Shown piece by piece: positions 1-64,000 of a stretch of 64,000 bases of DNA. The notes under the pieces were generated by a model, which worked only from the letters and a program-made list of their open reading frames with translations, was not told the origin of the DNA and ran no database searches. The stretch is from a virus, in the IMG/VR virus record IMGVR_UViG_3300038463_000401; one strand, written 5' to 3'. Numbering within the stretch: the first letter of the stretch is position 1; each line of letters opens with the position of its first letter. The position numbers were made by a program, and so were the translations under genes.

Positions 1-1112
1 AACCCCATGAACATGCGCGGGTCGAGACCGTACTTCTCGAATATGGCATACGCCGCTGCACGGATCTCCGGCTTCTTGTTCACCTTGTCCCAGTCCACCT
101 TCTCCTCGCCAGCGCGGAATTCAAACACCTTGCCCGGAATGGCGATGCCGGCCTGAGCGAACTTAACAAATGTCTTCAGCTCGTCCTTGCTGCGCTTAAG
201 AATCTCCTCCATCACGTTGATGTACCCGGCCAGCTTCACTGCCTTGTTCGTATCCCCAAGGATCTTGAGGTTGTCGAACTTGACGTGGTAGTCTCCGCCC
301 TCACTGACCTCGATCACCTCTTTCATCGCCGGGCATTGTGCTACGAACGGGCAGTACTGGCAGCCCTTGTGCGGCACTGGATCCCACGACGTCCGGTTCT
401 CGATGATCGCTACCTTCGTCATGATGTCGTCTTCGATCGCCGCGAGCATCTCCTTCGTCCACGCGACAGGCTCGGAGTACTTGCCGTACCGGACGAAGTG
501 CAAGACCGTGTTGATCTCGTTTAAGAACGGATGCGTCTTGGCGATTACCCATGCGTAGAAGCCCATTTGCGGCGTGTCGGCTTCCTCGATGTTTGGCTGC
601 GTCTTATGGTCGTAAACCATAGCGCTTGTAGTGTCGTCGCTAAGAAACATGATATCCGCTCGACCTCTAAACCATGCCTCGGGGTCATCGTAATCGCATT
701 CCTCAAAGGAGGATCCAGACCCATCGGCATTGAGCACAAGCTTAACTGCGAATCTAAGTTCCGTCTTAGCATCCGCGACAAGTACCTGCGGCGGCTTTTG
801 CGCATATAACTTGACCATCTCCATAATGTCTGCGGTGTCTTGATAAGCCGACGGATGGCGCGTCACCGCGGCGACGACCCAGCTACGGAGCTGTGCCTCG
901 GAGAATGTGGCACCGGCTTCGCCGGAAGCACACATCCTCTTAGTCATTTCTTCGAGGACTTCGTGCACGGCGGAGCCGCGCGCTTGTGGCAGGTTCTCTT
1001 GCTTCGCGTAGCGGTCGCTGCGCTGAGGGTCGACGTATTGTCGGTAGAAGGCATAACCGCATGTGGCGGTATCCAGCCTAGAGGGGCTGTAGGGTCCATA
1101 TTTGAGCTTCAA
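1..1112 (-). CDS. PD-(D/E)XK (RecB/Cas4-like) exonuclease, runs off the window edge
   Basis: Hand translation (not in ORF track): TTG start after AGGAGAACAC; YSPSRLDTATC, RGSAVHEVLE, RGRADI, VYDHKT, QMGFYA, CQYCPFVAQC. Confidence 0.85.
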   Translation of the reverse strand, partial: MKLKYGPYSPSRLDTATCGYAFYRQYVDPQRSDRYAKQENLPQARGSAVHEVLEEMTKRMCASGEAGATFSEAQLRSWVVAAVTRHPSAYQDTADIMEMVKLYAQKPPQVLVADAKTELRFAVKLVLNADGSGSSFEECDYDDPEAWFRGRADIMFLSDDTTSAMVYDHKTQPNIEEADTPQMGFYAWVIAKTHPFLNEINTVLHFVRYGKYSEPVAWTKEMLAAIEDDIMTKVAIIENRTSWDPVPHKGCQYCPFVAQCPAMKEVIEVSEGGDYHVKFDNLKILGDTNKAVKLAGYINVMEEILKRSKDELKTFVKFAQAGIAIPGKVFEFRAGEEKVDWDKVNKKPEIRAAAYAIFEKYGLDPRMFMG

Positions 1113-1129
1113 TGTGTTCTCCTGGGCCG

Positions 1130-1363
1130 TTAGGCCTTAACCGACTTCTTGTTCTTCTTAGCCAACGCTTCCTTTGTGTTAAACAAATCCACTAACAGAT
1201 CCCTGAGAACGTCTCCTTTGATCGACTGCATTGGCTCGAATGCACCGTCTTTGCGCCGCTCCTCGTAGCGAACGATACAGTCCGCTAATCCAGCATTATC
1301 CTTTGATAGGTAGCGGTCTACAGCTACGTCAAGCAGATCACCTGCACTCATTAGTTTCGTCAT
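1130..1363 (-). CDS. hypothetical protein (77 aa)
   Basis: ORF in operon orientation with AGGAGG upstream. Confidence 0.65.
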   Translation of the reverse strand: MTKLMSAGDLLDVAVDRYLSKDNAGLADCIVRYEERRKDGAFEPMQSIKGDVLRDLLVDLFNTKEALAKKNKKSVKA

Positions 1364-1383
1364 TTCACTTTACCTCCTAGACG

Positions 1384-1391
1384 CTTATACC
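1384..1391 (-). promoter_or_regulatory. GGTATAAG motif (possible -10 element), overlaps HNH stop codon
   Basis: Exact copy of the motif found at 7 other gene boundaries; very close to the next SD. Confidence 0.3.
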
Positions 1392-2194
1392 ATGCCCCAG
1401 CCCATATGCCGCGCCAGTTTTTCCATTCGCTCACGAAGCTGGGGCAACGACATATCCCACTTCATTCGATTGCAGTATTTACAGCATGGCACGCAGTTGT
1501 TGTAAATGTAGCCCAAGGTACTATCTTTTCGATCTATCCCGTGATGCGTCAAGGTATTTTCAGGGTCCCGACTTCTGTAGATGCAGGTCTTTTGAGAAGG
1601 GGGGTCGCCGCAATAATGGCATGACTGGGTTATTAGTTCCTCCATTTGCTGGATAGACAACTCGAAGCAGCGACCAAGCTTTTTGGCATTGGATCTGTAG
1701 GCGTTGTACTTACGACGAACAGCAGAACTAACCCCTGGCGGGCGCTTGGCCCTGAGTGCTGCCCTAGACCTGTCCCTTGCCAGGCAGCCGCAACTTTGGG
1801 TCGTTCCCCTTCTAAGCTGAGAGACTCGGACGGTAGTGGTCTCGCCGCAGTCGCAAAGACACAGCCACAGCGCGGACGAGTCACAAGAACTAGAGAGGTC
1901 TTTCCTCTCAGCTTTTGTAATGTAACGCACAGCAACCAGTCGCCCGAATCTTTCTCCCTCCAACTTTCTGAAAAACTGCGAGCCTTCGTGGCGAAGACAG
2001 CCGCAACTTCTAGTCATGCCTTTTTGCAAATGGCTTGCACGAACTAGGAGTGACGTACCACAGTCGCAAAGACAGTCCCAGTATGCCCCGGCGCCGGGCT
2101 TAGCAAGGTCGGGGCGTTCGGCCTTAGAAACGAAGCGCTTCGCAACCAAGCGACCGAACCGCGCATCAGTTATGTTTTTACACCGTCGATCCAT
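1385..2194 (-). CDS. HNH homing endonuclease with two N-terminal RFGRLVA..CLCDCG..SCGCL repeats
   Basis: CHYCG, GIDRKDSTLGY, NCVPCCKYCNRMK motifs. Confidence 0.85.
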   Translation of the reverse strand: MDRRCKNITDARFGRLVAKRFVSKAERPDLAKPGAGAYWDCLCDCGTSLLVRASHLQKGMTRSCGCLRHEGSQFFRKLEGERFGRLVAVRYITKAERKDLSSSCDSSALWLCLCDCGETTTVRVSQLRRGTTQSCGCLARDRSRAALRAKRPPGVSSAVRRKYNAYRSNAKKLGRCFELSIQQMEELITQSCHYCGDPPSQKTCIYRSRDPENTLTHHGIDRKDSTLGYIYNNCVPCCKYCNRMKWDMSLPQLRERMEKLARHMGWGMV

Positions 2195-2594
2195 GTGCCT
2201 TCACCAGCCACCAAATCACAAAATAATGTGTGCAATGGTGCCACGACTGATCGACTCCCAAAGCGAGCCAATACGGCTTCTGCGTTATGTCGTTGAACCG
2301 CCCAAGCCACTTCGGCCCCGCCTTGATCCTGTCCATGACGAAGTGACACACAAAGTCAAACGCGACCAGCCCGAGGACTAGACCACGTTTGCCCGGCGTG
2401 TACCACATCGCGTAGCTCGATATGGCTCCGGTACAGACTGCGTGGATGCCGCAGTGCGACGCCAGCGGCGCAAGAAAGTCCCACCCCGGCTTGAACTTGC
2501 CGAGGTGGTACTTCGTCTGTAACGGAAAGTCACAGATGAAATGCTTAGCCTGAAACGCCACCAACAGCACGAAGACTAGCTCTAGATCTGTCAT
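2178..2594 (-). CDS. DUF3307-like membrane protein
   Basis: KHFICDFPLQ, HCGIH, DFVCHFVMDRIK, GVDQSWHH; start trimmed to MTDLELV. Confidence 0.75.
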   Translation of the reverse strand: MTDLELVFVLLVAFQAKHFICDFPLQTKYHLGKFKPGWDFLAPLASHCGIHAVCTGAISSYAMWYTPGKRGLVLGLVAFDFVCHFVMDRIKAGPKWLGRFNDITQKPYWLALGVDQSWHHCTHYFVIWWLVKAHGSTV

Positions 2595-2781
2595 CCTTTT
2601 TCTTTCTGTCCTCGCGGGACATCTCCACAAACTCCCACAAGAGATGCCGCACGACGGTCGCCTGGGACACGTCGAGCGCCTCGCAGGTCTCTTTGAAGTC
2701 GACTGCTAGCTTGTTGTCGACCTCATACTTGGAGTTGCCTAATTTAATGAACTTGTTGTCCGGATCATTCTTCTTCGTCAT
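2545..2781 (-). CDS. possible ribbon-helix-helix DNA-binding protein
   Basis: LAVDFKETCEALDVSQATVVRHLLWEFV resembles CopG/RHH helices. Confidence 0.45.
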   Translation of the reverse strand: MTKKNDPDNKFIKLGNSKYEVDNKLAVDFKETCEALDVSQATVVRHLLWEFVEMSREDRKKKDDRSRASLRAVGGVSG

Positions 2782-2813
2782 GGCTATACGCCCCCCTTAC
2801 GGGAAGCGTAGCA

Positions 2814-3065
2814 TCATGGCGCAGGCGTTTCCACCGGAGCTGGCACTGCTTCCGGTGCAGGCTTAGGGGTGAGGGCCGCCGTCACCGCATCGCCAAATTG
2901 GCCGAGCTCTGCCGCGAACTGGTCCATCTGCCGCCCCGCCCGATCAGCCAGAACCGACGCGGCTTCAAGGTGGCCTTGGCGAATAAGGTCAAGCATGCTG
3001 CTCATGGGGCCCTGCACCAGTCCTTCAAACCGGGCACGGATCAACCCGACTTCACTCGTCTGCAT
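2814..3065 (-). CDS. hypothetical protein (83 aa)
   Basis: ORF with AGGAGG SD. Confidence 0.6.
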   Translation of the reverse strand: MQTSEVGLIRARFEGLVQGPMSSMLDLIRQGHLEAASVLADRAGRQMDQFAAELGQFGDAVTAALTPKPAPEAVPAPVETPAP

Positions 3066-3207
3066 CTAAGTCCTCCTTCGAGAGTAATTCGTCATCATCC
3101 TCAAGAGCGTCAGAGCCGAAGAGCACTTCAAACGGCTCGAATGGGCTGGGGACACCGGCGGTTATCACCGGGGTATTAGGCTCGAGGGCTAGCTGGTATA
3201 GGTCCAT
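3052..3207 (-). CDS. small acidic protein (51 aa, MDLYQLALEP...EDLDADE)
   Basis: Hand translation; fills the gap; AGAGG SD. Confidence 0.5.
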   Translation of the reverse strand: MDLYQLALEPNTPVITAGVPSPFEPFEVLFGSDALEDDDELLSKEDLDADE

Positions 3208-3229
3208 GGGTCACCTCTTGGCCAGTCTA

Positions 3230-3469
3230 TCACCGCTTGCCCTGAAGTTCTCTAGCTACTTGCTCCAAAGCCTTGATCACTAGGGCTTTTCGGTTGACTT
3301 GGAACGCCGCATCTAGGGCCATCGTCATCCCATCGTCGGGGGTCACGATCAGCGCCAACGCGAACTCCTTGACTACCTGGTGAATGGCCTTGGCTGTGTC
3401 GGCCTCACGTTTCTCCTTACTGGCCTGAAACCCCTTCTCCTGGGTGGATTGGCTGAAAGACATTGACAT
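3230..3469 (-). CDS. hypothetical protein, start uncertain
   Basis: Fills the gap downstream of the clamp gene. Confidence 0.5.
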   Translation of the reverse strand: MSMSFSQSTQEKGFQASKEKREADTAKAIHQVVKEFALALIVTPDDGMTMALDAAFQVNRKALVIKALEQVARELQGKR

Positions 3470-4517
3470 GCTCTCCGTCGGTTAGGATTAATGCCGCAAG
3501 CGGCCCCCGGTATTCTAATGTGATCTTGTCGGCCTCCATCTTAGTCAAGGCCTTCAATACAAACTCTGCATTGATGCGCATCCGCCCGCGAGCGGAGCCT
3601 GTCACCTCAACGCTTTCAACGCTATCGCCGACAGCCCCAGACGCCGACAGGTGCAGCATGATTTCGCTGAAGACAAAGTCTACCTGCTTGATCCCGCTGT
3701 CTCCCACGAGGATCATCGCGCGCTTGAGGGATTCTGCCAGGGCTTTGCGGTTCACCTCGCAAACTTCACTAGGGGTCTTAGGCAAGATGGACTTGTAGTT
3801 AGGGTAAGTCCCCGCCATCAGCCGTGTCGTCGTATAGATGCCCCCAGCGTTCAAATATAGGCTGGTCGAGTCCCCGCCAATCCCCGCCGGCCCATCGATC
3901 CCAGAATAGATCTTGGCGAGCCTCTCCACCAAAGGCGTGGATAGCATCATCGACACGGACTCTTCAACCACGAAGGCCCGGTTGGGGTAGTGGGACAGCC
4001 GGTAGCCGTCCGTCGATACGAAGTGCTCGCTGTTGATGCACACCGATCGACGATAGGGCTGCTCTGCCCTGTCGTCGTGACAATACACCACGCGGTCGAG
4101 TCCGCGCATGAACGAGGGCATGTTCAGCTCAGCGTATACCCTTCCCTGCATCCCGTAGTCCGGCATACTGACCACATCGTCCACAAGGTTTAGCTTGAAG
4201 TTGCTGCCCTTCGTGCGGATGTGCACATCTTTATCGTTTACGACAAACCCGAGCATAGCTTCCGCGGGAAGGGAGGCCACGACCTCTACAAGTAGTTTCA
4301 GGCCCAGCCCAAAGGCCCCGCCCGGGCTCGCGGATTCTACCGGCACAATAGCCTCGACGTTGATCGCCGGACTATAGGTGGAGATCTGGAGTCGGCCAGC
4401 GCCAGGCACAAGCTTGACCCCAGAGAATGCCGGCAGCGTTTGCTTATCGTCTGTGGCGGCAACCACCCGCTTTAGTACCCCATTAAGTACACTGCTTTTC
4501 ACAGAGAACTGAGACAT
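3417..4517 (-). CDS. dnaN: DNA polymerase III beta sliding clamp
   Basis: 366 aa; TLPAFSGVKL, VSTDGYRLS, RLMAGTYPNYKSILP, INAEFVLKAL match beta-clamp conserved blocks. Confidence 0.92.
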   Translation of the reverse strand: MSQFSVKSSVLNGVLKRVVAATDDKQTLPAFSGVKLVPGAGRLQISTYSPAINVEAIVPVESASPGGAFGLGLKLLVEVVASLPAEAMLGFVVNDKDVHIRTKGSNFKLNLVDDVVSMPDYGMQGRVYAELNMPSFMRGLDRVVYCHDDRAEQPYRRSVCINSEHFVSTDGYRLSHYPNRAFVVEESVSMMLSTPLVERLAKIYSGIDGPAGIGGDSTSLYLNAGGIYTTTRLMAGTYPNYKSILPKTPSEVCEVNRKALAESLKRAMILVGDSGIKQVDFVFSEIMLHLSASGAVGDSVESVEVTGSARGRMRINAEFVLKALTKMEADKITLEYRGPLAALILTDGEHVNVFQPIHPGEGVSGQ

Positions 4518-4537
4518 GTGCGTCCCTCCTTTGTTGC

Positions 4538-4545
4538 CTTATACC
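4538..4545 (-). promoter_or_regulatory. GGTATAAG promoter-like motif upstream of dnaN
   Basis: Intergenic, just after a terminator and before the SD. Confidence 0.55.
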
Positions 4546-4553
4546 GTGATAGC

Positions 4554-4579
4554 TAAAAAAGAAGGGCGAAGGCCCTTCT
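4554..4579 (-). terminator. intrinsic terminator
   Basis: agaagggc-cttc-gcccttct followed by a U-tract on the minus strand. Confidence 0.75.
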
Positions 4580-4585
4580 AAGTGG

Positions 4586-4792
4586 TCAGGCTGCCTTCGG
4601 CGCCTCGACCTTCGGGGCTTCTTCCTTAGCGAAGAAGTTTTTGATGGCATCCTTGGCACCGACTGCGATGCCCGCGGCAACCATGGAAACCAGCTTGGTT
4701 CCATTCCAGCCGATGCAGCTGCCTGCGCCAACGACCGTCGCACCAATGAACAGATTCTTAAGGGACACGTTGTTAGTATCAAACATAGACAC
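4586..4792 (-). CDS. small membrane protein (Gly/Ala-rich helices)
   Basis: AGGAGG SD; hydrophobic GxxxG-type segments. Confidence 0.65.
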   Translation of the reverse strand: MSMFDTNNVSLKNLFIGATVVGAGSCIGWNGTKLVSMVAAGIAVGAKDAIKNFFAKEEAPKVEAPKAA

Positions 4793-4873
4793 CTCCTAGT
4801 GAATATTGCTGTTAGCGCACACCTCTAGTTGCTTATGGAGGAAGCGGCACATCCATGCGCCGCCTATAACCCT

Positions 4874-5092
4874 TTAGCCGTTTACCGTACGAAGCGCTTC
4901 AGCTGCTGCCGACGCGCTCTCGTGCTCTACCAAGCGGTACTTATCAGTGATCTGTTTTGTCGCGCGACGATACGCAATACGCCAAGTAACCGCACTCACA
5001 ATCGCCATGCCCAGACCAAATGCACCGATGGTCCACTTGTTCTCCGAGATCCAGCTCTTGCCGCCAACTTCAACTGCTTGCAGATTCTCCAT
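4874..5092 (-). CDS. small single-pass membrane protein
   Basis: WTIGAFGLGMAIVSAVTW helix followed by a basic tail. Confidence 0.65.
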   Translation of the reverse strand: MENLQAVEVGGKSWISENKWTIGAFGLGMAIVSAVTWRIAYRRATKQITDKYRLVEHESASAAAEALRTVNG

Positions 5093-5239
5093 GCTTCGCT
5101 TACTCCAAACACAAACTACGTTCTGGCTAGCCGACCACCGACTATGCCACTTTCCTAACTTCCTGTGCGTTGGACTTCATGAATGCCCAACGCTTAGGAT
5201 CTGAACCGATACTGACTCTCAAGGCGAAGCCTCCTATTG

Positions 5240-5713
5240 CTAGTAGGAGCCAGCTGCCTCCGACAATGAGCTCGACCATACAAAACTCCTTGTGGCCGAC
5301 CTCAGCTTCGATACCTTGCGGAGCAAGAGCATCATTTCAGCTGTTGCGATCAAGCCCGCTTTTAGGTTTAGTTCTGACCCTGCTGCTTCTCTAAGAGCTT
5401 GGATCAAATCCGTTTCTACTAGGTTTAGATCTCGACTTACGCACATGGCATCGTCGAGGCAATCCTGAACGGCTCTGTTCTTGGTTGCGTCTCTGACAGA
5501 GCAATCGAAGAACCGTTCAAATAACTTGTCTGCCTTAAGAAGCCTAACCTGTTCCCGCGGGGAGAGGTCATCTAGGATGGAGCGGAGCCCCGCCGTATAT
5601 GGCGAGTCAGATGGGCCGAACACGATGATTCTAGGTTGCCTCGGTCCAGAAATGGCCTTGGCGAAGAGAGTTATTGCACACCCGACTAACGCTACCAAAC
5701 CAGCTGCTTCCAT
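5240..5713 (-). CDS. hypothetical protein with N-terminal hydrophobic anchor
   Basis: ORF directly downstream of tandem promoter motifs. Confidence 0.6.
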   Translation of the reverse strand: MEAAGLVALVGCAITLFAKAISGPRQPRIIVFGPSDSPYTAGLRSILDDLSPREQVRLLKADKLFERFFDCSVRDATKNRAVQDCLDDAMCVSRDLNLVETDLIQALREAAGSELNLKAGLIATAEMMLLLRKVSKLRSATRSFVWSSSLSEAAGSY

Positions 5714-5798
5714 CCTTTTTCCCCCGTCTGTAAAATTTCACAGATCCAAAACTGAGGAAAAGCATTAACCCACAAGGTTAATTCTTCTACTCAATATC

Positions 5799-5806
5799 CT
5801 TATACC
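5799..5806 (-). promoter_or_regulatory. GGTATAAG promoter-like motif
   Basis: AT-rich intergenic; preceded by ctgcaaa..ttttt. Confidence 0.6.
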
Positions 5807-5887
5807 AAAAATGGGCAGTTATTTGCAGAACTTAGGCAGGAAACAGGGCGACTAGCCCTCGTCAATTGAGACTACTTGTACATAAGG

Positions 5888-5895
5888 CTTATACC
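5888..5895 (-). promoter_or_regulatory. GGTATAAG promoter-like motif (tandem copy)
   Basis: Preceded by ctgaaaa..ttttt. Confidence 0.6.
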
Positions 5896-5901
5896 AAAAA
5901 C

Positions 5902-6180
5902 CTAGGTATTTTCAGCCTTTTCGAGGAGAGAAGCGATGCTTTCGCCGTCAGGAAGGCCGCGCCTGTGCACTGAAAGGTCAATGGCAGAGATCTCTAACAG
6001 CTTCCGGCCGGCATGGTTATAGACCCAGCCGAACTCGACGGTGCAGCCGTAGTCGGCATACCACCTAAGGAGATCCTTGTTGAACTGGATCACTGCTGAT
6101 TTCAAGTGATCCGGGGCTGTCTCCAACAGGTCCTTCACCCTGAGGGATGCCATATTTGGGGTCGAACTCTGCTCTGACAT
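5902..6180 (-). CDS. hypothetical protein
   Basis: ORF in operon orientation; start uncertain (overlaps neighbour). Confidence 0.5.
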   Translation of the reverse strand: MSEQSSTPNMASLRVKDLLETAPDHLKSAVIQFNKDLLRWYADYGCTVEFGWVYNHAGRKLLEISAIDLSVHRRGLPDGESIASLLEKAENT

Positions 6181-6616
6181 AGGCCCGTCCTTGTGGTGTG
6201 AAGTAACAGACCGCCACCGACTGGCCTTTGGTGGCCTTGGGCTGGTCTTTTGGGACTAACTTGATGATGCGCTGGCGGATGTAACCCCAGTTTTCAAGCT
6301 GTTTTAAGAGCTTCGGGGCTACGTGCCACTGCTTCTTTAGCTCGTTGCGGGTTACGGGCACCATGCGAACGCCTGCTTCCGCGATCTGGGACACCGCGGA
6401 GAAGAGGATTTCCATCGCGTCGCGGTGCTTGTCGGTGAAACCGACGGGCGCTTGACGCAGTTCATCCACTTCAAGAGGCACTTCCACGTGCTTCCCCTTG
6501 ATCTGGATGATCATGACCTCCCCGTGGATGGTCCTTTTCTTCGCCACTTCGCGGCCGTCGAGCTTCTTTAGCTCGTCTAGGATCTGCCTAGCGACTGGAT
6601 CGTTATTTGCGTCCAC
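6065..6616 (-). CDS. hypothetical protein, possible winged-helix domain
   Basis: GTG start after AAGGAG; KLLKQLENWGYI..CYFTPQGRAY is a wHTH-like pattern. Confidence 0.55.
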   Translation of the reverse strand: MDANNDPVARQILDELKKLDGREVAKKRTIHGEVMIIQIKGKHVEVPLEVDELRQAPVGFTDKHRDAMEILFSAVSQIAEAGVRMVPVTRNELKKQWHVAPKLLKQLENWGYIRQRIIKLVPKDQPKATKGQSVAVCYFTPQGRAYVRAEFDPKYGIPQGEGPVGDSPGSLEISSDPVQQGSP

Positions 6617-7181
6617 CGTCGAACCTCTCCTTAACGGCCTCAGCCACGTTTTTAACGATGTCCTCTGTGGAGAGGACGGACGTATCATACTTCGCATCGA
6701 AGACAGCACCGTCGAGAGCCGTCTCCGACGCGTGATTGGGATTCAAAGGCCAGTGCGCGCACCGTTCTTTACGAACCGATTCCGGCGCGTGCAGCTGGAT
6801 CTTGAAAGCATCAGGCCACGCGGCGAGTTGGTTAGGATGGCAGACCCGCTCAAGCAACACGATGTAGAGAAGACCCTTCTCCTCCCACAGCTTGGTGACT
6901 TGAGCGATCTTGTTCTTAGCTGCCTTGACCCATATCTCGGGGTCCTTCTTGTTGCCCCACTCGTCGCCGAGGGCCTGCAGGAGCTCGCGGTCCTTACCTC
7001 CTGCAGGCGGCTCGATACCAAAGTGTCTCCCCACCACATAAACAGCATCCGCCATCCGGTAGATCGGCTCGGCAAGGTTGCAGCAGAACACTGCGATGCC
7101 GCGAGCGCCCCAGTATTTCTGAAGCGCGCCCGTAAGCGTACTCTTGCCGCTACCCGCCTTACCGGTGACGATGATGTCCAT
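6603..7181 (-). CDS. deoxynucleoside monophosphate kinase-like P-loop protein
   Basis: GKAGSGKS, LAEPI, KDRELLQALG, IWVK, HASETALD; start trimmed to MDII. Confidence 0.8.
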   Translation of the reverse strand: MDIIVTGKAGSGKSTLTGALQKYWGARGIAVFCCNLAEPIYRMADAVYVVGRHFGIEPPAGGKDRELLQALGDEWGNKKDPEIWVKAAKNKIAQVTKLWEEKGLLYIVLLERVCHPNQLAAWPDAFKIQLHAPESVRKERCAHWPLNPNHASETALDGAVFDAKYDTSVLSTEDIVKNVAEAVKERFDGGRK

Positions 7182-7384
7182 TAGGTTTTGCACTCCCCTA
7201 CTTCGTGTTCCGCGACAGCTATGCCCGCAGCAGTACCCAGCGTCACCGGCCAAACGATCGCCAGGGCCACGACCACAAGACCGTTGGCGTTGTCGTGCAC
7301 TAGTTTATCTTTGCATGGGTCAAAGTCCCGCAAAGCAGATAGGAACGACCAAGCCATAACGGCGATTACCAGGTAACGCCACAT
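7181..7384 (-). CDS. small two-helix membrane protein
   Basis: Two hydrophobic segments; ALAIVWPV. Confidence 0.6.
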   Translation of the reverse strand: MWRYLVIAVMAWSFLSALRDFDPCKDKLVHDNANGLVVVALAIVWPVTLGTAAGIAVAEHEVGECKT

Positions 7385-8511
7385 CAGATCAAGCCCCCCG
7401 ACGCTTCCACTGGCGCCGGCGATTCCGATGCTGGCGGGGGTTGGTCCACAACTGCTGCCGCAGGAGGCGGTGCAGCCTTCGCAGCCTTGGCTGCCAAGTC
7501 TTTGCCCTCCTTCGCGATCATCTCAAGCAACGCCTTCTTCGGGTCAGGCTTGCCTTCGCACTTGCGCGCCTTGATCAGCCGGTCCTTCGGCGATAGCTCG
7601 CCGCCCAGGACTTGCTCGAGGCGCTTGAAGTATGCTTGGACCTCTTGGTCACCCAAGAGTGCCTCGGCTGCCGAGACTTTGACCTCAGCGTCCGCTACCG
7701 CAACATCCAAGTGCGGCACATCCGCAATCGGAGCCTCAAGAAGCTGAGGGGGCGCTTGCCACTTAACCTTGGGCGACTCAAGAAGCTGAATGCTCTTTGA
7801 CATACCCTCAAGAGCCTTTTGATCTTGGATTGGCTTGATCAACACAACCCACTGAGCAACCTTCTGCTCCCGGCCATTAGCATCGAACTTGGTGAAGGAC
7901 TTCTGCTCCTTGACTAACTTGAAGGGAATACCGCTGATCTTGCCGTCGTTCCTTTGCTGAATCCACTTAAGCTGATCGTAGATCGCCTTGATCGTTGTCC
8001 ACGAGGTCGTGCTGATCTGGTACACGCCGTACGGTGATACCTTGGGCAGGTACACGTAGATCTTCATGTTCGGCTTGCACTGGGGGTTGCCTTTCGCATC
8101 CTTCCAGTCTGAGCAGCTTTGTGCGAGGCACGGACGCGAAGGCACGATGCCTGTCGTAGGGTCGCGCTTGTCAAAGAACTGCGCTGTGCCAGGCTGGCCG
8201 TCTTCAGAGGGGCCGTTGCCTTTGCAACGCAGCACACCTGAGATCGGCTTGCCGTTCTTATCCTTAGCCCCAGGACGCCACCACATAAACCACGTTGGCA
8301 CGCACGCATCCAGGTCATCAGACGGGAACACCACGTCTAACTCTGTTGGCGCAGGGCCGTAGACTTCTTCAACGTTCGGCGCGTCATGCACTACGAAGTG
8401 ACTGGCGTTGTCCGGGCGCTCGCCGCCGCCCTGCGTCTTTACTTTCACCCCTAGGCGAACGGTTCCAAGGATAGGTGCCTGGTCTCTGGATGCGATAGTC
8501 TGAATGGCCAT
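7384..8511 (-). CDS. Gp3-like (recombination directionality factor-like) protein
   Basis: LGTVRLGVK, RPDNASHF, RCKGNG, CKPNMK, GVYQISTTSW resemble the phiC31/phiBT1 gp3-like family; GGAGAACAC RBS. Confidence 0.65.
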   Translation of the reverse strand: MAIQTIASRDQAPILGTVRLGVKVKTQGGGERPDNASHFVVHDAPNVEEVYGPAPTELDVVFPSDDLDACVPTWFMWWRPGAKDKNGKPISGVLRCKGNGPSEDGQPGTAQFFDKRDPTTGIVPSRPCLAQSCSDWKDAKGNPQCKPNMKIYVYLPKVSPYGVYQISTTSWTTIKAIYDQLKWIQQRNDGKISGIPFKLVKEQKSFTKFDANGREQKVAQWVVLIKPIQDQKALEGMSKSIQLLESPKVKWQAPPQLLEAPIADVPHLDVAVADAEVKVSAAEALLGDQEVQAYFKRLEQVLGGELSPKDRLIKARKCEGKPDPKKALLEMIAKEGKDLAAKAAKAAPPPAAAVVDQPPPASESPAPVEASGGLI

Positions 8512-8578
8512 GTGTTCTCCAAAATAATCTGTGGTGTAATCTCACCACAAGTCTTTTACCCAGTGCGCAGCACTTCTT

Positions 8579-8785
8579 TCAAGCCTTCGGTTTGTTATCC
8601 AGCTCAGAGATCCGAGCGCGCACTTGCAGAAGCCGCATGTTCGTCCTGTCCATGTCGCCCTGTTCTTCCGCCGTCTTCTCCTGCGACGACATGTAGCGGG
8701 ACATCTTGCTCATGAGCGAGTGCTCTTCGTTGATAAGGTTGTCACGGAGGGTGGCGTCGTCTTGGGAGTATTTGTCCATGGTCAT
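8579..8785 (-). CDS. small coiled-coil protein
   Basis: GGAGG SD; heptad-like pattern. Confidence 0.6.
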   Translation of the reverse strand: MTMDKYSQDDATLRDNLINEEHSLMSKMSRYMSSQEKTAEEQGDMDRTNMRLLQVRARISELDNKPKA

Positions 8786-9234
8786 GTGGGCTTGCCTCCA
8801 TTGAGAAAGCTGGTCAGTTCTTCAACTGTCGTGTATCGGGTTTCGATGGACTCGTCCTCGGCCACGGCGCGCGCCAACTGCTCAAGCGTCTGTGACGTCG
8901 CCGCGCCCATAACTAAACCTTGTTTAAGACCGTCAAACCACATCTGCGTCCCATACTCAACGAGTCTGGCCTGCAGCAGGATCTTCGTAGCCGGGTTGAG
9001 CTGCTCCCCCGCCATGGCCTCGGTAAGCGTTTGATGCGCCAACGTGCCGCCGCGGAAGTAATCCTTCAGCTCCTTGGCGTTGGCCACATACGCGCCGCCG
9101 TCGGCCTTGAACGCAAACCCGCAGGCTTTGCAGCCATACACGGCCAGGCGTTTGTCAATGATCTTCATAGGTTGGAGAAGCGCGCCGGTGGACTTGCACC
9201 GCGGACACGGCATTGACTTATCGACTTCGCTCAT
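8782..9234 (-). CDS. Zn-ribbon protein
   Basis: CPRC..CKAC; coupled start and stop. Confidence 0.65.
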   Translation of the reverse strand: MSEVDKSMPCPRCKSTGALLQPMKIIDKRLAVYGCKACGFAFKADGGAYVANAKELKDYFRGGTLAHQTLTEAMAGEQLNPATKILLQARLVEYGTQMWFDGLKQGLVMGAATSQTLEQLARAVAEDESIETRYTTVEELTSFLNGGKPT

Positions 9235-9815
9235 ATCCGGTCACTCTCCCCGCCGGTGAAGGCGGAGACGCGCTTTGGGTTGATCTTGGCGCGGCCGGCG
9301 CGCGGCTTGATATCCGGGGCGGGCGGGGGCGTACCTGATGCCAGGCCGAAAGCCTCTTCAGCGGACGGAGCAAGCTGGCCCTGGCCCATCTGGTCGGCGA
9401 ACGTCGGCGCCTCGACCTTGGCTTCGTGGTCAGGGTCGGTAACGTCCATGTCATGCTCGAGGGCCTCGTCGCTGGCGTCCGCCACGAGTGCGGGCGGGGG
9501 CGTCGCGGGTCTGCGAGCTGCCTTGCGCTTGGGCGCCGGTGGCGGCTCGGGGTCACCGAGGCCGTCGGAGACGCCGGTGAGGTCGTGGAAGACAGAGCCT
9601 TCCGCCACGCGGGGTTGCGCGAGCGGGGCGATGTAGCCCAACGTCTGCACCGGGCGCGGCTGGCCGGCAGTGATGGTGTCGACGATCTTGCTAACGATCG
9701 CCTCATCCAGCATCTTGGCCAGGAGTTCTTCGACGCTGGCGGTGCCCCCTAACAAAATGTTCAGGGCCCTGAGCTTGCGGACTGTTTCATCCGGCAATTC
9801 GAGTTCTAGTTGCAC
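9231..9815 (-). CDS. protein with RHH-like N-terminus and Pro/Ala-rich disordered tail
   Basis: GTG start after GGAGAACAC; LELELPDETVRKL. Confidence 0.6.
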   Translation of the reverse strand: MQLELELPDETVRKLRALNILLGGTASVEELLAKMLDEAIVSKIVDTITAGQPRPVQTLGYIAPLAQPRVAEGSVFHDLTGVSDGLGDPEPPPAPKRKAARRPATPPPALVADASDEALEHDMDVTDPDHEAKVEAPTFADQMGQGQLAPSAEEAFGLASGTPPPAPDIKPRAGRAKINPKRVSAFTGGESDRI

Positions 9816-9889
9816 TTGTGTTCTCCTTTTAGGGTCGGGGCAACTGGCTTCGCCAGCGACCCAACCCGTAAAATATAGACAGGCTGTAA

Positions 9890-9920
9890 AGCAAAGTCCA
9901 GCGTTGATCTGGACTTTGCT
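9890..9920 (-). terminator. 12-bp perfect hairpin, probable terminator
   Basis: agcaaagtccag-7nt-ctggactttgct, directly after the ORF ending at 9926. Confidence 0.6.
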
Positions 9921-9925
9921 CTTGG

Positions 9926-10165
9926 TTACTGCGCAGCAGGCTCCTCAGCGTTCAACTTATCCTCAATCTGACCCTGCGGCGTTGCCTTATACGCCGTCAT
10001 GTCCTCGATGAAGACGTTCAGCGCCTCCTCCACCGTCTTGCCACGGCGCGGCGGCGGGCGGTCAAAGCGCATGTACTCGACGACTAATTGGCCATCGGCC
10101 AACTTATGGACTTCGATTGGCCTGCCTGCTAACTCAGCGGCCTTCTTCATTAATTCACTGATCAC
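9926..10165 (-). CDS. hypothetical protein
   Basis: ORF in operon orientation. Confidence 0.6.
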   Translation of the reverse strand: MISELMKKAAELAGRPIEVHKLADGQLVVEYMRFDRPPPRRGKTVEEALNVFIEDMTAYKATPQGQIEDKLNAEEPAAQ

Positions 10166-10385
10166 GATCTAGAACCTCCCTGATTCTGAACGATAGTTCA
10201 CTGCCGTCAAAGCTTATGAGGGCGCTGATCATGGTGAGCTTCTCTTCCGCCTGCTTAAGCGACTGGCGCGCGCCGTAGAGCTCGGCCGCCACGATACCGA
10301 AGTGGCTCGCCAAAACAACCTGCTGCGCAGCGGTTGGGTTGCCCTGGCTCATGCGGAGAAGACGGCCAAGCTCTTTATCGTCCAT
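10155..10385 (-). CDS. hypothetical protein
   Basis: ORF in operon orientation. Confidence 0.6.
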   Translation of the reverse strand: MDDKELGRLLRMSQGNPTAAQQVVLASHFGIVAAELYGARQSLKQAEEKLTMISALISFDGSELSFRIREVLDRDQ

Positions 10386-10388
10386 GGT

Positions 10389-10625
10389 TCACCAAATGAA
10401 AACTGTGACGGGGACAGCGCCTACGTCGGTGACGTCGGAATGGAGTCTCCAAGCGTCGCCGGGCACAGCATACTGGTATTCAATGTCTGCATCAAACGGT
10501 GGCTCTCCTTCCCACTCGTCCAGCCACTTTTGTTTAAAAAACTCCTTTGACACGTGGCCCAAGAGCAGGTCTGCAACCGGGGTCTCCTCGGGGCCGATCG
10601 TGACTAGCTTTGCATCACTCGCCAT
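10389..10625 (-). CDS. hypothetical acidic protein (MASDAK...)
   Basis: Start trimmed to reduce overlap. Confidence 0.5.
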   Translation of the reverse strand: MASDAKLVTIGPEETPVADLLLGHVSKEFFKQKWLDEWEGEPPFDADIEYQYAVPGDAWRLHSDVTDVGAVPVTVFIW

Positions 10626-10959
10626 AAAGCCATAACCCGTCTTCCGCGCGTAGCAAGCCGACGTGCGCATTGCGGCCGGATATGAAAATGCCGTGGGTAC
10701 CGTCCGGACGCCGCTGCAGCGACGCACCCTCTACTGAGGTAACAGCCTCCGCCACCCGCCCATCCTGAAAGGACGAGACCTGGACTAGGACGCCGAAGCC
10801 AGGGATCAGCATCGCCTTGGTCGACTTCATCCACCCGCCAGCAACCGAGCTGGCCTTGCAGACCAGCTTCCACGTATCAGGATCGCCGGCGGTCTTGGTG
10901 TCCGGCACCTTGTCTGGGAACTCGTTTGACGAAGTTACATCGAGTGCTTTGTCGCTCAT
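10615..10959 (-). CDS. conserved phage hypothetical protein
   Basis: WKLVCKASS..GWMKSTKAM..VLVQV..AEAVT pattern recalled from other phage proteins. Confidence 0.65.
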   Translation of the reverse strand: MSDKALDVTSSNEFPDKVPDTKTAGDPDTWKLVCKASSVAGGWMKSTKAMLIPGFGVLVQVSSFQDGRVAEAVTSVEGASLQRRPDGTHGIFISGRNAHVGLLRAEDGLWLYGE

Positions 10960-11159
10960 CTTAGTTTCCAGTCAGCTCAAGAAGTTCCCTAAAGAACCAG
11001 GCCACAATAGCCCAGCCACAGACCAAGCACACCAATGCAAAGGCGAAGCTGCAAAGCCTCTCCTTAACTGTGTAATACCTCATCATAATCCTTTCAGTAT
11101 CAAAAGGACGGCCGCTGCCAGCACTGCGGCTGCGGCCACTGCGTAAGTGAGCGTAAGCT

Positions 11160-11648
11160 TCAAAGCCACCCGGCGCCCTTTCCTGCGCGGACTGGTTCTT
11201 CTTTCTTCGAAAAGAAATCCGAAGCGTCGTGGTACTTGAGGCCGGCGCGCTTGGCCGCCTCCTCGTCGCTAGGCAAATCGCCGACCATAAATGACTTGCT
11301 CAAGTCGATACCGTGCTTCTCGGCAAGTTCATGGATCATGCCCGGGTTGGGCTTGCGCGTAGGGTGATCGCCCATGTGTGGCGAGTACGACATATCGTCG
11401 AAGACATAGCCAAGACGGTGGTCAAGATCCGCGAGCGCCTTCTTCACCTTTTCATGGGTTGTATAGCCCATGGCGATGCCGCCCTGGTTGGACACCGCGA
11501 AGATCTTGTAGCCTTGGGCTTTTAACTCTTTGAGCTTCTCCTTGCGGCCCGGCATGACGACCTGATCTTCTGGGGTATCCGGAGTGATCTTACCGGACTT
11601 GGAAACTCGAATAGTCGAGTCCAAGTCAAAAAATGCAGCCTTACTCAT
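11160..11648 (-). CDS. HAD-IIIA phosphatase (GmhB/HisB/PNKP-phosphatase-like)
   Basis: FFDLDST, SNQGGI, RKPNPGMI, SFMVGDLPSD. Confidence 0.88.
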   Translation of the reverse strand: MSKAAFFDLDSTIRVSKSGKITPDTPEDQVVMPGRKEKLKELKAQGYKIFAVSNQGGIAMGYTTHEKVKKALADLDHRLGYVFDDMSYSPHMGDHPTRKPNPGMIHELAEKHGIDLSKSFMVGDLPSDEEAAKRAGLKYHDASDFFSKKEEPVRAGKGAGWL

Positions 11649-11985
11649 TAGTTACCTCAGCGTCGATCGTGCTGGCCTGCCGCACCTTCTGCTCAGCAGC
11701 CATGGCCACGGCCTCCTTCCGGTACTCCTCTATGTCTGCACCGACGAACTGGCAAGCCAACTGCTCCATCCGCAACTCGTCGCAGCAGATGTAGTTGATG
11801 CTCCGAAGGAACCGCATGATCGCCATCGCCGCGGCGTGCTTGGGCCTGTTCAAGACCACTGCGGCATGATGCGGATATTTGGCTTTCAGCTCTTCGTCGG
11901 TGAGCCACCGCTGCGCGGCATTGGCTAAGCCGACGAGCTGGACGATGTCTTGGACCGTCTCAAGATCCTGGCTTTGCTCCGCCAT
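11641..11985 (-). CDS. hypothetical protein (MAEQSQ...)
   Basis: GAGG SD before the internal ATG of ORF 11641..12207. Confidence 0.55.
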   Translation of the reverse strand: MAEQSQDLETVQDIVQLVGLANAAQRWLTDEELKAKYPHHAAVVLNRPKHAAAMAIMRFLRSINYICCDELRMEQLACQFVGADIEEYRKEAVAMAAEQKVRQASTIDAEVTNE

Positions 11986-12238
11986 GTGCCGCCTCATATT
12001 TGTCGAAAGTTTCGTTGATGCTCCTGATGGCGTCAGCCCGCAGTGCCTTAAGCTCCTCCGGCGTGGACACTTCCAGCACCTGCAGCGGGAGGCCCACCTC
12101 ATGTGGCTTGCCATCAACCAGCATACGGCCCATGACCGCCGGGGCCCACTGGTGCGGGCCGATGCGCATAGAACGCAGTTCGTTAGTGGAGACCAGCGGC
12201 CCGTCAATTAACGTGCAGACCAGAATAACCGTGGTCAT
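11960..12238 (-). CDS. hypothetical protein
   Basis: Coupled to the upstream ORF. Confidence 0.55.
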   Translation of the reverse strand: MTTVILVCTLIDGPLVSTNELRSMRIGPHQWAPAVMGRMLVDGKPHEVGLPLQVLEVSTPEELKALRADAIRSINETFDKYEAAHGGAKPGS

Positions 12239-12462
12239 CTCTTCAGCTCCTTAATCGCAGCGGAGTGAAGTTCGAGGACGGCGGTGCGGACGCGGCTGAC
12301 CTCTCCCCGATAGTAAGCGATCTGCTCCCAGCATTTCTTGTTGGGTTCCCCTTCAAGCGAAGCCTCAGCGAGCTTCTCGTAGTGCTCAAGGCGTGCTTGG
12401 AGGGCTTTCAAATCTGTTGTAAGGCTTTTCTGCAAGGACTCGTTTACTGGCTTCGGTTCCAT
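12235..12462 (-). CDS. small coiled-coil protein
   Basis: GGAGAACAC RBS. Confidence 0.65.
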   Translation of the reverse strand: MEPKPVNESLQKSLTTDLKALQARLEHYEKLAEASLEGEPNKKCWEQIAYYRGEVSRVRTAVLELHSAAIKELKR

Positions 12463-12811
12463 AGATGTGTTCTCCTCTTAAGTTTTCAAACTTAACGTAC
12501 TGGTCGTAACGCGTCGGGGCAATAAGGATCTCTAGCCAGCCTGCAGCCGTGCGCCGGGCATGCCGCGTCGGCGCCTTCGCCAGCCCGTCGGCGACGGCCA
12601 ATAAGCCCTCCGCAGCATGGGCGAAGAGCTTCATGTCCTCTCGCTGCGCCTGGCCGCCGCGCTGTGCGATCGCACGGTGGTTCAGCCAGTTGGCAAGGTT
12701 ATAGACTTCGACGTTGTTGAGGTATGCAGGAGGGGCTTGGTATGCGCCGGCGGAGGATTCCTTCCAGACGCGCCAGACTTCATGTAGCCGCCACCGGAGG
12801 CGTTTCAGCAC
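12386..12811 (-). CDS. hypothetical protein
   Basis: GTG start after GGAGAACAC. Confidence 0.55.
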   Translation of the reverse strand: MLKRLRWRLHEVWRVWKESSAGAYQAPPAYLNNVEVYNLANWLNHRAIAQRGGQAQREDMKLFAHAAEGLLAVADGLAKAPTRHARRTAAGWLEILIAPTRYDQYVKFENLRGEHIYGTEASKRVLAEKPYNRFESPPSTP

Positions 12812-13199
12812 TTGTGTTCTCCTTGAGCTGCTTCAGCTCGTATTCCAATCTACGCACGTCTTGGTGGGCGTGGCCAAGGTCGGTCATGAGGTTCTCAAAC
12901 AGCTTGTCACCGAGGACATACTTGTCAAAGCCCTTCTCACTTCCGATCTGTTTGACCGTCTTGAGCAGCAAGGCATAGCCTGCTTCGTCTAAGATCTCCA
13001 AGACGATCTTAGCGCCTTCCCTCTCGGACTCAGGGATGGCCTCGTCCTTCTCGTAAGGACGAGATAGTTGGGTGAAGACTATGCCATAAAAGGCATTTGG
13101 CGGGTCATCTTCGGGGCCACTGATGCAGATGCCCACGCCCACGTCTTTAAAGCCTAAAAGTACCTTGAACCACTTGCCGTCCTCAGAAACCGTGATCAT
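12780..13199 (-). CDS. hypothetical protein
   Basis: GGAGAACAC RBS. Confidence 0.65.
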   Translation of the reverse strand: MITVSEDGKWFKVLLGFKDVGVGICISGPEDDPPNAFYGIVFTQLSRPYEKDEAIPESEREGAKIVLEILDEAGYALLLKTVKQIGSEKGFDKYVLGDKLFENLMTDLGHAHQDVRRLEYELKQLKENTSAETPPVAAT

Positions 13200-13243
13200 G
13201 TGTTCTCCTTAAAGTAGGCTGCGATGGCAAACGCCACAGCAAC

Positions 13244-13534
13244 CTACGAAACGATCGTGCCCCCCGAAAACATCGGGTAATTTAGCAAGATGTGGTAGAG
13301 GTTGTTGAGCGCCGTTGCCAGCGAAGTCGTTGTCAGCGGATCCTGGGCACCGCTCTGCGTCACGCCCTGCGTGTACATAGGCGACATGCCCGCGGCGTAG
13401 TCCGCGTACGAACCATAGCCGCAGATGGTCAGGTTTGCCACAGTGTTGACGAAGTCGATCTGAATACGGGTAACGACCCAATACGTTGCCGGCACGCCGG
13501 TGTTATTCGGGTCGATGCTTAGGCTAATCGGCAT
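13244..13534 (-). CDS. hypothetical beta-rich protein with virion-like composition
   Basis: T/N/G/Y-rich; ATYWVVTRIQIDF. Confidence 0.65.
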   Translation of the reverse strand: MPISLSIDPNNTGVPATYWVVTRIQIDFVNTVANLTICGYGSYADYAAGMSPMYTQGVTQSGAQDPLTTTSLATALNNLYHILLNYPMFSGGTIVS

Positions 13535-13537
13535 GAA

Positions 13538-13792
13538 TTATCCTATGAAAGTGGGGGGAGTTGTCTTCACGTTCCACGTCGAATCTGTATGACACACCGG
13601 GCATTGATAAATCTCGTCACCACCTAGGATCTTCTGACGCACCCAGTCGGCATTGGTCAAGAGGTGGTCTCCCTTCGGGCACTCCATGGTGATGCCCGCG
13701 AGCGACGCACGGCGCTTGGAACGGATGTACCACACCAAGGCGATGATGCCTAGGACGCCGAGAACGATGCCACCGATGACGAGGAAAATCAT
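13538..13792 (-). CDS. single-pass membrane protein with Zn-ribbon
   Basis: N-terminal TM, basic stop-transfer segment, CPKGDH..CPVC. Confidence 0.65.
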   Translation of the reverse strand: MIFLVIGGIVLGVLGIIALVWYIRSKRRASLAGITMECPKGDHLLTNADWVRQKILGGDEIYQCPVCHTDSTWNVKTTPPTFIG

Positions 13793-13801
13793 AGAACCCC
13801 C

Positions 13802-14095
13802 TTAGATATGTTTATGGGCTTTGAGCAAAGCCAAAGCTATCACGCCACCAATCATGTAGAATGTGAAGTCGCGAAGGTCTGAGCCGCGGATGTCCGGCTC
13901 CTGCCAGTGGGCGTCATAGGCGAACTCCTTCAGGGCCGCCACGACGATGCCAATCGGAATAGCATACTTCAGCGCGCGCTTGCCCCAAAGCGAGTGCGAA
14001 CCAAGTACGACAAGCCCGCCGCCAACAGCGTGGGCCTTCTGGGCAAGGATGTCCAGATACTCCGGGGTGATCACGAAAGCTTGCCTCCCGCCCAC
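13802..14095 (-). CDS. membrane protein, paralogue A
   Basis: H..TM..KE..D..D pattern shared with the neighbour. Confidence 0.65.
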   Translation of the reverse strand: MGGRQAFVITPEYLDILAQKAHAVGGGLVVLGSHSLWGKRALKYAIPIGIVVAALKEFAYDAHWQEPDIRGSDLRDFTFYMIGGVIALALLKAHKHI

Positions 14096-14352
14096 AGGAC
14101 CAGAATGGTGGTAACCATCCCCGCCATGTAGAAGCCGAAGTCCTCCCAGCCGGAAGGGCCTGCCTCTTCAGGGGTTTCGTATACGTTATCGTACCAAAAT
14201 TCCTTAAAGGCCGTCATGGCAATCCAGATCGGCACTGCGATAAGCAGCGCTTTTGGCCCGCCAAAGACGAAGGTTACTAACATAACCGTCGCGCTGGCCA
14301 GCACATGCGATGCTTGCGAGACCTCATCGAAGAATTTATCGCTAATCGACAC
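14071..14352 (-). CDS. membrane protein, paralogue B
   Basis: SH..TM..FKEFWYD..WEDFGFYM. Confidence 0.65.
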   Translation of the reverse strand: MSISDKFFDEVSQASHVLASATVMLVTFVFGGPKALLIAVPIWIAMTAFKEFWYDNVYETPEEAGPSGWEDFGFYMAGMVTTILVLWAGGKLS

Positions 14353-14545
14353 CCAAAGCCTCCTCGCAGATCGTCATGATCTCATCATACTCCTGTCTGG
14401 GTGCAAGTTGGGAGATGGAGCGAAGCGCTCGCTCAAGCTTTTCTATAAGATCGCAGGCCTTCTTAAACGGCTTGCCCGACGGCTCAAACCGGGCTGCACT
14501 CGCTGCTCTTTTCAACTGTTCCAACTGGATCTGCATCGCGTTCAT
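14342..14545 (-). CDS. hypothetical protein
   Basis: ORF in operon orientation. Confidence 0.5.
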   Translation of the reverse strand: MNAMQIQLEQLKRAASAARFEPSGKPFKKACDLIEKLERALRSISQLAPRQEYDEIMTICEEALGVD

Positions 14546-14747
14546 AGAGAAACCCCGTAACTGAGTTGACTAGGTCAGCCCCGTTAACGGGCGTTTCCCC
14601 GTTAACAAGGCCAGGGAAGTGCGCCTCCAAGTGAACCATCAGATTCAACGCCTTGTTGATCTTGTCGCACCAGTACGGGCCGACGAGCGCCACCGTGCTT
14701 CCGTCATTGTCGAAGATGCGGTGGGTATAGCCTTCTTTCAATGGCAT
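14484..14747 (-). CDS. hypothetical protein (MPLKEG...)
   Basis: GGAGG SD before ATG at 14747. Confidence 0.5.
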   Translation of the reverse strand: MPLKEGYTHRIFDNDGSTVALVGPYWCDKINKALNLMVHLEAHFPGLVNGETPVNGADLVNSVTGFLYERDADPVGTVEKSSECSPV

Positions 14748-14756
14748 AATGCCTCC

Positions 14757-15017
14757 ATGAGTAGATGTTGCCCCACCAAGGTAAAACCACCCTCGCTGCC
14801 AAAGCAAATCGGCGAGCTCGCACGCACCGCCGCAGCCGCGTTTGGTCACTTTGCTAAGACAGGACAAGTGGCCGCCGCCCCCGACTTAATCGATAAGCGA
14901 CTGGCCACTTGTAAAGGTTGCGAGAAGTTCACTGGCACGCGGTGCGTCAGCTGCGGGTGCTTTGTGCATCTGAAGGTTGTACCCTCAGTTTCCAAATGCC
15001 CTGAAGGCAAATGGTGA
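14757..15017 (+). CDS. Cys-rich small protein (DUF6171-like)
   Basis: RLATCKGC..RCVSCGCF..K..CPEGKW. Confidence 0.6.
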   Translation: MSRCCPTKVKPPSLPKQIGELARTAAAAFGHFAKTGQVAAAPDLIDKRLATCKGCEKFTGTRCVSCGCFVHLKVVPSVSKCPEGKW

Positions 15018-15022
15018 CTGCG

Positions 15023-15328
15023 TCAGCAGTTAAACATGGTCCGTGGACCAGTCAAGTCAACACCGGGCCTTAGGAGGTCTTCCAGAGGGGGTTTTGGGGG
15101 CTGACCAGGGGCACCACCTCCCTCGTGCAGCGCACTAAGCGCAGCTTGATGCGCCGCGTCCCCGTGCGACGGGTCGATCTCGTGCTTGAAGACCATGTTG
15201 AGGTGGTTGCGGATGCACTTCACCTGTGCCGAGGAAAGATCAAGGTTGCCCTTGTCCTCGGGGTGTTTGTTCTCTTCGCTGATCTCGAAGAACCCCTGCA
15301 ACCAATATACAAAATCCCTACTATTCAC
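15023..15328 (-). CDS. conserved phage hypothetical protein
   Basis: MNSRDFVYWLQGFFEI..IRNHLNMVFKHEIDP pattern recalled from other phage proteins. Confidence 0.7.
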   Translation of the reverse strand: MNSRDFVYWLQGFFEISEENKHPEDKGNLDLSSAQVKCIRNHLNMVFKHEIDPSHGDAAHQAALSALHEGGGAPGQPPKPPLEDLLRPGVDLTGPRTMFNC

Positions 15329-15548
15329 GGGCAGTTACCTCCGCGCGTATGTCAAAGTTTTCTTGGATCCAGTTGACCAGCTTCTGGAGTTCCTCGGGGC
15401 TGACTACGTTGCTAACCATTATACAGTCGCCCTCCCCACTTATCTCTGCAAGGCACCGCTCTCCGCAGCCTGCCCTTGGAGTGCAGCACGGCTTGGGCCT
15501 AGCTTGCGCGGCTGCAACACGTGCAGCATAATCACTTGCCTTGCTCAT
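15321..15548 (-). CDS. hypothetical protein (MSKASD...)
   Basis: GGAG SD, coupled to the upstream stop. Confidence 0.5.
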   Translation of the reverse strand: MSKASDYAARVAAAQARPKPCCTPRAGCGERCLAEISGEGDCIMVSNVVSPEELQKLVNWIQENFDIRAEVTARE

Positions 15549-15871
15549 GTCTCCTCCGGCTCGTCTAGCCACGGCGCGCGTCGCCAATGTCCTGTGGACG
15601 GGTTGTTGGTGAGTGTCACCGCTCCAGTATCGTCGTTGAACCACGCCCTCAGCCTCGGCTTGGACTCGACCCATTCGGCGACGAGGTCTTGGGGGCTAGT
15701 GTCAACCTCTATCCATGATCCGTCCGTGCACCAGGTACAGGCAGACTGACTGCTCTCTACATATCCACAGACCCTCTCGTCCGAATCCACCCTGAACGGC
15801 GGCTCAATGCATGCCACATACGCCTTGCTCCCATCACGAGTCTTGTAAAACTTGCCTGCTTCTAATTTCAT
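15545..15871 (-). CDS. conserved phage hypothetical protein
   Basis: MKLEAGKFYKTRDG..DLVAEW family pattern. Confidence 0.7.
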   Translation of the reverse strand: MKLEAGKFYKTRDGSKAYVACIEPPFRVDSDERVCGYVESSQSACTWCTDGSWIEVDTSPQDLVAEWVESKPRLRAWFNDDTGAVTLTNNPSTGHWRRAPWLDEPEET

Positions 15872-16101
15872 TGTTCGAGATACTCCTGCATATGAATAGC
15901 CGCCTTAGTATCGACTAACACAGTGCGGTCATCGTCAAGCTTTTTCTCCCACAGCCAGATGCTGCCGGGGGTGCTGCTTGTATGTTTCCAGCCTTTCTTT
16001 CTCAAATAGGCCGCAATGCGGTAATCTAGGAACTCCTTTTGAATAGCCGCGTCGACCGCGCAAACTAGATCTGGTCCGTCAGACTGTTCGTTCATTCCCA
16101 C
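15868..16101 (-). CDS. hypothetical protein
   Basis: Coupled ORF. Confidence 0.55.
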   Translation of the reverse strand: MGMNEQSDGPDLVCAVDAAIQKEFLDYRIAAYLRKKGWKHTSSTPGSIWLWEKKLDDDRTVLVDTKAAIHMQEYLEQ

Positions 16102-17183
16102 ACCACCTTGCGCGTCGGCACTACGATGTCATTCGCCTTCATAAACTCCACGACCCAATCACACGTAATCGCCGAGACAGGACTATTTTCCGGGTTATCT
16201 CCCTTCTTGATGCCGAGGAACCACCTCTCAAGAGGGCTATCGGAATCGGCCTTGAGTACCCCGTCGAGGATCTTGTAATTGCACCCACGTGCGTTCGCGA
16301 TGGTGCCCTTAAGACAGGCACAGTCGCCCTCGTAGGCTTTGCCATCGATGTGTCCGTCGACCAAAGCCTTGTAGAGAAAAACCACTTCCTCCCGAGATGA
16401 TTCCAGTACTTTTAGAAAATCGTCGCGAATTGGGGACAGGTCGGCCCCGGACAGGTAGGCCACGGACAGGTCGGCCTCGTACAGGTTGGCCCCGGACAGG
16501 TTGGCCCTGGACAGGTCGGCCCTGGACAGGTTGGCCCCGGACAGGTTGGCCCTGGACAGGTTGGCCTCGTACAGGTTGGCCACGGACAGGTCGGCCCTGG
16601 ACAGGTTGGCCTCGTACAGGTTGGCCTCGTACAGGTAGGCCCCGGACAGGTTGGCCCCGGACAGGTAGGCCACGGACAGGTCGGCCCTGGACAGGTTGGC
16701 CTCGTACAGGTCGGCCCCGGACAGGTAGGCCACGGACAGGTTGGCCTCGTACAGGTTGGCCTCGTACAGGTAGGCCCCGGACAGGTTGGCCCCGGACAGG
16801 TTGGCCCTGGACAGGTTGGCCTCGTACAGGTTGGCCACGGACAGGTTGGCCCCGGACAGGTCGGCCCCGGACAGGTTGGCCCCGGACAGGTTGGCCCCGG
16901 ACAGGTTGGCCCTGGACAGGTTGGCCTCGTACAGGTAGGCCCCGGACAGGTTGGCCCCGGACAGGTCGGCCCTGGACAGGTTGGCCTCGTACAGGTTGGC
17001 CCCGGACAGGTTGGCCCCGGACAGGTTGGCCCCGGACAGGTTGGCCTCGTACAGGTTGGCCCCGGACAGGTCGGCCTCGTACAGGTTGGCCCCGGACAGG
17101 TTGGCCCTTGTACCACCCTCGCCCACCACCCACTTGCGATGCAGTTCCAAAATGTTCTTTAGTTCTTGTTGATCAATAGTCAT
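16092..17183 (-). CDS. pentapeptide repeat protein with C-terminal globular domain
   Basis: 45 A(N/D/Y)L(S/Y)x repeats; GGAGG SD; C-terminal DGKAYEGDCACLKGT domain. Confidence 0.92.
   Translation of the reverse strand: MTIDQQELKNILELHRKWVVGEGGTRANLSGANLYEADLSGANLYEANLSGANLSGANLSGANLYEANLSRADLSGANLSGAYLYEANLSRANLSGANLSGANLSGADLSGANLSVANLYEANLSRANLSGANLSGAYLYEANLYEANLSVAYLSGADLYEANLSRADLSVAYLSGANLSGAYLYEANLYEANLSRADLSVANLYEANLSRANLSGANLSRADLSRANLSGANLYEADLSVAYLSGADLSPIRDDFLKVLESSREEVVFLYKALVDGHIDGKAYEGDCACLKGTIANARGCNYKILDGVLKADSDSPLERWFLGIKKGDNPENSPVSAITCDWVVEFMKANDIVVPTRKVVWE
16431..17105 (-). repeat. 45 x 15-bp tandem repeat (pentapeptide coding)
   Basis: Unit GCC(A/G/T)ACCTGT(C/A)C(GGG/GAG/AGG/GTG). 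Confidence 0.95.
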
Positions 17184-17415
17184 CGATCTCGATCCTCCAC
17201 TTCTCAATGATATTATCAAGCAGCTTTAGCTGCTCAGTAAGTGCCTCGGCGCGCTCGCGCTCTGCATAGAGCCGTTCATCCTCTGCCATCCTCGCGCATA
17301 CCTTGTCCGTCTCCTCAACTGCTTCTAGCAGAGCCTCTCGGCTAAAGCCCGCGCGCACCATGGTAACTACGCGAGCGTTGCCTTCGTTGCGTTTGGCGTC
17401 GATGAGTTGGCTCAT
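17173..17415 (-). CDS. hypothetical coiled-coil protein
   Basis: Coupled ORF. Confidence 0.55.
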   Translation of the reverse strand: MSQLIDAKRNEGNARVVTMVRAGFSREALLEAVEETDKVCARMAEDERLYAERERAEALTEQLKLLDNIIEKWRIEIDDY

Positions 17416-17612
17416 GGCTGAATCTTCCTCCAGAACTTTTCACGCACCAGTTGTGCCTCCTTCTCTTTCCGCTCCGGTGACAACTTCCACCATAGGTAGT
17501 CATCCCGGCTGTACACGGTCGTCCACCACTCTGTCCTAAGATGCTTATCCCCGAATTCGCATTCCCTTTCACGCACGCCAGAATGGTAGAACGAGACGTA
17601 CTGATGCTCCAT
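17412..17612 (-). CDS. hypothetical protein
   Basis: Coupled ORF. Confidence 0.5.
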   Translation of the reverse strand: MEHQYVSFYHSGVRERECEFGDKHLRTEWWTTVYSRDDYLWWKLSPERKEKEAQLVREKFWRKIQP

Positions 17613-17760
17613 GGGCCAACCGCCACGTCAAATCGCTGCGATAGCTCGGCTAGTGCTGCCTCAAGCTGATCGATAAGGTCGCACGCGGAATTAACCGTTT
17701 CTCGTGCCGCCATGCTATCGAAATATCTGGCTGCTTTGCGCCACTCGTCGGTTTTGGTGG

Positions 17761-18045
17761 TCATGGTTCTACCTCAAAAAATTTAACGTCACCCTTGTCA
17801 TACAGAGCATCAAGAATGTGAGGGATTGCATCAGTCAGGAACTGCGCAACTAGCACCCGGCTGGTGCATTCGTCATCCAGGTGCCAAGTGTCTTTCTCCC
17901 GGTTATATGACAGGGTAATAGCGCCAAAACCCCATCCTTTGCGGCTGACTCCAATCTCGATGCCGGTGTAGCCTTCGTTGGAAAAGAATTTGATGTTTGT
18001 GGCATCTGGGAATTTTTCTACTAGGTCTTGTAGTTTGCTGTTCAT
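17761..18045 (-). CDS. hypothetical protein
   Basis: Coupled ORF. Confidence 0.6.
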   Translation of the reverse strand: MNSKLQDLVEKFPDATNIKFFSNEGYTGIEIGVSRKGWGFGAITLSYNREKDTWHLDDECTSRVLVAQFLTDAIPHILDALYDKGDVKFFEVEP

Positions 18046-18362
18046 TTCAGCGCGGCCTCCACGTCTCGACGATGTTCGTATAGCTCAGCTATCTCCTTTA
18101 CCATGTCGCGCTGAATGAACCCTTTAGCGGCTTGCAAGATCTCTAGCCCTTCCGCTTGACTGCCGCGAAATTCAAATTTGCTGTCAGCGCAGCGTACAAA
18201 GCCACGAGGCAGGTGCTCCGGCGGGACAGCACGATAATTATCAGACAAAAATCCTTTCTTATCGTAATAGTCGGCGGGCGTGATGAGGAAGTGTGTGATC
18301 CGCTGGCCGCCTGAAGTAAACCAATCTGGGTATTCAGTGTCGGGAGTGTAATAGTATTTCAT
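18042..18362 (-). CDS. hypothetical protein
   Basis: Coupled ORF. Confidence 0.6.
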   Translation of the reverse strand: MKYYYTPDTEYPDWFTSGGQRITHFLITPADYYDKKGFLSDNYRAVPPEHLPRGFVRCADSKFEFRGSQAEGLEILQAAKGFIQRDMVKEIAELYEHRRDVEAALK

Positions 18363-18718
18363 TTCAGCACGTCCTCCGCAGCTTGGTGAAGGGCGGTGAG
18401 GGCATCGTCTAACGCTTGATCGCCATGAGATGGATCATCGCAATAAAACTGGTGTGCTTTGGCCGCCTTCGCGACGTTGAGCAGCGGCTCGGCAAGCTGG
18501 CGCCAAATGATGATGGCGTTTAGCTCGCTGTGGTTATAAACATTCATAAGGTCATTGCCTTGGTCTTGCGACATGTCGGCAGAATATATTTCGCCATCTT
18601 CATCAGATTCCCACGGCCCCGGCATCGCCGCCCGCGTCACCACCAAAGCCTCGTCAAGTAGTTTGGATAGTTCGGTCATGGCTTCGTCAACTCCTTTTGA
18701 AATTTCCACCGCTCCCAT
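18359..18718 (-). CDS. hypothetical protein (ead/Ea22-like PGPW motif)
   Basis: AAMPGPWE pattern; start may be internal. Confidence 0.55.
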   Translation of the reverse strand: MGAVEISKGVDEAMTELSKLLDEALVVTRAAMPGPWESDEDGEIYSADMSQDQGNDLMNVYNHSELNAIIIWRQLAEPLLNVAKAAKAHQFYCDDPSHGDQALDDALTALHQAAEDVLK

Positions 18719-18903
18719 GCTTCTAACGCGCCATCTAGCTCATCCAACTCATGGCACAGGAGCTTAGACTTGGCACGGTAAGCTTTTGCCTTCTCCGCCA
18801 CTTCGCGCAAAATCGTGATTACTTCTCCCGCCTCCGTGGCTAACTTGACTGCCATATCCATCTTGCCAAACAGCCTATCCAACGATTCGGTGATGTCGCT
18901 CAA
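18676..18903 (-). CDS. hypothetical protein
   Basis: Coupled ORF. Confidence 0.55.
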   Translation of the reverse strand: MSDITESLDRLFGKMDMAVKLATEAGEVITILREVAEKAKAYRAKSKLLCHELDELDGALEAWERWKFQKELTKP

Positions 18904-19259
18904 ACTTGTTTTCCTCCAATCTTCTTCACGAAGTCATCGAGCGCGCAGACCTTCTCCTTCGGCACGGAGTAGGACACCGTCTGGTGAGTTTTCGCCAGAT
19001 GAATACGTTTAAAATGTTGAACGAACGTGCCCGGTCCGGCCGCGGGCTCTTCCCCATCTGGGCCTTGCCAGCAGAAGGTGAAGTCGAGGTCTTCGAGGCG
19101 GACGATCTTACCCGGGGTTCTGGCCGCGAAGCTGCCCTCGTGGGTGTTGTAGAGCTCTTCATCGACCTCGGCAGCTTCACCCTCCATATACCAATCGCCC
19201 TCTGGCAGAGGCCAGTGATTGTTGAGCACGTCACAGATGTCGTTGATGTTGACTTTCAC
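18900..19259 (-). CDS. hypothetical protein
   Basis: Coupled ORF. Confidence 0.6.
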   Translation of the reverse strand: MKVNINDICDVLNNHWPLPEGDWYMEGEAAEVDEELYNTHEGSFAARTPGKIVRLEDLDFTFCWQGPDGEEPAAGPGTFVQHFKRIHLAKTHQTVSYSVPKEKVCALDDFVKKIGGKQV

Positions 19260-20992
19260 CCAACCTCCACTTTCAAAGAAAGGTGTTCCTGCCGCACATA
19301 CGCCAGGAAATACTGCATGCCGCCCGTGACGTCGAGACTATCGACGAGGTCGGCGTTATCGACGAAAATGACCTTCGGTGCTTTCGCCCCCATGAGTTGG
19401 TTGAACTTGAGACACAGCATAATGTCTGCTTTGATCGCCGCGCCGGTGGACAGTATCCCGTAGGGAATGCCATCTCCACGGGTGACGGATGTTCCTTCTA
19501 ACGAGAAGGTATAACCGTCGATCGTGAGTTGCTCCGCGCGCAGCGAGAGCTCCTTTTGGGGGAGTCCCCCAATAGCCGCTTCGATACGTTCGTAGCGCTC
19601 GACTGCCAACGCCAGCGGCGCAGCCTTCTCAATCAACGAAGACATCGTGGCCGCGGCGCCCTCCTTCTGACGCACAGCATGTTCATACTGACCGACGGCG
19701 CGTTGGTGGGCTGCCAGTTGCTCACGTAGCCTGGATTCCTCCTCCGGAGAATACGGCGTAGTAGGCTCAACTGGTTGCGGGCCTACTTCCGGTGTCGGCC
19801 TGTCGACCAACCCAGCAATGCGAACGCGTAGCTTCTCTGCCGCAGCTGCCCTCATGGCGTTAGCCAGCTCAACAGCCCGACGCTGCTTGGTATTCTCCTC
19901 CTCTTCTTTACGAAGCAGGGCAATGCGCCCGGTGATGTCCTCGTTGGCTGCGCGAATAGCCGTCAGTTCCTCCTCGTATTTTGATTGGATCAATGCCGTG
20001 TCCGCCTTGACCTTCTCCCGATGCTTCGAGCCAACGACTTGGCCGCAGCAGGGACAGCGGTCCCCCTCGGGCAGGTTCAGTAACGCTGGCTTGGGCGGCA
20101 ACGGTTGAAGCCCCGCGGAGAGTTCGTCCTTCTTAAGACGATGGTCGACAACCGCGGGCACCGGCTGGATCTCTATCAAAGCGAGCTCCGACTCAGCCGC
20201 GGCGCGCTCCGACGCAAGGTTGTCGTTCCACGCGTTGACCTTGTCGAACTCAGCGACGGCTGCGTACCAGGCAGCGCGGCGATGCTTGTAGTCGTGCCAC
20301 AGCGCCGCGCGCTTAGAGAGGACCTCTAATTGCGCAGCAGCACCACACGGCGGCGGCGCGACGAGCTCGGCCTTCGCCATGACTTCGCACGTCGTGATCT
20401 GCCCTGCGAGCTTCGCGTACTCCGTGGCCACCGTTCTCCGCGTAGCGGATACCGCGGATGCGATAAGATCAGGCCGGCGGTTGAGGTTGCCGATCGTGAT
20501 CAGGTCGTTCTCGTCGAGTGCAAAGCCCACTAGTTCTTCGAGCAAGGCTCGACGATCTAGTGGGGGTAACACTTCGTTGAGAACCGCCCGACGCTTGTCC
20601 TCCGTCAACGTCATGAAGTACCCAGGCAGGAACGACGACAGGAACAGGTCTGGGGACGCGCCTAGGGCCTTTGAGAGCTGTTCCTGGCTGCAGGGGGTCC
20701 GAACCCCGTTGCGGATGATCGAGAGCGCAGGAGTGCCCTTTCTCTTGAGCACACGGGATATCGTCGTGCCCTTGTCCGAGGACACTTCGACCTTGAGGCC
20801 CTCGGCTCCATGAGAAATGAAGTGTGTGGGGTTTCGCGCACCGGTGGAGTCAGTTCCCGCATAGGCATAGCAGATGGCTTCCTTGATGCCGGACTTGCCC
20901 GCTTCGTTACGACCGAGTAACCTAGTTACTGGCCCAAACTTGTGCGTGGCGCTCTTTCCTCTGAAGTCTTCGATAGTTAGCTGCGTTAGCAT
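19256..20992 (-). CDS. SMC/SbcC/Rad50-like ABC ATPase
   Basis: Walker A GRNEAGKS, coiled coils, Zn-hook CPCC, signature LSTG, Walker B IFVDN. Confidence 0.85.
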   Translation of the reverse strand: MLTQLTIEDFRGKSATHKFGPVTRLLGRNEAGKSGIKEAICYAYAGTDSTGARNPTHFISHGAEGLKVEVSSDKGTTISRVLKRKGTPALSIIRNGVRTPCSQEQLSKALGASPDLFLSSFLPGYFMTLTEDKRRAVLNEVLPPLDRRALLEELVGFALDENDLITIGNLNRRPDLIASAVSATRRTVATEYAKLAGQITTCEVMAKAELVAPPPCGAAAQLEVLSKRAALWHDYKHRRAAWYAAVAEFDKVNAWNDNLASERAAAESELALIEIQPVPAVVDHRLKKDELSAGLQPLPPKPALLNLPEGDRCPCCGQVVGSKHREKVKADTALIQSKYEEELTAIRAANEDITGRIALLRKEEEENTKQRRAVELANAMRAAAAEKLRVRIAGLVDRPTPEVGPQPVEPTTPYSPEEESRLREQLAAHQRAVGQYEHAVRQKEGAAATMSSLIEKAAPLALAVERYERIEAAIGGLPQKELSLRAEQLTIDGYTFSLEGTSVTRGDGIPYGILSTGAAIKADIMLCLKFNQLMGAKAPKVIFVDNADLVDSLDVTGGMQYFLAYVRQEHLSLKVEVG

Positions 20993-21320
20993 CTCGTCCT
21001 TCCTGGTTATGGTAATTCTCCACCGGAATCCGAAAAAGACCTCACAGTGAACAAATAGGTGTATTTGCCAGTAACACTAGAGTGTTACGACAAATCCCCC
21101 GGCTCACGGCACTCCGTGGGACAGAAGGGGGGTTATGTGGAAATAAAAAATATTGATTCACGTTGAAGAAAAATATCTGAGTCTCATATGTGGGTTCTAT
21201 TCATATATATAAAAGTGAGTGTCTAAAACACTTTTATATATATATAATAACACTACTCTTTCTTGACCTCACGGCCTCACATGAGAGCCCTGTGAGTTCC
21301 GGTGGTTCCGGGTGGAATGC
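20993..21320. other. AT-rich non-coding region with nested inverted repeats; candidate replication origin
   Basis: 15-bp perfect IR (21203-21217 / 21229-21243), 8-bp IR (21071-21088), repeated CTCAC. Confidence 0.5.
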
Positions 21321-21749
21321 CTACTTTTTAGACTCCTCGATCTTCTCAAGACTCTCGTCCAGGGTCTCAACCGCCTTCTTGAACTCCTCAGTACAGGGTT
21401 GATGCCCCGCTGCCGCTTTATTGATCAGGTCATCAGCTTGGTAATGTTTATAAAGTTGTTTGGCCATTTCACCAGACAGAACACCGGTGGCTACTAGCTG
21501 TACTACGGCGTTCACCCCGATCTCGGTCATCATCCTTCCCATGTCGTAAGGTTTGATAGCCATGACCTCGGCTGTAGCCTTTGCCGCAAGCACCTCCAGC
21601 ATCTTGATTTTGGTAAGTGTTGTGACCGCGCTGATCGCCACGTTTGGGTGCTCGTAGTGAACGGCCTTGTAACTCTCGACGATATCTGGTAGGGCGTTCT
21701 GGACGGCGGTTACTAGCAGTAATTGGATCTGTTCTGCCTTGCTCTGCAT
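21321..21749 (-). CDS. hypothetical protein
   Basis: GGAGG SD; follows a GGTATAAG motif. Confidence 0.65.
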   Translation of the reverse strand: MQSKAEQIQLLLVTAVQNALPDIVESYKAVHYEHPNVAISAVTTLTKIKMLEVLAAKATAEVMAIKPYDMGRMMTEIGVNAVVQLVATGVLSGEMAKQLYKHYQADDLINKAAAGHQPCTEEFKKAVETLDESLEKIEESKK

Positions 21750-21769
21750 GGTGGATTACCTCCACACGT

Positions 21770-21777
21770 CTTATACC
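21770..21777 (-). promoter_or_regulatory. GGTATAAG motif overlapping the endolysin stop codon
   Basis: Exact motif copy. Confidence 0.35.
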
Positions 21778-22373
21778 TGATTGTTGAGGAACCGTCTGTA
21801 CTCTGGCATAGTCATGCTGAGAGACCCACCTGGGTCTTGCTTGCGTTTAGGAGCGACCTCGTCATGCCCAAGGACATTGTTGAAATCAAAAATGCCGTTG
21901 CCGTTGGCGTGAAGCCATTTGAGCAACGCCAAAAGCGACGTCTCCTGCGCAGCTGTGTAGATCTGATACGCGCCGGGCGTCTGGTTCTTCCCGTCGGGGA
22001 CGAACTGGCGGACTTGCTCAGGCGGGACGGCGACGTTGAACCAGGTTTCATGGACGCTGTTAAGTATGCCTGCGCAGGCAATTTCAATCCCGACAAGCCT
22101 GCTCGACAGCCACTCCCCGAGCCCCGGCCATGAGCTCTCCCCGCAGTGGTAGCCCCAGTGGTTGAGCGGGTGCGCCTGGTAGACGACGCCGGCAGAGTCG
22201 ATCAGCATGTAGGCGAAGTCGTTCCTGATCCCCAGCATGATGTCATCGTAGCCGGGACGCTGGACGCCAGCGGTGTAGTGAACGATCGCGCCTTCTGGGT
22301 AGCCTTTGGGGTAGGTGCCTTTGGTGGGCATCGGGGTAGCTAGACGCGTCGCGCTGGGGTACCACAATTCCAT
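21771..22373 (-). CDS. N-acetylmuramoyl-L-alanine amidase (Amidase_2), putative endolysin
   Basis: IVHYTAG, YHCGES, VGIEIA, LGHDEVAPKRKQDPG Zn-binding pattern. Confidence 0.9.
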   Translation of the reverse strand: MELWYPSATRLATPMPTKGTYPKGYPEGAIVHYTAGVQRPGYDDIMLGIRNDFAYMLIDSAGVVYQAHPLNHWGYHCGESSWPGLGEWLSSRLVGIEIACAGILNSVHETWFNVAVPPEQVRQFVPDGKNQTPGAYQIYTAAQETSLLALLKWLHANGNGIFDFNNVLGHDEVAPKRKQDPGGSLSMTMPEYRRFLNNQV

Positions 22374-22428
22374 GTTAGCTCCTTAACCTTTAATTTGGGT
22401 GACCAAAGTAAAGGTTATCCTAACAGCT

Positions 22429-22459
22429 AAAAAGAAACCCGGCATGTGCCGAGTTCCTT
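22429..22459 (-). terminator. intrinsic terminator upstream of the endolysin
   Basis: aaggaactcggca-ca-tgccgggtttctt plus U-tract. Confidence 0.65.
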
Positions 22460-22470
22460 TGGCGCGGCGC

Positions 22471-22872
22471 TTAACCCCAATAAGAGGTTATCCGCCACTG
22501 AACGTCTTCTTCATCGAACCCGAGCACCCTGGCGAGTTCCATCATGCGCGGGCCGGTGGCCTTTACGATCTCGATCATGTCCGTCGTCTTTACGATGAGC
22601 GACTCCCCGCGGTCGGCTTCCCAAGGTTTGTGCCCGGTGATAAGCCAGTGCACCTCGTCTTTACCGCAGGCGCTCGTGAAGTAGATGCCCTTCTTTGCCA
22701 GGTCACCCCAGTAAGGAATGACCTGATCCTCTAAGGTTTTCTCTAGTTCCTCTTCATCGACCTCGACGTCGATGATCCTCGCTAGCTCAGTCCAAACCAG
22801 CTTCGGGTTGTTGTGCTCGTCCGGCACGAAATACAGCCCGTAACCATAGATGCCATTTGTTGCAACGCCCAT
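22471..22872 (-). CDS. hypothetical protein (MGVATNG...)
   Basis: TAATG coupling to the upstream ORF. Confidence 0.6.
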   Translation of the reverse strand: MGVATNGIYGYGLYFVPDEHNNPKLVWTELARIIDVEVDEEELEKTLEDQVIPYWGDLAKKGIYFTSACGKDEVHWLITGHKPWEADRGESLIVKTTDMIEIVKATGPRMMELARVLGFDEEDVQWRITSYWG

Positions 22873-23072
22873 TACAGCCTCAAGTAAGTTGGTAGTTGGT
22901 TCCTCAAATCCTCGCATTTCTTTCTGTAGACCTCGGCCATCTTCGGATCCCCGTCGAGAATGCACCGCAGCTCATAAGATTTGTAGGTACAGAACGCTCT
23001 GAGCGTCCTGCCAATCTCTCTAAGCTCTTCGGGGTTCTTGCACTGACCGAGGCGATCTATAAACGGACGCAT
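22872..23072 (-). CDS. hypothetical protein
   Basis: Coupled ORF. Confidence 0.55.
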   Translation of the reverse strand: MRPFIDRLGQCKNPEELREIGRTLRAFCTYKSYELRCILDGDPKMAEVYRKKCEDLRNQLPTYLRL

Positions 23073-23545
23073 AGCTTTGCCCTCAGATCGTCGATCGTGC
23101 TGACCTTCGGCATCGGAGCCTTGAACGTCTTGTTCAGCCAGTACTCAGTGACCTTGATCGGTTTGAGTGTCAGTGGGTCAAGCTTGTTCGTCGTGGTGGT
23201 CAAGCACAGCCAGTGGGTCTCCGGCCGCCGCGCCATCGCGTAGCGGAAGAGGCAGCCGAGCATGATCGCCGCGTCCTTGCCAGTGCCCACGATCTTTGAG
23301 ATCGAGTCCCACAGGGCGACTACGTCTTTGTGCGGGCGCACACTGTCGTAGCCCCACATGATCCCGGCCTTGGTCCAAGCAATGCGTTCTACCAGCGCCG
23401 CGTCAATACCGGTATTGATGTGTCGCATTACATTGCGTCTGTCCGCCGGCGAGTTGTTACGCTCGTGGGCCTCGACGTAAATGTTGCTTGTAATACCAGG
23501 AGTGATGAGACGGCTGCCGCCGCCTGAAACGTCATACAGTGACAT
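23057..23545 (-). CDS. hypothetical protein
   Basis: ORF in operon orientation. Confidence 0.6.
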   Translation of the reverse strand: MSLYDVSGGGSRLITPGITSNIYVEAHERNNSPADRRNVMRHINTGIDAALVERIAWTKAGIMWGYDSVRPHKDVVALWDSISKIVGTGKDAAIMLGCLFRYAMARRPETHWLCLTTTTNKLDPLTLKPIKVTEYWLNKTFKAPMPKVSTIDDLRAKLCVRL

Positions 23546-23984
23546 TGTTGTCTACCCCAAGTGCCCGACGGCACAGTCCTCGCATCATTGAAAGAAACCC
23601 CTCCTCGTGGCATTCCCAGTTCCACCCAACCTTCTTGGCGGTGGTGAAGAAACCGCCACCTGGGCCACCGATGCCCTTATAGCCAACGAACACGCACCAC
23701 AGAGGCCCGCCGCTCGCCGTGTTCAACTCTTGGAGTTTGAACAGGACTTGGTCGACCACCCGCCGGTCTATACCTAGTAGCTCGCGAAGGTCGTAGTACG
23801 TCACGAACTCGCGGCCACTTGCCACCTGAGCTTGGATGTACTTTTGGGTAACCTCCGCGGCAACCTTGAAGAGATCTTCTCTCATCCCCTTAAGATCGCT
23901 CATACTGCGCCGCCTCAGCTTCTCGTACATCCTGAAGTGGAGGCGAATGCTATCTACAAAAAGCGGGTCAATGCTTATTTCCAT
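23532..23984 (-). CDS. hypothetical protein, possible winged-helix DNA-binding domain
   Basis: FVTYYDLRELLGI..VLFKL..VFVG..GPGGGFF. Confidence 0.55.
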   Translation of the reverse strand: MEISIDPLFVDSIRLHFRMYEKLRRRSMSDLKGMREDLFKVAAEVTQKYIQAQVASGREFVTYYDLRELLGIDRRVVDQVLFKLQELNTASGGPLWCVFVGYKGIGGPGGGFFTTAKKVGWNWECHEEGFLSMMRGLCRRALGVDNNVTV

Positions 23985-24315
23985 CCTTATCCCCTAAGCT
24001 CTTTAGAACGATCTTCTGAATGGCCTCGATGCTGTTCTTCATTACCTGCACCATCTGCACGTCGGCGGGGCCCACCTGGATGAACTCTAGGGCTTGACCG
24101 ACATTACCTGCCGCTGAGCGCAGGTCGTGGAAGTCCTTGCGGGACAAAAACATCCCCTCGTCAATCGCTTCGTTAACCGGGTCATCGACCTTGCACTTGA
24201 GACGCGCAAGGCGATGCTCTTCTGATGAAATTTGGCCTTGCACGTACAAGGCCGCTAACTGGTAATTGAAATCCGGCGGGGGCTTGGCGATAAGTTCTGC
24301 GAGTTCCGTGTCCAT
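23968..24315 (-). CDS. hypothetical protein
   Basis: First ORF after the 24371 motif. Confidence 0.6.
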   Translation of the reverse strand: MDTELAELIAKPPPDFNYQLAALYVQGQISSEEHRLARLKCKVDDPVNEAIDEGMFLSRKDFHDLRSAAGNVGQALEFIQVGPADVQMVQVMKNSIEAIQKIVLKSLGDKDGNKH

Positions 24316-24370
24316 GTGTTGTCCTTTCAGACATCTAGTGTTAGCGAAAGGTCTTTATAACTCCATAATA

Positions 24371-24378
24371 CTTATACC
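24371..24378 (-). promoter_or_regulatory. GGTATAAG promoter-like motif
   Basis: Intergenic, downstream of a terminator. Confidence 0.6.
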
Positions 24379-24412
24379 AAATTTGCTCTTCCCATTGGCT
24401 CAGCCAATAGGT

Positions 24413-24449
24413 AAAAGAAAACCGGTGCAGCATTGCTGCTGCACCGGTT
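24413..24449 (-). terminator. intrinsic terminator
   Basis: 13-bp perfect IR aaccggtgcagca / tgctgcaccggtt plus U-tract. Confidence 0.8.
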
Positions 24450-24463
24450 AAGGGAGAACAACC

Positions 24464-25369
24464 TTAAGGGACTTCGGCGTAGTGAAGCTTGCCGAAAGGA
24501 AATGTGGCGGGTAGCGTTGCTTGCGTGGCCATTGTCAGCGCACCAGTAATAGTGGTGGCTAAGGCCGCCTGGCAACCATTGTTGTAGTAGGAGTTGAAGG
24601 TCTTGCTCGTCGCAACAACTTCAGAGCCGGTGGTCTTCCACAGATGCGTACCATCATAGAAGCCGGTGCCAACAGGGATATCCGTAGGAGGGGCCTGCGT
24701 ACCACCGTTGCCTGAGTAGTTAGCTGCATAGCAAGTTCCAACGCAGTTGGTGGTGGTGAACATGCAAGTACCGTTATTGGAAGAGGCCCCGAAGTAAACC
24801 TCCGCGCCGTCCCACTCGCCAAGAGCCAGCTCTGTTTTGAAGTAGGTGCCGTCGGCCAGCATCATCGTGGTGTAGCCACTGTTGTCGGAGGCGTCAATCA
24901 CGTAGCCGATGAAGGTGCTGGCAGCGTTATACAGGCCGATGTAGCCGGAAGCACCAGCAGCGCCGGCCGCTCCAGTGGCACCGGCAGCGCCGTTGGTGCC
25001 GTTGGTACCAGCAGCGCCCGCAGCACCGTTGGTGCCGTTGGTACCAGCAGCGCCCGCAGCACCGTTGGTGCCATTCGTACCGTTCGTGCCCGCAACACCC
25101 TGAATACCTTGGATACCCTGAGCGCCGTTCGTACCTGCAGCACCAGTTGCGCCGGTCGGGCCAGTAGCCCCAACCGCGCCGTCGATGCCGTTCGCGCCGG
25201 TTGCACCAGTAGCGCCTTGCGCGCCCTGCGGCCCTTGCGGACCAACTGACGGAGTAGCCGACGGATCAGCAGCGCTAACCGCTGCGTTGACCACCGGGCT
25301 AGGAGTTGAATTGCTAGGAGCAGTACCACAGGCCGCCAGGAAGGCGGCAGAGAAGATGACGTTCTTCAT
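24464..25369 (-). CDS. collagen-like (Gly-X-Y) lipoprotein
   Basis: MKNVIFSAAFLAAC lipobox, roughly 30 Gly-X-Y triplets, Cys-containing C-terminal domain. Confidence 0.8.
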   Translation of the reverse strand: MKNVIFSAAFLAACGTAPSNSTPSPVVNAAVSAADPSATPSVGPQGPQGAQGATGATGANGIDGAVGATGPTGATGAAGTNGAQGIQGIQGVAGTNGTNGTNGAAGAAGTNGTNGAAGAAGTNGTNGAAGATGAAGAAGASGYIGLYNAASTFIGYVIDASDNSGYTTMMLADGTYFKTELALGEWDGAEVYFGASSNNGTCMFTTTNCVGTCYAANYSGNGGTQAPPTDIPVGTGFYDGTHLWKTTGSEVVATSKTFNSYYNNGCQAALATTITGALTMATQATLPATFPFGKLHYAEVP

Positions 25370-25386
25370 GGCGTACCTCATTTAGT

Positions 25387-25626
25387 TTATTGGTTTTTAA
25401 GACGATCGATTTCTTCTTGCAGAGCGGCATTGCGCTCTTCCAGGATTTTGACTGCGAACATTGCTGTATCTGCTGCGCGCTTGGCAGCATCTTTAAGCTT
25501 GGTAACCTCTGCCAGCAAAGACACTCCGCGAATATTGAGGCGGAGCTCTATCTGACGGAGCTCAACCTCGCTTAGTGTGTCGATGACGTCGAACAAATCG
25601 AGTAGAACTTGTTCGCGGCTTTTCAT
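25387..25626 (-). CDS. coiled-coil hypothetical protein (MKSREQ...)
   Basis: ATGA coupling. Confidence 0.55.
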   Translation of the reverse strand: MKSREQVLLDLFDVIDTLSEVELRQIELRLNIRGVSLLAEVTKLKDAAKRAADTAMFAVKILEERNAALQEEIDRLKNQ

Positions 25627-26192
25627 TGGCGCACCCCATGCGCAGCAAGTGTGTAACCAAGCTTCCGCTGGCACTCTTCCCGAAGTGGCTTGACTGTCTG
25701 GATCATCTGCTCAAGTGCTGTTTGGTACTTCCGCTCAGCCGCCAGCCGCTCATCCAGAAATTCTTTGGTAACCACAATCAGTGAATCGTCAACGATACCT
25801 AGTTCTTCTTGAACCTTCGTAACCGGCTTCAGGTTGTCCACTGAAGGTATTGGAGCGACCTCGCCGCTCCCACCGTTTGCAGGATCGGAGGTAGCCACCC
25901 GGCAATCGTGGAGGAAGAAGACTTCGTCACGAAGCTTTTCGGCAAAGTAATAGTTTGCCATCTCTTGCGAGCGTAGTTCGACTTCAGCACTTTTCTTGAT
26001 CTGGATGACCGCTTGGCCGTCGTCATTAATACCGATCTCGCCATAGGTGCTGTGTCCTTTTACGTTGAGGTTGGTGTCGTCGAGTTCCTTGGCTTGGTGC
26101 TGCGTGGCGCAGCCGGTTAAGTAGGCTAGGATAGGGCACAGAGCCAGGATCGTAATGGCCAGGCGAAATTGTAGGCGTTCTTGCTTGTTCAT
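25623..26192 (-). CDS. lipoprotein
   Basis: GGAGAACAC RBS; basic N-terminus, h-region, LTGC lipobox. Confidence 0.75.
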   Translation of the reverse strand: MNKQERLQFRLAITILALCPILAYLTGCATQHQAKELDDTNLNVKGHSTYGEIGINDDGQAVIQIKKSAEVELRSQEMANYYFAEKLRDEVFFLHDCRVATSDPANGGSGEVAPIPSVDNLKPVTKVQEELGIVDDSLIVVTKEFLDERLAAERKYQTALEQMIQTVKPLREECQRKLGYTLAAHGVRQ

Positions 26193-26242
26193 GTGTTCTC
26201 CCTTTGTTGTTAGTTCCACTAAGGCCCCGAAGGGCCTAGTGC

Positions 26243-26563
26243 TCACTTTAGGTGAGCTATCCAGACATCACCGAACTTGAATAGATGGTCTCCTGTCACA
26301 TTGTCATAGATACCTTGCCCATCCTTCCTGGCGGTGATGCCACAACTGTAACAGACGTACTTATCATCGTCCTTGGCGGAGACGCAGACGCTTTTGCAGA
26401 TGAGGCAACGGACGCCAACTCCACGTTCCACCAGACTAAGCGCCTGAGCATCGTCCGGTTCCTTAACGCCGCCGGACTGCAATAACTTACCCACCCGAAG
26501 GCTCATGGCGTAGTTGTGTTCCGGAGACAAATCCATCTTTAGTCTAAGTATGCGGTCAGTCAT
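26243..26563 (-). CDS. Zn-ribbon protein
   Basis: CLIC..CYSCG; GGAGAACAC RBS. Confidence 0.65.
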   Translation of the reverse strand: MTDRILRLKMDLSPEHNYAMSLRVGKLLQSGGVKEPDDAQALSLVERGVGVRCLICKSVCVSAKDDDKYVCYSCGITARKDGQGIYDNVTGDHLFKFGDVWIAHLK

Positions 26564-26573
26564 GTGTTCTCCC

Positions 26574-26750
26574 TTATGGTTTGATCATCTTAACGATATG
26601 CCCAGCACCAGGCACCAAATCGACGAGCTGCGAGAGGCCTCGTATTACGACCTCTTGCTGGTGATCGTCGAACGGTGGCGGTTGGGCGATGCCTAGCGTG
26701 GCACAGCTTGTTAGCCACATAGTCAGAGCCAACGCGATAAGAGGCCTCAT
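26574..26750 (-). CDS. small lipoprotein (58 aa, MRPLIALALTMWLTSC...)
   Basis: Hand translation; ATGA coupling to the upstream stop; LTSC lipobox. Confidence 0.65.
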   Translation of the reverse strand: MRPLIALALTMWLTSCATLGIAQPPPFDDHQQEVVIRGLSQLVDLVPGAGHIVKMIKP

Positions 26751-27019
26751 GACTTGGCCTTCCGCTCCATCCGGCCCATCTCTTCAAGCAGGGCAACCGC
26801 GTACTTGGCTTGGTCTTGCCTCTTCATCAGGAGGCGGCTAAGTAGCCCTCCCACCAAACTCAGCACAAAGCTAACGCCGATCATCACCCAGAAGCCGTAG
26901 CGGTACCAGACTTCCCAGTAGACGAAGAGACTTACCGGGATCATGGCTAGCAGCGAGATTAAGTAGGCCTTCGGATAAGTACGCCACATGGCGATAAGCA
27001 CGACAAAAACCATGTTCAT
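26747..27019 (-). CDS. small multi-pass membrane protein
   Basis: Two to three hydrophobic helices; GGAGAACAC RBS. Confidence 0.7.
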   Translation of the reverse strand: MNMVFVVLIAMWRTYPKAYLISLLAMIPVSLFVYWEVWYRYGFWVMIGVSFVLSLVGGLLSRLLMKRQDQAKYAVALLEEMGRMERKAKS

Positions 27020-27069
27020 TGTGTTCTCCCTTATTGTTGTTTCACTAGGGGGCCCGAAGGCCCCATCGT

Positions 27070-27306
27070 TCAGTTACTGCTGGCGACCCGATTAGCCTTT
27101 GCAGCTATCCGAGCTTCCTTCTCCCGAGACTCCCGAAGCTTACGTTCCGTACGGCTTTCCTTACGGCGTTCCACAGCGTCACCGACGATCTCACCCATGC
27201 TGACGATGCAATGCGCCACGATCACCGAACAGACCGAGACGACCGCAATAGTCCACGCACCGGAGCAGATCTGGCTGGCCAAAGACACTTGATTGTTGTT
27301 TTCCAC
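27070..27306 (-). CDS. single-pass membrane peptide
   Basis: GTG start; TM followed by a highly charged tail. Confidence 0.6.
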   Translation of the reverse strand: MENNNQVSLASQICSGAWTIAVVSVCSVIVAHCIVSMGEIVGDAVERRKESRTERKLRESREKEARIAAKANRVASSN

Positions 27307-27385
27307 GACGCTCTCCCTGATAGGTTAAAATAAACAAACCCTTGTTTAGAAGAACTACCACAATGGTAATTCTTTCTTCATAGTC

Positions 27386-27393
27386 CTTATACC
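27386..27393 (-). promoter_or_regulatory. GGTATAAG promoter-like motif
   Basis: Preceded by ctgaaaa..tttt; downstream of a terminator. Confidence 0.6.
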
Positions 27394-27450
27394 CAGAAAA
27401 GGGCTGTTTTTTCAGGATTTAGGGCTATTTGGGGCACCCCTATAATGGGT

Positions 27451-27479
27451 AAAAAAAGACCCCGAAGGGTCACTTTTTA
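27451..27479 (-). terminator. intrinsic terminator with UUCG loop
   Basis: gaccc-ttcg-gggtc plus T7 on the minus strand. Confidence 0.75.
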
Positions 27480-27493
27480 CCCACTAAAATGGG

Positions 27494-28048
27494 TCAATTT
27501 AGCTCTATTCGGGGAGTACCTGGCGGGGGTCCATAGAACAGCTTTCCGGTAGGAACCGGCCCTCCGGGCGGCAGCCTGGGGTCTTGCCCCATAACTAGCT
27601 CGCCCGGGTAGCGGGTTTTGTCCTCTAGCTGGACGATGTTGTAAACGAACTGCCAATATCTGGCGGGGTCTTGGATAGTCAGGCAGAGCGCGCGGAACGC
27701 TCCGGGGAGGGTGTTAACGTCTATCTTGCCTGACATGATGTCCGCGTATTGCGGATCACTTGGCAGGGTGTGGCGAAGAACGACCTCAGAGGTGTAGGAC
27801 ACCCGCTGAGGCCGTTTTTCCTGAACGAGGGCCTTCAGGCTATCAAGAACCGTCTCGCGGTCGGCGGCGCCCAAGGTGGGGTTTATGGTGTAAACCTCCG
27901 CCTTGGTGCCAAATACCGCCACGAACGTAGGTGGGTAGTACCCTCTCTGAATGATGGCTTTTGCCTCCTCATAGATGAAACTGATGAACTCGTCGACGTC
28001 TAGCGGCCGTTCGAACTGGATTTCCTTGCTTTCAAAATGAGACATCAT
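27494..28048 (-). CDS. hypothetical protein
   Basis: ORF coupled to the primase-helicase. Confidence 0.65.
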   Translation of the reverse strand: MMSHFESKEIQFERPLDVDEFISFIYEEAKAIIQRGYYPPTFVAVFGTKAEVYTINPTLGAADRETVLDSLKALVQEKRPQRVSYTSEVVLRHTLPSDPQYADIMSGKIDVNTLPGAFRALCLTIQDPARYWQFVYNIVQLEDKTRYPGELVMGQDPRLPPGGPVPTGKLFYGPPPGTPRIELN

Positions 28049-31000
28049 CGACTTTACCCAGCGGTAGTGGTTCTGTTCCGCCCACTACTCTGAGTGGTGT
28101 TGTGATACCGAGCTTGTGCAGGTCCATTGCCCAGTACCTCTTCTGCGCTTTGAGCGAGGAAACGTAGACTGACTCCGTTGACTCGTTCTGCTTGTTGGTC
28201 CTGAGATACCCGTCTTCGTAAAGCTGCCGGCCAATGGACTTGATCGTACCCACCAGGTTGGTGTTGCGCAGGTAATTCTTGACCGCTTCCCATGCCGCGG
28301 TTGGATGGATAAACGCAATGTGCGCCGACCCAATGTCCCGGGACTGGATAAAGCCGATCTGCGGCTTCCCTTCAGCAACATACCCCTCTAGGTCCTTGAT
28401 GGACACCTGCCTGGTATCAATCAAGTAGTATAGGGCCTCAGCAAATATCCGGCCATTCTGCTCGTTCTCGCAGTTGCCAATGGTGCCAAACGCCAACGAG
28501 ACGATGTGGTGCCAATGCTCTGCGATTAGCTCCTCCTGTTCCCTTGGCCCAACCACCCCGCTATGCAGCATGAACTCTACCCAGAGCTGCCAAGTCAGGT
28601 GGTTGATAGCCAGGTTAACCGCAACGCGCGCGGCGTTCTGCCGGCTTTGGAACTCCGTCTGAAGCTTCATCCGGATGTCGTTGAGCTTTGGCTTGAACGA
28701 CGACACGTCGGCATTCAAGATCCAGTGGATGAACCTAGCGGTCACCCCTTGGTAGTTCTGGTAGAACTCCTGGCACCGGTTGTAACTGTCGAGCGTCTTT
28801 GTCGTATCCTGCCGTTTTGTCTCGATCAGGATGGTTCTGGCAATGATGCTCGCCTCCCCGCTAATGAACTGCTCGCCGGTGCCTAGAATGGTTGCCCGAA
28901 CGGCCTTCAGCGCGCGCGGCGTCCCATCCCTGTTCAGCTTAACTGACTCTTGCCGGTCGTAGCCGTAGTGGAAGAGATCCGTTACGGCTGCGATCTGGTA
29001 CTTGTCGAGGCCCTTATAGTCGTCTAGCACCAGCAGCGCGTCCTTGCATTCGAACGCTTCGTACATCGCCCCGTTACCGGATGACTTCAGGTTCAACACC
29101 TTATCGAAGTTGCCCCAAAACCATTGCAACGCACAGGCTAGTTCCGTCTTGCCAGCTCCGGTAAGCCCCTCGAAGAAGAGCGACGGCTGCTGCTTCAGCT
29201 GGAAGATGTGTGACGTGACCGGTAACATCGCATGGGATATTCCAATCGTCGTCCACTGCCGCGGCCAGCTATTGAGCATGTCCGTCTTGATGCTCATCAT
29301 CGCCGACATAAACTCGTCGTCACCAAGGATCTTGAAGTCATACTTCCGGGCATATGCCTTGTTTGAGAGATCCAGCCGCATCTCTGTATTAGGCTTTACT
29401 CCGTCTTTGTCCACAACCACGCTCGGCATGATATAGGAATTGCCATACCAGCCCTGAGTTGTCAGGTACTCGTTGTAGGCAATCCCAGCCTTGATCGAAA
29501 AGGCCATAGCAGCCTGACGCACGCCGCCAAGGTTTTGCCGAATGATGTTGTAGCCAGAGCTTAAGAGGCGCCCGAAGTACTTCGAGAATTCGGTGTTGTC
29601 CTCCCACGTGTCCGAATCCACCTCAAACTTGCGCTCCATGCCATGGGTACGCGCCGTGCCGAGGTAGACTGTCTTAACCACCTTGCCTTCGTCGGTGTAG
29701 GACTTCACCTCCTCAATCTGGAAGTCCGTCTGCGAGATCGACTTCTGTGTCTTATCCTTGAGGTTGACCGTCGAGTAGCCATAAGGCCGATCCTTCTTGT
29801 ACGAGTTACCCTGGATGTGCAAGATGTCGTCGCGCTTGGACGTCGACTCCTTGTACTCCTTGGTGGCCTCGGCTTTGCCTTCACGGAAGGCTTTGCCGAT
29901 TTCGCCGACGCGGGAGACTTTGTTGGACTTGAGGAAGTCCTTCAGCTCTTTCTGCTGATCCTCGTCGAAGACCATTGCGCGTACAGCGAGGGCTGCGAGT
30001 GCTTTGGCCTTTGCGTCGGTGTCCTCCACATCCTTTAGCGCAAGTGCCTCCTCCATAAGACGCTTGAGGAAGTCTTCGCCTTTGCCGAAGGCGTAGCGAA
30101 CTGGTGAGGGCTGGATCCACTCACGCTCTGGGGCGTCGTGCAGCGTGACTTGTTGGCCCTCAACCGTTATAGTCGGCGGGCGTGGTTTGAAGCATTGAGT
30201 CTTCGGCAGACAAATACCATTTTCTCTCATCTTCTGGCACGTATGCGGACGATAATTTTTGTCCACCGAGTGCTCTAGCTGCTTCCAGTCTTGCTCGTTC
30301 TGTCCCCATCCAGGGACGTTCTTGCGAAACCAGTCCAGCCCATCTACCGTCGCCATGCACATGTGAAAAAGGGAAAAACCCTCTTGATGGGATACTACCT
30401 GCCCAGCTAAAGCCTTATCGCGCACACGGCGCAGTGCAGCGCAGCCATCCAACACCTTCTCTATAGAGCCTTGCAGCGGCGGCTGCCACTTAGAGTTCCT
30501 CGAGTTTCCCATGCCGGTGCTGTAAGTGCGGGAGGGGCCAGAGGTCTGCTGTTCTTCGATCAGCTCGATCCCTTCCTTCTCGATAACTGCATCGAGCTGG
30601 GCAACAGACACGAGCGGAAATGTATCTAGGAAGTTCCACTGCGCTTCGATTACGTGGTCGATGGGCACAGAGTCATCGTCCACCCCCTCGGCAATCTCTG
30701 CCAAGGGAACCAAGTGCAGATGACCCTTTTCCACTACCGGAGCTGGCACTGGCTGAAGATCTGCTTTGAAGCGTCCGATCACAATGTTTCGCTCATCGAC
30801 GAAACAATTGCGCCCAACACTAAAGCGATGCTCGACACAGGGGGGCTTAATTCCGTTTCCAATGCCTGAAGGGCTGTTGGCGCTTTGCTTGGGGAAAACC
30901 TCCGGCAATCCCTTAATGCCCATACGGAGGTTTTGCATAAAGCCAACGCGCTCGCAGAGTTCGTACATTATGGAACGAACTTTGTACGCAGGATAGAAAG

Positions 31001-31460
31001 CATCGAGGAACCCATATAAATGCCATCCCGCGGTTGTCGACCTAGCTGCCGCAGTGGGAATGCCCCATTCTTTTAGCTGCTGCTGCGCCCGCGATACCTC
31101 TGCCCAGGTATAGCGCTTCGTCACTTCCATGTGTTCCTTCGCATCGAAGTCGAGTGCGAAGAACTTCACAGTGTTGTCGAGAAGTAACGTGTAGTGGATA
31201 ATTTCGTCATCGCCGTGGATGTGGCGAAGCACAGACTCGTCGCTGACTGGAACGTACTGCTTAATCTCACAGCTATCGCAACGAGTGCCGTCGCGGAGCT
31301 TCAGGTGGCAGCGATCAGACCAGATATTGGCACATTTGGGGCTGTAGGAGCCTCGCTGCTTCCCGTCCTCCTGTTGCACATAGAACTTGACCCCGAAAAC
31401 ATCTTGCCTGCCGTAGAATTTTTGGCGGAAGATGCGTGCCTTGTCCTGGTCTGAATACAT
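28032..31460 (-). CDS. DNA primase-helicase fusion (TOTE-type AEP, PriL-like Cys domain, DUF927/SF3-like P-loop)
   Basis: FYGRQDVF..YSPKC, FFALDFD, RSTTAGWHLY, RPHTCQKM..ICLP, GLTGAGKT, LLVLDD. Confidence 0.85.
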   Translation of the reverse strand: MYSDQDKARIFRQKFYGRQDVFGVKFYVQQEDGKQRGSYSPKCANIWSDRCHLKLRDGTRCDSCEIKQYVPVSDESVLRHIHGDDEIIHYTLLLDNTVKFFALDFDAKEHMEVTKRYTWAEVSRAQQQLKEWGIPTAAARSTTAGWHLYGFLDAFYPAYKVRSIMYELCERVGFMQNLRMGIKGLPEVFPKQSANSPSGIGNGIKPPCVEHRFSVGRNCFVDERNIVIGRFKADLQPVPAPVVEKGHLHLVPLAEIAEGVDDDSVPIDHVIEAQWNFLDTFPLVSVAQLDAVIEKEGIELIEEQQTSGPSRTYSTGMGNSRNSKWQPPLQGSIEKVLDGCAALRRVRDKALAGQVVSHQEGFSLFHMCMATVDGLDWFRKNVPGWGQNEQDWKQLEHSVDKNYRPHTCQKMRENGICLPKTQCFKPRPPTITVEGQQVTLHDAPEREWIQPSPVRYAFGKGEDFLKRLMEEALALKDVEDTDAKAKALAALAVRAMVFDEDQQKELKDFLKSNKVSRVGEIGKAFREGKAEATKEYKESTSKRDDILHIQGNSYKKDRPYGYSTVNLKDKTQKSISQTDFQIEEVKSYTDEGKVVKTVYLGTARTHGMERKFEVDSDTWEDNTEFSKYFGRLLSSGYNIIRQNLGGVRQAAMAFSIKAGIAYNEYLTTQGWYGNSYIMPSVVVDKDGVKPNTEMRLDLSNKAYARKYDFKILGDDEFMSAMMSIKTDMLNSWPRQWTTIGISHAMLPVTSHIFQLKQQPSLFFEGLTGAGKTELACALQWFWGNFDKVLNLKSSGNGAMYEAFECKDALLVLDDYKGLDKYQIAAVTDLFHYGYDRQESVKLNRDGTPRALKAVRATILGTGEQFISGEASIIARTILIETKRQDTTKTLDSYNRCQEFYQNYQGVTARFIHWILNADVSSFKPKLNDIRMKLQTEFQSRQNAARVAVNLAINHLTWQLWVEFMLHSGVVGPREQEELIAEHWHHIVSLAFGTIGNCENEQNGRIFAEALYYLIDTRQVSIKDLEGYVAEGKPQIGFIQSRDIGSAHIAFIHPTAAWEAVKNYLRNTNLVGTIKSIGRQLYEDGYLRTNKQNESTESVYVSSLKAQKRYWAMDLHKLGITTPLRVVGGTEPLPLGKVDDVSF

Positions 31461-31463
31461 AAC

Positions 31464-32387
31464 TCACTCCCTGATGTTAAGTTCCCGCGCCCGACGCGCT
31501 TCCCACATACGCTTATACTTATCGTTGCCAATAGCCCCTGACGGCGTGAACACAGCACGCTCTTCGCTCCACCCCTTGGACAGGCGAGTGCAGATGCAAG
31601 ATGTAGATAGGCCCACCTCTGCGGCCCAATCCACCAGTAATTGGGTTCTGCCGTTAAGGGTGATGGGGTGCAGACCCGCACGGTTTCTTGCTTGTTCAGT
31701 AGGCGTGGCCCACCGGCAAAGACCGGGGCCATAGTTACCGCCCTTCATTCGATCCAGGCTTGTACCCGGCGGTCTCTTCCCCATGTCAGCAAGAAAATTT
31801 TCAAAAGTGTGCCAACGTAGGTCAACCGTCACCCCCTTAGCCCCATAGCTCTGGTAGCTTTTGCGCGCAGGATTGTAGCATCGGTCCATCATGGCACCCC
31901 AAGACTGATACTCTCGGGAACATCTTCCTGTTGGATGGTGTCCGTGGGTTGTGTTGGCAGTTACTCTGGTTTCTTTCTGCAGGCACCCACAGGATTTGGT
32001 GCCTCCCCTGAGTAGATTGTTGGCGTGGGCTAAGCGTTCCCCTCCGCATGTGCATTTGCACACCCAAAAAGTTCTACCGTCGCGCCCCCTTTCCTCAGAT
32101 CTACCCATGACGGTCAATCTCTCAAAAACTTGTCCAGTAAGGTCACCGTGAGTTGTTGTGTTTTGCTTCCCCCTGGCACCTGGGGAGAGCCGTCGATAAC
32201 AACCACAAGAGATGCGGCGCCCGCTGGTCAGGTCCTTGCCAAGGGAGGGCACTTCATTGCCGCAGTCACATTTACAGATCCAGGGACGTCTGCCAGATAG
32301 ACGGAACTCTTTTCTGGTCTCCACCCGTAAAGCCACCAACTTCCCAAATCGTCTGCCGGTTAGATCGTTTTTGTCGCTTCTTCGCAT
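31464..32387 (-). CDS. HNH homing endonuclease (possibly degenerate)
   Basis: WICKCDCG repeats, SWGAMMDRCYNP, FENFLADMG, SLDR..CRWAT. Confidence 0.85.
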   Translation of the reverse strand: MRRSDKNDLTGRRFGKLVALRVETRKEFRLSGRRPWICKCDCGNEVPSLGKDLTSGRRISCGCYRRLSPGARGKQNTTTHGDLTGQVFERLTVMGRSEERGRDGRTFWVCKCTCGGERLAHANNLLRGGTKSCGCLQKETRVTANTTHGHHPTGRCSREYQSWGAMMDRCYNPARKSYQSYGAKGVTVDLRWHTFENFLADMGKRPPGTSLDRMKGGNYGPGLCRWATPTEQARNRAGLHPITLNGRTQLLVDWAAEVGLSTSCICTRLSKGWSEERAVFTPSGAIGNDKYKRMWEARRARELNIRE

Positions 32388-34180
32388 TTGCCCCTCTTCT
32401 TCTTTTTCTTATGCCCCTTCACCTGATCCCTCAACCTCCCCCACACCTCCATCGCGTTATCGCCCACAAACTCAGGGTCGATCAAAACGGACTGTTGGTG
32501 CAGCTTCAGCGCGACGGTGTCATACATGGCCTCGTCGATGGTGTCTTTCGCCAGAAGGTAGTACACAATCATAGGAAAGCGTTGGGAGTTTCTACGTATC
32601 CTGTGGATGGCTTGATATTGGTCTTCGGAGCTGTGACTCATAGAATAGAACACCATGTAGTGGGCAACGGTCAGTGTGACGCCGTGTGCGCAGGATTTGG
32701 GATGTAGCAAGATAATGCGAATAGCGGGGTCTTTGATGAAGGCTTCGAGATTGGCTAGCTTACGCGCGGTGGGCGTATCCCCGTAGTAGGAAACGACACC
32801 GTGATCCTTATACCGTTCTTCCAGCTCCCTAAACTCAAACCGATACTCACAATAAATAATTACCTTGCTCGCGCGGTCGATCTCTTCGTTCAGGAGTTGG
32901 TCGAGCATTTCAATCTTGGGGTTGACGCCCTCGATCGGGTGTGCGGCCTCCTCGGCGTCGATCATGAACCCGCCAGTGATTTGGCGAAGCTTCTGGATCT
33001 GTGCTAGTGCGATCGTCACCGCGATATGCTCGTTGTCAATCTCGGTGTGCAGCGTCTCTTCCATCTCGGCGTAGTGGGCGGCTTGAGGACGGCTCATGTC
33101 GACCATGCGCTTGATGACAGTCAGCTCGGGGAGATCTGGCAGGGCGTCTTCTATGCGTATCCGGTAGGCGAGGGGGTTGATGATGTTACCGATAGCTTCG
33201 ATGCTCTCGGGCTTGATCACGTAGGAGGTGAGTGTGTTGGGGTCAGATGGATTGCCGAAGTACACCGTGTTGGTATGCTCGGCTTTGAAATCTCTCCAGC
33301 TCGCTTCGAGGAGGAAACCGTGCGGATCTAGGAAGTGAAGCTGGGGCCACAGATCGACCGGAGAGTTTGGCGCTGGCGTGCCGCTCATAATAGCCCGACG
33401 TGGTGCGTGCTCCGCGACGTGCATCAGCGCCTTAACGAACGACCCGCCCTTAGAGCGCTCGCTGCGATACGATTTCATGACGGTGCTCTCATCACAGATA
33501 ACGAACTGGAAGCGCTTCGCTGCAAGCTCCTTCTGCATCAGCCGCAACCCGTCATGGTTTATGAGGTAGAGGTCGGCAGGATCCTCAAGAGCTTTAAGGA
33601 TCTTTTCTCTCCGCTTGTGAGCGCTTGCACCCCACAGAACGTTCGCTTTCAAATTAGTGAGGTTCTGTATGTCGCCCATCCAGCCCTGGTACATGGTTGC
33701 CAGCTTTCCGCATACGAGCGTTTTACCCCTTGGTAATAGGCCCTTTTTGATAAGCTGCTCAACAGCCTGTGCCACCATCCACGTTTTTCCGACACCACAG
33801 CTAGCGAACAATGCCGCCCTCTGTACGTTCACCAAATACACCACGCCGCGATGCTGGTACGGCCCGATCGGGGCAGTCCTATAGTCGTATTGCGGAAGGT
33901 TGGGGCTCGTCTTCGCCAGCATCGCGGTTTCTATCATCTTGTTGAACTTGTTTAGTTCGACTTTGAGGCTCTCAATGCGGCCTTGGCCCTCTTGAACAGG
34001 GATGGGGCCAAACTGTTTATAGATGCGCTGAAGGTTTTGCTTGCTGAAAGCGAGATGCCAGGCACCAAGACGTTCGCTGTACTTGGCATGTTCTCCGATA
34101 TGAACCCACGGGGCTTCGTCGGTGGGCGCGCCCACATCACGAAGTATGATTTGATTTTTCCACACCGAAAGGGAAGGCAC
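32360..34180 (-). CDS. SNF2-family (SF2) helicase/translocase
   Basis: GVGKT, ICDEST, SGTPAPNS, LRQIT, HGVTLT, QAIHRIRR; start set at GTG after GGAGAACAC. Confidence 0.9.
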   Translation of the reverse strand: MPSLSVWKNQIILRDVGAPTDEAPWVHIGEHAKYSERLGAWHLAFSKQNLQRIYKQFGPIPVQEGQGRIESLKVELNKFNKMIETAMLAKTSPNLPQYDYRTAPIGPYQHRGVVYLVNVQRAALFASCGVGKTWMVAQAVEQLIKKGLLPRGKTLVCGKLATMYQGWMGDIQNLTNLKANVLWGASAHKRREKILKALEDPADLYLINHDGLRLMQKELAAKRFQFVICDESTVMKSYRSERSKGGSFVKALMHVAEHAPRRAIMSGTPAPNSPVDLWPQLHFLDPHGFLLEASWRDFKAEHTNTVYFGNPSDPNTLTSYVIKPESIEAIGNIINPLAYRIRIEDALPDLPELTVIKRMVDMSRPQAAHYAEMEETLHTEIDNEHIAVTIALAQIQKLRQITGGFMIDAEEAAHPIEGVNPKIEMLDQLLNEEIDRASKVIIYCEYRFEFRELEERYKDHGVVSYYGDTPTARKLANLEAFIKDPAIRIILLHPKSCAHGVTLTVAHYMVFYSMSHSSEDQYQAIHRIRRNSQRFPMIVYYLLAKDTIDEAMYDTVALKLHQQSVLIDPEFVGDNAMEVWGRLRDQVKGHKKKKKRGKCEEATKTI

Positions 34181-34730
34181 TATGTGTTCTCCTGGGATGA
34201 TTCGCACACGTCGTCACCGTGCACTGCCGACAGATATCCAACCCTCCCTGATCTCGGACTTGGGGATGGTCACTAAACGTGATGCATTTGTTGCAGAGTG
34301 TTTCTAGTCGGTCGCTATAGGGATCTCTGATTGTTTTGACGCAAGAAACCAAGGTACCACAGCTGGAACACTGTTCTCTACCCTTGCTCGAAATTCTCAG
34401 TCTCGACGGGTCTGTAACAACTCCATCCACGACCAAACCCTGCAAAAACCATACATTCTCGCCGTCGGTGATGTGCTCCACTACTTCATCATGAGCGACA
34501 AGTGCGTAGACTTTATCGCTATTACCTCGGAAGGTTTTCATCCCCAATAAGTCTGCTGCGTCCGCCGCCCCCTCCCGTGAGGTCGCAATCCACTTCCTCG
34601 TCGCCGCGACGATGTAGTTGAGCCAGTCATCGGGGATGGTCTCAGAGGGTATCCCCGCCTCGAGGAGTTGACGCCGCACTCCGGCCCTCATCTCCGGGCT
34701 GGGAAAGAACGAGTTTGGTTTCTGGGTCAC
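34137..34730 (-). CDS. Cys-rich hypothetical protein
   Basis: Several CxxC pairs in the C-terminal third. Confidence 0.6.
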   Translation of the reverse strand: MTQKPNSFFPSPEMRAGVRRQLLEAGIPSETIPDDWLNYIVAATRKWIATSREGAADAADLLGMKTFRGNSDKVYALVAHDEVVEHITDGENVWFLQGLVVDGVVTDPSRLRISSKGREQCSSCGTLVSCVKTIRDPYSDRLETLCNKCITFSDHPQVRDQGGLDICRQCTVTTCANHPRRTHSAFPFGVEKSNHTS

Positions 34731-35166
34731 TGAGAGATCCTCCGTAGGTGCAGTACATTTCTAGCGACTTAGCGAGGTTGCCGATGGCGCGGCCGCGGCC
34801 GATGAGTTCTTTGATGTGGTCGCCGTCGAGCTTGCTATGCACGGCCTCTTGCAGCATGAGCTGTGCATCGACGAGTGCCGCGATCCTGTCTTTGCCCGTC
34901 AGCTCGCGGACGAACGTCCTATACGCCTTGCGAATGGCTTCGAAGCGCGTGCGTTCTGCGTCGGTTATGGGTTTCTTCTGCCGCTCGCGGTCTTCCATGG
35001 ACTGGACGTAGTCGGCCATCTGCATCGCGAGGTAGTAGGGCAACTCGAAGAATTCGTTTGTGGGGACGCTCAGCCGAACGCCGCAGCTTGGGCAGTTCTC
35101 TAAGCCTGGCGAGGGTAGCTCGTATGAGCAGCTTGGGCAAAAGGCGGCAGCTTTCACGATTGTCAT
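34642..35166 (-). CDS. Zn-ribbon hypothetical protein
   Basis: CPSC..CPSCG; GGAGG SD. Confidence 0.65.
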   Translation of the reverse strand: MTIVKAAAFCPSCSYELPSPGLENCPSCGVRLSVPTNEFFELPYYLAMQMADYVQSMEDRERQKKPITDAERTRFEAIRKAYRTFVRELTGKDRIAALVDAQLMLQEAVHSKLDGDHIKELIGRGRAIGNLAKSLEMYCTYGGSLSDPETKLVLSQPGDEGRSAASTPRGGDTL

Positions 35167-35200
35167 TAGTTTCCTCCGAGGTTATTATTCGTCCAGGTGA

Positions 35201-35208
35201 CTTATACC
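35201..35208 (-). promoter_or_regulatory. GGTATAAG promoter-like motif at the strand switch
   Basis: Upstream of the first gene of the minus-strand arm. Confidence 0.6.
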
Positions 35209-35211
35209 TAA

Positions 35212-35922
35212 TTGGGGAACACAAAAGTTATGAAGATGCCACGGCCTGCTCATCGCGGTTCTATGGGTATTCCTGAAGAAATGCACCCGGACAAGATCTT
35301 CGCGAAGCCGCCGGAGCCGGAAGATCGCCCTGAGTTGCCGCCGGACGATCTCAGCGATCTTGAGGAGCCTGGCGCCCCTGAAGAGCCCGAGGAAGACCAG
35401 GCTGCCAAGGCCGCCGCCGAGGCCGCGCTAGCGTCTGACCCGCGCGAAGTCCTTAAGCGGCTTGGCATTGAGCTCACCGACGAAGACGTGAATCGTCTGC
35501 TCTTCAAGGGCTACATCGAGAAGCCCATCAAGCTCTGCTACGATCCGCTGACGAAGAAGCCCTACGTCGCGACGTTTAAGACTCTAACTGCCCAAGAGTA
35601 TGACGAAGTCGATGAGCTTTTGTCCGAAGAGATGGACAACCTCAAGATGACCGTCAACGGCCGCGACGCGCGTCGCTCCACGTGGGTTCTCGCCTTTGCG
35701 ATGACCCACATCAATGGCATGATTCTTCAGAAGCCAGAGATGAAAAAGGTTGGCAAAGTCGAGATGATAGACACTAAGGCCACTGCGGAGAAAAGAATCA
35801 AAACCATCCGCGCGCTGGCTCCGATGATTTTGGACAAGGCTTCGCGGGTTTACGCTGCGTTCACCGCGACCATCTCGCTGATCCTTGAGGACCCCGAGCA
35901 CAACCTCATAAAAAAGCCCTAG
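35212..35922 (+). CDS. tail assembly chaperone (G-type); start may be ATG 35230
   Basis: Position before the tape measure; FKTLT..E and slippery site at the 3' end. Confidence 0.75.
   Translation: MGNTKVMKMPRPAHRGSMGIPEEMHPDKIFAKPPEPEDRPELPPDDLSDLEEPGAPEEPEEDQAAKAAAEAALASDPREVLKRLGIELTDEDVNRLLFKGYIEKPIKLCYDPLTKKPYVATFKTLTAQEYDEVDELLSEEMDNLKMTVNGRDARRSTWVLAFAMTHINGMILQKPEMKKVGKVEMIDTKATAEKRIKTIRALAPMILDKASRVYAAFTATISLILEDPEHNLIKKP
35910..35916 (+). other. -1 programmed ribosomal frameshift heptamer A AAA AAG
   Basis: Correct phase; the -1 frame is open into ORF 35937..36299. Confidence 0.8.
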
Positions 35923-36299
35923 CCTCTCCCAAAGGAGTGCTACGCGGCGAGCTGCTCCTGCGCGGGCTTAGCTTCCCGCCGGACTCCACGGAAGAGGTCC
36001 TAGCCGGGATAGCCCTGGAACGCCGACGGGATGCGCAGTACCTGGCGACAGTGGCAATTATCAATGCTATCATGCACGTAGGACAGGTGGTGGCGGGTGG
36101 CACGGGCGGCGATGCTATCAAGAAATCCCTTGACGAGCTCGTGAAGGTTCTTTTCCCCGGAGAAGCGGATAAACTAGCGAAACGCGCCGACGAGGTTAAA
36201 GCGCTGGTGCAGCGCGAAGTGGCTAAAGGGCCGCTTAAGATCATGCCTGTCGATGACGGTGGCAAGAAGGCCGCGAAGAGACGGAGAAGTAAACGGTAA
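35910..36299 (+). CDS. tail assembly chaperone frameshift extension (GT-type)
   Basis: -1 frame reads KKALASPKGVLRGELLL...; its own GTG has an SD at zero spacing. Confidence 0.7.
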   Translation, partial: KKALASPKGVLRGELLLRGLSFPPDSTEEVLAGIALERRRDAQYLATVAIINAIMHVGQVVAGGTGGDAIKKSLDELVKVLFPGEADKLAKRADEVKALVQREVAKGPLKIMPVDDGGKKAAKRRRSKR

Positions 36300-39200
36300 T
36301 GGCAAACGATCCAAACGACTATGCAGACGATGGATCGGGAATGCCGGCCGACCCTACTGCAGGCCTGGACAGGACCATACGCATTGCCTCGCCGCGTATG
36401 CCGCAAATGTATCCGCCGCCCGCGCCGATTCAATACACCGCGGGCACGGCGGGCATACCGAGCTACGTCTACCAGACCGGCCCGGTCATGGGTGGCTATG
36501 ATGATTCGCAAGCCTACATGACTCAGTCGCGCGCGTCTTATGGGGACCTCCCAATGATGGGGATGCGCGGGGCTTACACGGCGGGAGCTGGGGCCGCGCA
36601 GGGAATGGGGAACATGTTCTCGGCAATCGGCGCTCAGATAGCGCCGATTAGTTATACGCCGCCCGCCCGGGTGTTTACGGATTACTCGGGGAGATACGTT
36701 CAGAATACGGGCGTGCTTTCTGATCTGCGCAACATGTCGGGTCTTGGCACGCACATGCGGGCAGCCCACGCAGGGGACATTCGCTATAATGCTGCTTCTG
36801 ACCTCGGTGAGCGTATGGCGCTGGCGGCCGCGGGTCTAGGCATGGGTATGGCCAGTCTAGGAGTGACGACAGCCGGCTCGATGGCTGGCGGCGCCATGTT
36901 TGGAACTCTGGGCAGTCTGGCTGGCGGTATAGGCGCCCCTATTGCGGCAGCAGCCTTGGTGGGTGACCGAGTCCAGCAAGGCGTAGCGCAGCGTCGCGAC
37001 ATTATGAACTATCTCGAGACGACTAGTGACCGATATGTCGTCGCGGGCAGCCCTCTTGCTGACCCTCGTCATGGAGCTGGCTTTAGTTCTGCCGCGCGGA
37101 AAGAGGTTACTGAGTACATCCGGGGCCTGGACATCAAAGACCCCATGCTCAATACCGACGAGCTAACACGCATCCTGAAAGAGAGCACTCAGCAGGGCCT
37201 TTTTACCGGCACGTCGACCATGAACGACTTCAAAAAGCGGTTCAAGGACGTTGTCGACAACGTTAAGGTAGTGGCCACTACCTTACACCAGACGCTCGAA
37301 GAAGGTATTAAAACCATTCACGATTTACGTGCAGTTGGCGTTGACCCGTCGCGAGTCGCGGGTGTCGTCGGGCGCGCCGAGGCGTATGGACTGGCGGCGG
37401 GCAAGAGCGCTGGCGAAATGCTCAACCTTGGTCTACAAGGCGCGGAGATGTTCCGCGGCACTGGTGTCGGCATGACGATAGGCATGGAATCCAACATGAT
37501 GAACGCCGTCGCGATTAGGGCGGCACGCGATGCAAAGATGCTGTCCGATGAAGCCGTAGCGCAGGCCGGCGGTGAGGAATCTTTAGCGCAGCGGATGACC
37601 GCGTCGAGCCTCGGTTTTGTGCAGACTGCACAGGGCCGCGGGTTCATGGGCATGATGTTCAATAAGGGATTGCCGGGTACCGGCTTCGATGCTGGAGCCT
37701 TCAATAAGATGGTGGCTGCCGGCGGAGGTGATCTTTACGCTGGCGCGGCGCGCGCGGCGCAGAATCTATCCTCACCCGCGGCTACCGTTAAGTTTGAGGC
37801 CAACCAGGCTGGGTTCGCTACGGAGCTTGGTAAGCGTTTCGGCGGGCAGGGTCTGCAGGTTGCCCAGATGGCCGAAATCACCATGGAGGCGACCGCCCTT
37901 TCTAAAATGAGCGGCGCGTCCATGGAAGACTCCTGGGTTGACGTTGCCCTCAAGCGTGGATTAGACGACACCACCGCGCGGGCGATGCTAGCGAAGATCA
38001 GGTCTGGTGATGCTGCGTTCACGGCTGCGCAGGCCGGTGTCGAGTCCTCTCGCCAGAAGATGCAAGAAGACCAGATCTCGCAGAACCAGTTCACAACCAG
38101 GGTAGGCGCGCGTATTGGCGCTGCGGTAAAGACCGCCACTGACACGGTGTCTCGCCCGATTGCAAACGCGGTGGAGTCTGCCAAGCAAGGAGCGGCCAAC
38201 GCAGGAGACTGGATAAATAATGGCACTCAGCGCGTAAGCCTAAACGGCACCGATTACGATCTCTTTGCCGGCGAAACTGTAGGTAAGAGTGATGAGCAGC
38301 GAATAGTCGATATAGACTTTGGTGGCATCTTAAATGACAACGCAGGCCAGTCACTTGCCAAGCTTGTTGTTGCGGGGAAGACAGACTTCCTAAATCTTCG
38401 GGGTAGGGCGGGCGGCAACGTTACCCTGACGAAAGGTACTGGACTCTTTCAAGGGGCTCTAGCCGGTACCGGTATAGAGAGCGCGGCGGTTAATGTCACT
38501 CTCGAAGACTTGCGTGCCGCTGGTAAGGAAGCGAACAAGTGGGCGGAGTCCTCAAGCGATGCCGCGGCGGCAGTCAGCAAGGCAGGCCTTGCAAAGGCCA
38601 TGGACTTTAAGCTAGCCCACCTCGAAAATACGAGCGCCAAAACCATAGACGCGTTGGCTCGTCAAGTATATGGCAAGGACGCGGACAAGTTGTCGATCGA
38701 TGAGGCGCGGGCCTTACGTACCGCATATGCCAATGTTGACGAATACTCCGGTATATTTAAGGACGTGGAGGCGGGGGCTTCGGGAGTAAAGTCCGCGCTA
38801 AACGCGGTGAGCGTTTCAAAGGAAGTGGGCAACCTTGAGGCCGCTAATGCAGCGGCGAACCAGTTTTCTGAGTCCATCATGCCGCATGGCTTATTTGGCG
38901 GGCACGCGGCCATTCCAATGCCGGTGCTTGCTCGGCTGGCTAAGGTACGCTCAATCGCTGCTGCTGGCGGGGACACTAAGGCAGCAGTGCGCGCGTATGA
39001 GATGAGCATTGACGCTCTTACCGGGGAGCAGCGCGCGGCAATAGCCCCCCACACTCAAGAGATGCTGCAAGCTGCGACCGGTGCCGGCGGCTCGTCTCTT
39101 GACGTTATCGGAAGAAACTACGCTGAGCTTTCCGATGAGCAAGTGCGGCGGGGATCGGAGATCCTAGGCACAGCGCTGCAGAATGATCTTTTCTCTAAGG

Positions 39201-39700
39201 CCGGTCTGGAAAAGGTCGGCGAGGGTGATCGCAATAAGATTCTTGAGATATCCAAGACCTTGGCAGCCGGTGGCGCCCAGGCGGTTCTCGGCTTGAGCGG
39301 CAGCGACCTAGGCCTTCTGAATAAGACCAGCCTTGGTACGATCTTCGAGCAGGAGCACAAAGCCCTGTCAGGGATAAGCGCCCTGGGCAGAGACGCGTCG
39401 GCTGCGCAGATAAGCGAAGTGGTCGGAACCACCGCTGGGCCGGCAGTAGCGCAGAGGGTAACTGACGCGCTGGCCATGGCCAAACCTGGCACAAACCTAC
39501 CTGGCTTGGCAGAGAGCGTCGTCCATGCCACGGAGATGCAGCAACTTGCCGGAAATACTAACGTAGCTACTGCGGGCACTGGGGGCACTGTAGGTGCGGC
39601 GGCTGGATCTGGTGATCAGGCGGCAGCTACGCAGACCGCTATAAACCTCGAAGTTCTCAATGCCATGAGGGCCTTTGCTAAGCAGATAGGTTCGCAATAA
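36299..39700 (+). CDS. tape measure protein
   Basis: 1133 aa, Ala/Gly-rich helical, follows the chaperone pair. Confidence 0.8.
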   Translation: MANDPNDYADDGSGMPADPTAGLDRTIRIASPRMPQMYPPPAPIQYTAGTAGIPSYVYQTGPVMGGYDDSQAYMTQSRASYGDLPMMGMRGAYTAGAGAAQGMGNMFSAIGAQIAPISYTPPARVFTDYSGRYVQNTGVLSDLRNMSGLGTHMRAAHAGDIRYNAASDLGERMALAAAGLGMGMASLGVTTAGSMAGGAMFGTLGSLAGGIGAPIAAAALVGDRVQQGVAQRRDIMNYLETTSDRYVVAGSPLADPRHGAGFSSAARKEVTEYIRGLDIKDPMLNTDELTRILKESTQQGLFTGTSTMNDFKKRFKDVVDNVKVVATTLHQTLEEGIKTIHDLRAVGVDPSRVAGVVGRAEAYGLAAGKSAGEMLNLGLQGAEMFRGTGVGMTIGMESNMMNAVAIRAARDAKMLSDEAVAQAGGEESLAQRMTASSLGFVQTAQGRGFMGMMFNKGLPGTGFDAGAFNKMVAAGGGDLYAGAARAAQNLSSPAATVKFEANQAGFATELGKRFGGQGLQVAQMAEITMEATALSKMSGASMEDSWVDVALKRGLDDTTARAMLAKIRSGDAAFTAAQAGVESSRQKMQEDQISQNQFTTRVGARIGAAVKTATDTVSRPIANAVESAKQGAANAGDWINNGTQRVSLNGTDYDLFAGETVGKSDEQRIVDIDFGGILNDNAGQSLAKLVVAGKTDFLNLRGRAGGNVTLTKGTGLFQGALAGTGIESAAVNVTLEDLRAAGKEANKWAESSSDAAAAVSKAGLAKAMDFKLAHLENTSAKTIDALARQVYGKDADKLSIDEARALRTAYANVDEYSGIFKDVEAGASGVKSALNAVSVSKEVGNLEAANAAANQFSESIMPHGLFGGHAAIPMPVLARLAKVRSIAAAGGDTKAAVRAYEMSIDALTGEQRAAIAPHTQEMLQAATGAGGSSLDVIGRNYAELSDEQVRRGSEILGTALQNDLFSKAGLEKVGEGDRNKILEISKTLAAGGAQAVLGLSGSDLGLLNKTSLGTIFEQEHKALSGISALGRDASAAQISEVVGTTAGPAVAQRVTDALAMAKPGTNLPGLAESVVHATEMQQLAGNTNVATAGTGGTVGAAAGSGDQAAATQTAINLEVLNAMRAFAKQIGSQ

Positions 39701-40476
39701 TGGCTGACTCCCTTGCCCTGGGCGCGTCTGCTTCTGGTGAAGGCTATGAACGCCTTCGCCGCGCGCTCGAGTCGGTAGAAGCGTCTAACGACCCGGGCGC
39801 CGTGCAGCGGGTCACCAATGCCGTTGGGCTTTATCAGTTCATCCCTCGCTACTGGGAGGGATTCGCCCAAGAACAGACAGGCCGGTCGCTCAAGAGCTTC
39901 TTGCCAAAAGACAATTCCCCGCAAGAGCTTGCGCGCGCGGCCAAAGACCAGCGCGATATCCTTTTCCCCAAATACTATGAAAAGGAAATGGCGCCGTGGA
40001 TCGCCAAGATGCGCAAGGACGGCCTCGGCAGCGGCCGTAGTGACATCGACCTTGCGATCATGTTCCATAAGCTCGGGGATGCGGCCGCGAAGGACTTCCT
40101 TAAGAGTGGTCGTGACGCGTCAAAGGGAACTGCGGATAACACCCCAATCGAACAGTATATTCATGCGGTGGCGTCTAAGGCACGCAGCAAGAGCTTGGCC
40201 AGTGACGCAACAGCCAAGGCAAGCCGGTGGCACCAAACTCAAGATACCTTCGTCGAAAGACCAGTGCACCATAAGAGCGGTCAGCAGGTGGCGCACCACA
40301 GGACTATGCCTGCCGCCGGCGCGACGCCAGTAGCTCAGAAGGATATTCAGACGCACGACAATGCCTGGGTGCTCAGCGAGCTCAAGAAGCTGACCGTAAC
40401 CTTCAGAGAGGGTACATTCAAAGAAGGTGCCCTTGAGATGATCCTGCAAGAGGGCCACGGAAGAGGTGTTTCGTGA
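39700..40476 (+). CDS. lysozyme-like (transglycosylase-fold) tail-associated protein
   Basis: ALESVEAS (candidate catalytic Glu) and AVGLYQF. Confidence 0.65.
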   Translation: MADSLALGASASGEGYERLRRALESVEASNDPGAVQRVTNAVGLYQFIPRYWEGFAQEQTGRSLKSFLPKDNSPQELARAAKDQRDILFPKYYEKEMAPWIAKMRKDGLGSGRSDIDLAIMFHKLGDAAAKDFLKSGRDASKGTADNTPIEQYIHAVASKARSKSLASDATAKASRWHQTQDTFVERPVHHKSGQQVAHHRTMPAAGATPVAQKDIQTHDNAWVLSELKKLTVTFREGTFKEGALEMILQEGHGRGVS

Positions 40477-40712
40477 GTGCAATTACAAACGTGAATAGCT
40501 ACATTTTCTCAACCGACCTGGGGCCGGTGGTCGCGCAAGTTACTACGCTGGTCAACTTCGACGTGGACGACATCATCCATAACCGCGCGATGTCGCAAGC
40601 GCTCGCAGTTTCATTCTTGAATATCGGCAAGACTGTCAGCCCTAACGACCCGAAGGCGGCGCGCACGATTACTTCGGCGTTCTCTTCTAGCACCGAGGAG
40701 CTTCTCAGCTAA
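40473..40712 (+). CDS. hypothetical structural protein
   Basis: Coupled ORF in the tail operon. Confidence 0.6.
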   Translation: MSAITNVNSYIFSTDLGPVVAQVTTLVNFDVDDIIHNRAMSQALAVSFLNIGKTVSPNDPKAARTITSAFSSSTEELLS

Positions 40713-41701
40713 TGCCTGGGCCAACATCACTTCTACCGACAGACTCTACGGCCCCATCCTCGTTGGGGGGCGTGCCGCTTACCAATGCGCCGGGGCCTAC
40801 CTCGTCGACTAATTACTCGGTATTGCCGGGCGGCACCGACTCCGGCAGCTTACTGAACCAGCCCATCACGCCGACCGCGCAAATGACTGCGGCCGACAAT
40901 GCAACCACGACAGCGGTAAACACCACTGTGTTCCCCGCAGCCGGCTACACACCGCCGCCCAGCCTGATCGCTCCGGACACGTTCCTTGCGGATTGGTACA
41001 GAGAGGGGAATACTGCAGAAAGCACCACTGCCGGCACGTCTACGCTGCCGCGCATGGTCGACGACTTTGAAGACGAGATCGCGCAGATCTACATCTACGG
41101 GCCGAGCACTAAGAACGGCAATACCTCGGTGGACCGGCAGATCGTCCCGCCGTTCTCCAAGTTCATCCTTGAGTCGATTCAAGAGTCACACGCGGAGCGC
41201 TCCCAGATCGTTGAGACCTTCGGAGACTTCTACGTCTTTCTCTTTGGCGAGCGGCCGCCGATCTACAACTTCTCGGGCACGCTGATCAACACGGCAAGCG
41301 TCAACTGGGTGGCAGACTTCAAGTACTACTATGACAACTACTTGCGCGGCACGAAGTGCGTTGAGAGCGGCGCGCGGCTGGTCATTACATATGGTGGCCG
41401 GCAGGTCGAGGGGTTCATGCTCGGGATGAGCACGGCCACTGAGGCGTCACTGGAGAGGGGCGTTAAGATGTCCTTCCAGTTAGTGGTTACGCGAAAGAGC
41501 TTCATCGCCTTTTCCGCGGACTTTGGCTTTGTGGTTACTGGCGGGGAAACTATTGGGAACGCCAAGATGATCGAACTGCTTAATGACATCGCAGGGGCAG
41601 AGGGGATAGGGACTTCCAGCCCGGATCAAAGTGCCGCTGGCGGCGCGGTTACTCAGGCAGTACAACAAGGGCTGGCGTCCACCACGTCTCTTGTCGCTTG
41701 A
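40712..41701 (+). CDS. putative tail-tube initiator/baseplate protein
   Basis: ERSQIVETFG..FGERP..FSGTL..YLRGT pattern; position after the tape measure. Confidence 0.55.
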   Translation: MPGPTSLLPTDSTAPSSLGGVPLTNAPGPTSSTNYSVLPGGTDSGSLLNQPITPTAQMTAADNATTTAVNTTVFPAAGYTPPPSLIAPDTFLADWYREGNTAESTTAGTSTLPRMVDDFEDEIAQIYIYGPSTKNGNTSVDRQIVPPFSKFILESIQESHAERSQIVETFGDFYVFLFGERPPIYNFSGTLINTASVNWVADFKYYYDNYLRGTKCVESGARLVITYGGRQVEGFMLGMSTATEASLERGVKMSFQLVVTRKSFIAFSADFGFVVTGGETIGNAKMIELLNDIAGAEGIGTSSPDQSAAGGAVTQAVQQGLASTTSLVA

Positions 41702-41712
41702 TTGGATGAAAC

Positions 41713-43806
41713 ATGGCTGTCGGTAGACCATTAGGCGCAAAGCTTTTCCTAGAGGGCATCGAGGTGCCTTTGCTCGGCGCCACGATTACGTCGACAGTAG
41801 ACCAAGCCTCCATCGCTTATGTAGACCTGGTGCCGCAGCAGGCGATTAACGACATCAAGCCGCGGACGCATGTCGTCTTGGCCGTGCGGGACTTCAACAA
41901 CCCGGCGCTAAATTATCCATATGTTAACGCCTGGGAAGGCGAGGTTTACGGCTTCAACTTCGGTAAGACGGTTAGTTCCCGCTCATTCAGCATTTCCTGC
42001 ATAGACACAACGAGCTACTGGGATAATGCGCTGTGCTACTTCATGAATACGCAGCAGTCCCTCGGCAGCGCAGGTATGGCGGCTTTACCGGCAGCTCTCA
42101 ACTATACAAGCGCGAAAGCGCAGGGGTTCGAGGTAATCCCGACGAACGACGGGGCGAACGTAAACTACTTCAAAACGGTTATTGATAACGCGCTAGCCCT
42201 GGTAAACAACCCGCCGCCAACGTTCCTCACTGCCTTTGTGGCGGTTATAAAAAGCATCACAAAGGTTAATGATTTTTATAACTTTGCCGAGTCTAGGCTG
42301 CGGATACAGGACCGCATCCTCCTCAACGACAGCGGCCTTCTGCCCAATCTTATTAGCAACGCACAAGGCGCGACCTGGTTCAATGGCATTATTGGACAAT
42401 CTGGCGGGTTTACGTCGTTGCGCAGTGTTATCAACGATCTTCTCGGGCTCATCTTCCATGACAACGTATCCGTTCCATTCCCTGCACGAGTGACCGCTCC
42501 TCCCCTCGCCGGCGCAAAGTTGACGGGGACTGTGGGATCAAAAAACACGACGCTGGGCAGCTATCTCTTCAAGCCAAACCTCTACATGTCCCCGCCGCCA
42601 ATGTGCAACGTCTTCTTCCCCGATGAGTACTCGCAGTTTCAGTACTCTCGCAGCTTTTTCAAAGAGCCGACGCGCCTGATCTATAGCCCGGAGCTACCGT
42701 TCTTTCAAAGCGGGGAATCCGTTGCGCTGCCCATGAACTACCAGCCCGATTCCCTTCAGGCGTTCATGTATCACTTGGATTTCAACAACCCGGTGAACTA
42801 CGTGAACAAGTCGGACACCGGTATTGCGAGCGACCCCGGTCACTACCTGGACGAGATCGTGCAAGGAGACCCCGCAGAGCCTTATGTTGCCAGCACCCCG
42901 CTCGTGCGCGAGGGTCAATTCCTCACTAACGAGGAGCGTGTTAAGGGTATCTGGATGGCGCGCGAGAGCCTGTTCCCCGCGGCGACGATGTTCAATGTCG
43001 CCGCGTCTGAGGGCTCCAATGCTATGGCATACAGCTTTACCCAGCAGATTGCGCATTATCTCTTCTACAAGAAGAGGTTCGAGACGCGGCAGTTGCAGAT
43101 CACGTCTCACCTTAAACTATCGGTGGTCCCTGGGTTCAACGTGTTGGTCTTGGATGACAGCGACGCTCAGCAAAACGTAGTTGCCTATTGCTCGTCGGTC
43201 ACGCACCGGATTTATGCTACGGAGGGTGGGTACACCAACGTGTCGCTCTCCTATGCTAGGACGCCAGACGAGGAGGCGCAGGCATCTTCTAACGGCAGCG
43301 AGCCCCCGATCCCGCCATGGTACAACCCAGACATCTTCGGGAAGATCACCGCACCGCCGGCATCGAAGTCCGCCCCCACCGAAGTAGCAAACGCGGGCGG
43401 GCTCCTAGTCTCGACCAGCAAGCTCTCTACGTTTTATCAATCCCTCCTTGGGGACAAGGGCTACCGGGCAGTTACCGACTACGCGCAGAAAGAGCCCACG
43501 CTGATCGGCGCGGTAGCCTACTTGCTCGCTGAGTATAGGACTAGGCGCGCGCTCGGGTCTGAGGATGTTCAGCAGTACATTTCTAGCCTTACCGGTCGTG
43601 ATTATGTAAGAGTGGAGGACACGATGGCCTTCCTTGGGGCCTCTCTTCCGAAGGATGTTAAGCTAGATCCGACGACGCTGGTCACGTTTACTGGCGGGGC
43701 TTTTAACCCCAAAGACGCTGTTAACGGCGCAGTGACCACCCTAAGGCAAACACCGATCCTGGCCTACGCGGCCGCGCTAAAGGCGTACCGAGGTTTCCGT
43801 GGCTGA
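41713..43806 (+). CDS. putative baseplate hub protein
   Basis: KLFLEGIEVP N-terminus; C-terminal VVPGFNVL..SVTHRI..TNVSL hub-like pattern. Confidence 0.6.
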   Translation: MAVGRPLGAKLFLEGIEVPLLGATITSTVDQASIAYVDLVPQQAINDIKPRTHVVLAVRDFNNPALNYPYVNAWEGEVYGFNFGKTVSSRSFSISCIDTTSYWDNALCYFMNTQQSLGSAGMAALPAALNYTSAKAQGFEVIPTNDGANVNYFKTVIDNALALVNNPPPTFLTAFVAVIKSITKVNDFYNFAESRLRIQDRILLNDSGLLPNLISNAQGATWFNGIIGQSGGFTSLRSVINDLLGLIFHDNVSVPFPARVTAPPLAGAKLTGTVGSKNTTLGSYLFKPNLYMSPPPMCNVFFPDEYSQFQYSRSFFKEPTRLIYSPELPFFQSGESVALPMNYQPDSLQAFMYHLDFNNPVNYVNKSDTGIASDPGHYLDEIVQGDPAEPYVASTPLVREGQFLTNEERVKGIWMARESLFPAATMFNVAASEGSNAMAYSFTQQIAHYLFYKKRFETRQLQITSHLKLSVVPGFNVLVLDDSDAQQNVVAYCSSVTHRIYATEGGYTNVSLSYARTPDEEAQASSNGSEPPIPPWYNPDIFGKITAPPASKSAPTEVANAGGLLVSTSKLSTFYQSLLGDKGYRAVTDYAQKEPTLIGAVAYLLAEYRTRRALGSEDVQQYISSLTGRDYVRVEDTMAFLGASLPKDVKLDPTTLVTFTGGAFNPKDAVNGAVTTLRQTPILAYAAALKAYRGFRG

Positions 43807-44530
43807 AGACCAAAAAGCCGAAGAGATGGACATCTTCCATAAGTGGAAGCAGACTGGCGAGAAGAAACACTTCCAGGCTCTTTATAACTCCATGAAGCCG
43901 CTGATCTATAGCGCGGCGCAGAAGGCAAGCTATGGCAGCAATATTCCAGAAAGCGCGCATCGTATCTATGCTGCCCAGAACTTTCTTGAAGCTCTTCGGA
44001 CATTCAAGCCAGGCACCGGCGCCTCCCTCCAAACCCACGTCTATGGCTCGGTCCACCAGAAAGCCAAGAGGCTCAACTATACGTATGGGAACCTCGGGTT
44101 TATTACTGAACCAAGAGCGGCCAAAGTGGGCCTATTCCAAACAGAACACGCTAATCTTCGAGACAGTCTCGGTCGTGAGCCGACAACCCAGGAACTGGCT
44201 ACAAGGCTCAACTGGAGCGTCAAAGACGTAGCCAACCTGCAGAACGAAGTCCATAAGGACTTGGCGCTTGCCGAGGGGGTTGAGGAGCAAGCTACTGTCG
44301 AGGGCTCGATCGACGAAGAGAAGCTGGAGATGCTCTACTTCGACCTACTGCCAGAAGAGAAAGCAGTCTTCGATTATGTGTTCGGTAAGCATGGTAAGCC
44401 CAGGTTGCTTAAGCCAAACAACAAGATCGACTACGAGCAGCTTGGCCGGTCATCAGGTTACTCCGCGTCTAAGGCGCGCGCGATCATGATCAAGATCAAA
44501 GACAAATACTCAAAGGCTCTTAAGAGATGA
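43799..44530 (+). CDS. RNA polymerase sigma factor (sigma70 family, group 3-like)
   Basis: Region 2 (LEALRTFKPGTGASLQTHV), region 3 (LGREPTTQELATRL), region 4 HTH. Confidence 0.85.
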   Translation: MAEDQKAEEMDIFHKWKQTGEKKHFQALYNSMKPLIYSAAQKASYGSNIPESAHRIYAAQNFLEALRTFKPGTGASLQTHVYGSVHQKAKRLNYTYGNLGFITEPRAAKVGLFQTEHANLRDSLGREPTTQELATRLNWSVKDVANLQNEVHKDLALAEGVEEQATVEGSIDEEKLEMLYFDLLPEEKAVFDYVFGKHGKPRLLKPNNKIDYEQLGRSSGYSASKARAIMIKIKDKYSKALKR

Positions 44531-46764
44531 GCGTTGCTGACTACTACCTGCAGAAGTGCACTGACGCAATCGCAGAAGATGCGGCACTTCTTTTGGCTAA
44601 GTTGTCCAACCCCGCTAGTCTCGTTGATGTGAACGTTACCGGCGCGCTTACGGAAGCGTCCAGTTTAGGCGACCTCGCTTCGCTAGCGGGGGATTACATC
44701 TCGAACAACGCAAGCGCACTGACGATGGCCGTGGTGGGGGCGACTAGCCTCAACAAGAACTCGCCGTTCTCAGCACTAAACGCCTTCATGAATATGCTGG
44801 CAAACTCCGTATCTGCCTACAACGACATGATTTTGATCTATGTGAAAAAGATAGCTAAGCAGATCGTTGAGGCCTTGAACAAGAAGATCGCGATCAACCA
44901 AACAGTCCAGGGCGATATCACCGCGCTGGTCAATACGTTGATCTCAATGAACCAGGGGCCAAAGGTCTTTGACGCGTATCTTACTCAGCTGCGCGCGGCA
45001 TTGATCCTCGTGGATCAGGGTAGGCGGGACATCCAGCTGACGACCAATACACTTCAGTCGCAGAGCTTTTTCCTCACGAAGACATTTCGTAAAGGCAAGA
45101 AAGAGATGGCGGCTGCCCAGAAGCTGATCAAGCCACTTGCCAAAAATCCGTACCTGAACCCTACGATTAAGTCAGTGGCTCTGAACCTAGGGATTCCCGA
45201 CAGCAGCCAGCAGATCGGCAACATCTTGGCGCTGCCAAAGCTGTGCCACAAGATCATAAGTGACGTGTCCAACTACGGCACGGTTACCCTGCTGGCAAAC
45301 GCGCAGCTGTCCTTCTATGCGTCGGCAGTTGCTATCCTTATAGATGGGTTGCCGAACATCCTTAAGCAGCAGCTCCTATCCATGCTCAACCAGACGTTGC
45401 AGCAGATCAACTCCCTTGAAGTCAGCATGGCCAATGTGCTTAATGGCAATCCTGGCGCTGTGGCTGGCCCGGTTAACGGGTTTATTCCTGTGCCGCTCAA
45501 AGTATCCGTAAATGCATACAAATGGATGATGGACATCAACCTCATCGTCAACGCACTCAAAGTCATTCCCGCAGACATCGTAGTGGTGCCGCCGCAGATA
45601 AATGGAACCGTACACCATGGCCAGCCCAACATTCTATATGCTGGGTCTGCTGGGCTGTTTAACAGCGTCAGCCTGGGCGACACGGTTTCGATTACTGGTG
45701 GCACTATCGTTACGCCGGGCGACTATATCGTTATGGTGAAGGGGGCGGGAAAGCTAACTTTGGACCGAGCTGCGTATGTGCCTAAGCCTGGGGCGCCCAT
45801 AATAAATCTGCCGCTCTCCCCAAACGACGTACAGTACTCGATCATCACTGACGGGGCGCTTTCGAAGTTCCAGCTCAGTCAAGGGCCCGTCATTGTTTAT
45901 GAGCAGTCAGTCGCGTTGATTGCGAGGGAAGGGAACCGTAGAAGCGGTTCCGGCCTACTTCTAGCGAAAGAAGGCCAGGAGAACTTTGCGTATTTCCAAG
46001 AGCAGCTTATTGGCCTCATGACAGAAGCAATGGTCGGCGTGGCATCTACGTCCGTACGCACTAGCGCGATCGCCGAGGGGCAGGCGCTGATAGAACACTG
46101 CAACCTGTCTATGGCTCAGGACAGGGAGATCATTGGCTACCTCACCACGTTCATCAATACGCCTATACCGCTTGAGGATACCCTTAACCAGATTGAGGCT
46201 GGCCTTGCGAAGCTATTGAAAGACCTCGGTCTGGATAAAGCATCCGATGCTTTGGCCAAGGGGGATTTCAAATCTCTGCTTGGGATGAACGGTAAGAACG
46301 CAACATATATTGGCGCTGCCCTGGAGACCTTGGCCTTCTTAAAGCAGTGCTTCCCGGACCAAACGAGTCTTAATAAGTTCATCCAGATAGAGAATTCCAT
46401 TAAAGGCGATCAGAACCTTTTAAATGTCAAGGTATCTTTCAATTTTGACCTAGCCATTTTTAAGAACCTGGCTGCCTGCACAGACTTCACGAACTTGGCC
46501 AATCTTTTCAACAGCAAAGAATTCCTTTGTGCACTCGCCGGAGGGGCTGGGCTCGCCGCGCAAGCAGCTGGCTCGGCTGTCGCTAGCACGGCCACTACGG
46601 CCGCGGGCGCCATCTCCTCAGGGGCTGGGTCGGCTTTCTCCGCACTAAGCGATATGCTGTCCTTTCCAGACTCCCCTCCGTCGGCGGTTAATGGGGTTCC
46701 GGCCGCGCCATCTAATGTGGTCCCGGACGCAGCTGCGGCATCCATCGCCGCCAAAGCGCTATAA
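44527..46764 (+). CDS. large hypothetical structural-region protein (745 aa)
   Basis: Coupled ORF; helical ends with a central beta-rich insert. Confidence 0.7.
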   Translation: MSVADYYLQKCTDAIAEDAALLLAKLSNPASLVDVNVTGALTEASSLGDLASLAGDYISNNASALTMAVVGATSLNKNSPFSALNAFMNMLANSVSAYNDMILIYVKKIAKQIVEALNKKIAINQTVQGDITALVNTLISMNQGPKVFDAYLTQLRAALILVDQGRRDIQLTTNTLQSQSFFLTKTFRKGKKEMAAAQKLIKPLAKNPYLNPTIKSVALNLGIPDSSQQIGNILALPKLCHKIISDVSNYGTVTLLANAQLSFYASAVAILIDGLPNILKQQLLSMLNQTLQQINSLEVSMANVLNGNPGAVAGPVNGFIPVPLKVSVNAYKWMMDINLIVNALKVIPADIVVVPPQINGTVHHGQPNILYAGSAGLFNSVSLGDTVSITGGTIVTPGDYIVMVKGAGKLTLDRAAYVPKPGAPIINLPLSPNDVQYSIITDGALSKFQLSQGPVIVYEQSVALIAREGNRRSGSGLLLAKEGQENFAYFQEQLIGLMTEAMVGVASTSVRTSAIAEGQALIEHCNLSMAQDREIIGYLTTFINTPIPLEDTLNQIEAGLAKLLKDLGLDKASDALAKGDFKSLLGMNGKNATYIGAALETLAFLKQCFPDQTSLNKFIQIENSIKGDQNLLNVKVSFNFDLAIFKNLAACTDFTNLANLFNSKEFLCALAGGAGLAAQAAGSAVASTATTAAGAISSGAGSAFSALSDMLSFPDSPPSAVNGVPAAPSNVVPDAAAASIAAKAL

Positions 46765-46773
46765 GGTGGTCCA

Positions 46774-47205
46774 ATGGCAGCAGGCAGCTTAAGTGGGGAC
46801 ATCCAAGTAATTACCGCAGACCCGGTAACGGGCCGAATCACGTTTGGTCTTGTCCCGCGAATCCTTACTGGTATGCCAAAGCTTATTCAAATCGTAGTAT
46901 TATCGTTACTAAACAGCCCGGGAAAGGATATACTTAAGCCGGCGGATGGTGGCGGTATTTTGAATCTGGTCGGCAGCAACATCTCGTCGACCGACTCCAC
47001 GATGATCCTGGCTGAGCTGAACCGGGCCGTGAAGAAGAGTCAGACCGAGATCATAAATTACCAGACAGGGTTAGGCGCGCCGGCGGAAGAGTCATTAAAG
47101 GAGCTTCAAGTGCTTAGCCTCACGGAGGGCGAAAACATCGACGAAGTCCTTTTAAGTATTAGGATTATCAACCAGGCTGGCCGCATCTCCGACGTGGTGC
47201 TCTAA
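46774..47205 (+). CDS. baseplate wedge protein, gp25/GPW-like
   Basis: KLIQIVVLSLL..PG..GGG..L; precedes the J-like gene. Confidence 0.65.
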   Translation: MAAGSLSGDIQVITADPVTGRITFGLVPRILTGMPKLIQIVVLSLLNSPGKDILKPADGGGILNLVGSNISSTDSTMILAELNRAVKKSQTEIINYQTGLGAPAEESLKELQVLSLTEGENIDEVLLSIRIINQAGRISDVVL

Positions 47206-49643
47206 TGGCTACACTGCCCATCGCAGAATACCTAACCGAGCATCTTAGCGAGTTCGACCCGACGTTCGACCTTCGGCAGGGCACGGGCTTTGAGCAGCTC
47301 TTCTTCGAGCCGCTCCAGTTCTTAGTCCAGCCGCTCATCGATGAAGTCAATACGCTCATCGTTGCGCAGAGCTTCCGGCGCATTCTTCTGACCACCGATC
47401 CCGATACGTTTGACGCAGAATCGGTGGACTCCCTCGCTAATAACCTCTTCGTTTACCGGAACACCGGTTCTCTAAGCGGCGGCGTGGCGCGCGTTTACTA
47501 CAGCAACCCGGTCAACCGCGAGTGGCCAGTCAGCGGGGCACTTTTCGCCGGCAGTAACGGGGCGAGCTACTCCAACCCTGCACCGTTCCAGATCACCTCT
47601 GCCAGTATGAGCACGCAGATCGAGGGTGGTCAATACTACTACGACATCCCGGTAGCTGCGACGACCACCGGCAACAATGACCTCATCGCCGGCGGCCTTG
47701 TCTCTCTGAATAACGACCCCGACTACCTCTCAGTAACGAACAAGCTAGCTTTTGAAGGCGGCGAGCCGGCTGAGACGAACACCCAGCTAATTACCAGAAC
47801 GCAGAACTCCATTGCTGTTCGGGATATGGTTACGGGCAAGGGGTTCAACGCGATCTTCTTCGGCAACTTCCAAGCGTTTCTTTCAGAAGTGCAGCCGATC
47901 GGCTTCGGCGACCCTGAGATGATGCGCGACGTGGTTTATAACACGCACATTGGCGGGCGCGTCGACGGGTACGTGAAGACGTCTAGTATCACTCAAGGCT
48001 CAAAAACCTTTGTTGGTCTGACCTTGGACACCACGCGGCAATCTTTTGCAAGTACGAACCTGGTGATGACGGGCACCAATCCGCAAAACGTGGGCAACCC
48101 AAACATCGACGAGTCAAACAACCGCGCTCCGATTGTGCAGCAGATCAAGCTTTCGACTGGTGCTAGCTACACGAGCACTGTCACTTCCTGGCCGGTAAGC
48201 CTGGCCTCGAACTCATACCTATACCTCGGCATAGACGGGACGTTCTTCAATATCCCAGTTGCCGGTTTAAACCCCAGCGCTACCACGCTGAACGAAGTGA
48301 TCAACGCTATTAATACGGCGTTCGGCTTTACCGTTGCTAAGCCTGTTGGCGCGACGTACAAGCTCGTGTCCCCCACCATTGGCACTGGGAGCCAGATCGC
48401 CACAGGCACCCCACCTATCGGAGTTAATGCGGCCAGCACCCTTGGTCTTGGGGCTGGTGTCATCAATCAAGGCACTGGGCCGATTGTCTTCATCAAGGGC
48501 GTGGACTACACGGTTGATGATTTAAACGGAACCATCACGCGCATACCAAAGTCCCCCTCCCTAGTTCCACTGCAGTCCACCGGGGCGACCGCGGCGAACA
48601 GCAGCACGTTTACAGATGTGACCGCTGGCGTGTTTACTAGCGTAGTCGTGAACGACATCCTGACTATCTCGACCGGCCCTGATGCTGGTGATTACCGCGT
48701 GCTTTCCAACGGTGGGCCGTTTGTTACTGCAATCACGCTAGATGAAAAACTGACCACTACTGCTAGTAGCGTGCAATACTCCGTCTCTCAACCCGGCATC
48801 AAGAACAATGAGACGGTGTACGTTCAGTACTACTTCAACCCGCTCTCGATCGATATCGGCGGCTTGGTCGTGTTGGACACCTATGGCGCAGTGCGTGGCA
48901 TCCGCCCTGGGCGCGCGAGCTCTGTCATCACCGACACTGCGTTCTTGCGCATCAACTCCATCGAGCTGATTGACCCGCTAACTCTCGAGCCGATCGGGAC
49001 TGTGCTTAATGGCCTTGGCGGCTATGGCGCCGGCCCATACGGCGGCGGTCCTTACGGTATTGGCTCAGGCGCTGATTATTACCTCGTAGTGAACGTGCCC
49101 ACCGCGCGGTTCTCGGCCTTTGAGGACAGCTACATCGTCATAAGCTCGGCCTACTTGGGCTTTAGCTTTCAAGTCAATTACGACTACGTGCCGGAGATCC
49201 AAGAGCTACATGCCTTCGCGTCGTCGGATGCCGAGCGTGTCCTCGACGGCGATGTGTTGATGAAACACATGGTGCCGGCGTATGTGGCAGGGAACATAAA
49301 CTACAAGTATGACCAGACGAATACCGCTATCCCCAACCAGGCCACCCTTCAAGCCCTGGTGAACGAGTTCATCTCTGGTCGCCCATCCGGCACCGATTTA
49401 GTCTTCTCAGAGATCGAGCAGTTCATCATAAGGGTTACAGACCCCTATGACCGGTTTGGTACAGAGGTGGACAACTTCCAGCTCACCGCCACTATCTTGA
49501 ACGAAGACGGGTCAACTACTACGGTGAATGGGACGAACAAGCTAGTCATCCCGACCAACACGCCGCAGTTCACGACTAAGCCGCTATCCCCGCGGATTGC
49601 GCATTGGATTGGTGAGAACGTGACCTTAACGCTGTTGCCGTGA
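47205..49643 (+). CDS. baseplate J-like wedge protein
   Basis: N-terminal F.P.L, FEGGEPAETNTQLITR..R.MVTG.G baseplate-J pattern. Confidence 0.75.
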   Translation: MATLPIAEYLTEHLSEFDPTFDLRQGTGFEQLFFEPLQFLVQPLIDEVNTLIVAQSFRRILLTTDPDTFDAESVDSLANNLFVYRNTGSLSGGVARVYYSNPVNREWPVSGALFAGSNGASYSNPAPFQITSASMSTQIEGGQYYYDIPVAATTTGNNDLIAGGLVSLNNDPDYLSVTNKLAFEGGEPAETNTQLITRTQNSIAVRDMVTGKGFNAIFFGNFQAFLSEVQPIGFGDPEMMRDVVYNTHIGGRVDGYVKTSSITQGSKTFVGLTLDTTRQSFASTNLVMTGTNPQNVGNPNIDESNNRAPIVQQIKLSTGASYTSTVTSWPVSLASNSYLYLGIDGTFFNIPVAGLNPSATTLNEVINAINTAFGFTVAKPVGATYKLVSPTIGTGSQIATGTPPIGVNAASTLGLGAGVINQGTGPIVFIKGVDYTVDDLNGTITRIPKSPSLVPLQSTGATAANSSTFTDVTAGVFTSVVVNDILTISTGPDAGDYRVLSNGGPFVTAITLDEKLTTTASSVQYSVSQPGIKNNETVYVQYYFNPLSIDIGGLVVLDTYGAVRGIRPGRASSVITDTAFLRINSIELIDPLTLEPIGTVLNGLGGYGAGPYGGGPYGIGSGADYYLVVNVPTARFSAFEDSYIVISSAYLGFSFQVNYDYVPEIQELHAFASSDAERVLDGDVLMKHMVPAYVAGNINYKYDQTNTAIPNQATLQALVNEFISGRPSGTDLVFSEIEQFIIRVTDPYDRFGTEVDNFQLTATILNEDGSTTTVNGTNKLVIPTNTPQFTTKPLSPRIAHWIGENVTLTLLP

Positions 49644-49653
49644 TAGGTGTAAA

Positions 49654-50487
49654 ATTCCATTCAAATCACAAGCCCAAAGACGGAAATTCTATGCCATGGC
49701 CAACCGTGGCGAGATGTCTCCAGAGACTGTAAAGACGTGGGAAGAGCACACGCCTAAGGGCAAGAAACTCCCTGAAAGGGTAGGTATGAAGAAGAAAGCT
49801 TTCTTCGAAGGATTCGACAAGCGCGCCGACCAAGTCGCTGGCGCTCAAGGTGAGCCAGGAGAGCCGCTACCGGCAGAAGGCGCAGCGCCTGGCGGTGCCG
49901 CGGGTCCGCCGCCTAACCAGCCGGAGAAGCTTTTAAAGTGGAATCCGGCGGGCGGCGTCGACCCTCGCTCTCCGGAAGAGATGGCAGCTGCTCAGGCGGT
50001 CGATTTGATAACCCTCCCTGAGGGCGTGGACGCGGCCTCTTGTATGAACTGCCAGTTCTTCCGGATGCTTGACCCGGCGTTAGGAACAGGTTTCTGCACT
50101 AACCCGAATGTCAAGCTGGACGTCACGACGAAGATGCACTGCTCGCAATGGAACGCACCGGATACCTACCGGGCGTGGGAAGCACTCGACCCCTCGGCCG
50201 TGCCGGATGCGGGCATCATGGGTGAAGCGGGTTCGCTGCAAGACGGCACGATGCCGATGGAGCCGGGCGCGGTCGGGCCAGATGGACAACCGCTGGCTCC
50301 GGAAGGTGGCGCGCCGCCGGAAGGCGAGCCGAAGCCCAAAGCCAAGCCGAAGGCTAAGCCCAAAGAGAAGTCTGAGGGCGGTGGCGGCACCAACGTGCAC
50401 GTCCACGTCGGCGGCGCTGGCGAGAAGAAAGAGGAGAAGGGGTCGGAGAAGAAGGCCTACGCCTTCTGGAACGGGTTTGACACTTGA
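49654..50487 (+). CDS. motif-bearing protein 1 with a 4-Cys (HiPIP-like) domain; probable ATT start
   Basis: Frame open from ATT 49654 (PFKSQAQRRKFYAM..); CMNCQFF..GFC..V..HCSQW; two KKA-FxxGF motifs. Confidence 0.7.
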   Translation: MPFKSQAQRRKFYAMANRGEMSPETVKTWEEHTPKGKKLPERVGMKKKAFFEGFDKRADQVAGAQGEPGEPLPAEGAAPGGAAGPPPNQPEKLLKWNPAGGVDPRSPEEMAAAQAVDLITLPEGVDAASCMNCQFFRMLDPALGTGFCTNPNVKLDVTTKMHCSQWNAPDTYRAWEALDPSAVPDAGIMGEAGSLQDGTMPMEPGAVGPDGQPLAPEGGAPPEGEPKPKAKPKAKPKEKSEGGGGTNVHVHVGGAGEKKEEKGSEKKAYAFWNGFDT

Positions 50488-50747
50488 GTCCTTCCTTCTG
50501 GCAATCCTTCGAGAAGCGCGCGTCCGGATCTGGATCCGGTAATGCAGCGGGCGGAGGCTTTACCGGAACGGGTAAGGGCAACCTTGGGACTGCGGAGCGC
50601 GATCACATCAATGGTACGATGCGCAGCCCCCAAGACACCAAGGTCGACACAGCACTGCTGGATCGCGACCGCACCTGCCGAACTGAAGATCCGTTCAGCA
50701 CTGGCCCTGAGTTCCAAGACGAGACCAACCCGCATATTAGGTACTAG
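50484..50747 (+). CDS. motif-bearing protein 2 (87 aa)
   Basis: TTG overlapping the upstream TGA; starts SFWQSFEKRA. Confidence 0.65.
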   Translation: MSPSFWQSFEKRASGSGSGNAAGGGFTGTGKGNLGTAERDHINGTMRSPQDTKVDTALLDRDRTCRTEDPFSTGPEFQDETNPHIRY

Positions 50748-50748
50748 C

Positions 50749-51678
50749 GTGGCACAGGAAGCGTCATCGCCGGGCAAGAAGCGCTTCCACAAGCGCGTCG
50801 ACGCTGCGCTTGCCAAGGGACATTCATTACTGATCCATTACAAGAAGCTGAACGGTCGCACAGTTAAGCGTAAGATAGAGCCTCGGTCGTGGCGCGGCCA
50901 CACCTTAGTCGCATACGATCACAAGAGAAAGGCCGTCCGGTCTTTTAGAATGGAAAGGGTGAAGCACATGGAGAAGGCCGCGGGTATGAATTATTACCGC
51001 CTCCCCAAGGGTCATCCCCACTACCACTTAACGACGCAGTCTGGCCCTAACGCCGGAGCAATAGCCTCCGTTCACCCCGTCAAGCAATGGGAGCAACATA
51101 AAGTGGACGAATCTTCTATGACCAGGACAGGGGGACCCTCTTTAAACAAAGAGGCGGCCGATGAACCCAAACACGACCCCGCCACCTTCAGCCATTGGGC
51201 TAGCGGACTTGGCAAGAGATTTGCCACGATAGACAATTCGCTCGAGAAGGAGCTGATTGAGAAGAAGGCGTTTTGGGTTGGGTTCTCCAAACAAGCCTCT
51301 GATAAGCACAAGACGCGCTCAAAATATATAACTGCGGGATCTGCACTAGGTGGCGCTGGCGCAGGTGCCCTAACCGGGGCCGAAGAGGGTTTTAGCCCTA
51401 AACATACGGCGTTGCTAGCCGCAGGGGGAGGGGTCCTTGGCGGCTTAGCCGGATATCTTGGTGCTAAGCGCAGCGAGAAGCACGCCTCTGCCTTCGCCCA
51501 CGCCGCCGAGCTCGGCGGCCTCGGTGTCCTCGCCGCACCGGCAATCCAGCACCTCCGCGGCAAAGAAATGAGCGAAGGGGCTAAGGCCAAGACCGAAGTT
51601 GCTGGCCTCGGCATCCTAGCGGCGCCCAGTCTCCATGCCGCGGGCAAGGGCTTGCTTGCCAAGGCGATGAAGCGCTAA
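50749..51678 (+). CDS. motif-bearing protein 3: WYL domain plus glycine-zipper helices
   Basis: GTG 2 nt after the upstream stop; IHY..G..RKIEP..LVAYD..RSFRMERV; EKKAFWVGFSKQA. Confidence 0.75.
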   Translation: MAQEASSPGKKRFHKRVDAALAKGHSLLIHYKKLNGRTVKRKIEPRSWRGHTLVAYDHKRKAVRSFRMERVKHMEKAAGMNYYRLPKGHPHYHLTTQSGPNAGAIASVHPVKQWEQHKVDESSMTRTGGPSLNKEAADEPKHDPATFSHWASGLGKRFATIDNSLEKELIEKKAFWVGFSKQASDKHKTRSKYITAGSALGGAGAGALTGAEEGFSPKHTALLAAGGGVLGGLAGYLGAKRSEKHASAFAHAAELGGLGVLAAPAIQHLRGKEMSEGAKAKTEVAGLGILAAPSLHAAGKGLLAKAMKR

Positions 51679-53252
51679 TGCCGTCTAGCCAATACCTCGA
51701 CTTTATCGGCTCAGTCTGGGAGAACCTCCCGGACGTTGATAAAGCACGTCTTGGCGAGCTCTGGTTCGGCTATGAGCGCGTGTTCGCGTCGGTCTACCAG
51801 ACGTTCATGGAGGCCCGGCTCAACATCGCCCAGCAGACGATGCTGCCGTATTCGACACAGCGCTGGCTGCCATACACGTTCGACAGCGCAACCTTCGTCA
51901 GCCAGCCCGCGGTGGTCACGTCGAATCAAGACCTATCCCTAGGGATCAACCTCGCTGTGCGCTCCTCGCTCTACATCAAGCTCAATGGCGGTGCGCCCGT
52001 CCTTGTAAATATACAAGGCCTGAACCCCGGCAGCACCAAGGTCACCGAGATCATAGCCAAGATCAACGCGGCTTTTAACTTCAAGTTCGCGGCCGGCCTT
52101 TTCAGCAATTCGATCTTGCAGCTCACGTCGAACATCTCTGGACTGTCCTCAAGCATAGAGATCCTCCCGACGCCGAACCCTATGCAGGACGCGTCAGAGT
52201 TTGTGCTTGGCGTCATGAGCCCGGCGCTATACCCGAAGTTCCCCTACATCTATTCGCTGCCCTACGGCAAAGCCGCGTCCATACCCACGATTCAGGACAA
52301 GGTCCGTGATGAGTCGGTTACTGTCTTTTTGCAAGAGACAACAGACTACGAGCTCCTGGGCAATAATCTTATTGCCTTCGCAGCCGAGCCCCCGGCGGCT
52401 ATGTGGGCGCGGCGCTCTCTTTTTGACCAAGAGAACCCGTGGAATAACTTTGGTTTTCTGATGGGCATTTACGAGACGAACTCGCCTCGTTATGTCGATG
52501 TTTTGCAGGGGTTGTGGTACGCATTCTGGACTGGGCCCACACCAAACAATGTGAGGAACTCCCTCTATCTGCTGTTTGGTTTACCAACCGCACAGCAGAA
52601 TGGGGTTGTGAGCGGCCTTACCGCGACGACGATCACGCTGACTAACGCAGACAACACCGTGTCTACGTTCTCCATTCCGGGTAACCTCGACGCAATGGTA
52701 GTTCTAGGCCAAGAGGTGAAGAAGTTTGACCCACTTGTAACCGGCATACAGGTTTTCGATAAAGTCAATTCCCCTGGGTTCATAACGGAACAGATCGGGC
52801 GTGCCGGTATACAGCGGTTCCTCTTGCCTGAGGCGACGCGCGGGCCAGGCGATACCGACGAGACCAAGGCTATGCGGATGCTCGAGGAGCACTGCTTCCT
52901 GCCGCAGATCTCAGTTAATGCTTTTATCAATCAAGATATTAACTTAGGGAATGTGACGACGTTCCTGAACGCTATCAAGCCGCTCAGCAAAACCTATCTG
53001 TTCCAGATCGTTGTCGGGAACTTCCTCGACCCGCTGGGCCTTGACGACATGGCTGATCCTTCCGTGGACATGGACATCACAGAGAACGTAGACTCCAACG
53101 AGACAACGCTCCAGCCATCCACCGTGCTGCTGCCCTATGAGACCAACCCGAACGTCGGGCTCAATCTGGACCAGAACGGTGTATTATTGGAGGAGTCCTT
53201 GGAAATCGACGTTTACAGCTTCGGCGTTTTGGTCGACTCTTTTACCGCCTGA
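51678..53252 (+). CDS. baseplate wedge/tail protein (P2 gpI-like)
   Basis: QGLWYAFWTGPT..LYLLFGLP pattern; coupled start. Confidence 0.6.
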   Translation: MPSSQYLDFIGSVWENLPDVDKARLGELWFGYERVFASVYQTFMEARLNIAQQTMLPYSTQRWLPYTFDSATFVSQPAVVTSNQDLSLGINLAVRSSLYIKLNGGAPVLVNIQGLNPGSTKVTEIIAKINAAFNFKFAAGLFSNSILQLTSNISGLSSSIEILPTPNPMQDASEFVLGVMSPALYPKFPYIYSLPYGKAASIPTIQDKVRDESVTVFLQETTDYELLGNNLIAFAAEPPAAMWARRSLFDQENPWNNFGFLMGIYETNSPRYVDVLQGLWYAFWTGPTPNNVRNSLYLLFGLPTAQQNGVVSGLTATTITLTNADNTVSTFSIPGNLDAMVVLGQEVKKFDPLVTGIQVFDKVNSPGFITEQIGRAGIQRFLLPEATRGPGDTDETKAMRMLEEHCFLPQISVNAFINQDINLGNVTTFLNAIKPLSKTYLFQIVVGNFLDPLGLDDMADPSVDMDITENVDSNETTLQPSTVLLPYETNPNVGLNLDQNGVLLEESLEIDVYSFGVLVDSFTA

Positions 53253-53270
53253 TGTTACTCTGGAATCCTA

Positions 53271-53951
53271 TTGGAGAAACGGATGAAACGTGCTGCCCGG
53301 GAGTTAAAGGATAAGCTTAGCCCCAAGGGCCGCGTCGAGATCTTCATCTCGAGAGGGATGCCCGCGCTTAAGCTAGGCTTCCCGGTTGGAGATCCGTGCA
53401 ATAAGGTCTTCGAGTCCTGTGCGATTGACTTCTCTGGCGTGATGATGGTCCGCAGGCCGGAGATTTTAAACATCATCGTCAACCAGGGCAAGGATCAGGT
53501 CATCACCAACCTGACTCCTACCGGCGTAGTCTACCCGATCGTACGCATGTCGATCGGAGATCGCGGCACGATACCGTCTGACCAAACGGTGCCTAAGGTG
53601 CCAGTAGCCACGGCCACCACGCTATATGATGAAGTGTACCGGGATGACATCGACGCGACGGTTCTAAACGTCGGTACCCCGACAGTGCACCAAGTTCAGT
53701 TCGTCAAGGCATTTAGCTCTCTCGTCATTCCCCTCACATCCTTCTCAAACCAGGCCAATCCGATCGTTAATGAGGTGGGCCTGATCACCGCTAACCTCAA
53801 CATCACCCCACTGCCGCGCGCGCCTGTTGCTGCGCCGGCAACGCCGCCATCCGACGAGAAGCTCTTTGCCACGAGAACGTTTAACTCCGTCCCATTCCTG
53901 GCTGCGAACCAGATCGCAGTGACCGTCCGTTACACCATTTTCATCGAGTGA
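53271..53951 (+). CDS. tail collar / fibre-attachment protein (P2 gpH N-terminal-like)
   Basis: IVNQG..MSIGD.G..TLYDEVYR..NEVGL..LFATRTF. Confidence 0.65.
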   Translation: MEKRMKRAARELKDKLSPKGRVEIFISRGMPALKLGFPVGDPCNKVFESCAIDFSGVMMVRRPEILNIIVNQGKDQVITNLTPTGVVYPIVRMSIGDRGTIPSDQTVPKVPVATATTLYDEVYRDDIDATVLNVGTPTVHQVQFVKAFSSLVIPLTSFSNQANPIVNEVGLITANLNITPLPRAPVAAPATPPSDEKLFATRTFNSVPFLAANQIAVTVRYTIFIE

Positions 53952-53958
53952 ACGAACT

Positions 53959-55497
53959 ATGTCCTCCTCAACACCAAATTTGGGCCTTGTTCTACCCGGG
54001 AACGGTGAAGACGTCGGGGATTGGGACGAGCCACTAAATACAAACTTTGGCATCATAGACACGCAGGTTGGCGATATCATCGCGGAGATCGCCGCAGCGG
54101 CGTCTGGCGTTGGCACGCTTTCCCAGTTCCTCGCAGTAAGCCTTGATCTGACTACCGGAGCCCTGCTCCCCGTGCCGGAAGTAGCCGAGGCTGAAAATAC
54201 CTTCCTCTACGGCTATCTCATAAACGGCTCTAGCACACCGAATTACAACCTTAAGCAGCAGTTGGATGCGGTGGGTACGGAGCTGTGGGGCGCGCGCGGC
54301 GGCGCGGCGTCACTCAAGGCGGCTGGAGCCTCCAGCGCTTTTGAGTTCCCTAACCAGCTGGTCTCCGGTCTATCCGGCGTGATCAGCAGCTCCCCTGTGC
54401 CTACGTTCGCCGGCTCCACCGGCCTGAACGTCCACATTGACGGCTCGACGACGCCACTCATGATGATGATCTCGGGCTATACGGCGCGCATTCGCACGCT
54501 CGCCCTTGCGACCGTCCCGTCTACGACCGGCAACGGTTATCTGGTCTGCGCGACTCAGCAGCCGAACGGCACGGTTGTGGTGGACGGCAGCGGTGGGACG
54601 AATGGCTCGACCGGCGCGGACACCCTCGGCAACATGACGTTGTTCACCGACCTCACCACAAACTTCACCACGCAGAATGTGCAGGTTGGCGACTACATCA
54701 CGCTGATCAACGGCAATGATGCGGGCACCTACCTGATCCAAGCGATCGGTGGCTCGTTGCAATCCCCTGGCAGCAACATCAACCAGCTGCAGATCGTTGG
54801 CAACTTCCCCGTGGGGCTACAGTCCGCTATCAGTTACCAAATCTTTGACCCGCTTGGCGTCGTCCTTAGCGTGGTCGCCCCCGCCGGCGCGGTGCCCGGA
54901 GCAGTCCCTTCTAACTCGCTGGCGATCGCCGAAGCGGATGTTTCAGGTGGCACCATCAGCGCGGTACGTCCTAGGAACTACAAGAACGACTTCATAGGCG
55001 CTTGGCAAGCGGTGTCCGTCGCAGGCCCGGTGATAATGCCGGAAGTGATCTATACCCACTACCTCGGCACGGACAAGCTCGATATCGCTGTGCAAATCTC
55101 CCAGGCCAATGATGGCAGCGCCCCGGTGGAAGAGATCGCACTCGGCCAGGTCTCGAACAACCTGTCAGTGGCAATCACGAATGCGCTGACCCTGACGCTC
55201 GCGACTCTGGGTCAGATCAGTCCGTCTAGCGGAACCCTGACTGGCGCGCCAAGCGGCTCCTTGGCCAACGCTCTGGCTACTGGCTCTCCGCCTGCGGCTA
55301 ACTTCGAAGCGCTCAGCGGCTCGATCTCCGCTGCCCTGTCTGGCACTGTAATCGAAACCCGCTCTCTAGCCTTAAAGTGGGATCGCAACAGTGTCCACGT
55401 CAAAGGCCTAGTGTCAGGCATCCTCTATACAGACTATACCGGGACTGCGCAGACCGCTGGCTACCTACGCGTGGTCGCTCGCAGAAGAGGATATTAA
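53959..55497 (+). CDS. tail fibre-like structural protein
   Basis: TPNLGLVLP..WDEPLNTNF N-terminus typical of fibres; beta-rich. Confidence 0.65.
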   Translation: MSSSTPNLGLVLPGNGEDVGDWDEPLNTNFGIIDTQVGDIIAEIAAAASGVGTLSQFLAVSLDLTTGALLPVPEVAEAENTFLYGYLINGSSTPNYNLKQQLDAVGTELWGARGGAASLKAAGASSAFEFPNQLVSGLSGVISSSPVPTFAGSTGLNVHIDGSTTPLMMMISGYTARIRTLALATVPSTTGNGYLVCATQQPNGTVVVDGSGGTNGSTGADTLGNMTLFTDLTTNFTTQNVQVGDYITLINGNDAGTYLIQAIGGSLQSPGSNINQLQIVGNFPVGLQSAISYQIFDPLGVVLSVVAPAGAVPGAVPSNSLAIAEADVSGGTISAVRPRNYKNDFIGAWQAVSVAGPVIMPEVIYTHYLGTDKLDIAVQISQANDGSAPVEEIALGQVSNNLSVAITNALTLTLATLGQISPSSGTLTGAPSGSLANALATGSPPAANFEALSGSISAALSGTVIETRSLALKWDRNSVHVKGLVSGILYTDYTGTAQTAGYLRVVARRRGY

Positions 55498-58400
55498 GTG
55501 ACAGCCAACAAAATAAATGGCTACGGCGCCCCGTATCGCTCCCAGACTTTTCAGGAGCAAGCGAGCTATCAGACCAACCGCAACGGTCTGCTCGCTGTGT
55601 CCGCGCCGGTAACAAGCGGCGGCGGCACAGTTACGGTGCCAGAGTTCTCCTTTATTCAGAATGGCTTGATCGTTGATACAGAAGGCACGCGCACGTTTTC
55701 CGTGCCCAGCCTTGCGGCACCCTACTACCTCGTAGTCACCGCGCCAACCCCGTCACAGCTTGATGACCTGCTGTTCTCGTTTGCAAAGACCCCGGAGGAC
55801 CTGACAACCAACGATATTATTGTCGCGGCATATGACGGCTATGAGTGGCGCTCGCCGCAGCTTTTAAGCGTCGATGGGGTTTATAAGGACATCGACCAGG
55901 CCAACATCGACTTCGGCAGAGTAGGTCCGTACTCTGGCCTTCAGACCACGCTAAGCGGGTCTAACTACCTGAATAGCCCTGGCGTCATAGTAGACCCTAA
56001 TGGTCTGCGTCAGGAGCTGCTCAACCAGGCGTCGTTTCCGGTTGTGGTTACCGATCCCGACTATCCTCGGGTAGACCGCATTGTTTACCGCAAGCCCGCG
56101 GACTCGCCAAACCGCATAGGGATCCGTGAGTTTTTGCTCGGAGGCACCTATGCTGCATCCCCGCAGTCAAGCCATGGCGCAGTAGCGCTTGCCAACACCA
56201 AGGTTCACGGGCCGACCAAAGTCCTCATCGGCACAGATAACGCCGCGCACGTTCTCTGCGCGACGGGGTATGGCGGATCATTTCAGATTTTCTACACGAA
56301 GATCAGCTCCGACCGAACGACGATGCTAGTTGCACCGATGGCCTTACAGGCCACCACTGAGAGCGGCTTTGACGCGGCGATTGATGGCTCGAACAACATC
56401 CATCTGATCACCGTCAACAGCAGCCATATCTATTATGCGAAGTATGGCCCGACCGGCTCCAACTTAGTGGCTGCGACGCTGATCGATGCGCAAGTAACAC
56501 CGAACACCAATCCGACAGTATCGATAGACCCCGCGAACACGAAGGTGTTCGTGGCCTATCAGAGCCTGCTCGGCGCGTCGAATAATCAGATCTTTTTCAC
56601 GACGCGCGACCTGAGCGGCAACCTGATTACGGCGCCCGCGAATGTGACCGGCAACGCCTCCAATTTGCAGACCCCGTCTATCTTCGTCACTGGCGACTTG
56701 ATCGTCTATATAGCCTGGTGCGATACCACACTGGCTAAGATTTACTTCCAAACGTTCACCGATATCGGCGGCGCGCTAACCTCACCGACTTACGTATCTG
56801 GGGCAGTAAACCGCATCGGCTACAGTGCACTTACCGATGGCGCACTAGCCCCCAAGGTTTGGGTCACCGACAACCAGAGCGTGTTCGTCACCTTCCTGCA
56901 GAACAAGGGCTCCTCCCTCTATGGGTTGTCCATCTGGAATGATGGCGTCTCGTTCATGCAGACGCTGCTGGCCAGCGGCGAGAACTTCACCGCTTACGCG
57001 TTGTATGTGGACTCCACGTTTAATGGTGTCGACCTAGTATTGGCGCAGGCCTCGACGACTGATTACGTCAAGCTTGCCGGTGTGAACGTTACGTTTACAC
57101 TGAACCTGGCGGGAACTGCGGCTGCCAGTGTAGCGACGGTTCGCGACGCGCGCGGCTCTATGTTCCATGCATGGGCTGATCCGCTGGCGTCGGGGTTCCA
57201 GACTGCATACACGACCGCGTCCATCAAGGATATTGGCCCTGACGTTTTAAACAACACCTATACCGTGGTGCTGACCTCCAGCCAGCTCTTGATCCTCAAG
57301 TCGCTCTTCAGCGGCGAACAACCGCAGATCGGCGACCAGGTTACGGTCAGCGGCTCCGGCGCTGGCAACAACGGTGCCAAGACGATCTCTCTAGTCGAGA
57401 CTGTAAGTTTCGTCACGACCAACGACTACTACCGTATCACCGTCACTGCGCCGTTCGCCTCGGTCGAGCACTTACCGCCGTCGACGCTTGGCGCCTTCGC
57501 TTCGCCAAATGGTAACGCGTTACATGTGCTAAAGAGCACGTCTGAGCTGACCACTAACGCATTCCAGCTAGTTACGATGGCCACGGATTTGCTGCTCGCC
57601 CGCATCAGCATGCCAGGCTCCCACATCGTTAACTACTTGCCGCCTGGCGTGACGGTCGCCCTCGATGCCACGCTATTCGTGCCGCACGGCAATAACGTCT
57701 CTATAGACTGGGGCGCGACGACTTTAGGGGACCTGACCATCTCCGGTGGTCTGCAGCTTCTGGACATGCTCCACGATCAGAACTACACGCTGGTTGATGG
57801 CTCCTATCCAATGGTAGATGACGACGCGCTGTATGTAGTTTGCGATGGCGTGGATTTTGCCCCCACCCCGCAAGTCACCGCAGTCAATACGCTTCCGTTC
57901 AGCACTCCGATCATCGTGCTTGGCGTCACCAGAGATGGGAAGTTCAACCCCGCGTTGCTCGCGGTGGCAGCTATCACCCAGCTAGACGTCGGCGAAGTAG
58001 ACGTCGTAGGCGAAGACCTCCCCCTAAGCCAGCGCGAGCGGCTCGGTATCCTGAGCGAGACCTCATACCGACCATACAGCGTCGGCACTGAGTACGTCAT
58101 CAATGAGGGCATGGACCATGCCCAAGCGATCGGCGCACTCGACACACAGATTGGCGCAATCGTAAACAACAACCCCAAAGAAGCGTACTGGATCGGCGAT
58201 GGCTCGACGACGATCTTCGACATCTCCACGGCAACGCTGACCAACGGCACGTTTGCCTGGTTGAACGATGCTACGCACCCGGACATCACTTGCGACTACG
58301 ACGGCCGTAAATTGCCGTTTGACCCTCTGTTCGCTAATGGCGGTTTCCGCAAAAACTCCACGACGGCCATCCAGCTAGCCGCGGCGCCTGACATAGGGAC

Positions 58401-59454
58401 GTTGGTCACGGTTCGTCGCGAAGGCACATCGACCGGTGGCGTGCTACCGCCAGCGCCGGGCAACCTCTGGTCCGACCAGGTCGACCACGACATCGTCCCG
58501 CCAGCGGACACTTACAAGGTTGGCACGGCCTCCTCTCCGTTTGCAGAAATGCACACGGATAACGGCTTTCTTAAACAGCTATCTATTGCCACTGCGCTCG
58601 GGAACTGCACGCTGCTTCGCACCAAGACGAACGGCGCGGGCACCACAATCGCCGCGGGCTACCCCGTCTCTCTTTATTCGGATGGGCAGATCTACCCCGG
58701 CATGGCCCTCGGTGCGCCAAACGTCACCTCATATGGTATCGCGCTCCAGGCGATTGCTCCTGCCGCCCAGGGCAAGGTTCTTCTATTCGGCCTGGCAGTT
58801 CCCGGCGTCCTTACCGGCCTGGGCTTCTCGCCTGGCGATACGGTCTATATCTCCGAGACTGGCACATACACCAATGGCTCGACCGGCCTCGGGGATACCG
58901 GCGATGTCATCGCTAGGATCGGCTGGGCTGACTGCGCGGATGCAACCGTATCTGGAACTGCAGTCGACCTCGTTCTCAATTACGAGAAAATTCTCGAAGT
59001 TGAGAATCCGGCCGAAGACCGCATCCTTACAGTCTCAGGGCAGACCGACTATAACTTGCCCACGCTGGTGCTCAGCGCCGACAACTCCATTCTGGATTGC
59101 CAGCTCTGGTACGACACTGGCTACCAACGGCTTGACGGCTCTGGTAGTGAGGGGTTCAAGAAGCTTTCGACCACGTCCATCCGACTGTCATCCGCCCCAA
59201 CTGACGACGGACGCGAGATGGTCTTCCGCAAGGAAGGCATCGCGATCACCACCTCGGGCGGGGGCTCGTTCGATATCGCTAACATTGTGGAATCCCCGCA
59301 ACCGTCCCCGTCCTTCGCGGGCTCGCTGGACATCGGCAGCCTGACCAGGCCATGGTCTGGTATCATCGTGAAGGACGATACGACCAACCAAGTCTGGCGT
59401 TTATCCATCGATAGCGGCGTGATCCAAGCCGTACAAATAGGTACGTACCCATGA
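55498..59454 (+). CDS. large multidomain tail/virion protein (1318 aa)
   Basis: Propeller-like beta repeats, two GDG..F/VDG-type adaptor domains, one DUF2190-like domain. Confidence 0.7.
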   Translation: MTANKINGYGAPYRSQTFQEQASYQTNRNGLLAVSAPVTSGGGTVTVPEFSFIQNGLIVDTEGTRTFSVPSLAAPYYLVVTAPTPSQLDDLLFSFAKTPEDLTTNDIIVAAYDGYEWRSPQLLSVDGVYKDIDQANIDFGRVGPYSGLQTTLSGSNYLNSPGVIVDPNGLRQELLNQASFPVVVTDPDYPRVDRIVYRKPADSPNRIGIREFLLGGTYAASPQSSHGAVALANTKVHGPTKVLIGTDNAAHVLCATGYGGSFQIFYTKISSDRTTMLVAPMALQATTESGFDAAIDGSNNIHLITVNSSHIYYAKYGPTGSNLVAATLIDAQVTPNTNPTVSIDPANTKVFVAYQSLLGASNNQIFFTTRDLSGNLITAPANVTGNASNLQTPSIFVTGDLIVYIAWCDTTLAKIYFQTFTDIGGALTSPTYVSGAVNRIGYSALTDGALAPKVWVTDNQSVFVTFLQNKGSSLYGLSIWNDGVSFMQTLLASGENFTAYALYVDSTFNGVDLVLAQASTTDYVKLAGVNVTFTLNLAGTAAASVATVRDARGSMFHAWADPLASGFQTAYTTASIKDIGPDVLNNTYTVVLTSSQLLILKSLFSGEQPQIGDQVTVSGSGAGNNGAKTISLVETVSFVTTNDYYRITVTAPFASVEHLPPSTLGAFASPNGNALHVLKSTSELTTNAFQLVTMATDLLLARISMPGSHIVNYLPPGVTVALDATLFVPHGNNVSIDWGATTLGDLTISGGLQLLDMLHDQNYTLVDGSYPMVDDDALYVVCDGVDFAPTPQVTAVNTLPFSTPIIVLGVTRDGKFNPALLAVAAITQLDVGEVDVVGEDLPLSQRERLGILSETSYRPYSVGTEYVINEGMDHAQAIGALDTQIGAIVNNNPKEAYWIGDGSTTIFDISTATLTNGTFAWLNDATHPDITCDYDGRKLPFDPLFANGGFRKNSTTAIQLAAAPDIGTLVTVRREGTSTGGVLPPAPGNLWSDQVDHDIVPPADTYKVGTASSPFAEMHTDNGFLKQLSIATALGNCTLLRTKTNGAGTTIAAGYPVSLYSDGQIYPGMALGAPNVTSYGIALQAIAPAAQGKVLLFGLAVPGVLTGLGFSPGDTVYISETGTYTNGSTGLGDTGDVIARIGWADCADATVSGTAVDLVLNYEKILEVENPAEDRILTVSGQTDYNLPTLVLSADNSILDCQLWYDTGYQRLDGSGSEGFKKLSTTSIRLSSAPTDDGREMVFRKEGIAITTSGGGSFDIANIVESPQPSPSFAGSLDIGSLTRPWSGIIVKDDTTNQVWRLSIDSGVIQAVQIGTYP

Positions 59455-60014
59455 CAGTTTACGCAAAAATGCGCGTCGACGGGCTTATCCTCAACCCGGT
59501 GCCTGCGTCCAGCGCGGGCGACGGGGAGATGTATAACGACCAGGACAGCACCCAGATATCCGTCAAAGGATCTGGCAGTGACACAACGCCGATTGGTCCC
59601 TCAGGAAGTAGCAGCAGCCCGCTCATCAAGGTGATGGAGAATCTCTCTGGCGGCGATATCCCTGCGGGCTCTGACGTCTGCAAGCGACCCGACGGCTCAA
59701 TCGCCATGGCGAGCAGTGACACCCCGGGCTTCGAGAACGTGATCGGGATCGCGAACGTCGACATCCCAAATGCGGCCACCGGCGCGGTCGGCCTGCTCGG
59801 CCCGAATTTCCCCGCAGTGCTTACTGGCCTAGGCTTCACTCCCGGGGACATCGTTTACATGGCGGAAAGCTCTGGCCAGTACACGAATGACCTGACCACT
59901 TTTACAAACAGCGACAGAATCGTTCAGGTCGGGATCGCGGATTGTGCAGCGGGCACAGCGAGCACTACAGTAACAGATCTACTCGGCGTCCTCGTTTCGG
60001 AGGTCGTCCCTTAA
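59451..60014 (+). CDS. virion decoration/cement-like (DUF2190-like) protein
   Basis: GIA..VLTGLGFTPGDIVY..G.IADC, shared with the neighbouring gene. Confidence 0.6.
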   Translation: MTVYAKMRVDGLILNPVPASSAGDGEMYNDQDSTQISVKGSGSDTTPIGPSGSSSSPLIKVMENLSGGDIPAGSDVCKRPDGSIAMASSDTPGFENVIGIANVDIPNAATGAVGLLGPNFPAVLTGLGFTPGDIVYMAESSGQYTNDLTTFTNSDRIVQVGIADCAAGTASTTVTDLLGVLVSEVVP

Positions 60015-60023
60015 GGAGAACAC

Positions 60024-60209
60024 ATGGCTAAGAAGAAAAAGAAGGCGGTCAAGGCGAGAGAGCCTAAAGAGGCAGTAGAGTTCCGTCGCAATATCATGCT
60101 GAAGCAGCGAGTTCAAGAGTTTACCGACGCGCTGCAAAAAGAGATCACCCAGTACGGCATCAAGGGGAAGGATCTAACGGTTACGGTGCATCTTCAAATT
60201 AAAACATAG
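60024..60209 (+). CDS. small basic protein
   Basis: GGAGAACAC RBS; Lys-rich N-terminus. Confidence 0.6.
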   Translation: MAKKKKKAVKAREPKEAVEFRRNIMLKQRVQEFTDALQKEITQYGIKGKDLTVTVHLQIKT

Positions 60210-60218
60210 GGGCCCTAA

Positions 60219-61373
60219 ATGTCCGCAGCGAACATCCAATACTTCACATTCGTAAACGGCGTTGGTCGCGAGCTTCAAAACTCGAAGAACCAAGAGCCGA
60301 TCTTCTTGACCGTCTCGGTGTCTTCTGATGGCACCGATCAAGGCACGAAGATTACGTGCGTGAGCGGGAAGTTCGACTTCAACGGCAAAGTGCTGTCGAA
60401 CGCTGCTGCGGGCACTGGCACGGGCCAAGTCCTAATCTGGGACCAGATCGGCGCGAATAGCGGCGTCGCGGGCCTAGACTCGGGCGGCAAGATCCCGCTG
60501 GGTCAGCTGCCTGCTTCCTTGATGGAATACAAAGGCACGTGGAACGCCACGACTAATAGCCCCAGCCTCGCTGATGGAACTGGCGTGTCGGGCTACTTCT
60601 ACCGCGTCCAGACCGCGGGCACACAAAACCTTGGCTCAGGCAGTCAGACCTTCATCGTCGGCGACTGGGTCATGTATAACGGCGCGGTCTGGCAGCTGGC
60701 GCACGCCGGCGCGGATGCGGTCGTCTCGGTCAACGGCCAATCAGGCGTCGTCAGCCTGACCACGGACAACGTTCCTGAAGGCTCGACGAACCTCTATTAC
60801 ACGGCGGCTAGGTTCAACACTGCCTTCAGTGGCAAGTCGACGACTGACCTAGCTGAAGGAGCGAACCTCTACTTCACCGGCGCGCGCGCTGTAACCGCGG
60901 TTGTCGTCTCGACGGTGACTAGCGGGGACACGACCCATGCGCCGTCCGGCGATGCAGTGTTCAACGCCATTGCCGCGGCAACTCCGACGCCTGCGGTCAG
61001 CTTGACTAACAACCAGGGTTCGACCGTGACTGTGCGTCAGTGCGCGTTCATGGATGCCTTCGGCTCAGCCAAGTTGCTAGGTGCAGGCGTCGCGGGCGTC
61101 ACCCCGGACACCCTCTTCCTCCTGGTGAAGGACGCGAGCATCGCCAACACGGTAGCAGGTAACTATTACCTTCCTGGCCAAGTCGTTTCTGGCTTCAGCG
61201 GCGGTTCGTTCACGGTTGGTCTGCCGGTCTATGCGTCGAAAGCCACGCCCGGCAGCTTCCAGCAAGACCAGACAGGCATGGGCACTGGGGACAACGTGAT
61301 CAGCCTCGGCGTCGCGACCTCCGCTACGGCCCTCTTGTTCAACCCGCAGTTCCTCTACCAGATCGGCAGCTGA
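60219..61373 (+). CDS. virion structural protein with C-terminal DUF2190-like domain
   Basis: GVAGLDSGGKIP, YKGTWNA..VGDWV, VVSVNGQSGVV motifs typical of fibre-associated proteins. Confidence 0.7.
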   Translation: MSAANIQYFTFVNGVGRELQNSKNQEPIFLTVSVSSDGTDQGTKITCVSGKFDFNGKVLSNAAAGTGTGQVLIWDQIGANSGVAGLDSGGKIPLGQLPASLMEYKGTWNATTNSPSLADGTGVSGYFYRVQTAGTQNLGSGSQTFIVGDWVMYNGAVWQLAHAGADAVVSVNGQSGVVSLTTDNVPEGSTNLYYTAARFNTAFSGKSTTDLAEGANLYFTGARAVTAVVVSTVTSGDTTHAPSGDAVFNAIAAATPTPAVSLTNNQGSTVTVRQCAFMDAFGSAKLLGAGVAGVTPDTLFLLVKDASIANTVAGNYYLPGQVVSGFSGGSFTVGLPVYASKATPGSFQQDQTGMGTGDNVISLGVATSATALLFNPQFLYQIGS

Positions 61374-61381
61374 TGCTACTG

Positions 61382-61417
61382 CCGGGGCGCCTGCATATAG
61401 CAGCGCCCCGGTTTATT
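61382..61417 (+). terminator. intrinsic terminator
   Basis: ccggggcgc...gcgccccgg followed by tttatt. Confidence 0.7.
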
Positions 61418-61433
61418 CTAACTGGAACACAGA

Positions 61434-61703
61434 ATGACGGCACGCTACACACAGCTCTACGGCGCGGATGGCACCAAAAAAGGCGTACCTTATCCTGGGT
61501 TTAAGGATCAGACGTTTACTGGCGGCGGGGCAACGTTCACCCTTACGGAAACCTTCGATGCAGACAACTGGTTCGACGTGTGGGTAGACGGCATCTTTCA
61601 GGACCCGAGTGCGTGGTCAGTTACCGTTGGCGCGAATACAATAACCCTGGCAAGTTCCGTAGCATCCGGGAGAGCGGTTCGGGTTAGAATCTATCTGCAC
61701 TGA
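61434..61703 (+). CDS. stand-alone fibre adaptor-like domain protein
   Basis: FTL..FDVWVDGIFQ..ITL..G..VRV. Confidence 0.65.
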   Translation: MTARYTQLYGADGTKKGVPYPGFKDQTFTGGGATFTLTETFDADNWFDVWVDGIFQDPSAWSVTVGANTITLASSVASGRAVRVRIYLH

Positions 61704-61710
61704 GGGGCCT

Positions 61711-63675
61711 ATGAAGAAGTTTCTACTCTTACTTTTAGCTATGCTGGTCTGCCCGCGCGCAGATGCCGGCCTTACGATGCCCTATACCGACGAGGTGCAG
61801 AACGCCGCGGCCGACGCCAACACGGGCACCACTGCGGGCGAGCTTTTGTCGAATGACTTGACGGCCATCGGCCAGCACCTCAACGTTCCCCTAAAGCTGT
61901 ATTCAACCGGCACTGACTCAAAACTCCATGTCGGTGCTAGCATCGTTTCCGCTGGTGACGGCGCGGGCAAAGTCAGGCCGCCTCTTAGCGGTGCGCTGAA
62001 TACTGCTTGGACTGATACCACCATCGATTTTCAATCGGGTGCGGTCAGCGGCGGTACAATACATACAAACGGCAGTACGTTCGCCTTACCCACTATTACC
62101 ACTGGCCATTACATCACTATGGCTTTGGGCTGGCGCAGCGATGGTACAGTTGACACAAACTTTTCGCCGGATACGTCGACCCTCGGTGCACAGCAGGATG
62201 TCGGTCTGACGTTTCTGCCTCTCGCAGGCGAGCAGAAGCTTGGATACGTCCTGCTTCAGGCCACTGGCGCTGCGGCATACAAGACAGCTGGATCCGCCAC
62301 CGCAATCATCCAGATGGCTGTAAGCGGCTCTCCTACGATTATTAGATTGCTTGACGCGGAGGCGTCGCCACTGACTACTGCGGGCGACCTCTACTACTTC
62401 TCAACTAAAGACGACCGGCTTGCGCTCGGCGCCACCGGTACCGTGCTTCACGGAGGCAGCAGCGCCCCGTCGTACAGCCAGGTCGTGAATGCCGACGTCG
62501 CTACTGGCGCGGCGCTCGCTTGGTCGAAGCTCGCCACCGGCACAGCGAATCAGTTGGCCTATACCAACGGCTCCGGTGTCCTAACGACATCGTCGAACAT
62601 GGCCTATAACGGCTCTCAAGTCACACTCGACCTGACCGACAGCTATGGCGGGTTCAAGGTCAAGGGAGCGAGCGGTGGCGAAGCATCGTTCAGCTTGCAG
62701 CCGGATAACGTCAGCGACGGCGCCACCGGCCAGTGGATCTTCTACACCAACGGCTCAGGGCTCAATAGTCCCAACGACTTTGCCATGTATGACAGCCAGC
62801 TCAGTGCTCCAGCGCTGATACTGCAGTCCTCAACTGCCAACGTCGGTATCGGCACGAACAACCCGCTGTCCAAGCTCTCTGTGGGCGTGGGCAGCGTCGA
62901 CGGTCTTCGGGTCACGTCCTCTGGATCGGGCTATGCCCGCATTTATGGCCCTGGCACAGGCAGCTATAGGAACTATGGCTGGGCAGCAAACTATACATCT
63001 GCCGGACTCTTTGAGCTGCAGCAGTCGACGACCGCCGCCGGTGACCCAACCCTAACCATCATGGGAACGGATGGAACGCACTTCGGCTTTGGCGGTGGTG
63101 CTAGTGGGCTTAATAGCACTCTTAACGTAGACGGCAACGTCAGCGTAGGGAACGCCTACTACGGAACTGCGGCACCGGTCCATGGGATGATTATCCAGGG
63201 ATATTTGGGACTTGGTACAACAAGCCCCAATACGTCGCTCCATGTTAATGGCGGGACGACTATGCAGGGCCTTAGTTCCCCGTCGCTACCTACCGGTAGC
63301 GCGGGCAACGGCGTCCTTTACTTCGATACTGTAGCGGAGAAGTTCCTCTATTCGGAAAATAATGGAACATTCATCTACTGGGACACCCCGGCTGCCGCCT
63401 ACACACTGACCAACCACACGATCAGCGGCACTGCCAATACGCTGCAGAACCTTGCGACTGAAGATGATTTTACCGGTGATGGGACGACAACCAACTTCAC
63501 CCTAGCCGAGACCATGACGGCTACCCGCTTCGTCCAGGTCTTTGTCGACGGCCGAGTCCAACGCGAAGGCGGCAGCTACTCATGGACTCGCACCAATGCA
63601 ACACCTGGCCATATCGTCTTTAATGTGGCCCCGGACAGCGGGTCTTGGGTCGACGTAACGATCGTGAATCAGTAA
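61711..63675 (+). CDS. fibre-like protein with apparent N-terminal Sec signal peptide
   Basis: MKKFLLLLLAMLVCPRADA; VGIGT..P / LGLGTTSP fibre repeats; C-terminal GDGTTTNF adaptor. Confidence 0.75.
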   Translation: MKKFLLLLLAMLVCPRADAGLTMPYTDEVQNAAADANTGTTAGELLSNDLTAIGQHLNVPLKLYSTGTDSKLHVGASIVSAGDGAGKVRPPLSGALNTAWTDTTIDFQSGAVSGGTIHTNGSTFALPTITTGHYITMALGWRSDGTVDTNFSPDTSTLGAQQDVGLTFLPLAGEQKLGYVLLQATGAAAYKTAGSATAIIQMAVSGSPTIIRLLDAEASPLTTAGDLYYFSTKDDRLALGATGTVLHGGSSAPSYSQVVNADVATGAALAWSKLATGTANQLAYTNGSGVLTTSSNMAYNGSQVTLDLTDSYGGFKVKGASGGEASFSLQPDNVSDGATGQWIFYTNGSGLNSPNDFAMYDSQLSAPALILQSSTANVGIGTNNPLSKLSVGVGSVDGLRVTSSGSGYARIYGPGTGSYRNYGWAANYTSAGLFELQQSTTAAGDPTLTIMGTDGTHFGFGGGASGLNSTLNVDGNVSVGNAYYGTAAPVHGMIIQGYLGLGTTSPNTSLHVNGGTTMQGLSSPSLPTGSAGNGVLYFDTVAEKFLYSENNGTFIYWDTPAAAYTLTNHTISGTANTLQNLATEDDFTGDGTTTNFTLAETMTATRFVQVFVDGRVQREGGSYSWTRTNATPGHIVFNVAPDSGSWVDVTIVNQ

Positions 63676-63700
63676 GATAGCAGCACGAGGGGAAACCGTG

Positions 63701-64000
63701 ATGAAACCATTCTTGATAGCTCTGCTAACAGCCCTGTTCGCTTCGCAAGCGCAGGCGCAAAGCTTGCAGAAGGGCCATACTACCGAGCTCCTGCACGAAA
63801 GCGCGGAAGCCCCTATCGGCGTTATCGTCGGCACGCAGCTGAACAACGTCATCCATGACATTGGGTTGACAGTTGACCAGCCTGGGAGGCTATCTCAGAC
63901 CTGGCCGACGGCCGACGCAGTGCTGCATATCCGCGCGCCGCAAACCACCGCCGGGGATACCTCGGCGCGCTCTGTCGCGGCAACTAACAACTTGGTGCCT
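63701..64000 (+). CDS. protein with apparent Sec signal peptide, runs off the window edge
   Basis: Hand translation MKPFLIALLTALFASQAQA.. after GAGGGG SD; open to base 64000. Confidence 0.65.
   Translation, partial: MKPFLIALLTALFASQAQAQSLQKGHTTELLHESAEAPIGVIVGTQLNNVIHDIGLTVDQPGRLSQTWPTADAVLHIRAPQTTAGDTSARSVAATNNLVP

Follow-up and report, generated by a model that had tools for sequence, protein, structure and literature searches.

A peptide tag shared by three coupled phage genes, and its possible role as a loading and cleavage signal of the phage head

Why would three coupled genes, lodged in the baseplate operon of a virus and otherwise unlike each other, carry copies of one short peptide? 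The locus lies in a stretch of 64,000 nucleotides (IMG/VR record IMGVR_UViG_3300038463_000401), which was analysed as a whole and is called here the window. A sequence-only reading had proposed that the peptide sends its carriers into the capsid, where the prohead protease would cut them after K-x-A, so that the three genes would encode packaged and ejected effectors.

The cassette and its modules

The three ORFs, g1, g2 and g3, are real and translationally coupled. The layout of the cassette and its neighbours is as follows:

47205..49643, + strand: upstream neighbour, baseplate J-like wedge protein (phrog_6 2.1e-9; Pfam Baseplate_J 0.0035), homologue of gp13 of phage Arash
49645..49649, + strand: ribosome-binding-like site AGGTG, read from the sequence, 4 nt 5' of the g1 ATT
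49654..50487, + strand: g1, 277 aa, with ATT as probable start; an N-module is followed by a tag, the HiPIP-like 4-Cys domain, a low-complexity linker and a second tag at the C-terminus
49654..49782, + strand: g1 N-module, two helices, PFKSxAQRRKFYA...WE.HTPKGKKLPE (AF2 pLDDT 85-89)
49786..49827, + strand: first g1 tag with two flanking candidate cut sites, M-K-K-K-A / FFEGFD-K-R-A (24.2 bits)
49924..50187, + strand: g1 HiPIP-like 4-Cys domain, C130, C133, C148 and C163 (pLDDT 70-82)
50446..50484, + strand: g1 C-terminal tag, E-K-K-A-YA-FWNGFDT-stop
50484..50747, + strand: g2, 87 aa, whose TTG start and the g1 stop overlap; tagged near the N-terminus with SPSFWQSFEKRA at 50496-50522
50749..51678, + strand: g3, 309 aa, starting at GTG; a WYL barrel is followed by disordered inserts, the tag, a Gly-rich segment and, at the C-terminus, a helical hairpin
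50776..50982, + strand: g3 WYL-like beta-barrel, residues 10-78, ending in M-E-K-A-A (50968-50982)
51142..51156, + strand: g3 candidate cut site L-N-K-E-A, a hydrophobic-x-K-x-A match preceding the ADEPKHDP module
51256..51297, + strand: g3 tag with flanking sites, I-E-K-K-A / FWVGFS-K-Q-A (25.5 bits; two hydrophobic-x-K-x-A matches)
51325..51465, + strand: g3 Gly/Ala-rich, glycine-zipper-like segment (Pfam Gly-zipper_YMGG 0.0046, below cut-off)
51472..51675, + strand: g3 S-E-K-H-A followed by the C-module, a helical hairpin in which the repeat E-x-x-G-L-G-x-L-A-A-P occurs twice
51678..53252, + strand: downstream neighbour, homologue of Arash gp14 (BLASTP E 4e-6)

We placed the true start of g1 5' of the called ATG because the upstream frame encodes PFKSQAQRRKFYA, a peptide that lines up with residues 2-15 in 21 homologues. 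From the upstream in-frame stop to 49696, this frame contains no ATG, GTG or TTG; the ATT at 49654, preceded by the AGGTG, falls in the Met1 column of the homologues. In the alignment of 22 homologues (A2), where I1 occupies that column, the architecture of g1 is kept end to end. The GTG of g3 (50749) lies one base past the g2 stop, in agreement with a public gene call (P0001, from a contig of 177 kb) to which g3 is identical, and the g3 stop overlaps the ATG of the next gene. We rejected a programmed frameshift from g1 into g2, since the frame of g2 is closed a single codon 5' of the TTG and a slippery heptamer in register is absent. Scanning the cassette for promoters and terminators gave counts at chance level, which therefore provide no argument against co-transcription.

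In Salmonella phage Arash, an isolated relative, gp14 lies directly 3' of the J-like gene, and cassette and tag are both absent. The cassette is kept between the J-like gene and its neighbour in all three of the IMG/VR relatives fetched (L001, L002 and L003). Their g1 homologues are syntenic, and their g2 homologues, of 88-90 aa and at the same position, combine an N-terminal tag with a C-terminal ...NPH[IL][RL]Y; in L002, the g3 payload has a J-domain in place of WYL. The description of the cassette as an insert in the baseplate operon thus holds relative to Arash only, since the cassette is a conserved feature of the lineage that uses the tag. We also considered g1-g3 as baseplate structural proteins and rejected this, as they have no Pfam or PHROG baseplate match and the cassette is missing between the J-like and gp14-like genes of Arash.

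As to the modules themselves, the N-module of g1 is present in single copy per genome. Fusions in other phages join it to DnaJ, SET or DUF5661 domains, or straight to WYL and the g3 hairpin; an ESM Atlas search with N-module and tag yielded just a weak DUF3008 lead and viral hypothetical clusters of low score. The four cysteines of g1 are invariant in 22 sequences (A2). In a Foldseek search, the best 12 matches of their domain were all HiPIPs, at weak scores (E 0.26-1.6; target TM-score 0.33-0.58); Pfam HIPIP leaves g1 unmatched, and the homologue P0044 scores just 0.078. For g2, Pfam and PHROG searches gave no family match. The g3 barrel matches WYL (PF13280) at 2.2e-7, with 31.2 bits against a curated cut-off of 21.8, and its AF2 model comprises a helix and five strands (pLDDT 78-93); we assign it to the WYL domains, and an HTH partner domain is absent. 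In the Gly-rich segment of g3, the top 19-residue Kyte-Doolittle mean is 1.48, against the usual membrane threshold of 1.6. The hairpin, also in single copy per genome, is modelled as two helices (244-269 and 276-308, pLDDT 76-85, AF2) with E254, G257, L258, G259 and E283, G286, L287, G288 invariant (A1), and this C-module is common to homologues with WYL, J-domain or other N-terminal parts. Of the non-structural payloads proposed from the letters, the WYL domain is thus supported; the putative 4-Cys metal domain has invariant cysteines and a weak HiPIP match, and the glycine zipper falls below the cut-off.

Tag and K-x-A joints are exactly the points at which the modules are found either fused or split. 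In the fused forms P0012, P0018, P0030 and P0031, the g1 N-module and g3 modules stand in one protein; in such fusions, which occur in other phages, the tag serves as joint. Among longer fused forms of g3, one protein of 552 aa was found, with K-K-T-A again at the joints. The EKAA and KEAA sites of g3 had been assigned to apparent domain boundaries, and this holds for both: EKAA falls right where the modelled barrel ends, with M74, K76 and A78 invariant (A1, 12 homologues), and the ADEPKHDP module that follows KEAA is likewise preceded by H-E-K-K-A in the homologue P0002. An HExxH zincin-type motif was spotted by eye in P0012 only, with no Pfam match, and domain searches of g1-g3 and their fused homologues found no known virion anchor domain.

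A portable peptide

Searching all six frames of the window, we found the core [FWY][FWY].[GS]F[DES] at 49801, 50464, 50496 and 51271 and nowhere else. All four copies read F-[WF]-x-[GS]-F-[DES] and lie within 1.5 kb (49.8-51.3 kb), so that the three coupled ORFs do share a peptide tag. A profile built from 67 tag instances gives its best score in the window to the g3 tag (25.5 bits), followed by the first g1 tag (24.2), the g1 C-terminal tag (9.0) and the g2 tag (8.4), with a best score of 3.7 bits in the reversed window; the profile cannot show invariance at F0, G3, F4 and K6, which were set by the pattern used for collection. The alignment of 22 homologues shows no variation at G53, F54, K56 and A58 in the first g1 tag. 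The C-terminal part of g1 has an E-K-x-A island, invariant at K266, and ends in FWxG[FI], both in 22 out of 22 family members (A2). Within the cassette, only the g2 tag is N-terminal, those of g1 and g3 being internal or C-terminal.

Identical residues are written with the same codon in just 2/5 to 4/5 of cases between copies, as expected from the earlier view that the tag is conserved in protein and not in codons. A repeat or regulatory element acting at the DNA level was rejected: the copies differ in codons, and matches to the degenerate pattern use varied codons.

The tag is not confined to the cassette. G001, a complete relative of 166.6 kb, has it at 13-16 sites, mostly as N-terminal M-x-x-FWxGFEKxA; exact DNA-pattern matches number 12 (versus 0 for a control pattern), and 13 profile matches reach at least 15 bits, versus a maximum of 10.3 in the reversed genome. 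Nine DNA-pattern matches were found in a second genome, G002. The carriers in G001 include an SNF2 helicase (3e-17), a NUDIX protein (7.6e-18) and a thioredoxin (1.8e-6), and many small tagged proteins have glycine-zipper segments. Over 62 IMG/VR stretches, we collected 104 non-redundant tags, 69 N-terminal, 28 internal and 7 C-terminal. In nearly all of the N-terminal ones the start codon lies exactly three codons 5' of the F, and among the internal ones K-x-A stands just upstream in 20 of 28. The tag is a portable peptide on unrelated proteins, conserved as protein and placeable at any position, in keeping with what had been read from the cassette.

These relatives are found among uncultured phages. 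They were reached in IMG/VR via the g1 family alignment; g3 as a single-protein query gave zero matches there. Close relatives of g1-g3 are absent from GenBank phages by DNA and by protein, the sole match being one in an uncultured phage of 595 kb, to the 4-Cys domain. A literature search with the motif strings found no paper on the motif.

The K-x-A site and the head protease

Is K-x-A a protease site? Taken plainly, it is at chance level in g1-g3 (9 observed, 8.0 expected). The longer patterns [ED]-K-x-A (6 versus 0.88 expected, p 2e-4) and hydrophobic-x-K-x-A (7 versus 1.47 expected, p 2.5e-4) are enriched, in counts that partly include the tag itself. The tag ends in hydrophobic-x-K-x-A, which also marks other module joints on its own; around the first g1 tag, this pattern matches at residues 45-49 and 54-58.

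In G001, K-x-A-type sites peak in the protease and in four acidic scaffold-like proteins that flank it. The protease domain matches phrog_18299 (8.3e-9), with no Pfam family match. Its homologue in Arash, the prohead protease, is gp222 (45% identity, E 6.5e-43); gp218 was considered for this place and rejected, similarity being absent. Head proteins of Arash contain 9, 8 and 6 copies of hydrophobic-x-K-x-A, versus 0.8, 0.71 and 0.51 expected, respectively. In the capsid protein family, K-x-[AGS] is found in 88 of 139 sequences, and at residues 26-28, amid variable columns, K26 is conserved in 64% and A28 in 66%. The recurring site is K-x-A and not x-x-E, and so differs from the L/I-x-E at which T4 gp21 cuts after Glu.

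This suggests that hydrophobic-x-K-x-A behaves like a site of the head protease, cleavage itself being a prediction. The original proposal is supported in this longer form, enriched in the scaffold-like proteins of G001 and Arash and conserved at capsid residues 26-28, but not for plain K-x-A in g1-g3. The proposal had also expected the motif in scaffold, capsid and head proteins. In G001, neither the capsid protein nor the scaffold-like proteins nor the protease carry the full tag, which counts against a loading role; its K-x-A half alone is present there.

Possible roles of the tag

We tentatively favour, without holding it to be probable, a role of the tag as a load-and-cut address signal comparable to the capsid targeting sequence (CTS) of phage T4, with another peptide and another cut site. 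The three genes would then form one accessory 'cargo train' split over translationally coupled genes, in the order two-helix N-module, HiPIP-like 4-Cys domain, g2 module, WYL barrel, Gly-rich segment and helical hairpin. Two signals would mark the joints between modules: an address tag of 9-12 residues, x-x-x-F-W-x-G-F-[ED]-K-x-A, which in this lineage occupies at least 13 sites on unrelated proteins per genome, mostly N-terminal ones, and hydrophobic-x-K-x-A, at the end of the tag and also alone. The tag would dock its carriers into the assembling prohead, the prohead protease would cut after K-x-A, removing the tags and separating the modules, and at infection the freed modules would exit the particle together with the DNA. 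Early takeover of the host, or the formation of a channel, would be suitable tasks for a WYL domain that binds ligands or nucleic acids, a possible Fe-S domain and a hydrophobic hairpin.

Several known systems resemble this scheme in part. The T4 CTS is carried by IPI-III and Alt and removed by the prohead protease gp21 (Mullaney and Black 1996, cited in PMC5694885; PMC3012670). As in T4, a short conserved peptide is common to otherwise unrelated proteins of one phage (G001, G002 and the window), and its carriers are diverse and include enzymes. Most copies are N-terminal, though in this cassette only that of g2, and the peptide ends in a motif that recurs in scaffold and capsid proteins, a pattern that would fit the T4 arrangement if the predicted cut takes place. 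However, the peptide is unrelated to that of T4, the putative cut follows hydrophobic-x-K-x-Ala and not Glu, tags are also internal and C-terminal, and the cargo is fused in trains or split into coupled genes. For conserved C-terminal tags, and for tags between two modules, a T4 precedent is absent, which speaks against a load-and-cut role.

In the giant phages phiKZ, 201phi2-1 and SPN3US, a single short motif is the cleavage site in many head proteins, the protease trims itself at the C-terminal part, and the head contains the virion RNA polymerase and other enzymes, with propeptides thought to target the prohead; these propeptides exceed 100 residues, are family-specific and are cut at [SAG]-x-E (PMC5694885). 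The load-and-cut reading would share with them the single short motif cut in many head proteins and the carriage of enzymes, but here a single tag of 9-12 residues is common to unrelated families. Polyvalent proteins (Iyer et al. 2017) and MuF polymorphic toxins combine constant modules with changing payloads, SNF2 ATPases among them, and multidomain processing has been predicted and delivery with DNA proposed (PMC5512222; PMC5576092). Polyvalent proteins unite domains of disparate activity in one chain, together with a virion or transfer anchor and often a zincin-like peptidase. Modular trains occur here as well; in contrast to both groups, the present proteins lack MuF, portal or another known virion anchor, HExxH occurs in P0012 only, and payloads are small and often encoded by separate coupled genes. 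Encapsulins receive diverse enzymes in an HK97-fold shell by means of a short terminal cargo-loading peptide on a flexible linker. The load-and-cut reading would share this principle, but the encapsulin peptide is unrelated in sequence to the present tag and stays uncleaved, and encapsulins contain no DNA and deliver no cargo.

Virion data exist for Arash. In Arash, gp217 is orthologous to the tagged helicase of G001 (38% identity, E 9e-103), in which the tag is an extra N-terminal piece. In virion preparations of Arash, gp217 was abundant, with 38 peptides and 1148 spectra, the one wet-lab finding that speaks, indirectly, for loading; a sucrose gradient was the sole purification, 116 proteins were listed, and the authors caution on carry-over (PMC10585845). 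The Arash helicase thus reaches particles untagged, and the tag is therefore not required for helicase incorporation. For the tagged Nudix and thioredoxin proteins, the search for Arash orthologues gave weak matches or none.

The position of the cassette also speaks against load-and-cut: it lies away from the head genes and, because it sits in the baseplate operon, the head protease would miss its proteins unless they enter the head. An unlikely alternative, which nevertheless deserves some weight, starts from this position: the tag would dock to a partner that is not part of the capsid, either at a baseplate or tail-lumen site or on an assembly chaperone, with K-x-A uncut in g1-g3; the receptor might even be the g1 N-module or the g3 hairpin. 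These two modules are single-copy and the tag is multi-copy, the cassette keeps its place between baseplate genes in four phages, an invariant Gly with aromatics suits a peptide-in-groove contact, and tag and cassette are jointly absent in Arash. Yet this co-absence is that of one tagless relative only, and the N-module is found also in phage proteins that have no strict FW tag. Outside the capsid, moreover, docking leaves unexplained both the invariant E-K-x-A islands that lie, without FW motif, at module ends and the saturation of head scaffold proteins by the same site.

The MinD and FtsA targeting sequences, which are short, basic-aromatic and amphipathic, can be moved between proteins and function at either end, and the tag shares these traits. 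It may accordingly be a membrane-targeting helix, g3, with its Gly-rich segment and hydrophobic hairpin, being then a membrane protein of the infected cell (acting for example in exclusion, lysis timing or as an entry channel), but we regard this as quite unlikely. K-K-A-F-W-x-G-F-E-K-R-A does resemble the MinD tail in make-up (hydrophobic moment 0.17-0.39 versus 0.26), AF2 draws the tag as a helix, at low confidence, and glycine-zipper segments accompany the tag on many small proteins. However, a lipid-binding helix would not be expected to keep G and F invariant or to hold the M-x-x-F spacing fixed, the tag is carried by soluble enzymes such as the SNF2 helicase, Nudix and thioredoxin proteins, g1 and g2 have no hydrophobic segment, and the peak of g3 stays below threshold. 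To our knowledge, MinD and FtsA sequences have no invariant Gly or fixed register and no flanking K-x-A, such as are conserved here, and do not occur on a dozen unrelated proteins of one genome.

A further variant, which we consider improbable, makes the cassette a hub: the g1 N-module or the g3 hairpin, in the baseplate or tail lumen, would collect FW-tagged proteins, and the enzyme set would be delivered via the tail and not from the head. Such a hub would accord with Arash, where tag and cassette are missing together, and with the cassette keeping its place in the baseplate operon.

The motif may also have no function, as a leftover linker or a recombination joint easing the shuffling of modules between phages, which are indeed fused or split at exactly the tag points in different phages. 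We judge this very improbable. Conservation of the motif is not at the DNA level, because codons vary and residues stay, and against a mere leftover stand also the four invariant residues of the first g1 tag, the C-terminal copy present in every g1 homologue, and the fixed distance of 69 N-terminal copies from their start codon. Least credible of all is a degradation or chaperone signal setting protein level or timing: N-terminal Phe-Trp is a classical bacterial N-degron (N-end rule), which a K-x-A cut would expose by leaving internal tags starting with F, but the N-terminal copies start with M-x-x-F, no degron unless trimmed, and a link between the tag and any Clp component is absent in this analysis.

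If the load-and-cut reading is true, an entire lineage of large uncultured phages (108-177 kb) would pick its particle proteins by a two-part code, an address peptide and a Lys-x-Ala cut site, with a prohead protease whose specificity is unlike that of the Glu-directed proteases of T4, phiKZ and SPN3US. The occurrence of the same modules as fused or split genes, with function intact, would be accounted for, and a short tag that can sit anywhere in a protein would become available for bringing foreign proteins into capsids. The WYL domain, the possible Fe-S domain and the hydrophobic hairpin of the cassette would then be delivered to the host at infection, and the set of proteins injected by uncultured phages could be read straight off their sequence.

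The cassette and its shared peptide

The g3 gene lies on a public contig of 177 kb, and the window comes from a large, very divergent phage. On the + strand, a structural operon extends from about 35 kb to the window end, and three coupled ORFs come next after the baseplate J-like gene:

47205-49643, + strand: baseplate J-like wedge protein (phrog_6, 2.1e-9)
49654-50487, + strand: g1
50484-50747, + strand: g2
50749-51678, + strand: g3

The core of the tag, F-[WF]-x-[GS]-F-[DES], is present at 49801, 50464, 50496 and 51271, and at no other site in the six frames of the 64 kb. With a profile built from 67 instances, the g3 tag scores 25.5 bits, the first g1 tag 24.2, and the C-terminal g1 tag and the g2 tag 9.0 and 8.4 (maximum in the reversed window, 3.7), and identical tag residues are often encoded by different codons across copies. 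The tag is therefore real and a feature of the protein level, in agreement with the sequence-only reading, which had described a tag shared by the three genes and conserved as protein, not as codons.

The true start of g1 lies 5' of the called ATG: the frame ahead of 49696 reads PFKSQAQRRKFYA, matching residues 2-15 in 21 homologues, and an ATT at 49654, with AGGTG four bases ahead, lines up with their Met1 (window 49645-49696). Judging from this alignment, the rare codon ATT (AUU) is most likely the start; at related loci, g1 homologues start with ATG, and a V printed as residue 1 in two g1-homologous proteins suggests GTG there. An AUU start would mean a low g1 copy number, or dependence on coupling to the J-like gene. 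The TTG start of g2 overlaps the g1 stop, g3 starts at GTG 50749, one base past the g2 stop and in agreement with the public gene call, and the gene after g3 overlaps the g3 stop with its own start. Across the cassette region, sites resembling promoters or terminators are about as frequent as chance predicts. Further on, in the fibre region, an odd location for such a domain, a 187 aa protein (59451-60014) matches a phage cement/head decoration family (Pfam Phage_cement_2, 2.3e-7).

Conservation and carriers of the tag

Alignment of the g1 family retrieved three IMG/VR phages: two rated complete, at 108 kb and 166.6 kb, and one fragment of 17 kb. All three keep one order: a gene of 136-139 aa that corresponds to window 46774-47205, the J-like gene, g1, g2, g3 and a 527-530 aa protein. 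In these relatives g2 is a real conserved gene whose 88-90 aa product bears the tag at its N-terminus, g3 at its shortest is made of WYL, tag and hairpin (146-149 aa), and in the 166 kb phage a J-domain takes the place of the WYL barrel before the same tag and hairpin. The nearest isolated phage is Salmonella phage Arash, with 34% identity in the capsid protein and 27% in the J-like protein. There, the J-like gene and, after it, the homologue of window 51678-53252 are immediate neighbours, and we found neither g1-g3 homologues nor the tag. The cassette is therefore accessory to the baseplate, and, from this one tagless relative, it seems to travel with the tag. Its description as a three-gene insert in the baseplate operon thus stands with respect to Arash, but not within the lineage, where all three relatives keep the order.

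A degenerate DNA pattern for FWxGFxKxA gave 12, 9 and 3 matches in the three relatives, against 0 for a control pattern. Run on the complete genome of 166.6 kb, the profile detects 13 sites of at least 15 bits and three weaker ones (reversed genome maximum, 10.3 bits). Among the carriers are an SNF2 helicase, a thioredoxin, several small proteins rich in Gly and a NUDIX hydrolase with a tag at each end; several tagged genes sit within structural blocks, downstream of the capsid gene and of the sheath gene. The strict pattern is present in 62 IMG/VR stretches, which yield 104 non-redundant tags: 69 are N-terminal, nearly all with a start codon exactly three codons ahead of F, 28 are internal, with K-x-A immediately upstream in 20 (often M-x-K-x-A-F-W), and 7 are C-terminal. 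The C-terminal tag of g1 and the E-K-x-A island preceding it are kept in 22/22 aligned homologues. Such tags are not peculiar to g1, since in the 166.6 kb genome a protein encoded after the helicase gene (stretch L004, 5389-5571) ends in ...EEKKAFWRGFEKRRG-stop and the Nudix protein (stretch L006, 11895-12485) in ...KEAFWRGFRKGAA-stop.

In other phages, single proteins fuse the N-module, found at the start of g1, directly to modules of g3:

P0018: N-module, WYL, hairpin
P0012: N-module, tag, HExxH segment, WYL, tag, hairpin
P0030 and P0031: N-module, linker, tag, hairpin

Some homologues have the tag as their very first residues, as in MNFWSGFDKRA. N-module and hairpin occur in one copy each per genome, and other phages also have the N-module joined to DnaJ, SET and DUF5661 domains. 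Read from these arrangements, g1-g3 appear to be one train in three genes. In other phages, hairpin-bearing proteins (P0021-P0026 and P0032-P0036) begin with M-x-x-A-x-x-x-F-x-D-E-L-E-K-[IL]-[AGS], which lacks W-x-G-F but shares with the tag its aromatic residue, its hydrophobic position and E-K-x-A, and may be a sister tag.

In structure models, the g1 N-module forms two helices (pLDDT 85-89), the g3 WYL barrel spans residues 10-78 (pLDDT 78-93) and terminates at M-E-K-A-A, the g3 C-module is a helical hairpin (pLDDT 76-85), and everything between barrel and hairpin is disordered. The 4-Cys domain of g1 (window 49924-50187; pLDDT 70-82) has a HiPIP-like spacing, with Cys invariant in 22 homologues; its best Foldseek matches are all HiPIPs, but weak, and its sole match among GenBank phages is the uncultured 595 kb phage LR756511. 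It would be unusual for a protein that may be packaged to carry an Fe-S or Zn site.

A second signal around the prohead protease

Plain K-x-A, which had been put forward as the cleavage signal, is not enriched in g1-g3 (9 observed versus 8.0 expected). Two longer patterns are, [ED]-K-x-A (6 versus 0.88, p 2e-4) and hydrophobic-x-K-x-A (7 versus 1.47, p 2.5e-4), these counts not being independent of the tag because they include its own end. Evidence independent of the tag comes from comparison between proteins and genomes. Among 12 g3 homologues, the M-E-K-x-A closing the WYL barrel is invariant, whether a tag follows or not, and nearly all have an [ED]-K-x-A ahead of the hairpin.

In the complete relative, [ED]-K-x-A is twofold enriched genome-wide (60 versus 30.9) and peaks in four acidic scaffold-like proteins flanking the prohead protease (phrog_18299, 8.3e-9). 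The same protease is present in Arash (gp222, 45% identity across the first 243 residues, E 6.5e-43), where the head-module proteins gp220, gp222, gp223 and gp225 (stretch L017) are saturated with hydrophobic-x-K-x-A (9 versus 0.8, 8 versus 0.71, 6 versus 0.51 and 6 versus 0.95 among head-module proteins); in gp223 each of the 8 K-x-A sites matches this longer pattern. In an alignment of 139 capsid protein family representatives, K26 and A28, conserved at 64% and 66%, stand out as an island amid variable columns, and 88 of the sequences have K-x-[AGS]. Maturation protease sites show this kind of distribution in T4, phiKZ and SPN3US, where they end in Glu (PMC5694885).

What the tag may do

The most economical account of both signals, which we hold tentatively and at somewhat less than even chances, is a load-and-cut code: the tag would address carrier proteins to the assembling head, and the prohead protease would cut them at hydrophobic-x-K-x-A. 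Such a code would explain the placement of sites (after N-terminal tags, before C-terminal ones, on both sides of internal ones), the interchangeable fused and split forms, and the diversity of payloads. Our confidence is held down because the full tag was not found in capsid and scaffold proteins, because the cassette lies in a baseplate operon, and because the Arash helicase reaches particles without a tag.

That helicase, gp217, is the orthologue of the tagged one of the 166 kb phage (38% identity, E 9e-103), in which the tag adds about 15 residues at the N-terminus; in both phages it comes after the RNA polymerase gene. In Arash virion preparations, gp217 was detected with 38 peptides and 1148 spectra, together with polymerase subunits and a sigma factor, in a list of 116 proteins from a sucrose gradient only, for which the authors caution about carry-over (PMC10585845). 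In the 166.6 kb genome (7532-13558, stretches L009/L004), a 2008 aa protein matches Arash RNA polymerase beta' in its C-terminal half (E 1e-67) and has beta-subunit-like motifs, spotted by eye, in its N-terminal part, which suggests that beta and beta' are fused in this phage polymerase; next come a small protein with the tag and then the tagged SNF2 helicase. The window itself has a sigma-70-like gene within the baseplate operon (43799-44530; Pfam Sigma70_r3, 1.1e-5), orthologous to Arash gp10 (38% identity, E 3e-32) and at the same position. Arash gp10 was detected at 100% coverage in virion preparations, and it is plausible that the particle carries a sigma factor.

Alternatively, the tag could be a peptide that docks onto a tail partner or a chaperone, which we consider unlikely. 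A membrane-targeting helix is somewhat less likely still: no hydrophobic segment of g3 reaches the usual membrane threshold, g1 and g2 lack such segments, and the invariant Gly and fixed register of the tag favour a specific protein contact. A functionless joint is improbable, and a degradation signal even more so.

The load-and-cut code would be of a kind known from T4, where a capsid targeting sequence is combined with a protease site (PMC3012670). The motif strings were not found in the literature searched; what is new here is the peptide, the inferred Lys-x-Ala specificity, a tag that can be used in any position, and cargo trains that are either fused or split. The saturation of Arash proteins with sites makes a testable prediction, namely that a cultured phage would have an unreported Lys-x-Ala maturation specificity.
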